A DNA stretch of 64,000 nt from a virus (taxonomy: Duplodnaviria; Caudoviricetes). Position numbers and translations under genes: made by a program. Location of the stretch: IMG/VR virus record IMGVR_UViG_3300028048_000047, positions 32,001-96,000 of that record; one strand, written 5' to 3'. This document shows positions 1-64,000 of this stretch, in pieces. Every line of letters begins with the position of its first letter. Positions within the stretch are counted from its first letter, which is position 1. The notes under the pieces are model-generated. The model had not been told where the DNA came from. It saw only the letters and a list, made by a program, of their open reading frames with translations, and did not search any database.

Positions 1-668
1 AAGGTTTCATTACAGAACAAAAATTCACAGATACCGAAGTTGAAGTGACAGTAAGTGGAATGACAAAAACATTGGAAATGAAATATAAATTTGATTTCAA
101 ACAAATGTATCGGTCTGAAATAATAAATCAAGTTATATTAACTGCTGGATTAAAACCAGTATTAAATTTTGAAGGTTTAGAAGATGATATAATTGATTTC
201 AAAAATTATTCTGAATCAGATAGCAGTAGTGGAAGTACTGGTGATGTTAAAATTAAGTCAACAGGTAGTAAAGTTTTAGATGAAGTTGTTAAAAAAGCAA
301 TTGCAGGAAAAACAGATGATTTAGAAAAAGCAAAAGCAATATTTGAAGCATTTAAAGAACATTGTTATTATGAAGGTTATTCAGATTGTCAGTATCCTAA
401 TGATATTGAGAAAGCATGGAATGATGCACATATAAATTGTGCTGATGGAGCGAATGTTTTATGTGCAATGTATCTTGCCGCAGGTTTAAATTCCGTTATT
501 GTCCATGTTAATAATCATTATATTGTTAAAACTGAAATTAATGGTAAAAGTTATCTTTCAGACAGTTCAGGGGCAGAAGGAGCGCATAATACAAGACCAT
601 TTGGGGAGGTATTCACCTATGATGGTGTTACAAGTGGTTCTGTTGTGGGTACACATTTAGATTATTAA
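1..668 (+). CDS. 5'-truncated tail/baseplate-hub protein with C-terminal transglutaminase-like (pseudomurein endoisopeptidase-like) Cys-protease domain
   Basis: Frame is open from the window start (nt 3). KAKAIF..Y..Y, NCADGAN, NHY and LSDSS give a Cys-His-Asp triad typical of transglutaminase-like/Pei enzymes; tail-module context. Confidence 0.7.
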   Translation, partial: GFITEQKFTDTEVEVTVSGMTKTLEMKYKFDFKQMYRSEIINQVILTAGLKPVLNFEGLEDDIIDFKNYSESDSSSGSTGDVKIKSTGSKVLDEVVKKAIAGKTDDLEKAKAIFEAFKEHCYYEGYSDCQYPNDIEKAWNDAHINCADGANVLCAMYLAAGLNSVIVHVNNHYIVKTEINGKSYLSDSSGAEGAHNTRPFGEVFTYDGVTSGSVVGTHLDY

Positions 669-697
669 ATTTATTTAAAAAATGAGGTTTTGATAAA

Positions 698-1423
698 ATG
701 GGTGATTCCAAAAAGATTAATGCAACGAAAGGAAGATTAATGAATGGTTTTGATAAGATTACTCATAGTGCTATTCAAAATACTGTTCCTAAACAAATAG
801 AAGAGGCAATAAGTAAGGTTAGTATGAGAACTGGTGTTATAACAAAGTTTTATCCTTATCTTGATAAAGCAGAAGTACAATTTGATTCCACTAAAAAGAA
901 AGTACTTTGTAAAATTTTACATAGGTTTTGTGGAGATTTGATTGATTTTTACACACCTCTTGCAGATAAAAAAGGGTTTAATAAGAAGTTACAAGAACCT
1001 TATGTTGTTCCAAAATTTAGACAAACGGTTTGTGTTTTGAATATTCATGATTCTGATAGTCAAGAACATTTAATTTTGGGTTATTATAATAATAAAGATA
1101 TAGTTAATTTTAATCCTGCTAAACCTGGTAATCTTAAAATTATGAGTGTTTATGATGATGGTAATGAGTGTTGGCTTAAATTTGGTAAAGATGGGTTCAA
1201 TTATAGAGTAACAAAAACTCCTAATCGTTATGTTGGAGATAAACATGAAGATGATGGTGTTAAAGAGTTTGACTATCCGATGTCTACTGATGTGTATACT
1301 AAGAGTGAAGTTGATAAGTTAATTAATGAAAAAGAGATTTATACCAAAGAGGAAGTGGACACACTTTTACAAAGTTATGATGATAGAATAAAAAAATTGG
1401 AAGATATTATTAAAGATGGATAA
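698..1423 (+). CDS. Putative baseplate spike/gpV-like protein
   Basis: RTGVITKF..KAEV OB-fold-like N-terminus, V(C)VL..LILG motif; position before gp25-like and J-like genes. Confidence 0.45.
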   Translation: MGDSKKINATKGRLMNGFDKITHSAIQNTVPKQIEEAISKVSMRTGVITKFYPYLDKAEVQFDSTKKKVLCKILHRFCGDLIDFYTPLADKKGFNKKLQEPYVVPKFRQTVCVLNIHDSDSQEHLILGYYNNKDIVNFNPAKPGNLKIMSVYDDGNECWLKFGKDGFNYRVTKTPNRYVGDKHEDDGVKEFDYPMSTDVYTKSEVDKLINEKEIYTKEEVDTLLQSYDDRIKKLEDIIKDG

Positions 1424-1479
1424 AAAAAAGAATTTTTATGAATTGATTATTTTTTTATGGTTTAAGGTTGGTTTTGTTT

Positions 1480-2898
1480 ATGAGTCATGTTGTTCTTGGT
1501 TGTGATATAAATGATGGTAATGATTCTGAATGGCAGAATACTGTTGCAAGTGCATTAGAAAAAAATGGACATAAAGTTGAAAAACTACCGATACATCCTA
1601 CACCATTTGGACAATATTCATATGGTGAAGCAGGGTACAATCCAAAGGGTAAAATTGGGGTGTATATTATGGCAGACAGTTTAGTGTCTGTTGCAGACCT
1701 TGCTTATGGGGGTACTGGATTTAAATATGCTTACTTTATTATAAGAATGGATTTGGGTAGACCTAAAATGAGTCAACCTGAACACTTTAAAACAAGTCCT
1801 ATTGGTATGGACGGTGATTGTACTGGGATTTGTGAGAAATTAGTGGGTAAAACATATTCCCAAATGAATGACTTGACAAAAAGTAAATGTCAATGTACAT
1901 GGGGTAGAAATCCAAAAGAGGGTGCAAATAATCTCATTAAATTAATGGGAGGTAAAACTGATGATGATAATCTTAGTAAAAAAGTTAGTCAAGGAGGAAC
2001 TATTAAAGATGCCTTACAGAAACTTTTAACTCATTGGGATGGGCAAGTTGAGTGTTATATTCGTGGGGACGAAGTTCATGTGAATAAAATCCGTACACCT
2101 GAGAAGTATTATAGTTGTATTCTTCAAGAGGGTTATAATATTTTTGTTGAATCCGTTACTGTTACCGATGTTAATCCTAATACTCCAAATTATTTAGAGG
2201 TGGTCTGGACTGGTGGGGTTATCACTATTAAAGATGATAGTTTAATTAAACGATTTGGTGTTGTCCGTGTTAATGTTGTGGCTGCAAAAACCACAGATGA
2301 GAAAACTACTGGTGCAGGAGGAGATGATTGGGATACTACCCCTGGTAGAACTGGTAGAAGAACGATTGACCAGATTATGGATACAAGTAGTACAGACAGT
2401 ACATCTAATGAAGGAAGCAGTAGTGATGATTCCGATTCAAGTTCTGATTCAAGTTCAAGTTCGGATTCCAAAAAGAAAAAAGATGATGATGAGAATATTG
2501 TAATTGTTGATGTTATTGATAATTATGATGACGCCTATTCTTATGCTCAAATGTACTGGACTAAGTTACAGAGAGAAAATGGTAGAACATTAGAGTGTCA
2601 AGTATGGGGTTCTTGTAATTACAATAGTGGTGAGTGGGCTAAGGTATATTTACCAAGTTTTGATATTAATGGATTTATGTATATCACTAATATGTCACAA
2701 TCAAATGATGGTGGCGATTGGACTTGTACTTTGACTTTAATGGATTTTCCACCTGGTTGGGGTAAAGAAGAAAAAGAAGAAAAAGAAGAAGATGAGAAAG
2801 AAGATAAAGAAGATGATGATTCAGAGGATATTTCTTCAAGTGGCGATGATTCTGATTCAAGTACTAATTCAAGTTCAAGTTCTTCATCAACAAGTTAA
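1480..2898 (+). CDS. Tail/baseplate protein: N-terminal alpha/beta domain, hub-like C-terminal part, Ser/Asp/Glu low-complexity inserts
   Basis: Long ORF in the baseplate module; ATG 1480 preferred as start; S/D-rich and EKE tracts. Confidence 0.45.
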   Translation: MSHVVLGCDINDGNDSEWQNTVASALEKNGHKVEKLPIHPTPFGQYSYGEAGYNPKGKIGVYIMADSLVSVADLAYGGTGFKYAYFIIRMDLGRPKMSQPEHFKTSPIGMDGDCTGICEKLVGKTYSQMNDLTKSKCQCTWGRNPKEGANNLIKLMGGKTDDDNLSKKVSQGGTIKDALQKLLTHWDGQVECYIRGDEVHVNKIRTPEKYYSCILQEGYNIFVESVTVTDVNPNTPNYLEVVWTGGVITIKDDSLIKRFGVVRVNVVAAKTTDEKTTGAGGDDWDTTPGRTGRRTIDQIMDTSSTDSTSNEGSSSDDSDSSSDSSSSSDSKKKKDDDENIVIVDVIDNYDDAYSYAQMYWTKLQRENGRTLECQVWGSCNYNSGEWAKVYLPSFDINGFMYITNMSQSNDGGDWTCTLTLMDFPPGWGKEEKEEKEEDEKEDKEDDDSEDISSSGDDSDSSTNSSSSSSSTS

Positions 2899-2939
2899 AT
2901 TTTTTCATATGATTAAAAATTAAAAAGGGTTTGTTTTCA

Positions 2940-3194
2940 ATGTTTGATTTGGTTGTTTGGAGTGAGGAAGATTCAAATAATGATGTTGAATCTTTGTTTG
3001 ATGTTTTTGTTAAGTATTATGCACTTAAAGAACTTAAAATATTTTTTAAAAATAATACCGATATTTTAATTGAGAAATATAATGTTATTGGTAAAGAAAT
3101 GGATAGTGTTATTTTTAATGTTTATGAAGATGCTTCTGTTGATGTGAAGTTAGGTTCATTTGATTTTAATATGGTTAAATCTGTGTATGTTTAA
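2940..3194 (+). CDS. Hypothetical protein
   Basis: ORF in operon. Confidence 0.5.
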   Translation: MFDLVVWSEEDSNNDVESLFDVFVKYYALKELKIFFKNNTDILIEKYNVIGKEMDSVIFNVYEDASVDVKLGSFDFNMVKSVYV

Positions 3195-3229
3195 TTGAAT
3201 ATTTTTTTTATAAAGGAGTTGAGTTGGTT

Positions 3230-3709
3230 ATGGTGTTACCAGTTGATACTGAGAGTTATGCTTATTTGTTTTATAAGAATTTGAATGAAGATGTTAAATT
3301 AAAGTCTGATGCTATGGGTAGATGGGATATTGATTTTGATTTTGAGCATGATGATTGGTATAATGTTACTGGTTTTGAGAGTGTATTTAATGCTTGTGTA
3401 ATTGCTATAATGACTCGTTTTGATGAATTAGAGTTTATGGATTTGTATGATGATTTCGGTTGTCGGATTCATGAATTGATTAAAGCAAATAAAAGTAGGA
3501 ATGTTAAGTATCATATGGAGTTATTTGTTACGGAAGTATTGGAGAATATGAGAAGAATAAAAAGAGTTAATTGGGTTAATATTACGGATAATCCTAATGG
3601 TAAATTATATAGTTATGTGATTACTTTTAATGTTTCTTGTATGTTGGATGAAGATTATGAGTTAGAGGATGTGGATACTACAATTATTGAGGAGAGTTTC
3701 TTAATATGA
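3230..3709 (+). CDS. Baseplate wedge/sheath initiator (gp25/gp46-like)
   Basis: IMTRFDE...YDDFGCRIHELI motif; directly upstream of and overlapping the J-like gene; RBS GGAG. Confidence 0.7.
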   Translation: MVLPVDTESYAYLFYKNLNEDVKLKSDAMGRWDIDFDFEHDDWYNVTGFESVFNACVIAIMTRFDELEFMDLYDDFGCRIHELIKANKSRNVKYHMELFVTEVLENMRRIKRVNWVNITDNPNGKLYSYVITFNVSCMLDEDYELEDVDTTIIEESFLI

Positions 3710-5049
3710 GTTATATTTATGATGAAGAGGGTAATAAGAAGTATTATCAAGTAAATTATATTCAGAAGTATTATGAAGAATTGTTTTATGGGTTATTGGA
3801 AGAGGCTTATGATGTTAGTCTTATTAGTCATAATGAAAATTTCATTGATTATGTTAAATCAAGACAAGATATTAGTAGTTTTTATGTTATGACTTTGTCA
3901 ATTCTTGCTGATGAGATTGAAGATGTTTATTTTGATATAACTGATGTATATTACTCTGATAAAATCCAATATGCTATTGGGTCTGATTTAGATGATATTG
4001 GTTTGAGGGTTGGTTGTTTAAGACCTCGTGCTACTAAGGCAGGTGTTACTTTATCATTTAAGTTAAGTGTTCCTTTTGATGTTCCTATTGAGATTAATAC
4101 TCCTATTACTGTTTCTAATGGTAAGGGTGTTGAGTATGTTACTACTGGGACTTTGAGGTTTCCTATTGGGGAAACAGTATCTGAGGTTTTTGCTTTGTCA
4201 AGTAAAACTGGTAGAGGTTTTCGTGTTGAGGCAGATACTTTGCATATTATTGAAGAGGAAGTTGTTCTTGAAGATGGTACTATTATAGGTTTGTCAGTTA
4301 CAAATCCTAAGTCAAGTAGTGGGGGTAATGAAAAGTATAATGATGAGGAATATCGTGAATTATTACTTGATTGGGTTAAGAATAATATTAAAGGTAGTAA
4401 GGAGGCTTATGAAAGATATTTTGCTAATTTAGATGGTGTTGATTCATATAAACTCATACCTAATTGGAATGGGGTTACTGGTACTGTTAAGGTGGTTGTT
4501 GACCCTGGTGATTCTGAGCAATTGAATAATATTTATGATGATTTGAATGGTGTGGTTACTCAGTTTTCAGAAGATATAACTTTGTTCCCTCCTACTTTTG
4601 TACCGATTGATATATATGCTGTGTGTGATGTTGATATAGATGTGATTAATCCTTACAGTAGCTCTGAGAAAGAGGCGATTAAAAGTAGGATTAAGGAAGC
4701 AATTATTAAATATATTGAAGGGGATTTGTATTCTGAGAATAGGAAAGAACATCTTGGTTTAACAATTGGTGAAGATTTCATACCATATAAACTGGGTGTA
4801 TACTTATCACAAAAAATCCCTGAACTAAAAAACATTGGATTCAAATATCCTTTAAATCCAATCACAATAACTGATGAAGAAATGTGTACAAAAAATGAAA
4901 TAACAATTGAAATGAATTCTGTACCAACTTATAAAGAAATAGATTTAGATTCTGATGGTAATGCGGATATACTTGGTGTGGATTTGAATAATGATTCAAT
5001 GGCAGACCTTTATAGGAATAAGAATAATGTATCTCATGGCTTAAAATGA
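3706..5049 (+). CDS. Baseplate J/gp47-like protein
   Basis: AIGSDLDDIG..G..R..AT, V.NP..SSGG.E...DEEYR, GVDSYKLIP..G.GTVKVVV motifs. Confidence 0.85.
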   Translation: MSYIYDEEGNKKYYQVNYIQKYYEELFYGLLEEAYDVSLISHNENFIDYVKSRQDISSFYVMTLSILADEIEDVYFDITDVYYSDKIQYAIGSDLDDIGLRVGCLRPRATKAGVTLSFKLSVPFDVPIEINTPITVSNGKGVEYVTTGTLRFPIGETVSEVFALSSKTGRGFRVEADTLHIIEEEVVLEDGTIIGLSVTNPKSSSGGNEKYNDEEYRELLLDWVKNNIKGSKEAYERYFANLDGVDSYKLIPNWNGVTGTVKVVVDPGDSEQLNNIYDDLNGVVTQFSEDITLFPPTFVPIDIYAVCDVDIDVINPYSSSEKEAIKSRIKEAIIKYIEGDLYSENRKEHLGLTIGEDFIPYKLGVYLSQKIPELKNIGFKYPLNPITITDEEMCTKNEITIEMNSVPTYKEIDLDSDGNADILGVDLNNDSMADLYRNKNNVSHGLK

Positions 5050-5073
5050 TTTTTTATATTTGAGGTAAAAATT

Positions 5074-8000
5074 ATGGTTAAACACAGTTTATGGAAAATG
5101 CTTGATAAATATCCTTACTTTATGGATAAAAGAAGGATAAGTAATTTATATAAAGTTACTAAGGTAAATAATAGTGTATTTCGTGATTTATATAATAGTA
5201 TATTTCACACTTATCAAAGTTTCCATTTAGATAAAAGATTATTAACATGGAAAACACAAGACAAGCCTTATTCTTACCAAATTCATTTTTGTTGTGGTTA
5301 CCCAAATATAAAAACTGTTAAAATATATAAGAATGATATTCTCATTCATCAAGATGATTTCACAGAAGAAGAAGCAACAAAAAGAACAGAGGAAAATCAA
5401 ACATATTGTTGGGAGTATGATTGTAGTTATGTTAAAACAAATATGTTACCTATAAAAGTGTATAGATGTACTAATTGTGACACTATATACTTTGGTGATG
5501 AATTACCTTATGATTGTGTTGGAGATGGATGTAATAGTAATTCATATATAACCACAAATATTTATGAATGTGATGAATGTGGAGAGATTTATTTTGATAA
5601 CCCTGACAGTAATGGAAATGTAAATATTGATTGTAAAAATGAATGTAATTCCACTTTCACAAGACTTTATGCTTATAGATGTATGGGTTATAATGAAAGT
5701 GTTGTGGAAATTGATGAAGAAGAAATTGAAGGAATGGGTTCTAATGGAATACATCATGATTGTGGTGAACTGTATCTTGGTACTGAACCACCAGAAGTAT
5801 GTACTGTTTGTGGAGCAAGTGGTGTAAGTGAAGATACAAGTGTTTATTATAATGATGATACATTAATGATAATTGATAATAGTATGGATTTTCCTTCAAT
5901 TAAAGAAGTTGAAATGGATTCTGATATTGAAATAAATCATATTGATGATAGTGTCTTAGTTAATACTGGTAAAAAATTATTTGTACAAGTTAAAGATACA
6001 GCAGATAATTATTTGGAAGATGTTACTGTTAAATTGTATAGTAATTATGTTGAAAATGCAACAAAAGTTACGGATAGTTCAGGGTTAGTTAAGTTTGATA
6101 TTGACATTACAAAAAAATATAATAAAATAGATGTGTTTAAAAATGGTTTTGTGAACTTTCAAGGTGAACCAAACCCATCATATACTATTAATTTAGATTA
6201 CATTAATGATAATTATATTATTACAATTACTTTAATTAAAGCAAATGTTTATAATAAATTGAATACTTATGAAGATGAAGGAGAGGAATATAGTCTTCGT
6301 GTAACAAATTGGGAGGAAGGAAGAGAAAGTAATGAATCATTTAGAATTCCATTACCAGTTATTCCTGATGATAAATTTTTGTTTTATGTTGAAACTTGGG
6401 ACGAATATTGGATTACAAAAGGTTTCCCTGAGAATGATGAATATTTGAATGATTATTATGACCATGATTATAGTCTTGATGAAATTGGTGCTTTGAATAA
6501 TATTCCTCGTAAAAAATATGTTAATGTTAATGATAATAATTTATATCCTTTAACAGAACCTCCTTATAATAAAGAATTAACCGAAGATGATTATCATTAT
6601 ATGAAACGGATGATTGAATATAATATTCGTTTATGGATAGCATTACTTAAAATAGATAATAGTAATGGGGATTATGATAATTATCTTGATTTGTTAAGTA
6701 AAGTTGGTATAACTGAGGAGGATTATAATTTTTATAAAAATAATACTCGTTCTTTCCGTGAGAAATATAATCCTGTGACATTAGAATTATGGAAAAATTA
6801 TAGTATTCCTTCAAGATTAATTAATCGTGAAAGATATTTACTTAAATTGTTTGATTTAAGGGTACATAATAGTAAATATGTTCCTTATAAAGTGGATAGT
6901 GATGGGAAGCCTATTAAGAAATATCAAAAATGGGAGTTGGATAGTGATGGTAATCCTTTAAATGATAGTGTAGGTACTTATATTTATAAGGATAAATGGG
7001 ATGTTGTAACAGACCTTTCAGAATGTTGGATACCTGAAAAATGGGAACATAAAGACAAATTCTGTGATGGGAGTATGTTATACAAGACATATTTATTTGT
7101 AGAGCCTGAAACATTAAGACCATTACCTTATGAAAATGTATATTGTAAGTTTAAATTACTGAATAGTCTTGCAGAGGAAGTTGAAGAAGATTATTATGTA
7201 GTTTTACAAGTATATTATGATGATAAATCTGAAATTGAGTATGTTGATGGTGAAAAAATAAGTGATGGTTGGTGTAATTTATCCTATAAAATGTTAAGTA
7301 ATTCTAAACCAACAACTGTTGTGTTTAATGCTTATTATAGTTATGAGGATTATTTGGAAAATGGGGTTGAACCGTTTTCAAGTGTGGAGATTGTGTTTAA
7401 TCCTCGTAATTCATGTAATGCTGATTTCTATGTGGATAGTGGAAATACAAGTGGAAAAGAAGATGGTAGTAAAGAATATCCGTTTAAAACATTACAACAA
7501 GCATTAGATAAAGTTAATCCTAATTTTGATTTAATTTGTTTAAAATCTAATTTAACAATTGAAGAACCATTATTTGTACCTAACAAATGTAGAATTTTGG
7601 GTGTTCGTGAAAGAAATTCTGATACGGAGTGTGATTTGGAAAAAGGTGTTGTTAATGTTCCAGTTATAACAAATACTACAAGTAAAAAGTTTTTCAGTTT
7701 AATTGGTAGTAAAAATTGTTCATTAAAATTAATTGATTTAAGATTAAAGTATAAATTGATAAATTCATATATTGGTTTAGGAACATGGGAAAATCATAAT
7801 AAAAACCTTGATGATTATGAATATGTCATTATCAATGGTGGACTTGTTAAAATAAATGTTAGTCTAAATAAAGATGAGTACTATCCTACGGATATTATTA
7901 AAGTAAGAATAACTTTAACTGATAAAAATAATAATCATGTTACAAATCAAAAAGTGAAACTTGTATTGGAAAATGGAGAACCTATAATATTGGAAGATAC

Positions 8001-8679
8001 TGATGGTGATGGTATTTTTGAACATACTTTGAGAATTAATGGTACTGAAAGGAAGATAGTTAATTTAATGACATCATTAATCTCAGATATTTACTTTGAG
8101 TCAAGTGTTTTAACAAAAATTAACTGTACAAAAGAACCTAAAACATATGTATCTGGTGGAGAAGATGTAAATATTAATATAGAAACAGATTCAAGTAATA
8201 CTCCTATAAAAGTATATGTTGATGGGGAGTATGTTGAAGAAATATTCACAGACAATGGAGGTAAAATTAATTATATTTATACTCCTTTGGATTGGGGTAT
8301 ACATATATTATTATTTATTAAAAATGATGATGATGTTATTGAAATGGTTGTTGTTGAAACAAAAACAACAATAACAAAATTAATCGGTACAACATTCATT
8401 AAAAACTTTGATATTAATATTAATGGTGATATAACTTATGATAAATTAACGGTAACAGAAAATATGAAATTAGAAGATTTGGATGAAGTATTAATTAATT
8501 TAAGATTGGACGGTAACATTGTTAAAAGTGAGTTATTTAATGTCAATCCTTCAAGAAAAGACTCAACAGAAATTATTGCATCTGACTGTTTGATTTTGAA
8601 GAATGCAGTAACTAATTTCACTTATGAAAATAATACCAATATTAAATACACTATTTTAGGTGAGTTTTGGAGAGATTAA
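5074..8679 (+). CDS. Large baseplate wedge/tail protein with Zn-ribbon repeats, adhesin-like (YVD..DGS..PFKTL) and Ig-like domains
   Basis: Follows J-like gene; SLDEIG..N..R..TEDDYHY..R wedge-like motif; several CxxC pairs. Confidence 0.55.
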   Translation: MVKHSLWKMLDKYPYFMDKRRISNLYKVTKVNNSVFRDLYNSIFHTYQSFHLDKRLLTWKTQDKPYSYQIHFCCGYPNIKTVKIYKNDILIHQDDFTEEEATKRTEENQTYCWEYDCSYVKTNMLPIKVYRCTNCDTIYFGDELPYDCVGDGCNSNSYITTNIYECDECGEIYFDNPDSNGNVNIDCKNECNSTFTRLYAYRCMGYNESVVEIDEEEIEGMGSNGIHHDCGELYLGTEPPEVCTVCGASGVSEDTSVYYNDDTLMIIDNSMDFPSIKEVEMDSDIEINHIDDSVLVNTGKKLFVQVKDTADNYLEDVTVKLYSNYVENATKVTDSSGLVKFDIDITKKYNKIDVFKNGFVNFQGEPNPSYTINLDYINDNYIITITLIKANVYNKLNTYEDEGEEYSLRVTNWEEGRESNESFRIPLPVIPDDKFLFYVETWDEYWITKGFPENDEYLNDYYDHDYSLDEIGALNNIPRKKYVNVNDNNLYPLTEPPYNKELTEDDYHYMKRMIEYNIRLWIALLKIDNSNGDYDNYLDLLSKVGITEEDYNFYKNNTRSFREKYNPVTLELWKNYSIPSRLINRERYLLKLFDLRVHNSKYVPYKVDSDGKPIKKYQKWELDSDGNPLNDSVGTYIYKDKWDVVTDLSECWIPEKWEHKDKFCDGSMLYKTYLFVEPETLRPLPYENVYCKFKLLNSLAEEVEEDYYVVLQVYYDDKSEIEYVDGEKISDGWCNLSYKMLSNSKPTTVVFNAYYSYEDYLENGVEPFSSVEIVFNPRNSCNADFYVDSGNTSGKEDGSKEYPFKTLQQALDKVNPNFDLICLKSNLTIEEPLFVPNKCRILGVRERNSDTECDLEKGVVNVPVITNTTSKKFFSLIGSKNCSLKLIDLRLKYKLINSYIGLGTWENHNKNLDDYEYVIINGGLVKINVSLNKDEYYPTDIIKVRITLTDKNNNHVTNQKVKLVLENGEPIILEDTDGDGIFEHTLRINGTERKIVNLMTSLISDIYFESSVLTKINCTKEPKTYVSGGEDVNINIETDSSNTPIKVYVDGEYVEEIFTDNGGKINYIYTPLDWGIHILLFIKNDDDVIEMVVVETKTTITKLIGTTFIKNFDININGDITYDKLTVTENMKLEDLDEVLINLRLDGNIVKSELFNVNPSRKDSTEIIASDCLILKNAVTNFTYENNTNIKYTILGEFWRD

Positions 8680-8713
8680 AAAGAAAATAAAAATAAGTAT
8701 AATGTGATGTTTT

Positions 8714-9049
8714 ATGGTAGATGAAATTGAATATGATGAATGTGGTAATATAAAGAAGAAAGTTAAAGACTGTAAATATTTTCATCAAGACCCATATAGA
8801 ACTCCAAATAATTATGATTTATATTTTGATTATAATAGTATCCCTGCAAATATTGAATATGAAGGAAATGTTAATTTGATTAGAAGATTAAAGAAACATT
8901 TACCTTTATCCAAACTTTTGCATTTGAATATGGAAACAAAGAATGTGAATCATAATGATGAGTTCACCTTATTCACAAAAACAAAAGTTACATTCAAAAG
9001 AAAAAATAGTGATGGAAGTGTTGAAGAAGTGGTGGTGAATTTAAAATGA
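8714..9049 (+). CDS. Baseplate-associated protein
   Basis: LIRRLKKHLP resembles the C-terminus of tail protein I-like wedge proteins. Confidence 0.4.
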   Translation: MVDEIEYDECGNIKKKVKDCKYFHQDPYRTPNNYDLYFDYNSIPANIEYEGNVNLIRRLKKHLPLSKLLHLNMETKNVNHNDEFTLFTKTKVTFKRKNSDGSVEEVVVNLK

Positions 9050-9786
9050 GTTTTAATATACTTGGAGAATATTGTTTCAAAATTCCAATAACTACAATGT
9101 TCATCAATGATGTTATTGTTGTGAAACATAGAAATTTAATAACAACAATGGGGGAGTCATTTTTCCTTAATCGCTGTTTAAATGATAATTTTAATCCAAT
9201 ACAATATATATGTATTGGTAATGGGATTAATGCTCCATCAAAAAGAGATGAGAAATTAGGAAATGAAACAAAAAGAAATACTTGTACACAAAGTGTTGAT
9301 TCAGATACAACCCAAATAAAATTAACAACAAGTTTCACAGGGGAAGATTTAATTGGAGCATCAGAAATAGGTGTAATGACAACAAAATCAGATGGTACAG
9401 AAGTATTAATTAGTCATGATGTGTTTAATGATACTATTCTAAAAGAAGAGTTTATGTATGGTTTAACTGGTACTATTTCATTGGATTATTATTTCTATTT
9501 TAGCACATCACAATTAAAAACTGGTTGGGTACAATATGGTACAGATAGAAATGTTTATTGGGTTTTTGAACCGAATGAAGTTGTAAGTATATATGATAGT
9601 ACAACATCATATGGGTTGAGGAAAGTTAATAGTGTAACATCAGTTCAAGATATTAAAAACTCATATTATCATGATACAGTACATACAAATAATTTATATA
9701 TTCATTTATATCATGATTCAGAACAGGATAAAGTGATTTATGCACCTAATCCCAATAATCATGAAATTATAGTTCAAAACAAATAA
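9046..9786 (+). CDS. Tail collar/fibre-attachment protein
   Basis: NLITT.G..F...YICIG.G...P...D..L.NE..R and SEIG motifs. Confidence 0.6.
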   Translation: MSFNILGEYCFKIPITTMFINDVIVVKHRNLITTMGESFFLNRCLNDNFNPIQYICIGNGINAPSKRDEKLGNETKRNTCTQSVDSDTTQIKLTTSFTGEDLIGASEIGVMTTKSDGTEVLISHDVFNDTILKEEFMYGLTGTISLDYYFYFSTSQLKTGWVQYGTDRNVYWVFEPNEVVSIYDSTTSYGLRKVNSVTSVQDIKNSYYHDTVHTNNLYIHLYHDSEQDKVIYAPNPNNHEIIVQNK

Positions 9787-9802
9787 TTGGAGGTTTAATA
9801 TA

Positions 9803-12800
9803 ATGGTTGAAAAATGTCCTGCAAAATATAAAAATTTAAATTATATACAATCATTTAGTGAACAAGGATATGCTACAATTCAGTTAATGCAACAAGCATG
9901 TATGAATGATGAATGGTTAAGACAAAGAGTATTAAAATTAAATTATTTAACACCCCCTGCTGTTCGTAAGTGGTTTAAAAATATGAGTGAATGGGTAAAT
10001 CCTAATGTCAGTTATGGTTATACCTATGATAAAAATGGTAAAATTGTATTTAATAACACAATAGCGAAAACTATAACAGTAGATTTTTATGATGATGATG
10101 ATAAAATTGATAAAACAAATACAACTGCAAAAATAGTAGCATATGATACTAAGAATTTTGGAATAATTTCAGATGTAGATGAGGAAGAAACTGATGTAAC
10201 AAATATGGAAACAAATGATGAATTAGAATATAAAGATTATGATAGTGAAGGAGGGTTAATATCATTAGATTCAGGAACGGGGGAAATAATAATTGGTGAA
10301 CCTGAGGAACTTGAAAATAGTGAGATAGTACATAGATGTCAATTACCTTATGAAAACGAAGATAATAAAAAAACTTATTCTACAAAATATACAACAAATA
10401 CAATCAGAGGTCAAAAAGCAAAATATAATTTAACAACAAGAACTATAAAAACAAACCAAAGTTGTAATAGTGCATGGTATATTGGGTATAATAAATCTAA
10501 AAAATATCATATTCGTCCTGATTGGATAAATGATTGGAGAGATAAAGAAATTCCAAGTGTTGCTCGTGGACAAACATTTAAAGCAACAGTAACTGGTTGG
10601 TTAGAATCAATAGATTTGAAATTAAAATATAAAGGAACTCATTCAAGTAATTGTGGAAGTCCGTTATATGTACAATTATGGGAAACCAAAAAGGTGTCAA
10701 GAGCGAAAACTATTTGGAATCATAGTACTATGAAAATGGAGTATGTTTATAAAAAAGCGAAGGATAATAAAGGAGATTATGATATAGATAAAGAGGGGGA
10801 ATATGTAGAAGCACCTAAAAAACATGGGAAATATAGAGGAAGGTATAATATTGTAAATGGTAAATATACATTTGCTCCGAATATTGATGGAAAATATGAC
10901 CTTGTAGGTAGAACTTATAAAAAAGTAGAGAAAGGAAAAGGACATTATAGTAAAGTATATGAAAAAGTAATTATGCCAAAATCAACTTATGATAAAACTA
11001 TAACTACAAAGGGTAAAAAAAAGAAATCAACAAGAGCAACAATTTATAAACCATTAGCACAAGCAGTTTATGACCCTTCAAGAATGAAAGAATTTGATTT
11101 AGTAAATATTAAATTTGATAAAGAATATAGAGTGAAAAAAGGACATTCTTATTTTATTGCATTATTCAGTCCATTATCAGAGTACTCACATTGTCCAATG
11201 TGGGGAGGATGGGGAAGAAATTGTCATAGGGATAAAAAATATGAATATGGAAATGCTTTTTTATCCGAAGATAATGGTAGAACATGGATAAGATATGGGA
11301 GAAATGATGCAAGTGTGAAATATAAGATGGGAAAATATACTCCACAAGATTTTGCATTCCAATGTCATATTAGGACAAAAGATAAAAAAGCAACTATTCC
11401 TGGAACAGAACAAGAAATAAAAAACATTGTCGAAGACCAAATTGATGATGCAAGTGAAAGTAATCCATGTTATTTATATTTAAAACCAATATTGGATAAT
11501 CCAATAAGACAAGTGAGAATAACGGCAGATGATTATGGTGGAAATATTTCCGATATGAGTGAATTTGGTGTTGCAGTTCGTTATGATTTTTCAACAGATA
11601 AAAAACAATGGATAAGAGCAACAAAAGGACAATGGTATGATATTGACCCTAATGAAGATGGAACATATCCTAATTTATTATTTGTTAGAGCGCAATTGTA
11701 TAGAGATGTTACTACAATGGAAGGTGACCATCAGAAGTATTATCTTGACACTCCTCATATTAATAGTATGAGCGTTGATATAATTACACAATTACCAAAA
11801 GAAATGTATGTTCGTACAAATGAATATATTCCTCGTAGTGGAAGTGACATATTAGGAGCAAATATATGGGGTAGATTTTATTCTGATTTTGAATTAGAAC
11901 CCACAGTAGAATGTACTGCTGAAATAATTACTAATGATAAACCAACAGACCATTTTAATATTATTCATGTTGAGAATGTAAAAGAGTATGTGGAAAATAA
12001 AGAGTTAGATGATTCAATAGTTTCTGAATTAAAAGAGGTTATAGAAAAGAATCCTAATAATAAAAATAATGCTTTATGTTCTTATTTGGTTAAACATCAA
12101 AAGGTTATTGAGGAGTTAAAAGAAAAAAATGTTTATATCAAACCTTATGTGATGGGAGATTATGTATATAGAATGTCTTTTAATCCTTATGCTAATGAGG
12201 ATATGAAGATAAGTAAATCTGTTTATGATGATAAAGATTATTATGAAACTTATAAAAAACATAAACTTGGAGGAATACAGTTTAAAAATTATGTTGCTTA
12301 TCCAATTTTGGATTGCGTTTTAACACCTGATGGTAGTACTGCTGACCCTACACCTTATGGAGAATGGTATGATTTTACTTTTGACTATGATAATAATGTG
12401 TTAAGATTTAGAAAAGATGTTCTTGATGAATTACCTGTTGGAGGATTAGATGTAACTTATAATATGGTGTTCTTAGAAGGTTTAACAAAAGAAGAGGTTG
12501 GAGTCCATACAGACCCTGAAACTGGTTTGAAAGAAGAAGGATTGATTTTAGATTATTTTAAACAAACTTTTTATATTGATTCAACTCATGTTGAGTCAAG
12601 GAGAGTTAAACTTCGTGCATCACCAGTAGACCCTATTCGTGAAGTTGTTTTAAATCGTGATACTGAAAATGAACAAGAATTATATGAGGATTTTGATTAT
12701 GAAGTTGATGTTGAGTCAAGTGAGTTGATTTTCAAAGCAAGTAATGCTAATGGTACTTCAAGTATTTTAAGTCAAGGGGATAAATTGGAAGTAGTTTATA

Positions 12801-12907
12801 CTCCTGATTTAGAAGCTAATGGACTTAGTGTGGGGTATTGGGTTAAAAGAACCAATACTGATAAGACAGTTCGTATTGGTGAAAGTTATTGGGAATATAA
12901 AGTATAA
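9803..12907 (+). CDS. Large virion structural (baseplate/tail) protein
   Basis: 1034 aa; ARGQTFKA..G.L.SIDL motif seen in phage structural proteins; Lys/Gly/Tyr-rich insert. Confidence 0.55.
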   Translation: MVEKCPAKYKNLNYIQSFSEQGYATIQLMQQACMNDEWLRQRVLKLNYLTPPAVRKWFKNMSEWVNPNVSYGYTYDKNGKIVFNNTIAKTITVDFYDDDDKIDKTNTTAKIVAYDTKNFGIISDVDEEETDVTNMETNDELEYKDYDSEGGLISLDSGTGEIIIGEPEELENSEIVHRCQLPYENEDNKKTYSTKYTTNTIRGQKAKYNLTTRTIKTNQSCNSAWYIGYNKSKKYHIRPDWINDWRDKEIPSVARGQTFKATVTGWLESIDLKLKYKGTHSSNCGSPLYVQLWETKKVSRAKTIWNHSTMKMEYVYKKAKDNKGDYDIDKEGEYVEAPKKHGKYRGRYNIVNGKYTFAPNIDGKYDLVGRTYKKVEKGKGHYSKVYEKVIMPKSTYDKTITTKGKKKKSTRATIYKPLAQAVYDPSRMKEFDLVNIKFDKEYRVKKGHSYFIALFSPLSEYSHCPMWGGWGRNCHRDKKYEYGNAFLSEDNGRTWIRYGRNDASVKYKMGKYTPQDFAFQCHIRTKDKKATIPGTEQEIKNIVEDQIDDASESNPCYLYLKPILDNPIRQVRITADDYGGNISDMSEFGVAVRYDFSTDKKQWIRATKGQWYDIDPNEDGTYPNLLFVRAQLYRDVTTMEGDHQKYYLDTPHINSMSVDIITQLPKEMYVRTNEYIPRSGSDILGANIWGRFYSDFELEPTVECTAEIITNDKPTDHFNIIHVENVKEYVENKELDDSIVSELKEVIEKNPNNKNNALCSYLVKHQKVIEELKEKNVYIKPYVMGDYVYRMSFNPYANEDMKISKSVYDDKDYYETYKKHKLGGIQFKNYVAYPILDCVLTPDGSTADPTPYGEWYDFTFDYDNNVLRFRKDVLDELPVGGLDVTYNMVFLEGLTKEEVGVHTDPETGLKEEGLILDYFKQTFYIDSTHVESRRVKLRASPVDPIREVVLNRDTENEQELYEDFDYEVDVESSELIFKASNANGTSSILSQGDKLEVVYTPDLEANGLSVGYWVKRTNTDKTVRIGESYWEYKV

Positions 12908-12929
12908 TATTAATGAATGGTGGTTTTTT

Positions 12930-13991
12930 ATGGTTAATAATGATGATGAATTGGGAATAACAGTACAGAATTCCCCAATTCCTGACCAAGTCGGAGGAGA
13001 AAATAATAGTAACAATCAAAATCAAGAAGATAATGGACAAGACCCTAATACTCGTTTTGTAACAAATGTATTATATGAAAATAATGGTTCTGTTTATGGT
13101 TTTGAAATATTATTGTTTGATACTTCTAATAAAAAAATTAAAAGTATTATGGTTGTTGATGAAACTGATTTTGATAGTTGGACTGAAATGATTTCCATGT
13201 TGAAAGATGCTTATGCTGTTTATACTGAACAAGATGCTTCAAATTTAGAATTAATCAAAGTTGAAAAAGCAAAAATTGGGGAGAAAGGTTATAAATCTAA
13301 TCCTGATGAAGTATATACTGTTGAAGATTATGAAAATTTTATAAAGGAATTAGAATGGTCTTCTTTGAAAGAGTTAGGTTCATTGGAGGATATTTTAAAG
13401 AATTCTTATAATGCAACTATTAATAATTATCCCGTAGAGATTAATGCCACAAAATTTATGGGAATGACATCAGATGAGTTTAGTAAAGCAGGTCATTCAC
13501 ATAATTTCGCAGAAAAATTACATTCTTCCACAGAAAATGAGTATGGTTTAGGAAATGATGTGGTTTATGGTCATGTTAAAGTGATTAATAATCTTAATAC
13601 AAATGAATATCATGCAGGAGAATCTTTGTCCTCTTATCAAGGAGCAGTATTGAATAATAGGGTTAATAAGCTTGAAACTAAGGAAGCATGGTCAAAAGTT
13701 ATTAGTAAAGAAAATGGGGTTCTCAAATATAGGGTACTTGAAGACTTACGATTGATAGTTTGTACATATAATCGGACAGAATATACTGGTTTAAAAGATA
13801 AAACGGGTACACACCCATTACATAAGAAAGGCACTATTGATGAGAAGTATGCTCCTTCATCAAGAGTAACTACTCCTTTGTATAGGGGAGATGTTGTTAT
13901 TTCATTTAATAGGGACGGAAGTATTAATATTCATAATTTAACTAAAATTAATAAGATAAATATTCAGTTCCAAGTATTATGGCATTATTAA
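12930..13991 (+). CDS. Tail fibre protein with C-terminal receptor-binding-like domain
   Basis: H.S...YG.G...YGHVK fibre repeat; ATG 12930 preferred because the longer call overlaps the upstream gene. Confidence 0.6.
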   Translation: MVNNDDELGITVQNSPIPDQVGGENNSNNQNQEDNGQDPNTRFVTNVLYENNGSVYGFEILLFDTSNKKIKSIMVVDETDFDSWTEMISMLKDAYAVYTEQDASNLELIKVEKAKIGEKGYKSNPDEVYTVEDYENFIKELEWSSLKELGSLEDILKNSYNATINNYPVEINATKFMGMTSDEFSKAGHSHNFAEKLHSSTENEYGLGNDVVYGHVKVINNLNTNEYHAGESLSSYQGAVLNNRVNKLETKEAWSKVISKENGVLKYRVLEDLRLIVCTYNRTEYTGLKDKTGTHPLHKKGTIDEKYAPSSRVTTPLYRGDVVISFNRDGSINIHNLTKINKINIQFQVLWHY

Positions 13992-14024
13992 GTTCATATT
14001 ATATTTTTTTTTATGAGGTGGTTA

Positions 14025-14174
14025 ATGTATAAAAAGAAGTTAGTATTGGAAGATGGATTTTGTGATGAGTGTTGTTATGATAATAATCCTCGTCCTGAAT
14101 TGAATTGTAAAAAAGTCAAATGTTGTTACTTAGTAGATGACAATTGTATTCTATATGAGTATTCAACATCATAG
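14025..14174 (+). CDS. 49-aa Cys-rich microprotein (7 Cys), not in ORF track
   Basis: GAGGTG RBS then ATG; MYKKKLVLEDGFCDECCYDNNPRPELNCKKVKCCYLVDDNCILYEYSTS. Confidence 0.6.
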   Translation: MYKKKLVLEDGFCDECCYDNNPRPELNCKKVKCCYLVDDNCILYEYSTS

Positions 14175-14332
14175 AAGAAAGTGATAAGTTATTAAAGAAT
14201 AAACAGGTTTTAATTTAAAAAAAAGGTATGGATTTTTTTAGTATTGCAAATGATTCTAAAAAATATTTTAGTTGATGCAATTAAAAAGAATTTTTTTGGA
14301 AATATTTGAATTTTTTTAAAAAATAGTGTTTG

Positions 14333-14490
14333 TGAAAAAAAGATATGATATGAAAATAGGCTTTGTGGAGTTTTGAATTGATTTTATTTTTTTTTAGTGA
14401 ATAATGAGAGATATTCACAAAAAAATTAATAAAAAATGATTTTCTTCATTTCCACAAAGGTTTATTCAGATTATGTAATCTTTTTTTTCA
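14333..14490 (+). ncRNA. Long imperfect rod-like hairpin (structured intergenic RNA or 5' leader candidate)
   Basis: Nested complementary arms TGAAAAAAAGAT/ATCTTTTTTTTCA, CTTTGTGGA/TCCACAAAG, GTGAATA/TATTCAC with G-U pairs. Confidence 0.5.
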
Positions 14491-14577
14491 TGTAAAAAAA
14501 ATAATGGTGGATTTTTTTATAAAAAAATGGAATGGATTTTAGTTTATTATAAGGAAAAATTAAAGGATTGATATTCT

Positions 14578-15426
14578 GTGAATGTTTTAGAATTTGAAGT
14601 TCATAATCAAATTTTAACAAGAATTGACTCCCAAGATGTTATGAACAAAAATAAAAATGTTTATAAATGTCGTTTCACATTTGAAGAGGATAGTGATTGG
14701 ATTGATGCCAATAAATTTGTTATCTTCAAAGATGGTTGGGGTAACTCCTCAACAGTACATCTTGGAAAAGATGGTGATGTTTTAGCGTGTCTTGTTCCGA
14801 AGGAAGTTCTAAGAGGGAGTTATTTCCAAGTATCAATTTATGCAGGTGATTTAATCACCACCAATAATGTGTCTGTTGCATTAATTCAATCAGGATATGT
14901 TGAAAAAAGACATTCATGCCATCCTCATGGACATTATCCTTATGATAAACCTTATCCTCATTTACATCATCCTCATCATCATAGTCATAATCATTGTCAT
15001 GATAAGGAAGATATTTTTGTGGAAATCTTTGATAGATTAGATAATTGTGTTGATAGTATTGTTTATGATAATAATACTTTACATTTATTTAGTAAAGATT
15101 CATTAGTAGAATCAATATATTTACCTTTCATTAATGAAGATGAATTTGAGGATTTAGTAAATGATTTATTTAATCAGTTTATTAGTACTGTTGGAACGGT
15201 TACAGAAGAGTCTAATGGGTTAATGAGTTCTGAGGATAAGGTTAAATTAGATAGTGTTGAAGAAGGTGCGAATAAGACTGTTATTGATACTGTTCTTGAT
15301 TTAGATAGTGGTAATGCTATTAGTAATGGTTGTGTAACAGAAGCATTAAATGGGAAGGAAGATTCTTATGATATTGTTGAACGAATAGATGATTTAATCA
15401 TCAATTTAATTAATGAAGGAGATTAA
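14578..15426 (+). CDS. BppU-like (baseplate upper/fibre adaptor) protein with His-rich insert
   Basis: F.V..Q.L.R.D...F.F...W...C.VP.EVL N-terminus; GLMS.EDK.KLD fibre repeat. Confidence 0.55.
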   Translation: MNVLEFEVHNQILTRIDSQDVMNKNKNVYKCRFTFEEDSDWIDANKFVIFKDGWGNSSTVHLGKDGDVLACLVPKEVLRGSYFQVSIYAGDLITTNNVSVALIQSGYVEKRHSCHPHGHYPYDKPYPHLHHPHHHSHNHCHDKEDIFVEIFDRLDNCVDSIVYDNNTLHLFSKDSLVESIYLPFINEDEFEDLVNDLFNQFISTVGTVTEESNGLMSSEDKVKLDSVEEGANKTVIDTVLDLDSGNAISNGCVTEALNGKEDSYDIVERIDDLIINLINEGD

Positions 15427-15431
15427 AAAAA

Positions 15432-16424
15432 ATGGCTACATTAGAGCAATTATATGGACATTTAAAGACTTTAAATAAACAATGGTTTTATGAAAAATCA
15501 GAAATAGATGAACTTTTAAGTGATGTAGTAAGAGATACAGACATCAAAGATGTGATTAGAACATCACAAACCTCAGGTTTAGTGAAAAACGATGGTACTA
15601 TTGACACTACTGTTTACGCTACTGATTCTGATTTAGATGATTTATCTAAGGATGTTACAAATAATTATATTGCAAAATCACAAACCTCTGGTTTAGTGAA
15701 AAACGATGGTACTATTGACACTACAACCTATTTAAGTGAACATCAAGATATAAGTGGTAAAGCAAATATTGCAGATTTACATACTGTTGCTACAAGTGGT
15801 TCTTATACTGATTTAGAGAACATACCATCAACTTTTGCACCTACTGCACATGAGCATAATGCAAGTGAAGTTAAAGACTCCAATGCTTATTCCAATTTAA
15901 ACACAACTGCCAATGCAACTCAATCTGCTATCAACTATGCTATTGATTCAAAAATTGGAGCATTGTTAAGTGTTGAATATCAAACTATTGTACCAAGTTT
16001 ACCAACTGCTTCCGCAGACACAATGAACAAGTTTTATCTTGTTGCAGAATCAACATCTAAACCCAATGATGAATATGAAATTTTCATTACTGTAAAAGAT
16101 GGTAATGATTATGATTGGGAGAAAGTAGATACTGCTCGTATTGATTTAACTGGATATTCTGAAATTGACCATGTTCATGGAAATCTTACAAATGATGGTA
16201 AAATAGGAACTAATGCTAATTACTTTGTTTACACTACTACTGGTGGAGCTGTAACAAGTAAAGCAACTATTGGTAATATTACTACTGATGGTACTATTGG
16301 TACTGATAATGGTAAAGTACTTGTTACTGGTACTAATGGAGTTATTACCACAAGTGATACTGTTACCGAAATGGATTCTACTATTCAAGCATTAATTGCT
16401 TATGGTAGTAATTTAAACAGTTAA
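15432..16424 (+). CDS. Tail fibre protein
   Basis: VATSGSY.DL, H.HG, GLVKNDGTIDTT x2 repeats. Confidence 0.7.
   Translation: MATLEQLYGHLKTLNKQWFYEKSEIDELLSDVVRDTDIKDVIRTSQTSGLVKNDGTIDTTVYATDSDLDDLSKDVTNNYIAKSQTSGLVKNDGTIDTTTYLSEHQDISGKANIADLHTVATSGSYTDLENIPSTFAPTAHEHNASEVKDSNAYSNLNTTANATQSAINYAIDSKIGALLSVEYQTIVPSLPTASADTMNKFYLVAESTSKPNDEYEIFITVKDGNDYDWEKVDTARIDLTGYSEIDHVHGNLTNDGKIGTNANYFVYTTTGGAVTSKATIGNITTDGTIGTDNGKVLVTGTNGVITTSDTVTEMDSTIQALIAYGSNLNS
15563..15724 (+). repeat. 48-bp direct repeat (15563-15610, 15677-15724; 1 mismatch) inside a fibre gene
   Basis: ATCACAAACCTC(A/T)GGTTTAGTGAAAAACGATGGTACTATTGACACTAC twice. Confidence 0.9.
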
Positions 16425-16463
16425 GTTTTTTATAAAAGAAAAACTGTGTTGTTGAATGAAAAG

Positions 16464-16505
16464 AGGATAAATTAATAATCTTTTTTTTATCCTTTACTTT
16501 TTTTT
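16464..16505 (+). terminator. Hairpin followed by poly-T
   Basis: AGGATAAA...TTTATCCT followed by a T-run. Confidence 0.5.
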
Positions 16506-16554
16506 ATATTTTTTTTTTCATAAGTATTAAATAATATATGGAGGTGTATAATAT

Positions 16555-16983
16555 TTGACTTCAATAGGTAATTTATTTGAACATTTTATGAATCTTGTTA
16601 ATTTGAAATTTTTTACAAAAGCAGAATGTGATGAAAGATATATTAAAAAAGAAGGAATTAATGTTGTTTTAAGTGAAGATGGTTTGTTACATTTTATTTT
16701 TGGTGATGTTGAATTTGTATTGACAGTAGGAAGAACAGTTTATAAAATAGGGGAGGCAGTTTTGTTTTCCGTGATTTTTTATGATGATGAAGATGAACCT
16801 TTAAAGAATGTTAATCTAATTTTTAGAGATGTGGATAATGATGAGGTTATTGGTTCTGGTGTAACTAATGGCAGTGGTATTGCTATTTTTGAGTATCAAG
16901 TTAATGAAAGTGGGTCTTTAAAGGTTAGATGTGAAAATGGAAGTTTAGTTTCTAATACAGTTAGTTTAACTTTTGAGGAATAA
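16555..16983 (+). CDS. Ig-like domain virion protein
   Basis: PLKNVNL.F...GVTNGSGIA.FEY Big-like pattern; GGAGGTG RBS. Confidence 0.55.
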   Translation: MTSIGNLFEHFMNLVNLKFFTKAECDERYIKKEGINVVLSEDGLLHFIFGDVEFVLTVGRTVYKIGEAVLFSVIFYDDEDEPLKNVNLIFRDVDNDEVIGSGVTNGSGIAIFEYQVNESGSLKVRCENGSLVSNTVSLTFEE

Positions 16984-17015
16984 TTAATATAATATGTTGG
17001 TGGAGTGTTGAGATT

Positions 17016-18026
17016 ATGAGTAGTATTAGTCTTGATGAGTATATTAGGGCGAGGGCTTATTATAAGAATGAAACTTATACTCAAATGGAAGTGATGAATG
17101 CTATTAGTAGTTATCCTTTGGTTAAAATTGTTAGAGAGTTACCTACGGATGATATTATTGATAATCAATTGTATTTAGTGGTTAATGATGCGAATTTACC
17201 TAATGAGAAGATGAATAAGTATGATTTGTTTATTCATTTGGAAGATGGTTGGGAACAAGTTGATAGTTTAGAGTTTAATATTGAGGATTATCCCACTAAA
17301 ACTGAATTAGATTATGAGTTGGGTTTGAAAGCAGATATTAATCATGGACATGATAATGTTGATGTGAGTAGGCAATCTGATGGTTTTATAAGTTGGGAAC
17401 AACAAAAAAAATTAAATACTGTTGAAGAGGGGGCTAATAAAACAATTATAGACTCAACACCAACACAGAATAGTAATAATGCTGTTACAAGTGGTAGTGT
17501 GTATCAAAAATTATCTGAGAAAGCACCGAATAATCATAGGAGTAAAAATAATACTTATGGTGTATCCGATTATGAATATTATGGACATAGTAAATCAGGG
17601 ATAACTGTACCCCCAATGAATACAGCTACTGGTAGTGTGGGTACGGATAATGGATTATATGCACGAGCAGACCATACTCACCCAACTGATACATCACGAG
17701 CAAGTAATAGTTCTGCAACAAGAGCGAGTGCAGGTTTAATGAGTGCATCGGATAAAATTAAATTAGATGATATAATTATTGATGATAATTTAACTAATAA
17801 TAATCATTTAACAAAGAATAGTGGAGTTAAAAGTTATGTTGATAATGCGTTAGAAGAGTATCATCCAGTAACTGTGGATAGTAGTGTTACAAGTGGTTCT
17901 GATAATCCTGTTTCAAGTAAAGGGATTAAAAATTATGTGGATAATGCTGTTGGTAGTATTCATATTGATGGTGATGATTTAATCGAAAAATTAAATACTT
18001 TAATAACAAATATGAGGAGTTTATAA
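17016..18026 (+). CDS. Tail fibre protein
   Basis: YARADHTHPTDTSRA, GLMS..DK.KLD, NPV modules. Confidence 0.7.
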   Translation: MSSISLDEYIRARAYYKNETYTQMEVMNAISSYPLVKIVRELPTDDIIDNQLYLVVNDANLPNEKMNKYDLFIHLEDGWEQVDSLEFNIEDYPTKTELDYELGLKADINHGHDNVDVSRQSDGFISWEQQKKLNTVEEGANKTIIDSTPTQNSNNAVTSGSVYQKLSEKAPNNHRSKNNTYGVSDYEYYGHSKSGITVPPMNTATGSVGTDNGLYARADHTHPTDTSRASNSSATRASAGLMSASDKIKLDDIIIDDNLTNNNHLTKNSGVKSYVDNALEEYHPVTVDSSVTSGSDNPVSSKGIKNYVDNAVGSIHIDGDDLIEKLNTLITNMRSL

Positions 18027-18029
18027 ATA

Positions 18030-21000
18030 ATGTCAAATTCAATAAATCTTAAAGAGTTCATAGAACGAATAAGTTATAATAAAAGTCAAACATATACCAA
18101 AGAAGAAGTTTTACAAGAATTAGCGAAAATTCAATTGTTAAGTATTGTAGATACATTACCAACTGAAAATATTCCGTCAAATAAAATATTTTTAGTATTG
18201 AATAATGAAGAAATTGAGGGAAATAAATATGATTTATTTGTTTATGTGAATAATAAATGGGAACAAATTGATAGTCTTGAATTTAATATTGAGGATTATC
18301 CTACTAAAAATGAATTGGAGTATGAATTATCTTTAAAAGCAGATATTAATCATGGACATGATAATGTTACTACTTCATTAGATGGATTTATGAGTAAGGA
18401 AGATAAATCTAAGTTGAATGGTATTGAGAATCAAGCAACAAGGAATCTTCCAAGTGATGATAATCCATTAATGGATGGTACTGCAAGTTCAGGTACTGGT
18501 AAAGATTATAGTAGAAAAGACCATGTCCACCCAACAGATACATCAAGAGCAAGTAGTACTCATGTTCATGGTAATATTACTAATGATGGTAAAATAGGTT
18601 CAACTGCAAATAAACCATTAATAACCACAACAAGTGGTAGTGTAACAACTGGGAATTTTGAAACAAGCACAAATAATATTAAAATGGACGGTACAGTTAA
18701 TGTAGGTTCAAGTAATAATTTCGCAAGAAGCGACCATGTTCACCCAACAGATACCAGTAGAGCATCAACAGATACTGCAACAAGTAGTAAAAATGGTTTA
18801 ATGAGCAAAGAAGATAAAAGTAAATTAGATGGTGTTGAAGATGAAGCGAATAATTACATTCACCCATCATATACTGCGAAAACTAATGGTTTATATAAAG
18901 TAACTGTTGATAATACTGGACATATTAGTGGAACAAATACTGTATCTGGCTCTGATTTACCATCACACAATCATGATACAGGTGATATGAAAGATACAAG
19001 TGCTTATGGGAATATAGGTTCATCTGCTAATGCAACACAGAAAACAATTAATAATAATATAAATACTAAATTAGGTCAAAAAGCAAATAGTAGTGATGTG
19101 TATACTAAATCACAAACAATGACCAGTACAGAAATTGGTCAAGCAATTGCAGATGGAGTGTCAAATGTTGAAATATTTGAAGTAGTTACCACATTACCCA
19201 CAAGTAATATTAAAGGTAATAAATTTTATCTTGTACCGAATGGGGAAAATATAGATGGTAATGTATATGATGTTAATATATATGTGAACAATAAATGGGA
19301 AACTATTGATAAATTAGAATTCGATATAAGTAATTATCCAACAACAACACAAGTCAATAGTTTACTTGAAGGCAAAGTTGATAAAACAGATAGTAGATTA
19401 ACAGACTCCCGTACACCAAAAAGTCATACTCATGGAAACATAACAAATACTGGTGCAATAGGAAGTACAAGTGGAAAAATAGTAACCACAGGAACAAATG
19501 GAGTATTAACAACAAGTGATACAATAACCAAATCACAAATAAGTGACTTCCCATCAACCATGACACCATCAAGTCATACTCATGGAGCAGTTCAAAACAA
19601 AGGTACTTTAAATAGTGATACAACCAGTACAAATAAAGTAGTGGTAACAGACAGTAGTAATAATATAAAAACAATAAGTAAACTACCATTAGACAAAGTA
19701 ACCCATCAAGACATAAGTGGAAAAGCAAGTAACACACACACTCATGGAAGTATAGCAAATAATGGAACATTAAATAGTGATACAACCACAGTAGGAAAAG
19801 TAGTAGTAACCGATGGTTCAAATAATATTAAAACCATTAGCAAATTACCAAGTGCAAATGTAACACACCAAGACATATCAGGTAAAGCACCAAATAACCA
19901 TAAATCAACAGCAACAACTTATGGTGTAGGAGATGCAAGTAATTATGGGCATGTAAAAGTTGATAGTAGTATGAATGCTACCTCAACCAATCCAGTACAA
20001 AATAAAGTAGTGAAAGATTATATTGATGAACAAGTAGGAGATATAGTAAGTGGAGATGTAGATTTATCAAATACACACAACCATGATGATAGATATGTGG
20101 GTAAAACAGATTCTCGTTTAACAGATGCAAGAACACCAAAATTTAATAATATTCCATCTACAAGTACTTCTCCTGCTGATTTAAATACTTATCGTACTGG
20201 TGGATTTTATTATTGTTGTTGTGATGCTAACAATGCAAAATATGCTTTAAATTGCCCAAAATCAGGTAATGATAATAAATCTTTCTTCTTATTGGTTGAA
20301 ACATGGGGGCAAGGAGATAATAATAGTTATGTAAAACAAACACTTACTTATTATGATACTAATGAAACATATATTCGTATTTGTTCAGGAAATAATTGGA
20401 ATAAATGGAAATTAGTTGGTGACACAACAGAGTATATTGTTGGTACTCAAACTGCAAGTACAAGTGCTTGGACTGGAAAATCAAATAAAATACATAGTTT
20501 AAGTGATGGACAAATAATTTATTATAAATTACCTTATGCTTCCACTTCAACTGCGGTTACATTAAACTTAACATTAGCCGATGGAACAACAACTGGTGCA
20601 AAAGAAGTATGGTTTTGGAATGGTCAAAGATTAACTACTCATTATGGGGTTAATAGTGTTGTAGGTTTAATTTATAATGGTAGTCAATGGTGGGTAATTA
20701 ATCCATCAAGTAATGGTAATAATAATAATTATTATCTTTTACAAGGAGTTACTATTACTAATGGGGATACTACTGATTTTACTGGTGGGAATATTGTTGG
20801 TGCTAAAAAAGATGGTAAGTATTATAAATTAGTGAATGGTCTTGTATTAGATGTTAGTTATCCATTGGTTGAAGCGAATGGTACTATAAATGCAAATACA
20901 ACTTCTAATAATATCCAATTAGTTAATCCGTTTTTATCAATAGCAAATATAGGTATGACTACTGGTACAATTACAGTTAATTATCCATTATATTTAGAGG

Positions 21001-23486
21001 GAACATATAATAGGGGACAATTTACTCTTGAAAAAATAATATGTGATAATAGTACACATTCAACTTTAACTAATGGGAAATATTATATTCGTATTGGTAC
21101 AGTTTATGATTCAACTCATTTCCGTTTTGTTTCTGATATGAGTGTTTATCGTTGGGATAGTACCGCAGGGAACATGGTACCAGTAGGTTCAAGTTATACA
21201 GATTTAGCAAATAAACCATCTACTTTCACACCGTCTGCTCATAACCAAGCAAGTAGTACTATTACAGAAGCAAGTGCATTAGGTAATCTTGGTACAAGTG
21301 CTAATGCCACACAAGCAACAATCAATAGTAAAATAAATGAGAAAATTGGTACTTTATCAAGTATTAAAGCAATTGAAGTTGTAGCAAGTAAACCGACTGC
21401 AAGTGCAAGTACAATGAATAAGTTATACATTGTATCTGAAAATAGTAAAGTTAATGTATATTATACGAAACAGAGTGGTAGTACATATACATTAGAAAAG
21501 ATGGATGAAGATATACTTGATGAATTAAGCATCGCTTGGAATGATATTACTGGTAAACCTTCAAGTTTTACTCCTGCAAGTCATAGTCATGGTTCTTTGG
21601 CGAATGGGGGTACTTTAAATTCGGATATTACAAGTGTTAATAAAGTAGCAGTAACTGATTCAAGTAATAATCTGAAAACAATTAGTCAATTACCTTATAG
21701 TAAGATTAGTGGAACACCAACGATTCCTACTAAAACAAGTCAATTAACTAATGATAGTAATTTCACAACTGCAACTGGACATACTCATAAAAATCTTGTA
21801 AAAACAGAAATTACAAGTGGTAGTCTTGATACGGTTACAACAACTGGATGGTACTCATATAATACTACCAATAGTAATAGTATTACTAATGTTCCCGAAA
21901 AAGTTGGGAGTGTAATGGAAGTATTAGACGATTACGGAAATGGGTCATATGTAATCCAAAAAGTATATCCTATTCGTACAGATAAAAACCAAATAATATA
22001 TTACCGTGTAAAATTTGATACAAGTGGATGGTCATCTTGGAGAAGAATAGATGGTGGAGATAAAGCAAATAGTACACATAATCACCCTGATACTCAATTA
22101 AATTGGAATGGTTCTGCAATTGCAGGGGGAGTTTCACCAGTTGATATGGCAATGTATGAAGAGTTTAGTGCTAATAGACTTGCTTTTTTACCAGGAAATA
22201 ATATTACCATAGAATACTCTACAAATGGTGGTTCTACTTGGGCAGATTATGGTGCTACTGCAACACAAAAAATGAAACTCATTACAACAGAAGAAATATT
22301 TACTGGTGGTAAAGGGTCAACAACAGATTATTCAAAAAATCGATTAAGAATTACTATTAATGCAGGGGATATAACTTCCACAGTCGGTGCAAAAGTATAT
22401 TTAACCACAAGAAAATTAATGATATACTTCTGTGAATGTAATGCTTCAAATACAAAAGTATTAATTGAAAAAGCACCATATACTGCCGACACTACTTTTT
22501 CTACTGTGGGTACATATGATGTTAAAGGATGGACTGGTTGGAATAGTATACCTTTGAATATTACATTTGGGGGATATGCAAATCAAGGAAATGCAAATCA
22601 AGTTAAAAAACTTCGTTTAACTTTCACTTGTACTGGTGGTACTGGTAATTTTAGAGTTAACAAATTAAGATTATTTGGTGAAACACAATGGGCAGTACAA
22701 TCTAATCTTGCAAGAAATGGTCATTTATATAGTTATGATGAAAATCAGATAGCAACATTTCCTTCAAATATTGTGGCATCTAAATTTATTAAGAATGGTG
22801 TTAATAATACTAATCTTTTAACTGCGAATGGTGGTGATGTAGCACAATCAACATTTGCTACAAGTGGGCATACTCATAGTAATTATTTGACAAGTCATAA
22901 TCCAGTTGATACTGCTTTAAGCAGTACTTCTACTAATGCAGTACAGAATAAAGTGATTAATACTGCTTTGGGTAATAAAGTGGATAAAGTTAGTGGTAAA
23001 GGTTTATCAACAAATGATTTTACTGCAACATATAAAACTGCTTTGGATAATTTGAATACTACTATTGCTAATGCAGTAAGTAATCTTGAAATGATTGAAG
23101 TAGTTACAAGTTTACCTACAAGTAATATTAAAACTAATAAATTATATTTAAAAGCCAATAGTGTTAATGGTTCAGAAAATAAATATGATTTTTATGTTCG
23201 TGTGAATAATGCTTGGGAGAAGATTGATAGTCTTGATTTTAGCATAAGTGATTATATTAAAAAAGACAGTAATACTAATCTTTTATTATCTAATGGTACT
23301 ACAAAAGCACAATCAAGTTTCGCTACAAGTGGGCATACTCATGGTAGTATTGCTAATAATGGTACTCTTAATAGTGATGTTACAAGTACTAATATGAATA
23401 AATTAGTTGTTACTGATGGTTCAAACAATATCAAAACTGCAATTTGTACTTATACTAATGGTAAATTGAATTTTGGTAGTGGATGA
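18030..23486 (+). CDS. Long tail fibre/adhesin (1818 aa) with HxH repeats and pyocin-knob-like domains
   Basis: Many HTHG repeats; DLN.Y..GFY...QT...R...W..W knob motifs twice. Confidence 0.8.
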   Translation: MSNSINLKEFIERISYNKSQTYTKEEVLQELAKIQLLSIVDTLPTENIPSNKIFLVLNNEEIEGNKYDLFVYVNNKWEQIDSLEFNIEDYPTKNELEYELSLKADINHGHDNVTTSLDGFMSKEDKSKLNGIENQATRNLPSDDNPLMDGTASSGTGKDYSRKDHVHPTDTSRASSTHVHGNITNDGKIGSTANKPLITTTSGSVTTGNFETSTNNIKMDGTVNVGSSNNFARSDHVHPTDTSRASTDTATSSKNGLMSKEDKSKLDGVEDEANNYIHPSYTAKTNGLYKVTVDNTGHISGTNTVSGSDLPSHNHDTGDMKDTSAYGNIGSSANATQKTINNNINTKLGQKANSSDVYTKSQTMTSTEIGQAIADGVSNVEIFEVVTTLPTSNIKGNKFYLVPNGENIDGNVYDVNIYVNNKWETIDKLEFDISNYPTTTQVNSLLEGKVDKTDSRLTDSRTPKSHTHGNITNTGAIGSTSGKIVTTGTNGVLTTSDTITKSQISDFPSTMTPSSHTHGAVQNKGTLNSDTTSTNKVVVTDSSNNIKTISKLPLDKVTHQDISGKASNTHTHGSIANNGTLNSDTTTVGKVVVTDGSNNIKTISKLPSANVTHQDISGKAPNNHKSTATTYGVGDASNYGHVKVDSSMNATSTNPVQNKVVKDYIDEQVGDIVSGDVDLSNTHNHDDRYVGKTDSRLTDARTPKFNNIPSTSTSPADLNTYRTGGFYYCCCDANNAKYALNCPKSGNDNKSFFLLVETWGQGDNNSYVKQTLTYYDTNETYIRICSGNNWNKWKLVGDTTEYIVGTQTASTSAWTGKSNKIHSLSDGQIIYYKLPYASTSTAVTLNLTLADGTTTGAKEVWFWNGQRLTTHYGVNSVVGLIYNGSQWWVINPSSNGNNNNYYLLQGVTITNGDTTDFTGGNIVGAKKDGKYYKLVNGLVLDVSYPLVEANGTINANTTSNNIQLVNPFLSIANIGMTTGTITVNYPLYLEGTYNRGQFTLEKIICDNSTHSTLTNGKYYIRIGTVYDSTHFRFVSDMSVYRWDSTAGNMVPVGSSYTDLANKPSTFTPSAHNQASSTITEASALGNLGTSANATQATINSKINEKIGTLSSIKAIEVVASKPTASASTMNKLYIVSENSKVNVYYTKQSGSTYTLEKMDEDILDELSIAWNDITGKPSSFTPASHSHGSLANGGTLNSDITSVNKVAVTDSSNNLKTISQLPYSKISGTPTIPTKTSQLTNDSNFTTATGHTHKNLVKTEITSGSLDTVTTTGWYSYNTTNSNSITNVPEKVGSVMEVLDDYGNGSYVIQKVYPIRTDKNQIIYYRVKFDTSGWSSWRRIDGGDKANSTHNHPDTQLNWNGSAIAGGVSPVDMAMYEEFSANRLAFLPGNNITIEYSTNGGSTWADYGATATQKMKLITTEEIFTGGKGSTTDYSKNRLRITINAGDITSTVGAKVYLTTRKLMIYFCECNASNTKVLIEKAPYTADTTFSTVGTYDVKGWTGWNSIPLNITFGGYANQGNANQVKKLRLTFTCTGGTGNFRVNKLRLFGETQWAVQSNLARNGHLYSYDENQIATFPSNIVASKFIKNGVNNTNLLTANGGDVAQSTFATSGHTHSNYLTSHNPVDTALSSTSTNAVQNKVINTALGNKVDKVSGKGLSTNDFTATYKTALDNLNTTIANAVSNLEMIEVVTSLPTSNIKTNKLYLKANSVNGSENKYDFYVRVNNAWEKIDSLDFSISDYIKKDSNTNLLLSNGTTKAQSSFATSGHTHGSIANNGTLNSDVTSTNMNKLVVTDGSNNIKTAICTYTNGKLNFGSG

Positions 23487-23490
23487 TTAG

Positions 23491-23673
23491 ATGGAAATAG
23501 ATAATCGAACAATATTAATAATAGGTTTAATTATTATTGCTATTATTGGGATGATATTGGATGTTAAGGAATTACCTTTGGCAGTTAGTAGTGGATTGGT
23601 TGGATATTTATCTAAGGATAGTAATGTGGAAATTAACAATCATAATACTAATAATAGTGATAATGATGATTAA
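23491..23673 (+). CDS. Small membrane protein (two hydrophobic segments)
   Basis: ILIIGLIIIAIIGMIL...LAVSSGLVGYL. Confidence 0.55.
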   Translation: MEIDNRTILIIGLIIIAIIGMILDVKELPLAVSSGLVGYLSKDSNVEINNHNTNNSDNDD

Positions 23674-23690
23674 ATTATTTTTTTATTCCT

Positions 23691-23714
23691 TTTTTGGTAA
23701 GAGTGTATAATGAA
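23691..23714 (+). promoter_or_regulatory. 24-bp motif TTTTTGGTAAGAGTGTATAATGAA, copy 1
   Basis: Identical to 38741-38764; intergenic. Confidence 0.6.
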
Positions 23715-23773
23715 AAAAAGGATTTTTTTTGATGATGGTTGTGATAGTTTAATTTTGTGGTGGTTGTTTAGGT

Positions 23774-25195
23774 ATGGTTAGTTTAAGTGATTTGTTGGAG
23801 AATTTAAAGGGTTTGTTGGATAAGTTTTATATTCGTAAGAATTTGAATCATAAGAGTAGTGATAGTGAGAAGTATCCTGTTAATGGGGTTGTAGTTACGA
23901 ATAGTAATCGTGAGATTAGTGTTGTCCAGTCTTTATCTGCGAATAGTACTATGATTAGTGGTTTGTCGAGTGTTGCTACGAGTGGTAGTTATAATAGTTT
24001 GTCTGATAAACCAACAAAGTTGAGTGATTTTAGTAGTGTTGGTTTTACAATGAGTTATTCTGATATTACTGGTAAACCATCTAAATTATCTGAGTTTACT
24101 AATGATATTACTATTAATTGGGATAAGGTTAATAATAAACCTACTAAATTATCTGAGTTTACTAATGATATTACTATTAGTTGGGATAAGGTTAATAATC
24201 GTCCTACTAAATTAACTGATTTTAGTAGTAATGGTTTTACTATGAATTATACGAGTATTAATAATCGTCCTACTAAATTAACTGATTTTAGTAGTAATGG
24301 TTTTACTATGGGTGGTATTAATAGTGATGGTACAATTAATTCTGATAGTAATTCTGTGAATAAAGTGGTTGTTACTGATGGGTCTAATAATATTAAAACT
24401 ATAAGTAAATTACCTTTGGATAATGTGACTCATCAAGATATATCTGGTAAAGAGGATAAATCGAATAAAGTATTAATTATAACTGAAAATTCTTCTGATG
24501 ATGAGTATCCGAGTGCAAAAGCAGTTTATTATGGTTCAAGGAATGAATTATGTTATTATAATGGAGTATGTGAGTATACTGGTGGTTTTAATAATAAAAA
24601 AATAGGAGTATATCCTATTTTAGAAAAGTACCCATATTTACCTTCTGATTGTAATTATACATTTAGTTATGATGGTAGTGTGTATGTTTTGAATTTGTTA
24701 TCAAATACTGATGAATTAGGTGTGAAGTATTACTTACCGATTGTTGTACCTTTTAATTCAAAATTTATTAAAGTTAGTGTGGATGTTAAAACAATTCATT
24801 TTGGTAATGATGATTTCGGTATAAGATTACATGATTCTGCGAGTGGTAATGATTTACATACTATGGGGTCTTGGATTATTACTGGTCAGAACAGATTGGC
24901 TCATGGTTATGGGGGTGTTGAATCCCATAAGGTAATGTATTCTGATACAGGAATTATGAGTAGTAATGCACCATCTAATAATATGTGGTTACATTATGAA
25001 TTAACAATAACAAGTAATAAAATGAAAGTTTTACTTAAAAGTGATGATAAAATTTATACAAATAATGAATATACAAGGACTGATGGTTATAATTTAAGTG
25101 GAAATTGGATTTTATATATAGGTGGAGGTAAATTTACAGCAGGTGAAAATAATAAAACAGTTTATATAAAAAATTTACAGATAAACCCATTATAA
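23774..25195 (+). CDS. Tail fibre protein with tandem 21-22-aa repeats and C-terminal lectin-like beta domain
   Basis: KPTKLS(E/D)F repeats; shared NKVVVTDGSNNIKTISKLP module. Confidence 0.7.
   Translation: MVSLSDLLENLKGLLDKFYIRKNLNHKSSDSEKYPVNGVVVTNSNREISVVQSLSANSTMISGLSSVATSGSYNSLSDKPTKLSDFSSVGFTMSYSDITGKPSKLSEFTNDITINWDKVNNKPTKLSEFTNDITISWDKVNNRPTKLTDFSSNGFTMNYTSINNRPTKLTDFSSNGFTMGGINSDGTINSDSNSVNKVVVTDGSNNIKTISKLPLDNVTHQDISGKEDKSNKVLIITENSSDDEYPSAKAVYYGSRNELCYYNGVCEYTGGFNNKKIGVYPILEKYPYLPSDCNYTFSYDGSVYVLNLLSNTDELGVKYYLPIVVPFNSKFIKVSVDVKTIHFGNDDFGIRLHDSASGNDLHTMGSWIITGQNRLAHGYGGVESHKVMYSDTGIMSSNAPSNNMWLHYELTITSNKMKVLLKSDDKIYTNNEYTRTDGYNLSGNWILYIGGGKFTAGENNKTVYIKNLQINPL
24081..24310 (+). 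repeat. Tandem coding repeats with 63-bp and 66-bp periods
   Basis: CTAAATTATCTGAGTTTACTAATGATATTACTATTA x2; AATAATCGTCCTACTAAATTAACTGATTTTAGTAGTAATGGTTTTACTATG x2. Confidence 0.85.
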
Positions 25196-25209
25196 AAAAA
25201 GAAAGATTT

Positions 25210-25515
25210 TTGGGAGTGATTAATGTTATGGTTAATGTTATAGAATTATTAGTTAATTTAAAAGAGTTTGCATTACAATATCTTATACTTACAACAGAAG
25301 ATAAACTTTTATTTAAAGACCTTTTGAAATATGTGTACTATACGAATGGTGTGGTGGGTTTAGATTATAAGAATGTACATACATATCAAACAAATTACAC
25401 ACAAGGAAAGGTTGGTGTAGATAATGATAAACATATATTTTATATTAATGGAGGATTAATTGCAGATGATGATACTGGTGTGAGTATAACTGGAAGTAAA
25501 TTAACAATACCTTAA
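25210..25515 (+). CDS. Short fibre-like/virion protein
   Basis: ORF in fibre cluster. Confidence 0.5.
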   Translation: MGVINVMVNVIELLVNLKEFALQYLILTTEDKLLFKDLLKYVYYTNGVVGLDYKNVHTYQTNYTQGKVGVDNDKHIFYINGGLIADDDTGVSITGSKLTIP

Positions 25516-25561
25516 ATAAAAAAATTTAAAAATAAAATATGATTTGGAGAGGTTATTCTAA

Positions 25562-25720
25562 ATGGAAAATATGAACTTAAAAACATTAATACATAACTGG
25601 TTTGATTATAAAAGTGAAGATGAAGTTAATCGTCCAAAAAAAATAGAAATGTGGGTTAAGACCTATAAGAATGGGGAATGGAAAGTAACTGGAATTAAAA
25701 AAAAGGAAGATTGTAAATGA
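25562..25720 (+). CDS. 52-aa protein with fibre-type N-terminal motif, not in ORF track
   Basis: GAGG RBS; MENMNLKTLIHNWFDYKSEDE...; ATGA overlap with the next gene. Confidence 0.55.
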   Translation: MENMNLKTLIHNWFDYKSEDEVNRPKKIEMWVKTYKNGEWKVTGIKKKEDCK

Positions 25721-26427
25721 CTTTATTTATAAATATAATTGAAAAATTAAAACCATATTTCACTTTAAGAAGTGAAAAAGAAGATGTGTGGAGTGGTTAT
25801 TTATGTGAAGATACAAAGTATGTTAATGGAGGGGTTTATTTTCATTCAGAAACACCAACTTATCATAAACAAAAATATGATAGTGATGTATGGAATGGTG
25901 GTGGAGATTCCGAAGTAACTTGCACATTATTAGTGGATGGGGATAATGTTGTTAATAATCAAATGAAAATAATGGAAGTATTATTAGATAATCAACAGAT
26001 TAATGTAAGATATAGTATAATAGAAAATGGTGTGACCTTAACATTTAATGATGATGTTGATGGTTTAATACAAGTAAGTATACCCTCATTAAATGAAAGA
26101 CAGCATCATTATCAAGGATTAATTTTTAAAAGAAGAGTTAAAAAACAATCTTTACAGTTATCAGGACAGTTTAATCGTACTGAAACAAGTTTATCATTTC
26201 ATTTGGAATTAACTAATCCTTGTAATGGACAAATGGTAAGATGTACTACATTATATCGTAATGGTACAACTAATAAGAAAAAAGATGTGATTTTGAGTAA
26301 TGGTCAAACAAATGTTGATATTACAATGGATAAAGGAACACAAGATGTGGGATTAAGAATAGAATTAAGACCAATTTTAAAAGATGAAATAATGTATATG
26401 GGCAAATCTATATCATTATATTGGTAA
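25717..26427 (+). CDS. Putative virion/adhesin protein (beta-rich)
   Basis: ORF in fibre cluster. Confidence 0.45.
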   Translation: MTLFINIIEKLKPYFTLRSEKEDVWSGYLCEDTKYVNGGVYFHSETPTYHKQKYDSDVWNGGGDSEVTCTLLVDGDNVVNNQMKIMEVLLDNQQINVRYSIIENGVTLTFNDDVDGLIQVSIPSLNERQHHYQGLIFKRRVKKQSLQLSGQFNRTETSLSFHLELTNPCNGQMVRCTTLYRNGTTNKKKDVILSNGQTNVDITMDKGTQDVGLRIELRPILKDEIMYMGKSISLYW

Positions 26428-26438
26428 AAAAAGAATAA

Positions 26439-27089
26439 ATGAGGATAAAAAATATGATAATAAGTGATTTATATCAAACAAATATAACTTGCAGTACTTA
26501 TAATACTACAATTGATAGTGGTAATGGAAGTACAACAATAACAGTAACAGTTAAATTAGAAGATTTTAATAAAAATGCAGTATCAGGTAAATCAGTAACT
26601 TTAACTGTGGATAAAGGATATTTTAAAAGTGTAACTGGAACAAGCACTACTAATTACAGTAACACAACTACAAAAAGTGTATCTGCAACAACTAAAAGTG
26701 ATGGAACAATAACCACAGTATATGTACCATCAGAATGGGGTTTAGCAACTTTTTCTGCTAATAATACAAAAATTCAAATTAAAAGTTCAGGATGGAAATC
26801 AGTAGCAACTGGTGCAAATTATGCTACACTTTATGTTAATGAAGAAATGAGATTATGTTATCTTAAAATATACTACGAGAATTATACAGTAAAATCAAGT
26901 CATGGATATAATCAATGGGGTACAAAAATAATTCCTGATGCATATAGTGCTCAGGGAATTGAAGGAATATGTGCTTATAGTACATCTATTGTTGTAGAAT
27001 CTTCTGGACATATTGGGATTAGAGATTGGGGAATTGCGGGAAATAATTTTTCTACTAATCTTAATGCTGTTTTTGTATGGAAATATTAA
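26439..27089 (+). CDS. Ig-like (Big_1-like) domain plus C-terminal receptor-binding-like domain
   Basis: TITVTVKL.D...VSGKSVTL; C-terminus resembles that of 12930-13991. Confidence 0.55.
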   Translation: MRIKNMIISDLYQTNITCSTYNTTIDSGNGSTTITVTVKLEDFNKNAVSGKSVTLTVDKGYFKSVTGTSTTNYSNTTTKSVSATTKSDGTITTVYVPSEWGLATFSANNTKIQIKSSGWKSVATGANYATLYVNEEMRLCYLKIYYENYTVKSSHGYNQWGTKIIPDAYSAQGIEGICAYSTSIVVESSGHIGIRDWGIAGNNFSTNLNAVFVWKY

Positions 27090-27142
27090 AATAAAAAAAA
27101 TTTTTTATTAAATAAACTTATGTTAAAAGGAGATGATTAAAT

Positions 27143-28921
27143 ATGGTTAAGAGATTTGGTTATTGGGTTTTCGGTAAAGATATGAATAATGTTAAACTGG
27201 AAACATTACAGAAAAATGGTGTAACAGACATATTCTTAAACTACTATGCTTTTACTGCACATGGTAAAAGTAAAGTAGTGGCATGGATTAAAAAAGCAAA
27301 AAAGTATGGTATTAAAACTCATATATGGGTTCAATGTTTCTTCAATGGGGATTGGGTTAATCCAGTTAATATGGATTTAAATAAGAAACGGAAAGAAATT
27401 AAAGGATATGCTAATACTGAGGGAGTGTATGGTATACATTTAGATTATTTAAGGTATCCTGGTAATGCTTATAAGACAAGTAATGGTACTGCTACTATTA
27501 CTAAATTTGTACAGAATGTAAGGAAAGACAATCCAAAGGTCTTGTTGACTTGTGCAGTTATGCCTGAGGAAGACTGTAAAAAGTATTATGGTCAAGATAT
27601 TAGTGCATTAGCGAAAACAGTTGACCGTATAATCCCAATGCAGTACAAAGGTAATTATGAAGCAGGAACATCATGGTTGAAATCAACTACAAAATATTTT
27701 AGTGGTAAGGCGAAGATTTGGAGTGGTTTACAATCTTATAAATCTGATGATGATACTACTGTCTTATCAAGTAAAGAATTGTTAAGTGATGTTAAGACTT
27801 GTTTTAATAATGGTGCAAGAGGTGTTGTATTGTTCCGTTATGGTCTTGCTCCATCATTGAATTTAAAATCATATACTACTGAGAAGAAAACAACAACTAC
27901 TGCTAAATCAAGTACATCTACAACTTCCACTACAAAGAAAACAAATACAACAACCACTACTGCCTCTACTACAAAGAAAACAACAACTGTCGCTTCTATA
28001 AGTTATAAAACAATTGTCAGTAAAGCGAAAGTGATTGTGGAAAATGCAGAAAAGAACCATAAAAGTGTAGGTAAGAAATGGTCTTATTATATTGCAAAAG
28101 CAATACAAAATCCTAATAAAAGTATTAAAAAAGTAACATTTGATTACGCTTCAAAACCAATGGGTGATACATTTAATAATGTTAAAATTAGTAAAACCGA
28201 TTATATCGCATGTGCTAAACAATTAACTACTTTTGTGGAAAAAAAGAAACGATTAAGAAACTATTTGGACTTTGGTAAAAAACAAATAATAGTCAGGGAT
28301 TATACTTATACTCTTGCAAGAATATTAATTTATTATGATACAAATAAGAAATTACCAAGTAGTTCAAAAGTTAATACTGGTGTGTGGAAGAAACCTGAAC
28401 CACTTCACGATTATTTGACAAGTGAGGGTTGTAGTGGTATGGGTCAATGTAATGGTTATTATTGTGCTTGTAATAGTTTACAACAAATGTTTTATCGTTT
28501 AACTGGTATAAAAGTATCTGAATCAACAATTGCAGGTTGGGCAGGCACTACAAGTTCAGGCACAGACCATCCAGGAATTAATACGGCTGTTACTCAATTT
28601 AATAGGAAATATAATAAGAATGTTGTTATTGAATGGTATAATTTTAGTGATTTAGGAAGTAATGAAAGTGCAAGATGGACTAAAATAAGTAATTTCATTA
28701 AAAAAGGCGCAGTTTTCTTCCATTTGTTATACAGGAATCAATGGGGGCATTATGAGCCAATTAAAAGCGTTGGAGATTATTTAAAGATTTTAAACAGTCT
28801 TGGAGATAGTTGTGGTGATGGAACATACTGTGGTTACATTGAATCCCGTAGTAAAGGAGAACAAATAGACTACATTAATGGAATAAGTCAAAAGTCAGTC
28901 GCATTTTTATATAACAAATAA
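27143..28921 (+). CDS. Endolysin: glycoside-hydrolase-like TIM barrel + Thr/Lys linker + pseudomurein-binding repeats + C39-like peptidase
   Basis: GIHLDYLRYP; ARILIYY..NKKLP and AKQL..FVEK..RL.NY repeats; Q.NGYYCAC / GHYE / LNS catalytic pattern. Confidence 0.8.
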   Translation: MVKRFGYWVFGKDMNNVKLETLQKNGVTDIFLNYYAFTAHGKSKVVAWIKKAKKYGIKTHIWVQCFFNGDWVNPVNMDLNKKRKEIKGYANTEGVYGIHLDYLRYPGNAYKTSNGTATITKFVQNVRKDNPKVLLTCAVMPEEDCKKYYGQDISALAKTVDRIIPMQYKGNYEAGTSWLKSTTKYFSGKAKIWSGLQSYKSDDDTTVLSSKELLSDVKTCFNNGARGVVLFRYGLAPSLNLKSYTTEKKTTTTAKSSTSTTSTTKKTNTTTTTASTTKKTTTVASISYKTIVSKAKVIVENAEKNHKSVGKKWSYYIAKAIQNPNKSIKKVTFDYASKPMGDTFNNVKISKTDYIACAKQLTTFVEKKKRLRNYLDFGKKQIIVRDYTYTLARILIYYDTNKKLPSSSKVNTGVWKKPEPLHDYLTSEGCSGMGQCNGYYCACNSLQQMFYRLTGIKVSESTIAGWAGTTSSGTDHPGINTAVTQFNRKYNKNVVIEWYNFSDLGSNESARWTKISNFIKKGAVFFHLLYRNQWGHYEPIKSVGDYLKILNSLGDSCGDGTYCGYIESRSKGEQIDYINGISQKSVAFLYNK

Positions 28922-28941
28922 AAAAAAGGAGGTTATCCAAA

Positions 28942-29160
28942 ATGGGTTTTTTAGATAAAATAAAAAGTTTATTCAAATCTAAAAAAGAAATCGTAAACAA
29001 AGAAACATTAAGAAAAGAACAAGAAATTATCGATGAACTATATGAAAAAGATGGTTTAACTGATGAAGTATTAGACAAACAAGTCGCTTTAAACATGAAA
29101 AGGAATAAATATGACATTCCTGATGAAAAGAATTTAAACAAAGATGGATGGAGTCAATAA
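28942..29160 (+). CDS. Hypothetical protein
   Basis: GGAGG RBS; 72 aa. Confidence 0.6.
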   Translation: MGFLDKIKSLFKSKKEIVNKETLRKEQEIIDELYEKDGLTDEVLDKQVALNMKRNKYDIPDEKNLNKDGWSQ

Positions 29161-29214
29161 TATTAACTATTATTGATTTTATTCTTTATCTTTTTTTTAT
29201 GGGGGATATTTATA

Positions 29215-29950
29215 ATGTTATTTAAAAGATTTACAGAAATTATATTATGTGTACTAATTATAATCATAGGACTTGAATTTATAAATTTAATTTTAAATTG
29301 GAACATTAGTTTTTATTTAATTATAGGGTTCTGTTTAGTTATTGTTTTTGGTTTAGGTGCAGGATTTTGCAGATATAAAATTAGTGACACCTTATGTGAA
29401 AAATAATATTGTTTAAGGATTTGGTTTTTTATGGATATTGATTTTAATGAATTTTTAAGGATAATGTCATGTATTTTGATTGTTTTATTGGTTTTTCAAG
29501 GTCTTGATTATATAGTTGGATTTGGTATAAATAATTATTTATTTATTTTATTCTGTATTGCTTTTGCTTTTACAATGGGTAGTATTTATCATAATATTAT
29601 TATTGCTCGGAATAGAAAGGAGCGTAGAAAGTTTGAAAAAGATATTCGTGGTGTTTTAGAGAATATTCGTAAGGACGGTTTAACCGATGACAATATTGAT
29701 GAATTGGAATTAATTCTTGCAGATACTGTGAAAGGTGATGAAGAGGAGGTTATTGATGAAAATTAATTATGAGTTGTTCTGTAAAATTATGCTTGTTCTT
29801 CTTATTATTGTTTTTATTGCAGAAGGTTTAAATTGGATTTTTAAGTGTAATTTTAATCATCATTTGTTTCATATATTTTGGGTGTTGTTCAGTTTTAATA
29901 TGGGTATTTATATTGGTAAAAGGTGTGTTAATTATGAAGAAGATAATTAG
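29215..29950 (+). CDS. Three tandem paralogous 2-TM proteins (29215-29406, 29431-29766, 29756-29950); holin candidates
   Basis: Shared F..I...L....GL..I......L.......F.(L/M)G pattern; directly after the endolysin. Confidence 0.55.
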
Positions 29951-30085
29951 AGATTTTCATTCATGGAAGTTGGAATCTGATGATGAATTACTTGATGAAT
30001 GTGGAAAATTCGGTTTATCAGAAGATTTGTTGAAGAAGAATATTATGTTAAATTCAAAGTATTAATTAAAATTTTATGTTTAGTG

Positions 30086-30101
30086 GAAAAGTATATATAC
30101 T
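30086..30101 (+). promoter_or_regulatory. Archaeal BRE/TATA promoter
   Basis: GAAAAGTATATATACT. Confidence 0.55.
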
Positions 30102-30120
30102 ATGATGATTATAATTACTT

Positions 30121-30271
30121 ATTGTAGTTCTACTATTTTCTTTTTTAGATAGAATGAAATCATTTAAATAACTCCATAAATGAAGGGGATGATGGAAAAA
30201 TCTTTGATATTCCTCATTCACTTCTATTTTTCAAATAAAGGTTTCTTTTTATGTTATACCTTTCTTTTTTT
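30121..30271 (+). ncRNA. Candidate small RNA A
   Basis: Follows a TATA box; no + ORF; stems 30182-30224 and 30237-30263 plus T-run. Confidence 0.45.
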
Positions 30272-30375
30272 CTATTTTAAAATTTATTTTGAAGATATTT
30301 TTAAATATGATTATATTCTATGAGTATATATGCTTTGTATATATTATTTTTTTTTAAAAAGGTTGTGATTCAATT

Positions 30376-30783
30376 ATGGCAAGGTATCCTATAAGAGTTA
30401 CTCATAGTACTATGAAAAGATTAAAAAGTTTAGCGATTTTACCTAATGAATCTTATGATAAGATTTTGAAAAGAATTCTTGATGCAAAAGTTGGTGAAGA
30501 TGAAATCGTTTATATGATTGATGATTTGAAGAGTTTATGTAAATTAAAATGTGTTATTGATTTTGGAGAGTTGGATAAAAATATATTATTTTTTGAATAT
30601 GAAGATAGTTATAGGTCTTCTTCTCCTCCTTTATTATCTTCAAATAGTTTAGTTAGTTCTGAGGAGTATTCAGATTTCCTTCACAGGTTAAGGGGAATTA
30701 ATGATTTGATTAGTGTATTGTCTTTGTTAGGTCGGAGGGAGTACACTATTGTTAATAATTTGAGATTGATTCGTTTGAGTTAA
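30376..30783 (+). CDS. RHH/antitoxin-like DNA-binding protein (paralog of 38269-38676)
   Basis: IRV...T..RLK.LA..PNES(Y/F)..I..R.LDAK. Confidence 0.6.
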   Translation: MARYPIRVTHSTMKRLKSLAILPNESYDKILKRILDAKVGEDEIVYMIDDLKSLCKLKCVIDFGELDKNILFFEYEDSYRSSSPPLLSSNSLVSSEEYSDFLHRLRGINDLISVLSLLGRREYTIVNNLRLIRLS

Positions 30784-30816
30784 AAAAAATATATTTTTTT
30801 TATTATGGGCTGAGGT

Positions 30817-31320
30817 GTGTTTATGATTCCTGATGATTATGATAGTTTGTCTGTTAAAACCTTGAAAAGTTTTTTAGATGGTTGTTCTGATGATGATTTA
30901 GTTGTTTTTAAATCTCGTAATAATTATTTGTTTAGTGGTTATGGTATTCAATGTGATGGTGATGGGTTGGTTTTGAGTTTTGATTCTACTCCTGTTTATC
31001 ATATGGAAGGTGGTTTGTTCAAGGATTTTAAGCATTATAATCATAATTGTATTAGTTTCGATTTGTTGGATTATCCTTTTTTGGATTGGATGGTTTTTGA
31101 AGCGTATAATAAATTGGTGAGTGAAGGTGATTTTATTGAGTTTTATGATGTTGATGATAGGTTGTTGGGTAGGTTAAATTATTTTGATGGATGCTATGTT
31201 GATGATAATCATTTGGTTATTTTAAAGGATTCTGATGTAAATTCTATGATAAAGGTTCAAGGGGTTTCTTATTTTGTTGATTTGGAGTCTGTGTATTATA
31301 TGAGGTTTTGTTTGTTTTGA
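30817..31320 (+). CDS. Hypothetical protein
   Basis: GAGG RBS; strongly G+T-skewed coding sequence. Confidence 0.55.
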   Translation: MFMIPDDYDSLSVKTLKSFLDGCSDDDLVVFKSRNNYLFSGYGIQCDGDGLVLSFDSTPVYHMEGGLFKDFKHYNHNCISFDLLDYPFLDWMVFEAYNKLVSEGDFIEFYDVDDRLLGRLNYFDGCYVDDNHLVILKDSDVNSMIKVQGVSYFVDLESVYYMRFCLF

Positions 31321-31334
31321 TGTTTTTGAGTTAT

Positions 31335-31460
31335 ATTTATATAGTAGTTATATGTATATGTAGTATTGTTCTTTTACTATCGTTTAAGTTGTGTCTTTTA
31401 GTTATCATAGATGAAAAAAAGTACAGGGATACTTTGTTTTAGTGTTCTTGTATTTTTTTT
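31335..31460 (+). ncRNA. TATA box plus candidate small RNA B ending in a strong hairpin
   Basis: ATTTATATAGTAG; stem AAAAAAGTACAGGGATACT/AGTGTTCTTGTATTTTTT plus T-run. Confidence 0.45.
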
Positions 31461-31554
31461 ATTATTATTATTTTTTTAGAAATGTTTTTATATTTTTATA
31501 GATTTTGGATATATATGTTTTGTATTGTTATAGTGTTTTAATTCAATAATATAT

Positions 31555-31581
31555 ATTTAAAACGAAACATTTATATAGTAG
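31555..31581 (+). promoter_or_regulatory. Strong BRE/TATA promoter; 23 bp identical to 34196-34218
   Basis: ATTTAAAACGAAACATTTATATA. Confidence 0.75.
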
Positions 31582-31629
31582 TAATATTATACTATAATAT
31601 AACACTAAACAAAAGGAGATAACTAAAAA

Positions 31630-32999
31630 ATGATACAAACAAAATTAACATTAAATCCAATATCATGGAAACAAATAAACTATCATAAAGAAGTTGAAAA
31701 ATTAATGTACCCAGACGGATTCCACAAAACAAAAAATCATGGATTGTGGAAATTAAGAACAAAACTAAACAACAGAGAATGGGAAGCAATAAAACACTTA
31801 TTTTCATTTTATGATAAAACAAGTGTACAAAAAAACATAATAAAAAACATGAAATATTATGGATGGGCAACAGTAAATCCTGTGGAAGTAATTAAAATAT
31901 TATATCAAATAAGAAATACATAAATGGAGGAAAATAATATGTCATGGTATGATTTATGGAGTAACTGGTTAAATACAACAATAAGAGTTTTAAAATCAGA
32001 ACATAATTCTAATTGTGTAGGATATTACTACTTTAAATCAAATAGTAATAGGAATAAATCAAAATATAAATTTGGTACTATTCCTCATTTTACACACAAA
32101 TACAAATGGAAAAGAACACATAGAGGTAAAAGAGGTCTTATCACAAATGGTTACTATAAAGGAAAACCACAATAAAAGATAAAAATTAGGAGGAAATTAT
32201 AATGGTTTTTTATACTAAATTAGATTTACATAAAGAAATAAGGTTATATGGTGAAAAATTTAATTTGGATTTGGACGGTAAAACAATAAGAGAAGGTATA
32301 AATATTATTGTTGAATCATGTCCTAAGTTACATTCAGATGAAGAATTAATAATTTTAACTAAGAATAACCTGAAAGCAATAGAAGAAGAATATGGATTTA
32401 AAGCATTGAGGTTATTTTATTATGATACAATAAAACAAGATTTACTCCAATCTTTTACTGGGGAAGATGCACTTCAAAGGAAGTATTTTAAATTACTAAA
32501 ACACTTGAAAGAGTTTCATAATACTAAAATAAAAGAATTGGAATTAACATTGGATGTGTACAGATATTATACATTATTAGAAAAAGTGTTCAATGAGGAA
32601 TATGGTGAATTGAAATATTATGATAATAGGTTGTATAGTTTGATGAAATCAATACATATATGTTATTATGATGAACAGGTAATTGAATCTTTATATGATT
32701 TTTTATTTTCTGAATTAAGTATGAGTGGAGATAAATATTATATTAAAAAGGATTTACATGATGTTGATGTTCTGAAAATGTTATATGAGCATGTTGCAGA
32801 AGAAAATTTTGATAATAGTGTTGTGCATGGTGTGAGGTTGTTTGAGGATTATGATGGTTATGGTAATGATTATTTTCTTCATGATTATGAAGAGTCATGG
32901 TATGATGAGAATGGAGTATATCATTGTAAAATGTGGGAAAAACCTTCATCAATTGAGGATTATGTAAAAATAGGGTTACCAAATCAAGATGGGGATTAA
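31630..32999 (+). CDS. Operon of three hypothetical proteins (31630-31923, 31924-32175, 32202-32999)
   Basis: GGAG/GGAGG RBSs. Confidence 0.6.
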
Positions 33000-33014
33000 C
33001 CATATTATTTTTTA

Positions 33015-33290
33015 GTAACATTTATATAGTAGTTTAGTCTATATCATATATTATAGTATAGTTAAAGTTTAAGAATATTTTAAACAAAAATTGTACTTGT
33101 TAAATTTTTACTGACATATAGGAAGGTATAGTGAGAAATAAGAAGAAAATTTAATAAATAGTAATAGTTAATTGTTGGATAAATTTCTTTAAATTCATTG
33201 AAATGTATATTTAAGTCATCTAATAACAAAAGTTCATCTAAGTTCAACCTTTCGGTTTTTCGTTGTGATACAATTTTTTATTACTTGTTA
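33015..33290 (+). ncRNA. TATA box plus candidate ~230-nt small RNA C
   Basis: GTAACATTTATATAGTAG; closing stem 33086-33095/33269-33278; T-rich end. Confidence 0.45.
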
Positions 33291-33359
33291 TTTTTTCTTC
33301 TTTTTTTTTCATATTTTTTCCTTCTTATTTGTGAATATGATTATATTTTTTTTTTAGAG

Positions 33360-33992
33360 ATGGTTATGTGTGATTCTTATACTGGTGGATTGTTAAATAT
33401 TTTGAATGGGAAAATGGGGGTTTCTGCTCCTCAGAATAGTGTTCCTGTGATGAATTTGATTAATGTTCATAATCCTAAGAGTTATTCTGAGTTGGAATAT
33501 TTAATTGAGTATCATTTTAAGTATGATTGTTGGTGTGGTATTAAATCTACTGGTACTGTTCGTGATTTTGGTGTTCGTTTGTATTATTCTCAGTTGGATT
33601 TTTTTGGGGAGTTCAAGTTTAGTTTGGATGAATGTATTCGTTGGGAGTATGATTTGTTTGTTCGGAATTCTTTAAATGGTTCTGTTATGGAGGATAAGGC
33701 TATTGATTTGTTGGGGAGATGTTTACCTTCTTGTTTTTGTGTGAGGCATTCTTCTGGTTTTGTTGATGAGTGTTTTTGTGTGGATGTTGAGGTTTTTTGT
33801 GATGGGGTTTTGGTTTGTGGGGTTCAAGTTAAGCCGTTTTCTTATGTTTTTATGGGTGATAATGTTAAGTTTAGAAATGTTGTTGGTAATGATGGTTTTG
33901 GTGTTCGTGTTTTTTATTTGTTTTATGATGATGATGGGTTTTTTATGAATTTGGATATTTTGTTGTGTGAGTTGTGTGTGGATTATTGGTAG
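33360..33992 (+). CDS. MjaI-like PD-(D/E)xK restriction endonuclease
   Basis: DLF..NS.NG..ME..A, D....VDVE......GVQVKP.SY catalytic pattern. Confidence 0.55.
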   Translation: MVMCDSYTGGLLNILNGKMGVSAPQNSVPVMNLINVHNPKSYSELEYLIEYHFKYDCWCGIKSTGTVRDFGVRLYYSQLDFFGEFKFSLDECIRWEYDLFVRNSLNGSVMEDKAIDLLGRCLPSCFCVRHSSGFVDECFCVDVEVFCDGVLVCGVQVKPFSYVFMGDNVKFRNVVGNDGFGVRVFYLFYDDDGFFMNLDILLCELCVDYW

Positions 33993-34024
33993 TTTTTTTG
34001 GGGGGTTTAACTACAATACTCATA

Positions 34025-34041
34025 GAAAGATTTATATAGTA
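34025..34041 (+). promoter_or_regulatory. BRE/TATA promoter
   Basis: GAAAGATTTATATAGTA. Confidence 0.65.
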
Positions 34042-34089
34042 TTATAGACATATAATATATTATGTTGATAATATTAGGAGTGAGTGTTT

Positions 34090-34176
34090 ATGATACTTGG
34101 AAATTTTTTATTTTTTAGTTTTGTTTTTATTTTGTGTTTGGTAAGTGTATGGTTTGGTTATAATTTTATGTACTAA
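34090..34176 (+). CDS. 28-aa single-TM micropeptide, not in ORF track
   Basis: Own promoter, AGGAGTG RBS, MILGNFLFFSFVFILCLVSVWFGYNFMY. Confidence 0.55.
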   Translation: MILGNFLFFSFVFILCLVSVWFGYNFMY

Positions 34177-34195
34177 CTATACTAATAAAATATAA

Positions 34196-34221
34196 ATTTA
34201 AAACGAAACATTTATATACTA
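34196..34221 (+). promoter_or_regulatory. Strong BRE/TATA promoter
   Basis: ATTTAAAACGAAACATTTATATACTA. Confidence 0.75.
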
Positions 34222-34301
34222 TAATTTACTAATAATATAAATGTAAGTCCAAAAAAAATAACTTACAACACAAAAAAAATAATAAAGGAGATGAAAAACA
34301 C

Positions 34302-34868
34302 ATGGATATAATTGAAAAAGAAATGAGTGAATATCAAAAGAAAAAAGAAGAAAAAAGGAAACAATTCTTCAAAAAATGTAGTGATAAAATAAGAAAAGGA
34401 GAACTAATATACCAAGCATTAGCATTATACATAGCAAAAAGATATAACATAGACACAGATTACTTACCAAATGTAATCTATATCATATTAAATCATTACA
34501 TAGAAAATATAGAAGAAGACTTTGAAACATGGATACATAAAGAAAACAGTCCATTACTTAGACCTGCTGAACAACTACCAAAAATATTCCCTGAAATAGC
34601 AGTAATAACAACAAGTGAAGAACAAATAATCAAAATTGCAAATAATCTTTACAATTTAAACTTAAAATATTCCAATGAAGAATTCTGTGAGAGATATGTT
34701 TACTCATTAGAATTTGATTTTAATTCATTTACTCCAATTAATATAAATAAAGTAAAAGAATTAAAAGAAGAAATTCGTATACTAAAAAAATATGGTAACG
34801 AAACAAAAGAATTGGAAGAAAAAATTAAAAACTTTGGTTTAACCGAAGAACAAATAGAATTACTATAA
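34302..34868 (+). CDS. Hypothetical protein
   Basis: GGAG RBS; first gene after promoter. Confidence 0.6.
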   Translation: MDIIEKEMSEYQKKKEEKRKQFFKKCSDKIRKGELIYQALALYIAKRYNIDTDYLPNVIYIILNHYIENIEEDFETWIHKENSPLLRPAEQLPKIFPEIAVITTSEEQIIKIANNLYNLNLKYSNEEFCERYVYSLEFDFNSFTPININKVKELKEEIRILKKYGNETKELEEKIKNFGLTEEQIELL

Positions 34869-34882
34869 ACGAAGGGGATGTT

Positions 34883-35092
34883 ATGGATACTTATTGGAGT
34901 GTTAGTTATAATAAATGTATAAAATGTGGAAGATGTGTTCATGCTTGTCAAACAAAAAGCAGGTATAAACATTTACATGGTGGTAGAGATAAAAGACCTG
35001 AAACCTTTTCTGATGTTTTAGGATGTCATCATTGTGAAAAATACTGTAAAGATGTATGTTATTATGATGCAATCAAAATAGAAAGGTGGTGA
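34883..35092 (+). CDS. 2x[4Fe-4S]-type ferredoxin
   Basis: CIKCGRCVHAC and CHHCEKYCKDVC...AI. Confidence 0.8.
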   Translation: MDTYWSVSYNKCIKCGRCVHACQTKSRYKHLHGGRDKRPETFSDVLGCHHCEKYCKDVCYYDAIKIERW

Positions 35093-35100
35093 AATTAAAA

Positions 35101-37523
35101 ATGACAGCCATAATGTTCACACAAAGAATTGATGAGGCTATTATTAATATTGCTTATGAATTAAAAAGAATGAATGATTTAAAAGAAAAAGAATTAGAAT
35201 TTAAAATGGATAAGAGGAGAGATGAATCATGAATACTATTGAAAATTTTGCAGAAGAATTCCATATGTTAAATAAAAAAAGTAGTGATAAATTTAAAGAA
35301 CATTTATTACTTGAAGATAAAACAAGACAATCATTCATCAAATTAATAGAACAACTATGTAAAAAATACAATCTAAAAGTAAGGTATTCTCCATATCACA
35401 TAGATTTATCAAGTATTGATGAAAAATACACAGTACAATGTGGTGAAAGCGAGAAATATAATTACACAAGATATAATGAGGACTTCCAAGGGGAATTTGA
35501 TATTATATTAGTGGGTAATTTGAATGATTCTGAAATGGATGAAATTTTTAAAGTAACCAAAAACCAAAAATTAAAAAAAGAGGACGATGAAAATGGGTTT
35601 TGCTCATATTATATTTTAAGTTTTGATTTTTATGAGGAATATGGTGTGGATTATCAATAATTGAAAAGTTAAGGAGTGGAATATTATGGCTAATATTCAT
35701 TATTTTAGGGAAGAAGAGATTGATGAAGAGGATAAATTTTTAACTGTGGGGGGTTTAATAGATATTTTAAAAGATGTTAATCCTCAAACAAGAGTATTTA
35801 TTAGAAATGTTGATGAATGGGGGGAAAAACCTGTGATTAATAATTCAACGGATTCTTGGGAATTATCTGATGGGTTGATTACTGATGTCAAACGAGCTAA
35901 TATCAATCAAGTAACGAATAAAGAGGAATATATTATTATTCAAGGTTTGATTAATAAGAGAGGTTTTGTTACATTAGACCATGAGCCATATGAGGAAATA
36001 ATTTATCACCATACATGGTTGGATAAGTGTTTAAATAAGTTAAATCCAATAACTTCTATGAAGCAGTTAAAGAGTAAGTTTTTTAAAGGTGAAAAAAATT
36101 GTGGTAATTGTAATTCATGGAATAGTAATGTTTGTGATAAGTCAAAGGTTAAAGTAGATATTGATGAAGTTTGTGAGTTATGGGAGTTGAATTAAAAATG
36201 ATTAAGATATGTGGTAATTGTAATTGGTATAAATTTAAGAATAATCCTGCAAGTAAAGGGGGTTGTATTAATAAACTGAGTGGAGATAATACTAAACATA
36301 ATTATTCTCCATTATCTGAGGTTTGTGATAGATTTGAAGAAAAAGAGATGTGATTATGGAGTTTTTAAAGGATAATTTTGAGTATTATGTTGGGAATAGT
36401 TACTATTCCTATGACACTTTTAAAGAACAGTTAAATCTTGTTAAAGAGAAGTTGATGACTTCTAATTGTATTTTTTTAACTGTTGAAGAAAGAACATTTG
36501 GTAAATTGGAACGGATTAGTTTTCCAATTTCTTATGTTGACGATGAATATATTGGAGATGGTGTGAAATTTTATAATATTGATGGTGAGGAAGTTTTCAG
36601 ATATTATTATTGTCGAAGTTTAGGTTTTTATTATAATCTTTTGCAAGTTGAGGAGTATTGTCTTATTAAACAAGAGGAAGTTGGTTATGATGAAGGTTGG
36701 TTAAAGTGGTTAGTTGATTATGCTTATGATGATTATTATGGTAAAGCACAGAATTGGTTTGGTACAAGTAGTGATTTAGATAGTTTTTGTAATAAATTAT
36801 ATATGTCAAAGAATTCACGGTTGAAGTTAGAAGAATTAGTAATTCGTAAGAAATTAGGTAATTTTAAAGAAAAATATGGTTATGAAAATGATATTTTAAA
36901 ACAAAAATTAAAAGAAGTATCTTTGTAATGTATATGATTCAATTAATTATATTGTTTTTATGTGACTTATTTGTTTAAATGAAAAATATTGTTGATTATT
37001 TGGATAGTTATGCTATTAATACTGTTTTTACGATTAGGTATTTTTGATAATAATGATAATAAAATATATGAGGTGAAAAGGTATGATTAACTATGATTAT
37101 ATGTGTTTTAAAAACACAGTAAAAAAGAATCCTATTCCGTTTATGCAAAGTATAGCTGAAATGGTATTTTGGGACTGGTTAAATGAAGAAACAAGTAAAC
37201 TTATGATTACTCATGGAATGAGCCAATATGAAGCATTATATTGTATAGTAAAAAATTGTAGGTGATTGATAATGAATAAAAAAACAGAAGAATATTATAT
37301 ATTAAGATTAAACAATATATTATTATACATGGAAAATAATAATTATTATGACAAACCATTTGTGATAGAAGTAGTACATACAAAACAAGATATATATAAT
37401 AATGGTTTGACAGAAAAAAATTTAAAAAGAATAAAAGAATTAAATAATTATTTCACAAATAATATATTTAATCAAAAACAAAAACAACAAATGGAGAATA
37501 TGTGGAGTAATTATAAAAAATGA
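35101..37523 (+). CDS. Run of small hypothetical genes (35101-35232, 35229-35660, 35686-36195, 36198-36353, 36350-36928, 37083-37265, 37266-37523)
   Basis: Tightly packed or overlapping ORFs with RBSs; two were read manually. Confidence 0.55.
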
Positions 37524-38182
37524 ATTACCTTGAAAATAAATACGGAAAATATATTGTAACGGAGAATAATGAAAAAATATATATTAATCAAAAATATGGT
37601 GAAAATGCTCCTTTATATGTTATTTTATACTATGAATATCCATATATTTTAAAGAATATGATAAATGATGAATTTTATTTAATTCAAGATAAAGTTTATG
37701 ATATTGTTAAAGAAATTAAAAAAAAAGATATAGTTATTGGTTTTACTGCATCTAATTATTATGATGGAAAATTAATAGTTGAATTAGTATATATACTTAG
37801 TGAATATAGGGGAAAATCAATTTTTACGAAAGAATTATCTCTTTTGGAAGTTTATTTTGGTAATATTATTTGTTTGAGTTTACCTAATCGTTTTGCAATT
37901 GAATCTTTGCTAAAAGGATTATATGCTCATAAAATTAATGAGTATCTTGTCAGAACAAGGATTCCATTAGTTTTTCAACACCCTAAAAGTGAAGATGTAT
38001 TATTATTTTCACGAATATATGATTTACGAATTTGTGCAATTGTTGATTTGGATAATTGTATTGTTAGTCCATTGATTGGTGTTGATATTTTTTATTTTGA
38101 TGCAAGTTCTAAAAGAGATTGTTTTTTGAATAAGTATTATTTTGAAAATTTAAGAAGAATATATGATGTTAGTTTGAAGTAA
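37520..38182 (+). CDS. GNAT-like acetyltransferase
   Basis: IGF......ELVYILSEYRGKSI motif A. Confidence 0.5.
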   Translation: MNYLENKYGKYIVTENNEKIYINQKYGENAPLYVILYYEYPYILKNMINDEFYLIQDKVYDIVKEIKKKDIVIGFTASNYYDGKLIVELVYILSEYRGKSIFTKELSLLEVYFGNIICLSLPNRFAIESLLKGLYAHKINEYLVRTRIPLVFQHPKSEDVLLFSRIYDLRICAIVDLDNCIVSPLIGVDIFYFDASSKRDCFLNKYYFENLRRIYDVSLK

Positions 38183-38195
38183 CATTTAAATACTA
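38179..38195 (+). promoter_or_regulatory. BRE/TATA promoter
   Basis: GTAACATTTAAATACTA. Confidence 0.6.
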
Positions 38196-38268
38196 TTATA
38201 GTTATATTATGACATACACTTTAAACTAAATAAAAAAAAGAATATTGAAAAAAAGGTGGAGAAATCAA

Positions 38269-38676
38269 ATGAGAAATTACAGTTCAATACAAGTAAGTGG
38301 AGAAACAAAAAGTAGACTAAAAGCATTAGCATTAACTCCTAATGAAAGTTTTGAAAATATTATATTAAGATTATTAGACGCTAAACTAAATGGAAGAGAA
38401 ATAAAATATCAAATAAGAAACTTAGACTCTGATTGTAACATTAAAGCAAGTGTTGATTGGGGATTAGAAAAAGAAAATATTTTATTCATAGATAAAGATG
38501 GAGATAGGAAATTTGAAGTTCCACAATACACATTTGACCAAGAACATTTTCAAGAAAAATGGAATAAATTCATGGAAGATATAAACAGTTTAGAAAATCT
38601 TGTAAATATTCTTGCAATATTGGAATATGGTGAAGAAATTCGAGCAGGAGATATAATACTACAAAGAATAAATTAA
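38269..38676 (+). CDS. RHH/antitoxin-like DNA-binding protein (paralog of 30376-30783)
   Basis: SSIQVS.ETK.RLK.LA.TPNESFE.II.RLLD. Confidence 0.6.
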   Translation: MRNYSSIQVSGETKSRLKALALTPNESFENIILRLLDAKLNGREIKYQIRNLDSDCNIKASVDWGLEKENILFIDKDGDRKFEVPQYTFDQEHFQEKWNKFMEDINSLENLVNILAILEYGEEIRAGDIILQRIN

Positions 38677-38740
38677 AACAAAATAAAAATACAAATACAC
38701 TAACCATTATAAATTATAACTATCTCTCTTTTTTTATTAT

Positions 38741-38764
38741 TTTTTGGTAAGAGTGTATAATGAA
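38741..38764 (+). promoter_or_regulatory. 24-bp motif TTTTTGGTAAGAGTGTATAATGAA, copy 2
   Basis: Identical to 23691-23714. Confidence 0.6.
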
Positions 38765-38815
38765 GTGATAAAAGATATCAATAATCATTGTAATCTTTTT
38801 TTTACTTCAAAAAAA

Positions 38816-39082
38816 AAGTTTTAAAAAAATCAACTATTTCTAAAAAAAATTAATAAAAATGTGAATCTATTTTTTTTTACAAGAAAAAAGAAAATCTTCA
38901 CCACTTCTTTTTATTTTTCAAAAAATAAATAAAATTGAATTAAAAAAAATTTTATTGTACTTTTTTTCTCTCATTACTATTCCAAAAAAATAAGAAGATG
39001 AGAAGATTCTAAAAATTTTTTTTTGTTTTAAAAAAAAATCACTAATGAAAAATTAAAAAAAAATATTTTTTTAAAAAAACTT
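38816..39082 (+). ncRNA. Long rod-like hairpin leader ending just before the RBS of 39103
   Basis: Nested arms AAGTTTT/AAAACTT, GTGA/TCAC, ACAAGAAAAAA/TTTTTTTTGT, AATCTTC/GAAGATT, CTTCTT/AAGAAG. Confidence 0.45.
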
Positions 39083-39102
39083 AAAAAAGGAGATGAATAG
39101 TT

Positions 39103-39447
39103 ATGAGCTTACAATCATATAAACCATATTCTCGATTAGTATCAATAATATCAGGATTAATTATTATAATTGCAGGATTAGATGCAAGTCAAGTAATACA
39201 TATCTTTCCAGAATATGCAAGTCAAATAAACACAATATTATTTGTAGCAGGATTAATAGCACCTGTAATAGCACAAGAAAAAAGAGTAGTCCGTGCAGAA
39301 GACATAATTAAAGAAGATTATGAAGGCTCAACAGATTCCGAAGATATTACTGTGAATATAACTCTTGATGGTGAAGATATTCTTGATGATTCTGATGAGG
39401 AATTCATAGATGAGTTAGATGCTGAATTAGATGAAAGTGATGCTTAA
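39103..39447 (+). CDS. Holin-like membrane protein with acidic tail
   Basis: Two hydrophobic helices, then D/E-rich C-terminus. Confidence 0.45.
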   Translation: MSLQSYKPYSRLVSIISGLIIIIAGLDASQVIHIFPEYASQINTILFVAGLIAPVIAQEKRVVRAEDIIKEDYEGSTDSEDITVNITLDGEDILDDSDEEFIDELDAELDESDA

Positions 39448-39803
39448 TGAGTGCTGAAAGTCATCATGAACATGAATATTGTATTAATGAATCAAGATTA
39501 ACTGCAATTGAAACAAAAATGAAGCACAAAAGGTATGAGTTAAATGATTTGCATGAAAAATTAACAGAACAAGCAAACCATATGGATGAACTTGTACAAG
39601 AAGTAACTAAATTAGCAACAATTTTACAAGAAACCCAAAGTACACGGAATGAACATGGGAAAAAAATTGATAAATTAGAAACACAAGTTACTCAATTAAA
39701 TACAACAATGAATACCTTGAAGTGGATTATAACAATTTCAGTAGCATTGTTTGGAGGAGTAATCGTATTCTTGATAACAAATTTAATACAATTAATACAC
39801 TAA
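39447..39803 (+). CDS. Coiled-coil protein with C-terminal TM helix (XhlA-like architecture)
   Basis: Heptad region followed by LKWIITISVALFGGVIVFLI. Confidence 0.5.
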   Translation: MSAESHHEHEYCINESRLTAIETKMKHKRYELNDLHEKLTEQANHMDELVQEVTKLATILQETQSTRNEHGKKIDKLETQVTQLNTTMNTLKWIITISVALFGGVIVFLITNLIQLIH

Positions 39804-39864
39804 AAAAATACAATAATTTTTTTAGTGTAAAAAACTATATTTTTTTAGAGGAGGTAAAAAAATA

Positions 39865-40215
39865 ATGTATACTTTAAAAACAAAGCACAGAATATATGCT
39901 TCACATTACCTTAAAGACCAAGGGGGTAAATGTGAAAAACTTCATGGACATCAATATGAAATAATATTAACAATTCAAAAAGAAGAATTGGATTATAAAA
40001 ACATGATTATTGATACATATGAAGTAGAATCTATTTTTAATAATTTTATAGGCGTAGACCATTTACATTTAAATGATTTCATGGATACTGAAAATCCAAC
40101 AATGGAATTTATGAGTAAATACTTTTATGAACATTTAAAAAAAGAAGTAGATGGTTTAATTAGAGTTACTGTTTTTGAAACTCCTGAGGCAAGTGTTACA
40201 TATGAAAGTCAATGA
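39865..40215 (+). CDS. queD: 6-carboxy-5,6,7,8-tetrahydropterin synthase
   Basis: ASH.L...GKC..LHGH.Y, DH..LN, NPT.E, V.ETP. Confidence 0.9.
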   Translation: MYTLKTKHRIYASHYLKDQGGKCEKLHGHQYEIILTIQKEELDYKNMIIDTYEVESIFNNFIGVDHLHLNDFMDTENPTMEFMSKYFYEHLKKEVDGLIRVTVFETPEASVTYESQ

Positions 40216-40795
40216 AATATTTTCCTCATTTCAAGGAGAAGGAGTTTATTGTGGAGTTCCTGCAACATTTCTCCGTTTAAGTGGATGTAACTTAAATTGT
40301 GAATTCTGCGACACAGAATTTAATGAATACAAAGAAATAAGTGTGGAATTAGTCAAAGAAATCATACTTCAACATATGAAAAATCATAATACAAAACTAT
40401 TAGTAATAACTGGTGGAGAACCATTATTACAATACGAAGAATTAAAAGAATTGGTGGAATCTTTAAATTGTAATATTCAAATAGAAACAAATGGAAGTAT
40501 ATTAAGAATACCTTTACAAAATGTTTCATATGAAATAAGTCCAAAAAAAGACATGGAAAAAATATTTGAATTCTACAAAGATTACTCCAAAACTTATTTT
40601 AAATTTATAATAGAAGATGGTTTTGACATACATTTAATAAAACAATTACTAAAAAAATATAATTACACTAAAACAGTATGGTTACAACCACAATATACCA
40701 ATGCTATAAAAATAACATCATTAATTTTAAGTAAAAATTTACCATTTGATTACAGAATAAGTGGACAATTACATAAATATTTACATCAAATGTGA
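40202..40795 (+). CDS. queE: 7-carboxy-7-deazaguanine synthase (radical SAM)
   Basis: EIF.S.QGEG, FLRL.GCNL.C.FCDT, ITGGEP, IETNG, QLHK. Confidence 0.92.
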   Translation: MKVNEIFSSFQGEGVYCGVPATFLRLSGCNLNCEFCDTEFNEYKEISVELVKEIILQHMKNHNTKLLVITGGEPLLQYEELKELVESLNCNIQIETNGSILRIPLQNVSYEISPKKDMEKIFEFYKDYSKTYFKFIIEDGFDIHLIKQLLKKYNYTKTVWLQPQYTNAIKITSLILSKNLPFDYRISGQLHKYLHQM

Positions 40796-40833
40796 TATTG
40801 TTTAAAAATAATAATAAACTTTTAGTGATATAA

Positions 40834-41577
40834 ATGAAATTATTTAATGATGATTGTTTGAGTATATTACCAAAATTGGAGAGTAATAGTGTTGATTGTA
40901 TAGTAACTTCTCCACCTTACTGGAAAGGATATGAATATGAAGCATACTTTAATAGTTATGCACAATATTTAGATTGGTGTAAAAAGTGGTTAGAGGAATG
41001 TAAAAGAGTATTATCTCCAAATGGAACATTTTATTTGAATGTAATTAATGATAGTGAAATCACTATCAGAGCATTTGAATTAATGGAAATTGCAACAAGA
41101 GAATTAATGTTTAAATTACATGATACAATTATATGGTACAGATATAACCAACAACCTGCAAATACAACAAGACAATTGACTAATCAATGTGAATATGTGT
41201 TCATGTTTAGACATACATCAGCAAACATAGATTTACATAAAAAAGAAGCATATTCCCATAATCCTGACATATTCAAAACAAAAAATGTAGGTAATGTGTG
41301 GGAGATACCTTTTAATAAAGGGGATAAAATTAGTTTCGGTAAAAAAGAAACTAAATCTAAATGGGGACATAGTGGATTTCCAGTAGCACTCCCTGAAACT
41401 TGTATTTTATTATCTACTGAAAAAGGAGATACAGTACTTGATTGTTTCATGGGTAGTGGTACAACAGGGGTTGCTTGTTATAATACTGGAAGAAAGTTCA
41501 TTGGGATTGAATTAAATAAAGAAATCTTTGAGATTGCACAGAAAAGATGTGATGAGCATCAAACTAAGTTGATGTAA
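40834..41577 (+). CDS. Beta-class N4-cytosine/N6-adenine DNA methyltransferase
   Basis: VTSPPY motif IV before VLDCFMGSGTTG motif I. Confidence 0.9.
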   Translation: MKLFNDDCLSILPKLESNSVDCIVTSPPYWKGYEYEAYFNSYAQYLDWCKKWLEECKRVLSPNGTFYLNVINDSEITIRAFELMEIATRELMFKLHDTIIWYRYNQQPANTTRQLTNQCEYVFMFRHTSANIDLHKKEAYSHNPDIFKTKNVGNVWEIPFNKGDKISFGKKETKSKWGHSGFPVALPETCILLSTEKGDTVLDCFMGSGTTGVACYNTGRKFIGIELNKEIFEIAQKRCDEHQTKLM

Positions 41578-41617
41578 GTGAGTATTGATTTTTATAAAAA
41601 AATTGGAGTTGATTTTA

Positions 41618-42184
41618 ATGGAATTTGAAGATATTAATTTAAGTGATATTGTGCCTTCGGAATATAATCCGCGGAGGATAAGTGATGCAGAATTTAAAAG
41701 TTTGAGTAAAAGTATTGAGGAGTTTGGTCTTGTAGACCCTATTATTATTAATTTAAATAATAATAAAATCATTGGAGGACATCAGAGATATGATGTGCTT
41801 ATGAACGAACATATAAATAATAATGATAAATATAATAATTTAAAGTTAATTCGTTTAGGGGATATTGGATGGGTATTCTCAGAAGATAGTTTAATTGTTA
41901 AAGATGAATCTCATGAGAAGGCTTTGAATATTGCATTGAATAAAATTAGTGGGTCATGGGATAATGAAAAACTACAAGATTTATTTACAGATTTAGAAAT
42001 GAACGATTTTAATACAACTTTAACAGGATTTAATGATACTGAAATAACTAATTTATCATTTGAACAGAATCTTGATTTTGATATGGATTTTGATTTATCT
42101 GATGATGATATGGCAGATGATTCCCAAGAGTCTGCTCCAAAGTATGTTACATGCCCTTATTGTAATGAAGAATTTACTATTTAA
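41618..42184 (+). CDS. ParB/Srx N-terminal-domain protein with C-terminal CPxC ribbon (copy 1)
   Basis: P..YNPR, SI.EFG.VDPIIIN, IIGGHQR, LNIALNKI.G.WD. Confidence 0.85.
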   Translation: MEFEDINLSDIVPSEYNPRRISDAEFKSLSKSIEEFGLVDPIIINLNNNKIIGGHQRYDVLMNEHINNNDKYNNLKLIRLGDIGWVFSEDSLIVKDESHEKALNIALNKISGSWDNEKLQDLFTDLEMNDFNTTLTGFNDTEITNLSFEQNLDFDMDFDLSDDDMADDSQESAPKYVTCPYCNEEFTI

Positions 42185-42208
42185 TTTTTGTTAAATATTA
42201 GGATATTT

Positions 42209-42823
42209 ATGATTTTAATTGTTAATGATGATGGGTATGATTCAGATAATTTAAAATTATTATATGAATATTGTAAAACAATTGATAAGGATGTTGTGTT
42301 TGTTGTTCCACTTAAAGACCATAGTGGCGTAGGAAACAAATCTTCATTAAATAAACAGTTTCATATTGAAGAAGTGGACGGAGGATTTATTATGGACGGG
42401 ACACCTGTTGATTGTGTAAGATGGGGGTTGAGTAAATTTACTCCCAATTTAATCATTACAGGTGTGAATATAGGTTTTAATGTAGGAAGCCATACTCTAT
42501 TAAATAGTGGTACTTTTATGAGTGCAATGGAAGGTTATTTACATAATATTAAATCATTAGCTTGTTCATTTGACAAATTTAAAAAATTGGATTATAAATT
42601 GTTACATCTTGTTTTAAATGAAGTATTAAAATTAGACTTTGAATTGGCTAATTTAAATATTGTTTCTCCATTTATAATAATTACTGATTTATGTGAAAAT
42701 ATGTATGATTATGTTATTGAAAATAATACTATCAAGACATATAATAAAACAAAATTTATAAAAAATACTGATGGAGATATAGTATTCAACAAAAAAAACT
42801 CTTCTTTAACTATTTTTAAATAA
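42209..42823 (+). CDS. surE: 5'/3'-nucleotidase SurE
   Basis: IVNDDG, P...SG.G, DGTPVDCV, GVN.G.N.G, SGT..A. Confidence 0.88.
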   Translation: MILIVNDDGYDSDNLKLLYEYCKTIDKDVVFVVPLKDHSGVGNKSSLNKQFHIEEVDGGFIMDGTPVDCVRWGLSKFTPNLIITGVNIGFNVGSHTLLNSGTFMSAMEGYLHNIKSLACSFDKFKKLDYKLLHLVLNEVLKLDFELANLNIVSPFIIITDLCENMYDYVIENNTIKTYNKTKFIKNTDGDIVFNKKNSSLTIFK

Positions 42824-42847
42824 TTTTCTTTTGGAGGTGATGCATAT

Positions 42848-43582
42848 TTGCAAGTATACTGTGCAGAGTCAGGTGATTTAAAGGAACATATTTTTCCACA
42901 AAAACCAAATTTACCTAAATTCAATATTTTATTTAGTTTTTATTATATTCAAACAATTGAACCATATTTACCATACGCTAAAAGCATTATTGTAGATAGT
43001 GGAGGGTATACATTTCAATCAAATTCAAATGCTAAATTAACTCCTGATAATTATTTCAAACAATATAAAAAATTCACGAATAATATCCATGAGTTATCAT
43101 GTGTTGATGGTATATTTGAATTGGATATTGATAATTTAGTTGGTTATGATAAAGTAAAAGAGTATCGTGAAGAATTATTTGAAATTACAGATAAAATTAT
43201 TCCTGTTTGGCATAAATCATTAGGAGTAAAAGAATATAAAAATATGGTTGATGAGTATGATTTCATAGCAATTCCATGTGTTGGTGATGCTAATCTTAAA
43301 AGAAGTGCTTATGGGAAATTTGTTAAATATGCTCATAATCATAACTGTAAAGTTCATGGGTTAGGTATGTTAAGACCAAGTATTTTAAAGAATGTTCCAT
43401 TTGATACTGTTGATGGAACTGGATGGTTTAAAGCAAATAGATTTGGAAAATTATATGGGAAAAAAGTTGATAGTGAATATTTACGAAAGAATAGACCAAA
43501 AATGATATATATTGAATTAATTAATCATATTAAATTCCAACAGAAAATGTACGAAAAATGGGAAAAATATCATAAAGATTGA
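42848..43582 (+). CDS. tRNA-guanine transglycosylase-fold protein (DpdA-like candidate DNA base-exchange enzyme)
   Basis: IVDSGGYTF, ELD, IPVWH, KVHGLG, FDTVD.T.W; GGAGGTG RBS with TTG start. Confidence 0.75.
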   Translation: MQVYCAESGDLKEHIFPQKPNLPKFNILFSFYYIQTIEPYLPYAKSIIVDSGGYTFQSNSNAKLTPDNYFKQYKKFTNNIHELSCVDGIFELDIDNLVGYDKVKEYREELFEITDKIIPVWHKSLGVKEYKNMVDEYDFIAIPCVGDANLKRSAYGKFVKYAHNHNCKVHGLGMLRPSILKNVPFDTVDGTGWFKANRFGKLYGKKVDSEYLRKNRPKMIYIELINHIKFQQKMYEKWEKYHKD

Positions 43583-43585
43583 GGT

Positions 43586-44305
43586 GTGAATATGAAGAAA
43601 ATATTATTGTATAGTGGAGGAGTCGATAGTTGGTTAATAAATCAAATATGGAAACCAGATATAAAATTATATGTGGATTTAGGGACTACTTATGGTAAAG
43701 AAGAAATTAAATTATTTAAAAAATATGGGGAAGATGTTAAAATAATTTCTTTTGATTTATCTGAATGGGAGTTACCAAATAAAATTATTCCTTTAAGAAA
43801 TTTATATTTAATTATGTTTGCTTGTAATTATACATACGATGAAGATGCTGAAATTTGTCTTGGTGCAACTGTTGGGGATAGAAATTATGATAAAAATTTA
43901 CCGTTTTTAAAAAAGGTTGAATATTTATTAAATTATATGTATTCTCCTGAGGATACAGCTATTTTCAATAAAAAAATTAAAATTAATACTGATTTTAAAA
44001 GTAAATCTAAAACCGATTTGTTAAAATTGTATTTGGGAAACGGTGGAGATATTAATACTGCTTATAATGAAACTTATGGGGAATTTAAAGAAGAAATGAC
44101 TAATTGGGAATGTAAAAAATTTTATAGGAAGTATGTTTGTTTTAAATTAAATGGTTATGAATTTGATGAAAAAGTAGATAAAAAAATGTATGAATATTTT
44201 AAAGACAATGAATTAGAAGAAACATTGAGTTTAAATAATGAAAGAGGACATGAAAAACAAGAATTATTAAAAGTTTATGAACAATTAAATTCAAAATATA
44301 ATTAA
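43586..44305 (+). CDS. queC: QueC-like PP-loop ATPase (7-cyano-7-deazaguanine synthase family)
   Basis: LLYSGGVDS, IPLRN, G...D..YDK, K.KT.L; Zn ligands degenerate. Confidence 0.7.
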   Translation: MNMKKILLYSGGVDSWLINQIWKPDIKLYVDLGTTYGKEEIKLFKKYGEDVKIISFDLSEWELPNKIIPLRNLYLIMFACNYTYDEDAEICLGATVGDRNYDKNLPFLKKVEYLLNYMYSPEDTAIFNKKIKINTDFKSKSKTDLLKLYLGNGGDINTAYNETYGEFKEEMTNWECKKFYRKYVCFKLNGYEFDEKVDKKMYEYFKDNELEETLSLNNERGHEKQELLKVYEQLNSKYN

Positions 44306-44314
44306 TTTTTTTTA

Positions 44315-44920
44315 GTGATAAATATATGGGACGAGGGGAATGTTTTGAAACTTGAAAGGATTAAAATAGGAGATATTGTACCTGCAAAATATAATCCAAG
44401 AAAGATTAGTGATGTTGAATATGAAAATTTGAATAGTAGTATTAATGAGTTTGGTTTTGTAGACCCTATTATCATTAACCTTAAAAATAATCATATTATT
44501 GGAGGACATCAAAGATATAAAGTTTTAATTGATAAATTTGATATTGATGATGAATTAATTTGTGTACCTCTTGGTGATATTGGATGGGTATTTCCTGATT
44601 CAGAATTGGTTATTAAAGATGAATCTCATGAGAAGGCTTTGAATATTGCATTGAATAAAATTAGTGGGTCATGGGATAATGAAAAACTACAAGATTTAAT
44701 TGTTGATTTAGAAGTGGACGATGTTGATTTAGATTTAACTGGTTTTGAAGAATATGAAATTGATAAATTAAAATATGATTGTGATGTTGAATTTGATGAA
44801 AATAATTTAAATAATAATACTAATGAAGTGAATGAAGAGTTAGATACAAAGGATAATAATGATAATTTAATAAAATGTCCTTTTTGTGAGCAACATTTTA
44901 AAGAAGAAGATGTAATTTAG
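44315..44920 (+). CDS. ParB/Srx N-terminal-domain protein (copy 2)
   Basis: Same motifs as 41618-42184; CPFC tail. Confidence 0.85.
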   Translation: MINIWDEGNVLKLERIKIGDIVPAKYNPRKISDVEYENLNSSINEFGFVDPIIINLKNNHIIGGHQRYKVLIDKFDIDDELICVPLGDIGWVFPDSELVIKDESHEKALNIALNKISGSWDNEKLQDLIVDLEVDDVDLDLTGFEEYEIDKLKYDCDVEFDENNLNNNTNEVNEELDTKDNNDNLIKCPFCEQHFKEEDVI

Positions 44921-44939
44921 GTATAATGTGGTGTTTTGT

Positions 44940-45473
44940 ATGAAGTATAATATTAAAGGTTCAAGAACTGAGGAGAATTTGAAGACTGCTTTACAAGGTG
45001 AGGCTTTGGCTCATTTGAAGTATCAGTTTTATAGGAGTAAAATTAGTAATTTTAGTAAGGAGTTTGAGGAAATTTTTGATGAAATTATTCATAATGAGAA
45101 AGAGCATGGAAAGATTTGGTTTAAATTGTTGAATGGTGGGGATGTTCCTACTGATAGTGTTAATTTGGCTGATGCTATTGAAGGGGAATCTTATGAATTT
45201 TCTGAGTTGTATCCTGAATTTGGAAGGATTGCAAGGGAAGAAGGATTTGATGAGATTGCTGAATTGTTTGAGGAAGTTGCTGTTATTGAAGGTAGACATT
45301 CAAAGGTTTTTGATGATTTGAAAAGTGGTATTGAAGGGGATTCGATTTTTGTTGATGATAATTTGAATACTAAATGGAAATGTTTGAATTGTGGTCATGT
45401 TGTTGAGGGTGGTTTTGCTCCTGATGTTTGTCCTGTTTGTAATCATCCTTTGAAGTATTTTGTTAAATTATAG
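44940..45473 (+). CDS. rbr: Rubrerythrin
   Basis: TEENL..A..GE, NEKEH, EEG..EIA, E.RH, WKC.NCG...AP.VCPVC.HP. Confidence 0.92.
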   Translation: MKYNIKGSRTEENLKTALQGEALAHLKYQFYRSKISNFSKEFEEIFDEIIHNEKEHGKIWFKLLNGGDVPTDSVNLADAIEGESYEFSELYPEFGRIAREEGFDEIAELFEEVAVIEGRHSKVFDDLKSGIEGDSIFVDDNLNTKWKCLNCGHVVEGGFAPDVCPVCNHPLKYFVKL

Positions 45474-45535
45474 TAAGTTATATATTATAGTTTGAGTGGA
45501 TATGTAATTGTAGTAAAACTTTAACATGATACCAT

Positions 45536-45573
45536 GTTCTCATACTATTTTTTTATGTATGAGAACTTTTTTT
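45536..45573 (+). terminator. Perfect 10-bp hairpin plus T-run
   Basis: GTTCTCATAC/GTATGAGAAC. Confidence 0.6.
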
Positions 45574-45591
45574 ATTGAACTTATATGAAAA

Positions 45592-45619
45592 GTAATATTT
45601 ATATATGATTATAGATATA
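45592..45619 (+). promoter_or_regulatory. BRE/TATA promoter; shares 23 bp with 52510-52532
   Basis: ATTTATATATGATTATAGATATA. Confidence 0.7.
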
Positions 45620-45665
45620 TATTATAATATTAAAATATAATAAAAAAATAGGAAGTGAAAAAACA

Positions 45666-46655
45666 ATGGAAAATTTGAATATAGAAAAAAAAATAAATAA
45701 AAACATTTGTAAATTCTGCCAATATTATGAAGAAGATTATTTACCAACAGAAGGATATGAAATACATTTAGAATATTGCCATAACAAAAACAATAAGTAC
45801 AGTTTTTCAAAAAATCAAATATTGTCCAATGAAATACATGAATGCAATGGGTTTAAAGAGAAAATAAAGTACTACTTAAAAAAAATAGAACAAAAATATG
45901 ATATAACAATAATATATGCAATTGAAAATGGGAGTAGAGTTTGGGGATTTGCAAATGAAGACTCAGACTTTGATATTAGGTTTATATATTACCATAATAA
46001 CATTCAAAAATATTTCACAATAAATAATAAATATGAAGATGTTATGATGTTCTATGATGAAATTTATGATATTGTAGGATGGGATATTAAAAAAGCATTG
46101 TATTTACATTATAAAAACAATCCAACAATATATGAATGGTTAAACACAAGTAAAGTATATATTAATAAATTTGATTATGAAAAATTACCTGAAATAAATA
46201 AAAAAACATTACTTCATCATTACTATAATATGGGTAAAAAAACTTGGAAAAAGTATTGTGAAAATTGGCGTGATGAAAAAGATTTGAAAAAATTATCTAA
46301 AAAATTCCTTTATACTATTCGATGTATTTTAACATGGAATATTATTTTCCATGATTTAACACCTTCACAAAATATAAACCAATTAATTGGTAGAAACATT
46401 TGTATTGGGGAATTACATGATAAAACAGCAGAACAGATAGATAGCTTGTTACAGTATTATCGATTCAATGAACCACAGTTAGATTCTTCGATAAAAAGAG
46501 AGTATAGTACAATATATACTCATCTTGAAGAGTGGATTAAAATTAATTTATTAATCATGATGGAATCAACTGATAAATTCACATCAGTTAATAAAAAAGA
46601 TTATTCTTTATATAATGAAATATTATATGATATAATTAAAGGAGAGGATGTTTAA
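45666..46655 (+). CDS. Pol-beta-superfamily nucleotidyltransferase (YcgL/RlaP-like) with N-terminal 4-Cys domain
   Basis: AIENGSRVWGF...DSDFDIRFIY, D..GWDI.KAL, NP...EWL. Confidence 0.8.
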   Translation: MENLNIEKKINKNICKFCQYYEEDYLPTEGYEIHLEYCHNKNNKYSFSKNQILSNEIHECNGFKEKIKYYLKKIEQKYDITIIYAIENGSRVWGFANEDSDFDIRFIYYHNNIQKYFTINNKYEDVMMFYDEIYDIVGWDIKKALYLHYKNNPTIYEWLNTSKVYINKFDYEKLPEINKKTLLHHYYNMGKKTWKKYCENWRDEKDLKKLSKKFLYTIRCILTWNIIFHDLTPSQNINQLIGRNICIGELHDKTAEQIDSLLQYYRFNEPQLDSSIKREYSTIYTHLEEWIKINLLIMMESTDKFTSVNKKDYSLYNEILYDIIKGEDV

Positions 46656-46657
46656 TT

Positions 46658-47056
46658 ATGTCAAGGTATGGGGTTAAACAACAGAAAAATACAAAAGGAG
46701 GTAAATATTATTGGAAATTACAGAAATGGGTTAGTAAATTGTTTATACTATATGATAAATGTGTTATTTGTAATAGTAAAAAGAATCTTGAACCTCATCA
46801 TATTGTACCAGTTAAACCTTATGATGAATTGTATTCTGATGTAAATAATGGTATTGTGTTATGTAAATCATGTCATCATAACTATCATGAACAATATAAA
46901 GATAATATTAATACTTATACTTTATTAAAATTCACCAAAGAGAATATCCAATTAAATAAAAAATTAGAACAATCAAATGAACTCTTAAATTATTATCAAA
47001 ATGAAACATTTCGTTTAAGAAATGAATTAAAAAAAATAACTGAAAAAAAGAAGTGA
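46658..47056 (+). CDS. HNH endonuclease
   Basis: CVIC...LE.HHI...NNGIVLC..CH..YH. Confidence 0.85.
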   Translation: MSRYGVKQQKNTKGGKYYWKLQKWVSKLFILYDKCVICNSKKNLEPHHIVPVKPYDELYSDVNNGIVLCKSCHHNYHEQYKDNINTYTLLKFTKENIQLNKKLEQSNELLNYYQNETFRLRNELKKITEKKK

Positions 47057-47090
47057 TAATAAAAAAATAAATAAAAATGATGGGAATTAT

Positions 47091-47866
47091 ATGATTAAAA
47101 CAAGTGTTAAACGAAGGATTAGTATATGTTATATTCTTGAAGAAGATTCTCCTTTTGAATCATCACCTATTAAGATTTGTAGGAGTAAAAGATTAGCAGA
47201 ACATTATAAAAAAATATTATCTCCAAAATGGAAAGATACTTTTGGTTTTGATTTATTTATTCGTGAGGAAAAATTTTATGAAGACGATGATTTTGAAACA
47301 GAAATTTTTACTTACATTGAAAATTTGTTGTGATTAAAAATGAAGATTGAAAATATAAGAGAAATAGTAGATACTATTATTAAGGACAATGAAAATATTG
47401 AATTAATAATTCCGTTATCTGATATTGTATGGACTATTGTTGTATTTTATTATAGATTATATATGTTAGATGAAGAGATACAATCAAATCCACAATCTGA
47501 TAAAATGTGGAGTTTGAAGATGAACAAGGAATGTATGGCATCACGGTCAGATGAATTAGCACGGATTATTAATCAATATTCTGATTTTGATACTCAACAT
47601 ATATGGGAAACATTAAAGAGTTATCAAAAAGAAATTTAAATATGTATTGTTGTAGGTGGTAATAAATGATAGGTAATCGATTTAAAATTGAAATTTGTCA
47701 TAATGATGATTATGATGAGATTAAAGTTAATGATTTAATGAGTAAGAAACATATAACTATTATAAGTGATAAAGATAAGTTTATAACTAATTTGGAGAAT
47801 ATGAAACTTCTTGTTAATTTATTGAATTTGTTATGGGGTATTTGTTATGATGATGTGGAGGAATAA
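47091..47866 (+). CDS. Three small hypothetical proteins (47091-47333, 47340-47639, 47666-47866)
   Basis: Packed ORFs. Confidence 0.5.
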
Positions 47867-48192
47867 TGATGAGTAAAAATATTTGTGTTGATTTTGATGG
47901 TGTATTAAACAATTATGAAGGTTGGAATGGTGTGGAAGAATTATATTCTCCTTCTAATGGTGCAAAAGAATTCCTTGAAGAGTTATATGATAAATATTAT
48001 GTTATAATATTTACTGCAAGAGATGTTGATTTAGTTGAGGAATGGTTGGTAAAATATGATATGCCATTTAACGAAGTAACTAATATTAAAAGAGGAGCAT
48101 TTGCATATATTGATGATAGGGCAATTTGTTTTAAAGGGGATTATAATGATATTTTGAATACATTATCTGTTTTTAAAGCACATTGGGAGTGA
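47866..48192 (+). CDS. HAD-superfamily phosphatase (PNK-phosphatase/nucleotidase-like)
   Basis: CVDFDGV, FTAR, K, YIDDR. Confidence 0.8.
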   Translation: MMSKNICVDFDGVLNNYEGWNGVEELYSPSNGAKEFLEELYDKYYVIIFTARDVDLVEEWLVKYDMPFNEVTNIKRGAFAYIDDRAICFKGDYNDILNTLSVFKAHWE

Positions 48193-48989
48193 GTTTTATG
48201 GATATTTATTGTGGTATTAATGGGTTGTATCCTGAGGAAAGAGATTATATTTTAAGAAAATTAAGATTATTGAATCATTGTGTTGATAATATTTTATATG
48301 TTGATTATAGTGTGTTAAAGAGTAGTCATAATCATATTACAGTTAAAGGTAAATTTAAAGATGATGAAAAATTTTTGTTGGTGGTTAGAGGATTAATGAG
48401 TATTGAAGTTCCTGATATTCCCACAGAATATGATGATTATATTCCATTAAATCAAAGGGAAACTCCAAGTATTTCATTGACTATGAAAAAAGATTTTGAT
48501 AAATTTAATAAGGATAAAGGAATGACATATGTAGAATCAATGTGGAGTGGTAAAGGAAGTTTAAAATAATGTTGGATATTCAGATAAGTTTTTTGATAGG
48601 GTTGTTTGCAGGTTTATTATTGTGTTTGATTGTTATGATAATGGACTGTTTTTAGAGGTAATTGATTTTTTGGTTTAGGTGTTTGGTGTATGTTTGAGTG
48701 GTTGAAAAGTGATGATGAGAATTCAAATGATGATTTAATGGAAATTTATGGTGTTGAAATTAAAAAGATAAAAGATGAGATAGATACTGTTAATAAGAAA
48801 ATTAAATTTTATGAAGGCAAAAGGAGGGTGTTGGAAAATTGGTTAAACAATGTTATGGTAAGTGTTAAAATGGAGGAGGAAGATGAGAAGTGTGTTAATT
48901 GTAAATATTATAGGAGTGGGAACTGTTTGAAGTATGAATCTTCTGTTAATAAAGATGCAACTTGTGTTGATTTTATGTGGAATGTTTGA
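48183..48989 (+). CDS. Hypothetical genes 48183-48569, 48569-48655 (28-aa hydrophobic peptide), 48690-48989
   Basis: Packed ORFs; TAATG coupling. Confidence 0.5.
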
Positions 48990-49012
48990 CTGTTTTTTAT
49001 ATGTAATATATA

Positions 49013-49165
49013 GTAAACTTTATATATTATTATAGTTATATTATATTTTATAAAATTATATTTTTTTTAGATAGAGGAAATTATTGTTTATAACATATTC
49101 TCTTTCTTCTAAAAATATTTGTTTTTTATATAAACAAAATATTATTAAGTAATATTTATATATAA
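49013..49165 (+). promoter_or_regulatory. Two TATA boxes (49013-49035, 49149-49165) enclosing a hairpin (49058-49118)
   Basis: GTAAACTTTATATA; GTAATATTTATATA. Confidence 0.55.
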
Positions 49166-49211
49166 TAAAAAACTAAAATATAAAACATATTAAGAAAAGG
49201 ATGAAATTAAA

Positions 49212-49451
49212 ATGATGGATAAACTAAAAATAATATACATGATATTATTATCATTATTTACATCGAGATGTAATGATGATAAAAAAAGATTATACAAGAA
49301 AAAAGAACCAAAAAAAATGAACATTAAAATTAATAATACTCAAATTTTAGTAATACTTGTTGTTATATTATTGTTTATATTATCAACATATTTAATATAC
49401 AGAACAGGTAGTTTGGAATCAACAGGTTATTATTATAGACTTAATGGTTAA
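49212..49451 (+). CDS. Small membrane protein
   Basis: ILVILVVILLFILSTYLI TM segment. Confidence 0.55.
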   Translation: MMDKLKIIYMILLSLFTSRCNDDKKRLYKKKEPKKMNIKINNTQILVILVVILLFILSTYLIYRTGSLESTGYYYRLNG

Positions 49452-49475
49452 TAAAACATAGATAAGAGGTATAAT

Positions 49476-50183
49476 ATGACAATAGAAGAAACATTAATTG
49501 AAATGGAAAAAAATGAAGCAGATGTTAAAATGAACATATTTCAAAAATTAACATATATTCAAAATGATTTGTTGGAAATAAATATTCCTAAAAATGGTAG
49601 AAATAAATTTGGTGGATTTTCATATTATGAATTAGATGATTTATTACCTCCAATTTTGAAATTATGCAAAGAATACGGATGTACATTATATTTCAATTTT
49701 CCTTTATCTAATGAAGGCGAATGTAAAAAAGGAGTGTTAAATTTAATTAATTGGGAAGACAAAGAAGATTGCATAAGAGTAGAAGTTCCATTTCCAAAAT
49801 TAGAAAAGTTACCGAAGATGAACTTTGCACAAAGTTCTGGCACTTATCAGACTTATATGAAAAGATATTTAATATTACATACATTTGATATTGTTGAAGG
49901 AGAAGTCATTGACTCAGGATTTTTAGAAAATTCAACTCAAAACCACAATGGAAACACACGAACTACTCCTAAAAAATCATCAAATGAAAATAAAAAGGAT
50001 AATGACATTAATGAACCTGCGTGTTTATCAAAAGTAATATCAAAATGCCATGAATTACATGGGGAAAAAGAATGTGATGGTAAATTGTTAAATAAAGTTT
50101 CATTACAAATGTTTAACAAAAAAGAATTAACATTAGATGAACGAAAAGAAATATTTAATTATGTTAAAACATTAAAAAAATAA
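49476..50183 (+). CDS. ERF-family single-strand annealing protein
   Basis: IFQKL..IQ, K.G.NKF.GF.YYEL.D.LP, Q..G...TY.KRY. Confidence 0.8.
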   Translation: MTIEETLIEMEKNEADVKMNIFQKLTYIQNDLLEINIPKNGRNKFGGFSYYELDDLLPPILKLCKEYGCTLYFNFPLSNEGECKKGVLNLINWEDKEDCIRVEVPFPKLEKLPKMNFAQSSGTYQTYMKRYLILHTFDIVEGEVIDSGFLENSTQNHNGNTRTTPKKSSNENKKDNDINEPACLSKVISKCHELHGEKECDGKLLNKVSLQMFNKKELTLDERKEIFNYVKTLKK

Positions 50184-50218
50184 ATTAAGAAAAAAGAAAA
50201 AATAATGGTGAATTAATA

Positions 50219-50635
50219 ATGGGTAAAATAAAAACTACTGTATTTGTCGATGAAGATTTATGGTTACTTGCAAAAGACAAATTGGATATGAGTAGAGGAG
50301 ATTTTATTGATTATGCTTTAACAATATATCTTATGGAAGATAGTGAAATTTCAAGATTAATGAAAAAAGGGGCTAAATTACAGTCTGAATTAAATCAATT
50401 AATCGGAAGAATACAATCATTAGAACAAAAAAATAAAGGTATTGATAAAGATAAAATTTATTCTGAATTAATGCCCACAGTTTATAGGATACATGATGCT
50501 TTGGGGTACATTGGCAAAAATCAATTAAGAAAGATAGCAACTCAAAATGAATTAAATCCAACTGGGTTCATTAAATTTGTTGAAAACCAAGAAAACATCG
50601 AAGTTAAAAAATATGGAGCATTACCCAAATATTAA
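50219..50635 (+). CDS. RHH-like DNA-binding protein
   Basis: KTTVFVDE.LW..AK......R.DFI. Confidence 0.5.
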   Translation: MGKIKTTVFVDEDLWLLAKDKLDMSRGDFIDYALTIYLMEDSEISRLMKKGAKLQSELNQLIGRIQSLEQKNKGIDKDKIYSELMPTVYRIHDALGYIGKNQLRKIATQNELNPTGFIKFVENQENIEVKKYGALPKY

Positions 50636-50679
50636 TTCAAATCAACAATTTTTTTGAAAACAAATGAGGTAACATTATA

Positions 50680-51369
50680 ATGAATTCCAAAAAAGAAGAA
50701 TTTAAAAAATTATTTTACAGTAATTTAACTGAATTTGAAATAAAACAAAAATTAAATTTGAATTATAAAGAATATAGGGGTTTATTAAATGATGTTAAAA
50801 AAGAATTAGGTTTACCTTTAAGTTACCGAAGAACTCCAAAAAATTATGGGAGTTACACGAAAGATTCATATTATATTTTAAAAAGAAAAAATGATGAATT
50901 TGAAATAATTTCATATTGTCCTACAAAACAATCTGCTGAACATAAATTAAATAAAGAGATGAATTTAAATGATGATTGTATTTATGAAATCAAACAAGCA
51001 AATGATGAAAATTTAATGGAATTGATATATGAGGAGTATTGTATTAAAAAGAATAATTGGGAAGGGATTATACAAAAATGTAAGTTACCTTATCATAAAT
51101 TTTATTATTTGTTAAGTATTATCAAGCAGAATCTTCAAATTACTCATTTAAATACTTATCGTGATAAAAGATTTATATATAAATATCGTCCAACAAAGAA
51201 ATTTGTAGTGAAAAAATATGTTAATGGTAAATATGTTCATTTTGGATACTATGATAATGAGGATACTGCAATTCATGTTCGTAATTACTTAGAAAGTATT
51301 AATTGGAATTTTAGTTTATGGGAGAATAATAAATCAAAAGTAGTGGGTGAAATTTTAAATGAGCAGTAG
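50680..51369 (+). CDS. AP2-like DNA-binding domain protein
   Basis: F.V.K..NGK..HFGYY....A..VRN.L...W. Confidence 0.55.
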   Translation: MNSKKEEFKKLFYSNLTEFEIKQKLNLNYKEYRGLLNDVKKELGLPLSYRRTPKNYGSYTKDSYYILKRKNDEFEIISYCPTKQSAEHKLNKEMNLNDDCIYEIKQANDENLMELIYEEYCIKKNNWEGIIQKCKLPYHKFYYLLSIIKQNLQITHLNTYRDKRFIYKYRPTKKFVVKKYVNGKYVHFGYYDNEDTAIHVRNYLESINWNFSLWENNKSKVVGEILNEQ

Positions 51370-51751
51370 TGTTGATGAAGTACTTAATTGGTCTGATAAT
51401 GACTTTAAGAAAACAATAAATTTTAATAAATTTATTAGTAATAACCGTAGTGAAATGAAGTCCAATGTTCGTGTTAAGACTTGTGCATATTGTGGTGAGA
51501 AATTTGCAATATTTGTTAAAAAGGGAAGACCTGCTGAATATTGTTGTGATGATTGCCGTGAAAATGCAATATTAGAACAATCAAAAATTAAATCACATAG
51601 ATGGTATCATAAGAATAAACATAGATTAAGTGAAAAAAGTAGATGGGGTCTTGGGAGTGGTACTCTTGGACAACATAGACATAAAGATTTTAGTAAGGAG
51701 CAAAAGACAATTAAAAATGAATTGACACGATTGAAGCTGAAAAGGAAGTAG
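51359..51751 (+). CDS. Zn-finger protein
   Basis: CAYCG..F......YCCDDCR. Confidence 0.6.
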   Translation: MSSSVDEVLNWSDNDFKKTINFNKFISNNRSEMKSNVRVKTCAYCGEKFAIFVKKGRPAEYCCDDCRENAILEQSKIKSHRWYHKNKHRLSEKSRWGLGSGTLGQHRHKDFSKEQKTIKNELTRLKLKRK

Positions 51752-51755
51752 TAAT

Positions 51756-52454
51756 ATGTTTGATATAGATAAAGAGTCTTTGTTGGAATTAAATCATGCT
51801 ATGCAGAAGACAATACTTAATATGGATTATGATAATCCTGTGGAAGTTAGTGCTTTTGCAGGTACTATGATTAGTATAGGTAATCAAATAAATATGCAGT
51901 TGATGAAAAATACAATTAAAGATGGAAAAAGTGATGTACAATCAATGAAAAATATAATTTTTAAAGATGATGAGGAATGAGTAAATATGGTTGAAATAAT
52001 TATTAATGAAACAAAGAATAGTAATGATGAAGTGAATAATCAGATAATTGAATTAATTAATTTGTTGTATCAAGATAATCAACAAACTAAAAATTTATTG
52101 ATTGAATTGAAAGACCTTATTAAAGTGATTCATGATAATCAAGTTGTTAATGCTTCAAAAAATAAAGATGCGTTGATAGATGCGTTAGGTGGTTTAGATA
52201 TTGTTAATGAGGATAAGGAGTAGATTATTATGGTTACTCCATTAAATAAAGATTTACAGAATCTTCGTGTGAGCTTAGAACATTATAAAAATATTTTGAA
52301 AAATGATGAATTGCTTAAAAAAGAAGGTAATCCTGATAATAAATTATTGTTGAGTGATGATGATATTAATAAGATTAATTTAAAGATTGAGGCTATTTCT
52401 GAGAAGATTATAGAGCTTTTGGATAATGATAATGGGTATGTATTAGATGGGTAG
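51756..52454 (+). CDS. Three small hypothetical proteins (51756-51980, 51987-52223, 52230-52454)
   Basis: Packed ORFs with RBSs. Confidence 0.55.
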
Positions 52455-52504
52455 TTTTTGGTTTTTTGTATTTTATTATATTTTTTATCAATATCTGAAA
52501 AATA

Positions 52505-52532
52505 AAAACATTTATATATGATTATAGATATA
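52505..52532 (+). promoter_or_regulatory. BRE/TATA promoter
   Basis: AAAACATTTATATATGATTATAG. Confidence 0.7.
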
Positions 52533-52697
52533 CTATATATAATCATAATATAGGAGTTGAATAAAAAATGAGAATAGATGAGAGATACCTTATAAAAGTA
52601 GCAGATTATCAACCAATACAAATATATAAAAAACCAAAACTAAAAAGACCAAAACCAAAAATAGATATAATATCAATTGATACAGGGAGTGTTTTTG

Positions 52698-53108
52698 ATG
52701 AGTATTAACTTCAATATAATTGAAGGAGAGCAAGATAATATAAATTATGATAAATTTAAAAATGACTTTTTAAATCCAAACATGACAATAAATGATTTAA
52801 TCAAAAAATACCATATAAGCAAAAATAAATATAGTAAATTACGAGCAAAAATTTGTGATGAAACAGGTTTAAAATCAAAACCTTCAATTAAGAATAATAA
52901 AAGACTACTTTCCACAGATACAGATTATATACATAAACATAGAGGAAAATTTGCAATAATAAAATCTTTCAATAAAAAAAGATATTATTATGGTACATAT
53001 GATAATCTTGAAGTAGCTAAAAAAATTAGGGATAAATTAGTTGAATACTCATGGGATAAAACACAATTAAATGCAATTAAAGAAGAAATATACAGAATGG
53101 GGAACTGA
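52698..53108 (+). CDS. AP2-like DNA-binding protein (preceded by a 46-aa ORF, 52568-52708)
   Basis: YIH...KF.IIK....R.YYGTY...E.A...RD.L...W. Confidence 0.55.
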   Translation: MSINFNIIEGEQDNINYDKFKNDFLNPNMTINDLIKKYHISKNKYSKLRAKICDETGLKSKPSIKNNKRLLSTDTDYIHKHRGKFAIIKSFNKKRYYYGTYDNLEVAKKIRDKLVEYSWDKTQLNAIKEEIYRMGN

Positions 53109-53233
53109 ATACAATACAAACTGATGCTTTTTTAAATTTAAAAATTGTATCATCAGTTAATAAAATTTTAAATATATAGATGGGAATATATATTTTTAGT
53201 GAAATTGAATTATGTAAAAGAAGGTGAGTAATT

Positions 53234-53959
53234 TTGAATAGTATTGAGTCCGTTTGGAAAAAATTGTTAAAAAAATGTATGGAAAAAGGAGTATGGCATA
53301 CAAAAGATGATGGTGATGAAATATTAGAAATTATGAATAATCATTGTTTTATTCCTAATGTCATGGAGAAATTATATTGTGGGGGAAGTGGTATTTCTAC
53401 TTCAATGTTTGTTGATATGATTGGACAAGGAATATTTAATATTGATGGGTATCCTATTAAAGATACTGCACTTCAAAGTTATGTTAAGGAATTAGATGAT
53501 GATTCACATATTTATCTTGAAGGAGAGGATTCATTTGTTTATACTTATCCTGAGCGTTTGTTGAATGTTTGTCAAGTCAATAGATTTGGGGAGGTTGTTA
53601 ATGAAAATCAAATTAAAGTTATGATAGATAGGTTGTTGGATTTCGATGGAAGTAATCGTGCTGTTGCTAATTTATATATGTGTGGTTTTGATAAAGAGGA
53701 ACAACATATTCCTTGTTTGAATTTTGTTCAAGCATTGATTCGTGATAATGAGTTGAGTTTACATATTATGTTCCGTAGTAATGATTTGTTTAGTGCTTTT
53801 CCTTCAAATATGTTATTTATCCAGTATCTTGGGTTTAAAATTAATGATAGATTAAAACAGAAGTATCCTTTGTTGAAGTTTAGAGGGGTTTATTATAATT
53901 CCACAAGTTTACATATATACAAAGGAGATTATGAACAAGTAAAGAAATTATTGGGGTAA
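53234..53959 (+). CDS. thyA: Thymidylate synthase (ThyA family, archaeal-type)
   Basis: YTY.ERL, SNRA, IPCL, FRSND...AFPSN, SLHIY. Confidence 0.85.
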   Translation: MNSIESVWKKLLKKCMEKGVWHTKDDGDEILEIMNNHCFIPNVMEKLYCGGSGISTSMFVDMIGQGIFNIDGYPIKDTALQSYVKELDDDSHIYLEGEDSFVYTYPERLLNVCQVNRFGEVVNENQIKVMIDRLLDFDGSNRAVANLYMCGFDKEEQHIPCLNFVQALIRDNELSLHIMFRSNDLFSAFPSNMLFIQYLGFKINDRLKQKYPLLKFRGVYYNSTSLHIYKGDYEQVKKLLG

Positions 53960-54004
53960 TATGTAAAATTTTTATTTTGAAAGTATTATTATCCATATAA
54001 AAAT

Positions 54005-54022
54005 CAAAACATTTATATAGTA
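54005..54022 (+). promoter_or_regulatory. BRE/TATA promoter
   Basis: CAAAACATTTATATAGTA. Confidence 0.7.
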
Positions 54023-54098
54023 TGAATTAAATAGTATTATACACAATATAAATATTACTAAAAAAACAAAAATAGGAAGTGAGAAAGAGGACAAGAAT

Positions 54099-56321
54099 AT
54101 GAGATTTAAACTAATAAAAAATAAAATCATAGATACTTTACAAGAATATGATGAAATACATTTAAACAACATAGATAACACAAAAATAGTGGAAATTCTA
54201 AATAAATTAGATAAAAAAAATGAATATCAAACAAGAGTAATTAATAAATGTATTTCTATTCATAAAAAATATGAATATGATTTTAAACAAAAAACAGAAA
54301 ATATTAAAAATCTAAATCAAGAAAAACAAATTTTAAAAAAAATAATTAAAGAATTAAATGATAACCAAAGGAAGTGAAAGAACATGAATATATTTAACAG
54401 AAAATCAAAACAAAACGAAGAAATAGAAAATTTAAACAATAATTTAAATCAGATAAAAAATGATTTAGAGGAAACACAAAAAAAGGTACATAATAATAGA
54501 TTAAAATTAGACAGTACCGAAAACAGTTTAAATAAATCAAATACAGAAATAATTGAATTAAAATTACAATTAAACGAACAAAAAGAATATTATAAAAGCG
54601 TATTTGAAAAATATGAATCTCAATTTTTAAAGTTGAATAAAAAAATGGATATTCTAACAAAAATGATAAAAGTAGTAACTGATGATTATACATCACCAAA
54701 AAAAGAGGAGAATAAAGTAAAACAAACACAAAAAAAGAACATTACAGAAACATCAAAAAAACATTTATATAATATTAGAGGTGAAACACCTACAAAATTA
54801 TATGTGCAACCATTGGAAATTATAGGAAGAAATCAAATAAAAAACAAATCAAGAATTTTAAAATTCACAATAGATGATGTGATTTCAATAAAAGAAAATC
54901 TTAAATATTTCCATGAAAAAAAATATACCATTACGAAAATTGGAGAATTATATTCTATTAATAAAGACACTATTGCAAGATTAATATATAACATAGAAGA
55001 AGGTGTATTTGATGAAGTAATAGAGAAGTACACATCCATTAATCAAAAACATGGCATTAAAAATTCCTCTTCTCATTTTCGGGAGATACCACCATCTTTA
55101 AGAAGCCGTTTAAAAGGTAACTTCATAATAGTTAATGGAGGAGAATTACTCAATCAAACAACAGGTAGAAAAACAAAATATACCATACAAGACATAATTG
55201 AAATACAAAAAATGATTCCTGATTTTAAAAAGTATCCTACTATTGAAGATATGGAGGAATGTTTGGATATGAGTATTCAATCATTAAAAACATTAATTTG
55301 GAGAATAGAAGAAGGATATTTTGATGAATTGATTAATGAATACTTATCAAGAAAATACACTTATGAAAATGATGTTAATAGATTATTTATTGATAATAAA
55401 AATACTGGTTTAACTATTGATAATTGTATTTCCATAATAGAATGTATTATGAATTCATCTGATAAAAGGGAAGTTGTTAATAATTTAATAAGAATGTATC
55501 CTAATGTTGATTCAAAATATATCCGTATAATTGCTGATGAGTATAATAATCCTAATTTAAATAGAATACTAAAAAAAGAAGTTAAAAAAATTGAAAAGAT
55601 AGATAATCCTCAAAAAAGAAGAGAATTAGGAGTATATTTATGATTGATAGGAATACCCCAAATAAAAATATAGCAATGAATATTCATGGTTTATTTCAAG
55701 ATTATAAACTTATGAAATTAAATCTTCATTCACAAATCATAACCTATCTTGATAAAACATTAGGAAAGAACATAATTACAGACATTGGAGGAATGAATGT
55801 TTTCTGTGATTATAATGAAAAGACAAACTCTTTAAGTGTACAAATCAAATTAAAAGAATTTTTGGAAGATGACCAAGTCAGAAGTTTTTGTGATGAATTT
55901 GATTTAAAACTAAAAGATATTTATGTTATCTATGATAATTTTAAAATATTGGAACTACCTTCGGATACTAATTTAAATGATTATAAGTATGCTTGGATTA
56001 AATATAATTTCATCAGAAAACAATTTCTCAAAAATTTGTATATATGAAGGAGGTGTATGAAATTTGGATTTAATTGTAGAAAACAAGGTAAAAATAAGTG
56101 AACTGTATAGAATATTCTTTGATGGATTAGATACAAATAATAAGATATATTATTTAAGGTTTAATTATACTGATGGGGGGTTTCAAAAAATTACATTAAA
56201 CAACATACATAAAATTATATTTTATAATTATTCAATGATAATCTTCTCAGAAGAAGATGATAGATATTTATTTGAATATGATAAAATGGATAATGTTGAA
56301 ATACTTTGTATGGGTGAGTAA
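54099..56321 (+). CDS. Hypothetical genes 54099-54377, 54384-55643 (coiled coil plus internally duplicated HTH-like domain), 55640-56047, 56064-56321
   Basis: TI.D...I......LI..IEEG.FDE.I..Y occurs twice in 54384-55643. Confidence 0.55.
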
Positions 56322-56394
56322 TTGTGAACTTAAAAGAATTAAGAATAATTAAATAATAATATTAACAAATAAATAATTAATAGGAAGTATAATT

Positions 56395-56904
56395 ATGACT
56401 ATTTTATCTGATAAAGATATTAAGAAATATTTAGATAAAGGGAAGATTGAAATAAATCCAATTAATATTAAAAGTATTCAACCTGCGAGTGTAGATTTAC
56501 ATTTAAATTGGGATTTGAAGGATATTGATGGTAATGTATATGATATTAATAAAAATGAATATCTTTTAATTCCCAATGAGTTTATTTTGGGAAGTACTTT
56601 GGAAGAGGTGAAAATCCCTAATGATTTAGTTGGAATTATTGAGGGAAGGAGTAGTGTTGGTAGATTAGGAATAACTGCACATATTACAGCAGGTTATATT
56701 GACCCTGGTTTTAATGGGAGAATTACATTAGAAATAACTAATGTTAGTACAAAACCATTTATTCTAAAAAAAGGAATGAGTATTTGTCAAATAGTATTTC
56801 AAGAGTTGTCATGTGAATGTGAAAATCCTTATGGTAGTGACGGTTTGAATTCAAAATATCAGAATAGTAAAGGTACAGTAACATCAAAATATGAGGAGTT
56901 ATGA
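56395..56904 (+). CDS. dcd: dCTP deaminase
   Basis: ILSD.DI, IQPASVDL, GRSS.GRLG, AGYIDPGF.G.ITLE, KYQ. Confidence 0.92.
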   Translation: MTILSDKDIKKYLDKGKIEINPINIKSIQPASVDLHLNWDLKDIDGNVYDINKNEYLLIPNEFILGSTLEEVKIPNDLVGIIEGRSSVGRLGITAHITAGYIDPGFNGRITLEITNVSTKPFILKKGMSICQIVFQELSCECENPYGSDGLNSKYQNSKGTVTSKYEEL

Positions 56905-56954
56905 TAAAGTGAAAGAGTTATGTTATGATAAAGTGAAAGAGTTATGTTATGATA
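56898..56954 (+). repeat. 24-bp tandem duplication (about 2.4 copies) at the start of ORF 56891-57094
   Basis: GTTATGATAAAGTGAAAGAGTTAT x2; encodes YDKVKELC x2. Confidence 0.85.
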
Positions 56955-57123
56955 TAGTCATAAAAATAGGTGTTGTTGATGAAGATGAAGATAAAGCATT
57001 AAGCCAGTATGACCATATATTATCTTTTATTGAAGAGAATTTACCTTATGGTAATTATACAGTTGAAATTGTAGAAGTGGGAGAATATATGTGATATTAA
57101 TATATTAAAATGAGGGTGTTAAT

Positions 57124-60100
57124 ATGTCAAAAATTAAAGAATTGGGATTATCATGTTATAATGCACATATAATGGGTGATAAAGAAGGAAGAAATTATAA
57201 ATTAGTTGAACTACAAGTCTTAATTCGTAAAAAATTAGGACATAGATATATTTTATATGATATTAATAATACTGAAACAAGAATTAATGATGATGGACGA
57301 TTAGTTTTTCCAAGCATAACTTTTCGTATAAAGAAAAATAAGAACGATTCAATATTATCCATTTGTGAGGAAATGATGAATTTATTTGAAATTAATAGTT
57401 TTCCTCCTATTATACTTTGGTATGATACTGAATTTGAAGTTGTTTTGGATATTTCGGAGTACTGGAAAAATATGATATGTGAAGGAGTATCAACAAAAAC
57501 AATATCACCTGATTTGATTCAATTATTTACAAAATTGGAATATGATGAAAGACATAAATTATGTAAAGAAGCAGAAGATTTAATTTTTTTATTTGATAGT
57601 TATGATATATTAGTTAATAATATTGTTCCTGAAACAGAAAAACAAGAAAGTGCTAAAAAAGACTTATTGAGTTTTGCTAAAAAAAAGAGGGAATGGTATG
57701 AGAATTTCTGTAAATATTTAGTTCCATATGATGATTTGAGTTATGATGAGAAGCAACCACTTATTGATTCTGCACTTATAAGGATGAATGAGTATATTAA
57801 TTGGCATTTTGCAGAGATAGTGTGCAAATTTTAAATCATTCACGGTTTTATTAAGAAAATAATGGTTAAAATAGATGGGAAGGATAATTATGGAAAAATA
57901 TGTACAGTTGAGTAATGGAGTATTTTTAAGTGATAGATTTGTGGGAGGTTATGACCCTAAGGTCTGTGATTTTTATGTTGAAGATAACTATGTGAATCAT
58001 AGGTATTTTAGAGAGTCTGATGAGTATCATATGGCGTTAATCACATTATTGAATGATAGACAGGGTTATATTAATTTTATTATTGATTTTATTAAAAAGA
58101 AAATGGAATGTTGTGAAAATGATGAATATTGTAGAAAAATATTTCGTAATTTGTTGAATGAAATAGAATCTCCGTAAAGTTTATATAATTTTATAGAGTA
58201 TATTAAAGTATAAGGTGCAAATAAAATGAAAATAAAAGAATTAATTAATGAACTAAAAGAGTACAACCAAGAAGCAGACATAACTTTAACAACATCAGAA
58301 ACAATAACATTATCATTTATATCCGATGAAAATGGAACAAAAAAAGATACTAAACAAGTATTCATAGAAGGATGTGATTTTGATGGAAGACTCAACAATG
58401 AAGAATATGTATGAACTTATGGGTAATCTATTCCGAGCAATATCTGACATTAAGTACTATTTGGAGTACATTCCACAAGAATATTATGGTGATATTGAAA
58501 ATATATCAAAAGAGATATTTTCATTTAGGAATAAATGTATTGAAAATTTGAACACCCCATTAATTGCATTAAAAGCATATACTGAGAATAAATGTAGTTG
58601 GGAGCGAGCAGGAGAAATATGTGATTTACATATATTTGGATTAAGAGATTTTTGTAATAAAAAAGGAGTTGATTGGAATAATTTAAGGATAGATGAGTAT
58701 TATGGATTAGAAGGTGAAGAGGGGATTAATGAAATAAAAAAAAATTGGAAATTATTAGACCCTAACCATGATTTTGAACCAATAAAATATAATGGTGATT
58801 CAGTATATACTCAATATCCTATTCTTCAAGATAAATCTAAAAATGAGTTAAATTCCAATGAACTTAATAGTAAGTATTTTAAGTATAAATCAAAAATGTT
58901 AATCATAGAGTACTCTAAAAAATTCTATGAAACATTGGAATCTTTGTCAAATAATCCATTATCAGAATCACAAGTTAATACTTATAAAAAAGATAAGTTT
59001 TTATTAAAATTAATTGATGGTATTGAAGCAGAAAATATAAAAAATATACAATTATTAGAAAATACACTTGATTTATGTTATGAATTATTGAATAAAAGTA
59101 AAGAAACAAAAAATGTAAAATATTTATCTAAATCTCTTGAACAATTAAAAAAAGTTATTGTTGATGAATATTATTATTACTCTGTGAAGTGAATATTTAT
59201 GAAGGATAGATTTAAATGGGTTGTGAAAAAAACAAGAAAAGGAACATTTTATTTTGTTCAAGACATTGAAACTGATGAAATATTACATTGTGAAGATATA
59301 ATAAACTTATTGAATAAATTGTGTCATGATTTAAATTATCTTCATTTACGATTTTTAAATAAAGAGTTTAATACTAAAATAACGGATATGAAGGTAACTG
59401 AAAGATATAGATATGATGAAAATTTCCCATATCATATTAAGGACACAAAAAATGAATATGGACAGTATTCTCGTTTGATTGATATTAAAAATGCTTGTGC
59501 AATTATGAATGATTATGAGAATATGTTAAGATATAGGGAAGAAGAAATCAATAAATTGAATAATAAAATTCAAGAATTAAAAAATGTTGAAAAAAAGGGA
59601 ATAGATGGGAAATGTTAAATTCAAAAAGAATAAAATCCTTTTTTGAAAGTAATCCTAATGGTTTTATAGAATTAGTACAATGTGATGGTAATAATTTCAG
59701 ATTATATAATGATATTACTTATTCATTAGATGAAACAAGTATTACTTTTGTGAATATTACTTATACTTTTAAAAAATATGGGAATAGTTATATTAAACAA
59801 GGTACTTTTGTATTACCTTTTAGGAGTATTGTTCGTGTAGAATATATTAAAAAACGATATGAATAGATGGAGTTGATAGTTTGACTTATAATCCTTATGA
59901 AGCAGAATTATATAGATTAACTCGAAATAAAGCAAGACTTCGTGTTTTGATAGATAGTACACGAAATATTAAAAAAAGAGAGATATATCGTAAAAAACAT
60001 GAAGAAACTTCAAGACAGTTAGAAGAACATTTAAAATGGATAAATATATACAGTTGATTATATATGAATGTGAAAAAATTAAAAAAAGAATTAGAGCAAT

Positions 60101-60363
60101 GTGATGGTGAATCAGAAATAATTATTTTTGTTAAATCAGAAAATAATGTATATAGACCTTTTAAAAATATTGAAATGAATATATTCAATAAAGATAGTTT
60201 TAACGAGAGCATACATTTAGATGTGAGTATATATAAAGAATACAAGAATATTCATTTCCCAAATAACTTGAAAAAAGAGGATGTTGAATTGTTAGTTGAA
60301 AAAAGAGATATGTTATTAGAAGAATTAAAAGAAATAGAAGAAGAATTAGGAGAATTTAAATGA
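57124..60363 (+). CDS. Run of hypothetical genes (57124-57834, 57875-58177, 58226-58414, 58398-59192, 59199-59618, 59612-59866, 59881-60057, 60064-60363)
   Basis: Packed + strand ORFs; TATA at 58174-58196. Confidence 0.55.
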
Positions 60364-60725
60364 ATAATCCATCATATTATAATAGAAATGGTTTAAGTCC
60401 CATAAAAGCATTTGAAAAAGGATTATTGAGTAATGAAGAGTATATAGGATTTTGTAAAGGAAATATTATCAAATATACAATCCGTGCAGGTGAAAAGGAG
60501 GACGATAGTACAATGGATATTATCAAAGCAGTGGATTATTTACATTATCTTAATCAAGCATTAAAAATAAAAAAAGAAACACAAAACAAAAATACACAAA
60601 ACAAAAATACACCTATTGATATAACATTAGATTGTGATGATGATTATGATACTATATTAAATCATTTAGAAGAAAAAGTAAGTAAACTTAAAAAAGAATG
60701 GGAACTAAAAAAAGGAAAGAAATGA
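60360..60725 (+). CDS. DUF3310-family protein
   Basis: NNPSYY, GFCKGNIIKY..RAG.K....DI.KA..YL. Confidence 0.8.
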   Translation: MNNPSYYNRNGLSPIKAFEKGLLSNEEYIGFCKGNIIKYTIRAGEKEDDSTMDIIKAVDYLHYLNQALKIKKETQNKNTQNKNTPIDITLDCDDDYDTILNHLEEKVSKLKKEWELKKGKK

Positions 60726-60734
60726 GGTATATGT

Positions 60735-62814
60735 ATGAATTATTGTAATGTTTGTGATAATTTTTTAGATAATGATGAGTATTTATCATGTAATTTTAAA
60801 AATTATTTAAAAATAAGTTTTAATATGGACGATTTATATAAAAATTGTCCTAAAAAAAATGGAGATGGATAATATGGTTAAAAAAATAAATAAATATACA
60901 CATGACTTTGTACACTTTATGAATAAACATGAAGGAAGTTTTACTATTAAATTAACCAATGGGGATGTATTCCACTTTGAAAAAGACGAATATAATTATG
61001 ATGAAAACTATTTATATATTAATAAAGAAAAATTGGAATATATGGTAAAATTAGATAATATTTGTACTTTAATTATTCATAAATGAAAGAAGGGATAATT
61101 TGAAACAATATAAAACTACTTTTAAATGTAGGTGTATGAATATTACTAATCATCATTGTTCTGGTGTAGAAGTAATGAGTGGTACATGGAAATGGCATAT
61201 CAGTTTAACACAATTAATTTATCCATATGGGTTACATAGAGTTTTATATAAGTTAAAGGATAATGATTTGAATAAAATTGATGAAGAATGGATTAAAGTT
61301 AAATATAGAAATAGTAATAGGTTACCTTTTTTATGAAAAATTTAAGTTATGGTGGAGATATAATGGAATTAAATGAAGCATTCATTAAATTAAATGAATT
61401 ACATTTGGAGTTTGGTAATTTGATTAATGAATTGGAAAAAGTTGATAATGGTGAGGATATGGATTATTATGATGATTTGACACAAGATATTCATTGGAAT
61501 AATGTTATGTTAAGTAATCGTTTGAAAAAAATGAAACATGAAAGAAGGTATCATTAATGGATATTAAAAAACAACAATTAGAAGATTATTATTACGATTT
61601 AGTTATGAATTGTCCTGTTGAAAAAGGAAAAGTATGGGATATTGAGTGTCATATTAGAGATATTGTTGAGGAAAAAGGTTATGATTTGATTAATTTTTGT
61701 AGTTTCCCTTTATTTATTAAAGGTAGATATATGGGGAATTATAATAGTATTAAAGGTTATTCCAAACAAATTAAATATTTGTTTCGTCAAATAATAGGTT
61801 GGGGATATGAATGTTATTATAGGAAAAATTATGAAAAATCATCTGAGTCATACATAATCTTTCCTAAAAATTTAATATATGAATTAGAAGATAATTTTAA
61901 AAAAAATCTTAAAAATTATAATGGGGTAGAATCAAATGAAATCGTGTAGGAATTGTTTATATGGTTCAAATAATGGGAATGTTTATGTTGTTTGTAAATA
62001 TTTTAATAAAGTAATTAATACGAAACATTTTAGTGGATGTTCCAGTTTTAAAGTGAGAAAAATAAAAAATGGTTAAATTATTGGAAAATGGGATGTGGTT
62101 TGAGTGGGTGATGTTGAGGCAATTGGATTATTATTGGAAGAATTAGTATTTGTTATGGAAGATATGAATAATCATAATGATTTATCTGATAGTAATTTTT
62201 TGTTTGGGTTGAATCTTTTAATGATGGTGATTAATGGATATGCTGAACAGGGTATTGACTTGGATATTCGAGATAAGCAGATTATGTATATGGATAATTT
62301 AATTAAAAATTATAAGTTGAAAATTAATAAAAAATATGATTATGATAAGGTTCATATATATCGTCAAAGACTTGATGAATGTACTTGTTTTGAGGAGTTA
62401 TATAATTTATGCGATGAGTTAATATATGGACAAGAATGTGAATTAAATAAGGAATTATTTACCATATCTCCAATTAAATGAATGGTGATGATTATGAAAT
62501 TGGAAACTATTTTATATTTGAATGAAGAAATATCTAAACTAAATGAATTACTTGAAATTCTCAAAAAAGATTATCTCAAACAAATAGATGATGATTTATG
62601 GACAATTGATTTAGAAACATATCCAGTATTCATAAATGGATATGATATTAAAATTGAATCAAAATCAAAATTAACCAAAAAGTATATAATAAGATTCTGT
62701 GAAGATTTTGGTGTAAGTCTAAAAAAATTTGAAGATAATAATGAAGAAAACAAGTATATATATGTCTTTGAGAAACAAAAAGACATTTTAAGTTCATTAA
62801 ACATATTATATTAA
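60735..62814 (+). CDS. Run of small hypothetical genes including 4-Cys microproteins 60735-60872 and 61936-62076
   Basis: Packed ORFs; two were read manually. Confidence 0.5.
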
Positions 62815-62837
62815 AGATTAAAGGAGGTTTTTTAAGT

Positions 62838-63578
62838 ATGTTTAAATTAGTATTAAGTGATACTACTATTATTAAAGAAGCATTTAATAGTATTAGTAAA
62901 ATAGTTGATGAAATAGCATGTATTGTTGATGAAGAAGGATTTAGAGTATCTGCAATGGATAGGAGTCATATATGTTTTGTACTTCTTAATTTAAAAGCAT
63001 CAGTATTTGATGAATTTAAATGTGATGTGCCTGAGAAAATATACATAGATACAAATGAATTTAACACAATCCTCAAAAGAATTAAAAAAAGTGATGTATT
63101 AAGTTTAAGTATTGACTCAAATGATTTAATTATTGATTTAGAAGGAGAATTTGATAGAAAATTTAAAATAAAATTAATTGCTATGGATTATGAAAGTCCT
63201 GTTCCTCCTACCGTTGAATTTCCTGCATCAATATCAGTACCAAGTAATATTGTTAATCAAGCAATTACTGATATGGAACTTTTTAGTGAGAAAACTCATT
63301 TTATAATTAATGATGAATACTTTTTCACAAAATCTGATGGGGAATTTGGAGATGCACACTTTAAATATTTGCATGGGGAATCTATTAATGGAAGTTACGA
63401 TTCTTGTTTTAGCATTCCTAAATTAAAAGATATTTTTTCTGCTTCAAAATTTAGTGATAATGTTACTGTAAATCTTGGTAACAGTATGCCATTAGGTTTA
63501 AACTTTGAACTAATCACAGGGGACGGTGAATTAAGTTATCTACTTGCACCAAGATTAGAAACTGAGGATGATGATTAA
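62838..63578 (+). CDS. pcn: DNA polymerase sliding clamp PCNA
   Basis: IVDE....GF...AMD.SHI..V.L.L...FDE, MPL.L.F, L.YLLAPR. Confidence 0.93.
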   Translation: MFKLVLSDTTIIKEAFNSISKIVDEIACIVDEEGFRVSAMDRSHICFVLLNLKASVFDEFKCDVPEKIYIDTNEFNTILKRIKKSDVLSLSIDSNDLIIDLEGEFDRKFKIKLIAMDYESPVPPTVEFPASISVPSNIVNQAITDMELFSEKTHFIINDEYFFTKSDGEFGDAHFKYLHGESINGSYDSCFSIPKLKDIFSASKFSDNVTVNLGNSMPLGLNFELITGDGELSYLLAPRLETEDDD

Positions 63579-63581
63579 TAA

Positions 63582-63866
63582 ATGTTGGAATTTATAGTAG
63601 GATTCATATTTGGAACTATTATTGGAATAAGTATTTATCATATTTTAAAACATAATATGAAAAAGTTTGAAGTTAAAAAAACAATGGAAAATATTCGTGA
63701 AGAGTTCCATGGATATTTTGAAGAATATGAATCTAATCAACATATTATTTGTCCCACTTGTGGAAATTTAATGAATTTGGATAAAAAAGTAATTGTTATT
63801 GAAAATGGTGATGTTATTAATTTAATTTATACTTGTCCATATTGCAGTACTCAAAAATGGATATAA
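63582..63866 (+). CDS. Membrane-anchored Zn-ribbon protein
   Basis: N-terminal TM segment; CPTCG...CPYC. Confidence 0.55.
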   Translation: MLEFIVGFIFGTIIGISIYHILKHNMKKFEVKKTMENIREEFHGYFEEYESNQHIICPTCGNLMNLDKKVIVIENGDVINLIYTCPYCSTQKWI

Positions 63867-64000
63867 ATTTTTTATTATATTGAAACCATCATCATTTGTT
63901 ATTATTATAATTTAAACATATGAGGATTTAATCAAAATGTTAGAGAAAGTTCCAATTAAAAAAACAGGTAATCCTGATGAAGGGTATGATGATATTGATG

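What the first reader, a model, noticed from the sequence alone, without database searches (positions are those of the whole stretch)
27143..28921. Endolysin with two catalytic domains: candidate pseudomurein glycosidase fused to a C39-type peptidase
Seen: an N-terminal ~240-aa TIM-barrel-like domain (TDIFL, GIKTHIW, GIHLDYLRYP, IIPMQY), a Thr/Lys linker, pseudomurein-binding-like repeats, and a C-terminal Cys/His/Asn peptidase. Established: the classical methanogen-virus lysins PeiW, PeiP and PeiR are peptidases, and pseudomurein glycan resists lysozyme. Inference: a viral enzyme cutting both the glycan backbone and the peptide cross-link; of interest as an anti-methanogen agent.
Basis: partly seen in the sequence, partly recalled or inferred. 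Interest (0 to 1): 0.75.

Follow-up and report, generated by a model that had tools for sequence, protein, structure and literature searches.

The report
Two-enzyme wall lysin of methanogen virus
A 196-kb tailed virus of gut methanogens (Methanobrevibacter) encodes a lysis protein that joins a sugar-cutting-type barrel, a wall-binding module and a papain-like cysteine hydrolase, which makes the barrel family a concrete but untested candidate for the unknown enzyme that cuts the sugar backbone of the methanogen cell wall.

Summary
Window 27143-28921 (+) is one 592-aa ORF with every motif at the stated place.

Residues 1-243 fold as a complete (beta/alpha)8 barrel (pLDDT 96.8). The barrel matches Pfam DUF4015, 'putative glycosyl hydrolase', above threshold. 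Its nearest solved folds are Cwp19, PgaB GH153 and GH18 enzymes. It lacks the GH18 catalytic Glu, so it is not GH18. Fourteen residues on the barrel's catalytic face, including D101, R104, E142 and Y168, are invariant in 66 relatives.

A Thr/Lys linker and two sub-threshold pseudomurein-binding repeats follow. Residues 426-592 are a papain-fold 'C39-like' Gln/Cys/His/Asn domain. It matches PDB 22oc at E 4e-33 and PeiR by fold.

The same barrel is fused elsewhere to a PeiW-type C71 peptidase in a provirus lysin. It is also fused to a transglutaminase-core protease in a secreted ~1500-aa chromosomal protein that is common in Methanobrevibacter.

Best reading: a holin-dependent, two-enzyme pseudomurein lysin. 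No activity has been shown. The only assayed C39-like relative did not cleave pseudomurein peptide analogues.

The family is large and carries only generic database names. I found no paper that discusses it. This scan reported a similar barrel-plus-peptidase lysin on other DNA (e1-3288238).

Verdict: new variant of a known kind, moderately high interest.

The parts
27143..28921 (+). Whole lysin gene: 592 aa, with no signal peptide or transmembrane segment
   Evidence: The N-terminus aligns with the N-termini of the homologues.
27143..27871 (+). N-terminal DUF4015-family (beta/alpha)8 barrel, aa 1-243. The candidate catalytic residues are D101 (27443-27445) at the end of strand 4 and E142 (27566-27568) after strand 5, together with R104 and the M166-x-Y168 motif.
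   Evidence: Pfam DUF4015: E 1e-8, 35.1 bits against a cut-off of 27. AF2 model: pLDDT 96.8, pTM 0.93, eight strands. Fold matches: Cwp19 Z 22.4, BpsB/PgaB Z 22.1, GH18 Z 19-21. Invariant residues.
27872..27997 (+). Thr/Lys/Ser-rich low-complexity linker, aa 244-285. Its length varies among homologues and it is absent from many.
27998..28402 (+). Pseudomurein-binding-repeat (PMBR) region, aa 286-420. Two repeats are recognisable at 28178-28255 and 28295-28369. The first repeat is degenerate because of a 12-residue deletion relative to most homologues.
   Evidence: Pfam PMBR hits are below the cut-off here. The aligned region carries PF09373 in most homologues. It is modelled as helix-strand units with pLDDT above 90.
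28418..28918 (+). C-terminal C39-like papain-fold cysteine hydrolase, aa 426-592. Key residues: Q435 (28445-28447), C441 (28463-28465), H527, H536-Y537 (28748-28753), N551 (28793-28795), and the Cys pair C557/C563.
   Evidence: PDB 22oc: E 4.3e-33 by sequence and E 1.2e-52 with the family profile. Foldseek: 22oc 6e-16, PeiR 8z4h 1.7e-7, then ComA, PCAT1 and LahT C39 domains. The residues are invariant. Their spacing equals that reported for A0A126R2S0 and PeiR (PMC13642728).
28942..29160 (+). Conserved small soluble ORF (72 aa) directly after the lysin gene. Its function is unknown.
   Evidence: Present directly after the lysin gene in four of the five related loci examined (L002, L003, L007, L008) and about 0.7 kb downstream, after one intervening ORF, in L004. 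Identity is 33-46%, with a shared G-x-TDE-hLE-x-Q motif. No Pfam or PHROG match.
29173..29950 (+). Three tandem small membrane-protein ORFs (29173-29406, 29431-29766, 29735-29950), proposed as holin candidates. Assigning this role is inference.
   Evidence: Hydropathy shows two or three hydrophobic segments in each, and the middle ORF has a highly charged tail. They are weakly paralogous at 23-28% identity. They match no PHROG or Pfam family and are absent from the related loci.

Best explanation
This is the lysis enzyme (endolysin) of a large tailed Methanobrevibacter virus, built from three modules. It has no signal peptide, so it should accumulate in the cytoplasm late in infection and reach the wall through membrane lesions. 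Those lesions are probably made by the three small membrane proteins encoded just downstream. The central PMBR repeats would hold the protein on pseudomurein. The C-terminal papain-fold domain (Gln435 oxyanion residue, Cys441 nucleophile, His536 base, Asn551 third member, as in papain) would cut a peptide or amide bond of the pseudomurein stem or cross-link, by analogy with PeiR. The N-terminal DUF4015 barrel would hydrolyse a wall glycan. The most likely target is the GlcNAc/GalNAc-beta-1,3-N-acetyltalosaminuronic acid backbone of pseudomurein. Its active site would be built from Asp101, Glu142, Arg104, Tyr168 and a ring of invariant aromatic residues. Shown here: the ORF, the three modules, their folds, the residue conservation, the lack of a signal peptide, the gene position, and the recurring fusions. 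Inferred: both enzymatic activities, the substrates, the exit role, and the holin role of the neighbouring ORFs.
For: 1. GH-type barrel. DUF4015 scores above the gathering cut-off. The AF2 model has pLDDT 96.8. Foldseek and VIA-align place it nearest Cwp19, PgaB/BpsB GH153, SleL and GH18 chitinases, which are enzymes of GlcNAc-containing polymers, including peptidoglycan. Of 28 diverse members, 28 match DUF4015, 16 match GH18 and 6 match GHL10.
2. Conserved active-site face. W62, D101, Y102, R104, E142, Y149, G150, Q151, M166, Y168, W178, Y199, F231 and R232 are identical in 66 of 66 archaeal and viral relatives. All lie at the C-terminal ends of barrel strands. D101, R104, E142, M166 and Y168 also align with the bacterial DUF4015 structure 4S1A.
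3. Recurrent fusion with pseudomurein peptidases. There are three forms. The first is barrel-PMBR-C39-like, found here, in three complete or near-complete viral genomes and in two MAG contigs. The second is barrel-PMBR-Peptidase_C71 (E 2.3e-11) at the end of a provirus. The third is signal peptide-Ig repeats-barrel-PMBR-Transglut_core in chromosomal genes, one of them in a housekeeping neighbourhood of a complete genome, with at least 266 clusters.
4. Distribution. The barrel subfamily is found almost only in Methanobrevibacter and other Methanobacteriaceae. It is present in 272 of 295 sampled genomes of that phylum.
5. C-terminal domain. It matches 22oc at E 4e-33 and has a PeiR and C39 fold. 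Q, C, H, H-Y and N are invariant. The PMBR plus C39-like pair also exists alone as a ~310-aa protein in at least 318 clusters, including complete virus vir080.
6. Lysis-cassette position. The gene follows the baseplate and fibre-like genes and is followed by small membrane proteins. The viral forms lack the signal peptide that the cellular forms carry.
Against: - No DUF4015 member has a demonstrated substrate, and only one held paper even mentions the family.
- The GH18 catalytic Glu position is Leu103 (alignment), so the general acid is only guessed to be E142.
- PMBR co-occurrence could reflect anchoring rather than substrate choice.
- The only assayed member of the C39-like family, A0A126R2S0, did not cleave E-gamma-A-pNA or E-gamma-T-pNA. 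Its authors report a very weak beta-galactosidase-type activity instead (PMC13642728).
- The PMBR hits are below threshold in this protein, and the first repeat is degenerate.
- The holin candidates match no known family and are not conserved in related viruses.
- The virus has a second wall-hydrolase candidate, a 424-aa Transglut_core protein. This leaves it unsettled which protein serves entry and which serves exit.
Confidence: 0.55

Rival explanations
1. The barrel is an active glycosidase, but its substrate is another envelope glycan of Methanobrevibacter rather than the pseudomurein backbone. Candidates are a wall-linked neutral polysaccharide, a capsule-like glycan or a glycoprotein glycan. 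The barrel would clear access for the peptidase domain.
For: The nearest folds include exopolysaccharide hydrolases (PgaB/BpsB GH153) as well as peptidoglycan enzymes. Many cellular relatives are Ig-repeat, adhesin-like surface proteins, in which PMBR may only anchor the protein. Pseudomurein sacculi are reported to carry galactose and other neutral sugars (cited in PMC13642728).
Against: The barrel is repeatedly fused to three different peptidase types whose only known or inferred substrate is pseudomurein. It retains the GH18-like Asp and Met-x-Tyr elements that fit a 2-acetamido sugar. It is near-universal in the sampled genomes of the host phylum (272 of 295).
Confidence: 0.2
2. The protein is carried on the virion and opens the wall locally during entry. 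The 424-aa transglutaminase-core protein, or another gene, would then be the true endolysin.
For: The gene lies directly after a run of fibre-like and Ig-like genes. Four related virus genomes also each carry two wall-hydrolase candidates. In psiM-type viruses the lysis enzyme is the transglutaminase-fold Pei (PMC2989375, PMC10791045).
Against: The Transglut_core gene sits inside the tail and baseplate block, just upstream of baseplate J. The lysin is the last gene of the late block, next to small membrane proteins, and lies at the provirus edge in L078. That is the usual endolysin position. No tail-attachment domain is detectable in it.
Confidence: 0.12
3. The C39-like domain is not a peptidase. 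As proposed for A0A126R2S0, it would be a glycan-cleaving enzyme, so the protein would carry two carbohydrate-active domains, or one real one.
For: PMC13642728 reports pNP-beta-galactoside hydrolysis and no cleavage of peptide analogues by a family member. The depositors titled PDB 22oc 'P210 CD lyase'.
Against: The reported rate is very low (about 16 uM/h). Mutating the Cys/His-type residues only reduced it, and lactose was not cleaved. The complete Gln/Cys/His/Asn set is invariant, and it is the papain arrangement (established knowledge). The nearest functionally defined fold relative is the endoisopeptidase PeiR. The domain occupies the same slot as C71 in the swapped lysin.
Confidence: 0.08
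4. The barrel is catalytically dead and serves as an extra carbohydrate-binding module, like chitinase-like lectins.
For: The GH18 catalytic Glu is missing. PgaB's C-terminal barrel was also once taken to be binding-only (from memory).
Against: An acidic pair (D101, E142) plus R104 is strictly invariant across 66 divergent sequences and in bacterial DUF4015. A separate PMBR binding module is already present.
Confidence: 0.05

Closest known systems
PeiR, the lytic enzyme of Methanobrevibacter ruminantium provirus phi-mru (C39 pseudomurein endoisopeptidase, PDB 8Z4H)
   Same: It is a lysin of a Methanobrevibacter virus with a wall-binding module followed by a papain-fold C39-type domain. The Gln, Cys, His and His-Tyr positions are equivalent. 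Foldseek E 1.7e-7 against the C-terminal half (PMC13642728).
   Different: There is no detectable sequence match. The third triad member is Asn instead of Asp. This protein has an extra disulfide loop, and PeiR has no glycosidase-type domain.
C39-like family: PDB 22oc ('P210 CD') and A0A126R2S0 (PMC13642728)
   Same: The C-terminal domain is a true sequence homologue (E 4e-33, 37% identity in the fold alignment). It has the same Q-C-H-N set and the same Cys-x5-Cys loop 3. The PMBR plus C39-like pair is the common short form.
   Different: Those proteins lack the N-terminal barrel. Their natural substrate is unknown, and I found no paper on P210.
PeiW/PeiP (peptidase family C71, transglutaminase fold) of psiM100 and psiM1/psiM2
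   Same: They are pseudomurein lysins of methanogen viruses with PMBR repeats. A C71 domain replaces the C39-like domain behind the same barrel and PMBR in provirus lysins L010 and L011.
   Different: The catalytic fold is unrelated, and this ORF has no C71 domain.
Pfam DUF4015 (PF13200; structure 4S1A) and the neighbouring GH-like barrels: Cwp19 (GHL10), PgaB/BpsB GH153, and SleL and other GH18 enzymes
   Same: The same (beta/alpha)8 fold. The shared motif is D-Y-x-R-[FY]-P ... E ... P-M-x-Y. The substrates of the neighbours are GlcNAc-containing polymers, including peptidoglycan.
   Different: This is a compact 243-aa barrel. The GH18 DxxDxDxE acid is absent. No DUF4015 member has been characterised, and the archaeal subfamily is only 20-29% identical to bacterial members.
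Two-catalytic-domain endolysins and autolysins of Gram-positive bacteria, such as staphylococcal Atl (amidase plus glucosaminidase), LysK and streptococcal B30-type lysins
   Same: The same design logic: one peptide- or amide-cutting domain, one glycan-cutting domain and a wall-binding module in a single protein (PMC7679415 and PMC8144678, seen only as titles and abstracts in the search listing, not read; the rest is general knowledge).
   Different: All the domains are unrelated in sequence, and the target here is archaeal pseudomurein, not murein.
Chromosomal Methanobrevibacter proteins annotated 'cysteine protease', 'transglutaminase domain-containing' or 'PMBR-containing' (~1200-1500 aa)
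   Same: The same barrel subfamily (48-56% identity), PMBR repeats and a Cys-protease domain in one polypeptide. They are sister to the viral barrel clade.
   Different: They are secreted (signal peptide), carry long Ig-repeat N-terminal regions, and use Transglut_core instead of C39-like. They are presumably wall-remodelling enzymes or autolysins rather than virus lysins.

Membership tests
Pfam DUF4015 (PF13200, putative glycosyl hydrolase) | The profile HMM score exceeds the curated gathering cut-off | tested here: met
   35.1 bits against 27, E 1e-8. 28 of 28 diverse relatives also match. The genome scan gives 30.2 bits, over the cut-off.
Pfam DUF4015 (PF13200, putative glycosyl hydrolase) | A (beta/alpha)8 barrel with the conserved D-Y-x-R-[FY]-P, E and P-M-x-Y motifs shared with structure 4S1A | tested here: met
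   The model has eight strands. The alignments to 4S1A conserve D101, R104, E142, M166 and Y168.
Glycoside hydrolase (functional class) | Demonstrated hydrolysis of a glycosidic bond | not testable with these tools
GH18 | The DxxDxDxE motif, with the catalytic Glu at the end of strand 4 | tested here: not met
   In the profile alignment to the GH18 enzyme SleL/YaaH (4s3k), D101 aligns with the penultimate Asp, but the catalytic Glu position is Leu103. This protein has no PF00704 hit, although 16 of 28 relatives have weak ones.
GH18 | The strand-6 Met-x-Tyr motif that supports substrate-assisted catalysis | tested here: met
   M166 and Y168 are invariant and align with the PMTY motif of SleL.
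Peptidase C39 (PF03412) | A match to the family profile | tested here: not met
   No hit in the protein or in the whole virus genome.
Peptidase C39 (PF03412) | A papain-like C39 fold with a Gln oxyanion residue and a Cys/His dyad | tested here: met
   Foldseek matches PeiR 8z4h, ComA 3k8u, PCAT1 and LahT 6mpz at E 1.7e-7 to 2.4e-4. Q435, C441 and H536 are invariant.
Peptidase C39 (PF03412) | Asp or Glu as the third triad residue | tested here: not met
   The position is the invariant Asn551, as reported for A0A126R2S0 (PMC13642728). Asn is the papain arrangement.
C39-like family (22oc / A0A126R2S0) | Significant sequence similarity across the catalytic domain | tested here: met
   E 4.3e-33 for the single sequence and 1.2e-52 for the profile.
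C39-like family (22oc / A0A126R2S0) | Loop 3 with a Cys-x5-Cys pair and flanking Asp and Tyr residues | tested here: met
   D555, C557, Y562, C563 and Y565 have the same spacing as D314, C316, Y321, C322 and Y324 in the paper.
PMBR (PF09373, pseudomurein-binding repeat) | Profile score above the cut-off, and at least three repeats for good binding (PMC3124540) | tested here: inconclusive
   Two repeats score about 17 bits each, 18.2 bits in all against a cut-off of 24.9. The homologous region passes the cut-off in most relatives. The first repeat is shortened here.
Holin-dependent endolysin | No secretion signal, a late-gene position at the end of the structural block, and adjacent small membrane proteins | tested here: met
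   The holin function of the neighbouring ORFs is itself untested.
Peptidase C71 (PeiW/PeiP) | A match to PF12386 in this ORF | tested here: not met
   No hit in this ORF. The only weak C71 and Transglut_core signal in the virus lies in another gene.

The most novel reading that the evidence does not exclude
The DUF4015-type barrel found here is the long-missing pseudomurein glycan hydrolase. It would be an enzyme class used by Methanobrevibacter cells (in secreted ~1500-aa wall proteins) and, after capture, by their viruses. It would be routinely paired in one polypeptide with any of three unrelated cysteine peptidases to cut both the sugar strands and the peptide links of the archaeal wall.
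Probability: 0.42. Interest if true: 0.8.

Novelty: new variant of a known kind. Interest (0 to 1): 0.6.

Why it matters
All characterised pseudomurein-degrading enzymes (PeiW, PeiP, PeiR) cut peptide bonds. A 2024 review still calls archaeal wall hydrolases 'very mysterious' (PMC10791045). I found no paper on any enzyme that cuts the pseudomurein glycan. I also found no paper linking DUF4015 to methanogens.

A glycan-cutting module would give several things:
- a first handle on how pseudomurein is remodelled during growth and division;
- a tool for making protoplasts and for wall analysis in Methanobrevibacter, which is genetically hard to work with;
- a second, possibly synergistic activity for enzyme-based control of rumen methanogens, a field that so far uses PeiR alone (PMC6189367, PMC8963448).

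The hypothesis is directly testable with one recombinant protein and purified sacculi. The interchangeable peptidase partners (C39-like, C71, transglutaminase core) also provide natural controls.

Tried and rejected
- **GH18 membership** was considered and rejected. The catalytic Glu is absent.
- **C39 family membership by sequence** was rejected. Only the fold and the catalytic residues fit.
- **NCBIfam and PHROGs** added nothing beyond a weak 'endolysin' PHROG hit for aa 435-479.
- **The holin candidates and the small conserved ORF** match no Pfam or PHROG family.
- **Literature on 'P210' (PDB 22oc)** was not found. The paper on C39 endoisopeptidases (Int J Biol Macromol 2026) is not held. 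The Medvedeva et al. compendium is not held either and was seen only in reference lists.
- **The genome-contig scan with the diverse barrel alignment** failed because the alignment had no conserved stretch long enough to search with. I repeated it with the closer alignment, which biases that scan towards close relatives.
- **The phylum-wide genome search** returned no taxon labels. I could not test whether the barrel is missing from methanogens that lack pseudomurein. Among 14 control genomes, DUF4015 rings only in Bacteroides thetaiotaomicron.
- **BFVD** holds no close viral relative of the barrel, only generic GH barrels.
- **No complex prediction** was run, because no binding claim is made.
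Full report
**What is there.** Window 27143-28921 (+) is a single 592-aa ORF. The window is bases 32001-96000 of an IMG/VR virus record of 195,936 bp that CheckV rates as complete. G+C is about 27% and nearly all genes are on the + strand. Upstream lie a baseplate-J gene (3706-5049; Pfam E 2.6e-14, PHROG 'baseplate wedge' E 8e-34) and a run of very large ORFs and ORFs with Ig-like domains. The gene therefore closes the tail and fibre block of a tailed virus.

**N-terminal domain: fold.** Pfam places aa 69-181 in DUF4015 ('putative glycosyl hydrolase domain') at E 1e-8, above the curated cut-off. I built an alignment of 28 diverse relatives found by an exhaustive HMMER search. That search gave 543 representative clusters at E <= 1e-3 and 191 at E <= 1e-30. 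With this alignment AlphaFold2 gives a model with pLDDT 96.8 and pTM 0.93. It has eight strand-helix units, which is a compact (beta/alpha)8 barrel of 243 residues. Foldseek's best solved matches are the PgaB/BpsB GH153 domain, the spore-cortex-lytic GH18 enzyme SleL, and Cwp19 of C. difficile (E about 1e-9). A Foldseek-independent search gives Cwp19 at Z 22.4 (242 residues aligned, rmsd 3.1), BpsB at Z 22.1, and GH18 chitinases at Z 19-21. TIM barrels resemble each other broadly, so this establishes the fold and the neighbourhood, not the substrate. At the sequence level, 28 of 28 relatives match DUF4015, 16 of 28 also match GH18 and 6 of 28 match GHL10.

**N-terminal domain: active site.** In 66 archaeal and viral relatives taken from genomes, fourteen residues are identical in every sequence: W62, D101, Y102, R104, E142, Y149, G150, Q151, M166, Y168, W178, Y199, F231 and R232. 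In the model they sit at the C-terminal ends of the strands, which is the catalytic face of such barrels. D101, R104, E142, M166 and Y168 also align with the bacterial DUF4015 structure 4S1A. In the profile alignment to the GH18 enzyme SleL, D101 matches the Asp that precedes the catalytic Glu, and M166-x-Y168 matches the GH18 strand-6 motif. The catalytic Glu position itself is Leu103. So this is not a GH18 enzyme. It keeps elements that in GH18 serve 2-acetamido sugars. The acid is probably E142, which is inference.

**Middle region.** A variable Thr/Lys/Ser linker (aa 244-285) is followed by a region homologous to pseudomurein-binding repeats. In this protein only two repeats are detectable, and both are below Pfam's cut-off. 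Most homologues carry PF09373 there. This protein and its nearest relatives have lost 12 residues of the first repeat.

**C-terminal domain.** Residues 426-586 match PDB 22oc ('P210', released 2026) at E 4.3e-33, and at E 1.2e-52 with the family profile. A model of aa 286-592 (pLDDT 94.6) finds 22oc first. Next come the pseudomurein endoisopeptidase PeiR (8z4h, E 1.7e-7) and then the classical C39 domains of ComA, PCAT1 and LahT. Pfam's C39 model does not match.

Q435, C441, H527, H536-Y537 and N551 are invariant. Their spacing equals that given for PeiR (Q84, C90, H162... H181-Y182) and for the 'C39-like' protein A0A126R2S0 (Q194, C200, H283, H292-Y293). The C557-x5-C563 loop corresponds to that protein's loop 3 (PMC13642728). 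That paper reports no cleavage of the pseudomurein analogues E-gamma-A-pNA and E-gamma-T-pNA. It reports a very slow hydrolysis of pNP-beta-galactoside that survives mutation of the catalytic-type residues. I regard the glycosidase claim as weak, but the negative peptide result is real evidence against a PeiR-like specificity. A Cys/His/Asn triad is the papain arrangement (established knowledge) and is not a sign of lost peptidase function.

**Relatives and architectures.** Full-length homologues are numerous: 437 clusters, down to about 46% identity. One is named by NCBI 'putative glycoside hydrolase [Methanobrevibacter sp.]'. The same three-module protein is found in three other complete or near-complete viral genomes of 81-139 kb and in two Methanobrevibacter MAG contigs. 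The PMBR plus C39-like half also exists alone as a ~310-aa protein in at least 318 clusters. That includes the complete human-gut virus vir080, where it is annotated only as a hypothetical protein.

Three further observations bear on function:
- In provirus lysins L010 and L011 the same barrel and PMBR are followed by a Peptidase_C71 (PeiW/PeiP-type) domain instead of the C39-like one (E 2.3e-11). That gene sits at the edge of a block of ORFans next to cellular genes and, as in the window, is followed by a DUF7557 gene.
- Chromosomal genes that recur across Methanobrevibacter genomes encode signal peptide-Ig repeats-barrel-PMBR x2-Transglut_core proteins of about 1200-1500 aa. In the complete genome of Methanobrevibacter sp. 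DSM 116169 this gene lies among thermosome, tRNA-synthetase and ribosomal-protein genes.
- Termite-gut lineages have signal peptide-PMBR-barrel proteins.

The barrel subfamily was found almost only in Methanobrevibacter and other Methanobacteriaceae. Bacterial hits are only 20-29% identical. It is present in 272 of 295 sampled genomes of that phylum, often in several copies. In a maximum-likelihood tree of 67 barrels, the viral-type barrels form one clade (SH-aLRT 100) next to the long cellular proteins of gut and rumen species. The C71-bearing forms are nested among the C39-like-bearing ones (midpoint root only). This fits one exchange between host and virus followed by swapping of the peptidase module. 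The direction of that exchange is not established.

**How it most likely works.** The viral forms start directly with strand 1 of the barrel and lack the signal peptide of the cellular forms. This is the usual difference between endolysins and autolysins. Directly downstream are a small conserved soluble ORF and three weakly paralogous small membrane proteins. I propose the membrane proteins as holins, although they match no family and are not conserved in related viruses. I therefore read the protein as a holin-dependent endolysin. PMBR would dock it on pseudomurein, the C39-like domain would cut a peptide or amide bond, and the barrel would cut a wall glycan, most probably the beta-1,3-linked GlcNAc/GalNAc-N-acetyltalosaminuronic acid backbone (structure as described in PMC10791045).

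The strongest arguments for a wall substrate are the barrel's repeated fusion to three unrelated cysteine-peptidase types tied to pseudomurein, its strict active-site conservation, and its restriction to the host lineage. The weakest points are the absence of any biochemistry for DUF4015 and the negative peptide assay for a C39-like relative. PMBR could also be only an anchor.

**Second wall hydrolase.** The virus also encodes a 424-aa protein with a Transglut_core domain (E 1.4e-6, above the cut-off) and weak C71 and PHROG 'pseudomurein endoisopeptidase' signals. It lies just upstream of the baseplate genes and ends at window 668. All four related viruses examined also have such a gene besides the C39-like lysin. 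A division of labour between entry and exit is plausible. The positions favour the transglutaminase-core protein as tail-associated and the three-module protein as the endolysin, but this is not proven.

**Novelty.** The family is already in databases under generic names. Authors of the C39-like paper noted in passing that 7 of 144 homologues were annotated as putative glycoside hydrolases. I found no paper that discusses the barrel, its fusions or a pseudomurein glycosidase. Reviews list only endoisopeptidases. An earlier follow-up in this scan reached a similar reading for a different barrel-plus-PeiR-like lysin on other DNA (e1-3288238). Two-enzyme lysins are commonplace in phages of Gram-positive bacteria, so the design is not surprising. 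The candidate activity on pseudomurein glycan would be new.

Noticed in passing
window 1-668 (the full gene is L075:595-1869, i.e. G000 31394-32668): A 424-aa protein just upstream of the baseplate genes carries a Transglut_core domain (E 1.4e-6, above the cut-off). It also has weak Peptidase_C71 and PHROG 'pseudomurein endoisopeptidase' hits. This makes it a second, probably tail-associated, wall-hydrolase candidate. Four related virus genomes each have one too.
   Followed up: partly
window 28942-29160: A 72-aa soluble ORF lies directly after the lysin gene. It is conserved (33-46% identity, shared G-x-TDE-hLE-x-Q motif) directly behind the lysin gene in related loci L002, L003, L007 and L008, and about 0.7 kb downstream in L004. 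A 61-aa ORF sits in the same place in vir080. It matches no family, and it may be a lysis regulator or a partner of the lysin.
   Followed up: partly
window 29173-29950: Three tandem, weakly paralogous small membrane proteins (77, 111 and 71 aa). The middle one has a long charged tail. They are holin-like by position and topology, match no known family, and are absent from the related loci.
   Followed up: partly
window 30376-30783 and L078:13398-13793: A weak DUF7557 gene lies a few small ORFs downstream of the lysin. This is seen both in this virus and in the Methanobrevibacter provirus that carries the barrel-PMBR-C71 lysin, so the end of the late block is syntenic.
   Followed up: no
whole record G000 (195,936 bp; the window is 32001-96000): The virus record is 196 kb and CheckV rates it complete. 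Close homologues of the lysin sit on contigs of 170-215 kb. From memory this exceeds the largest cultivated archaeal tailed viruses (about 144 kb), so this may be a lineage of unusually large methanogen viruses.
   Followed up: no
L023 / L081:8001-12521 (Methanobrevibacter sp. DSM 116169 chromosome): A conserved chromosomal gene of about 1500 aa: signal peptide, Ig-like repeats, DUF4015 barrel, two PMBR blocks and Transglut_core. It lies in a housekeeping neighbourhood, and relatives occur in most of the genomes sampled. It is a candidate cellular pseudomurein-remodelling enzyme that seems not to have been studied.
   Followed up: partly
L005:5419-7476 and L006:5401-6717 (viral contigs): Other viral proteins combine an Ig-like N-terminal part with the same barrel but have no PMBR or peptidase. 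Their barrels fall inside the viral clade of the tree.
   Followed up: no
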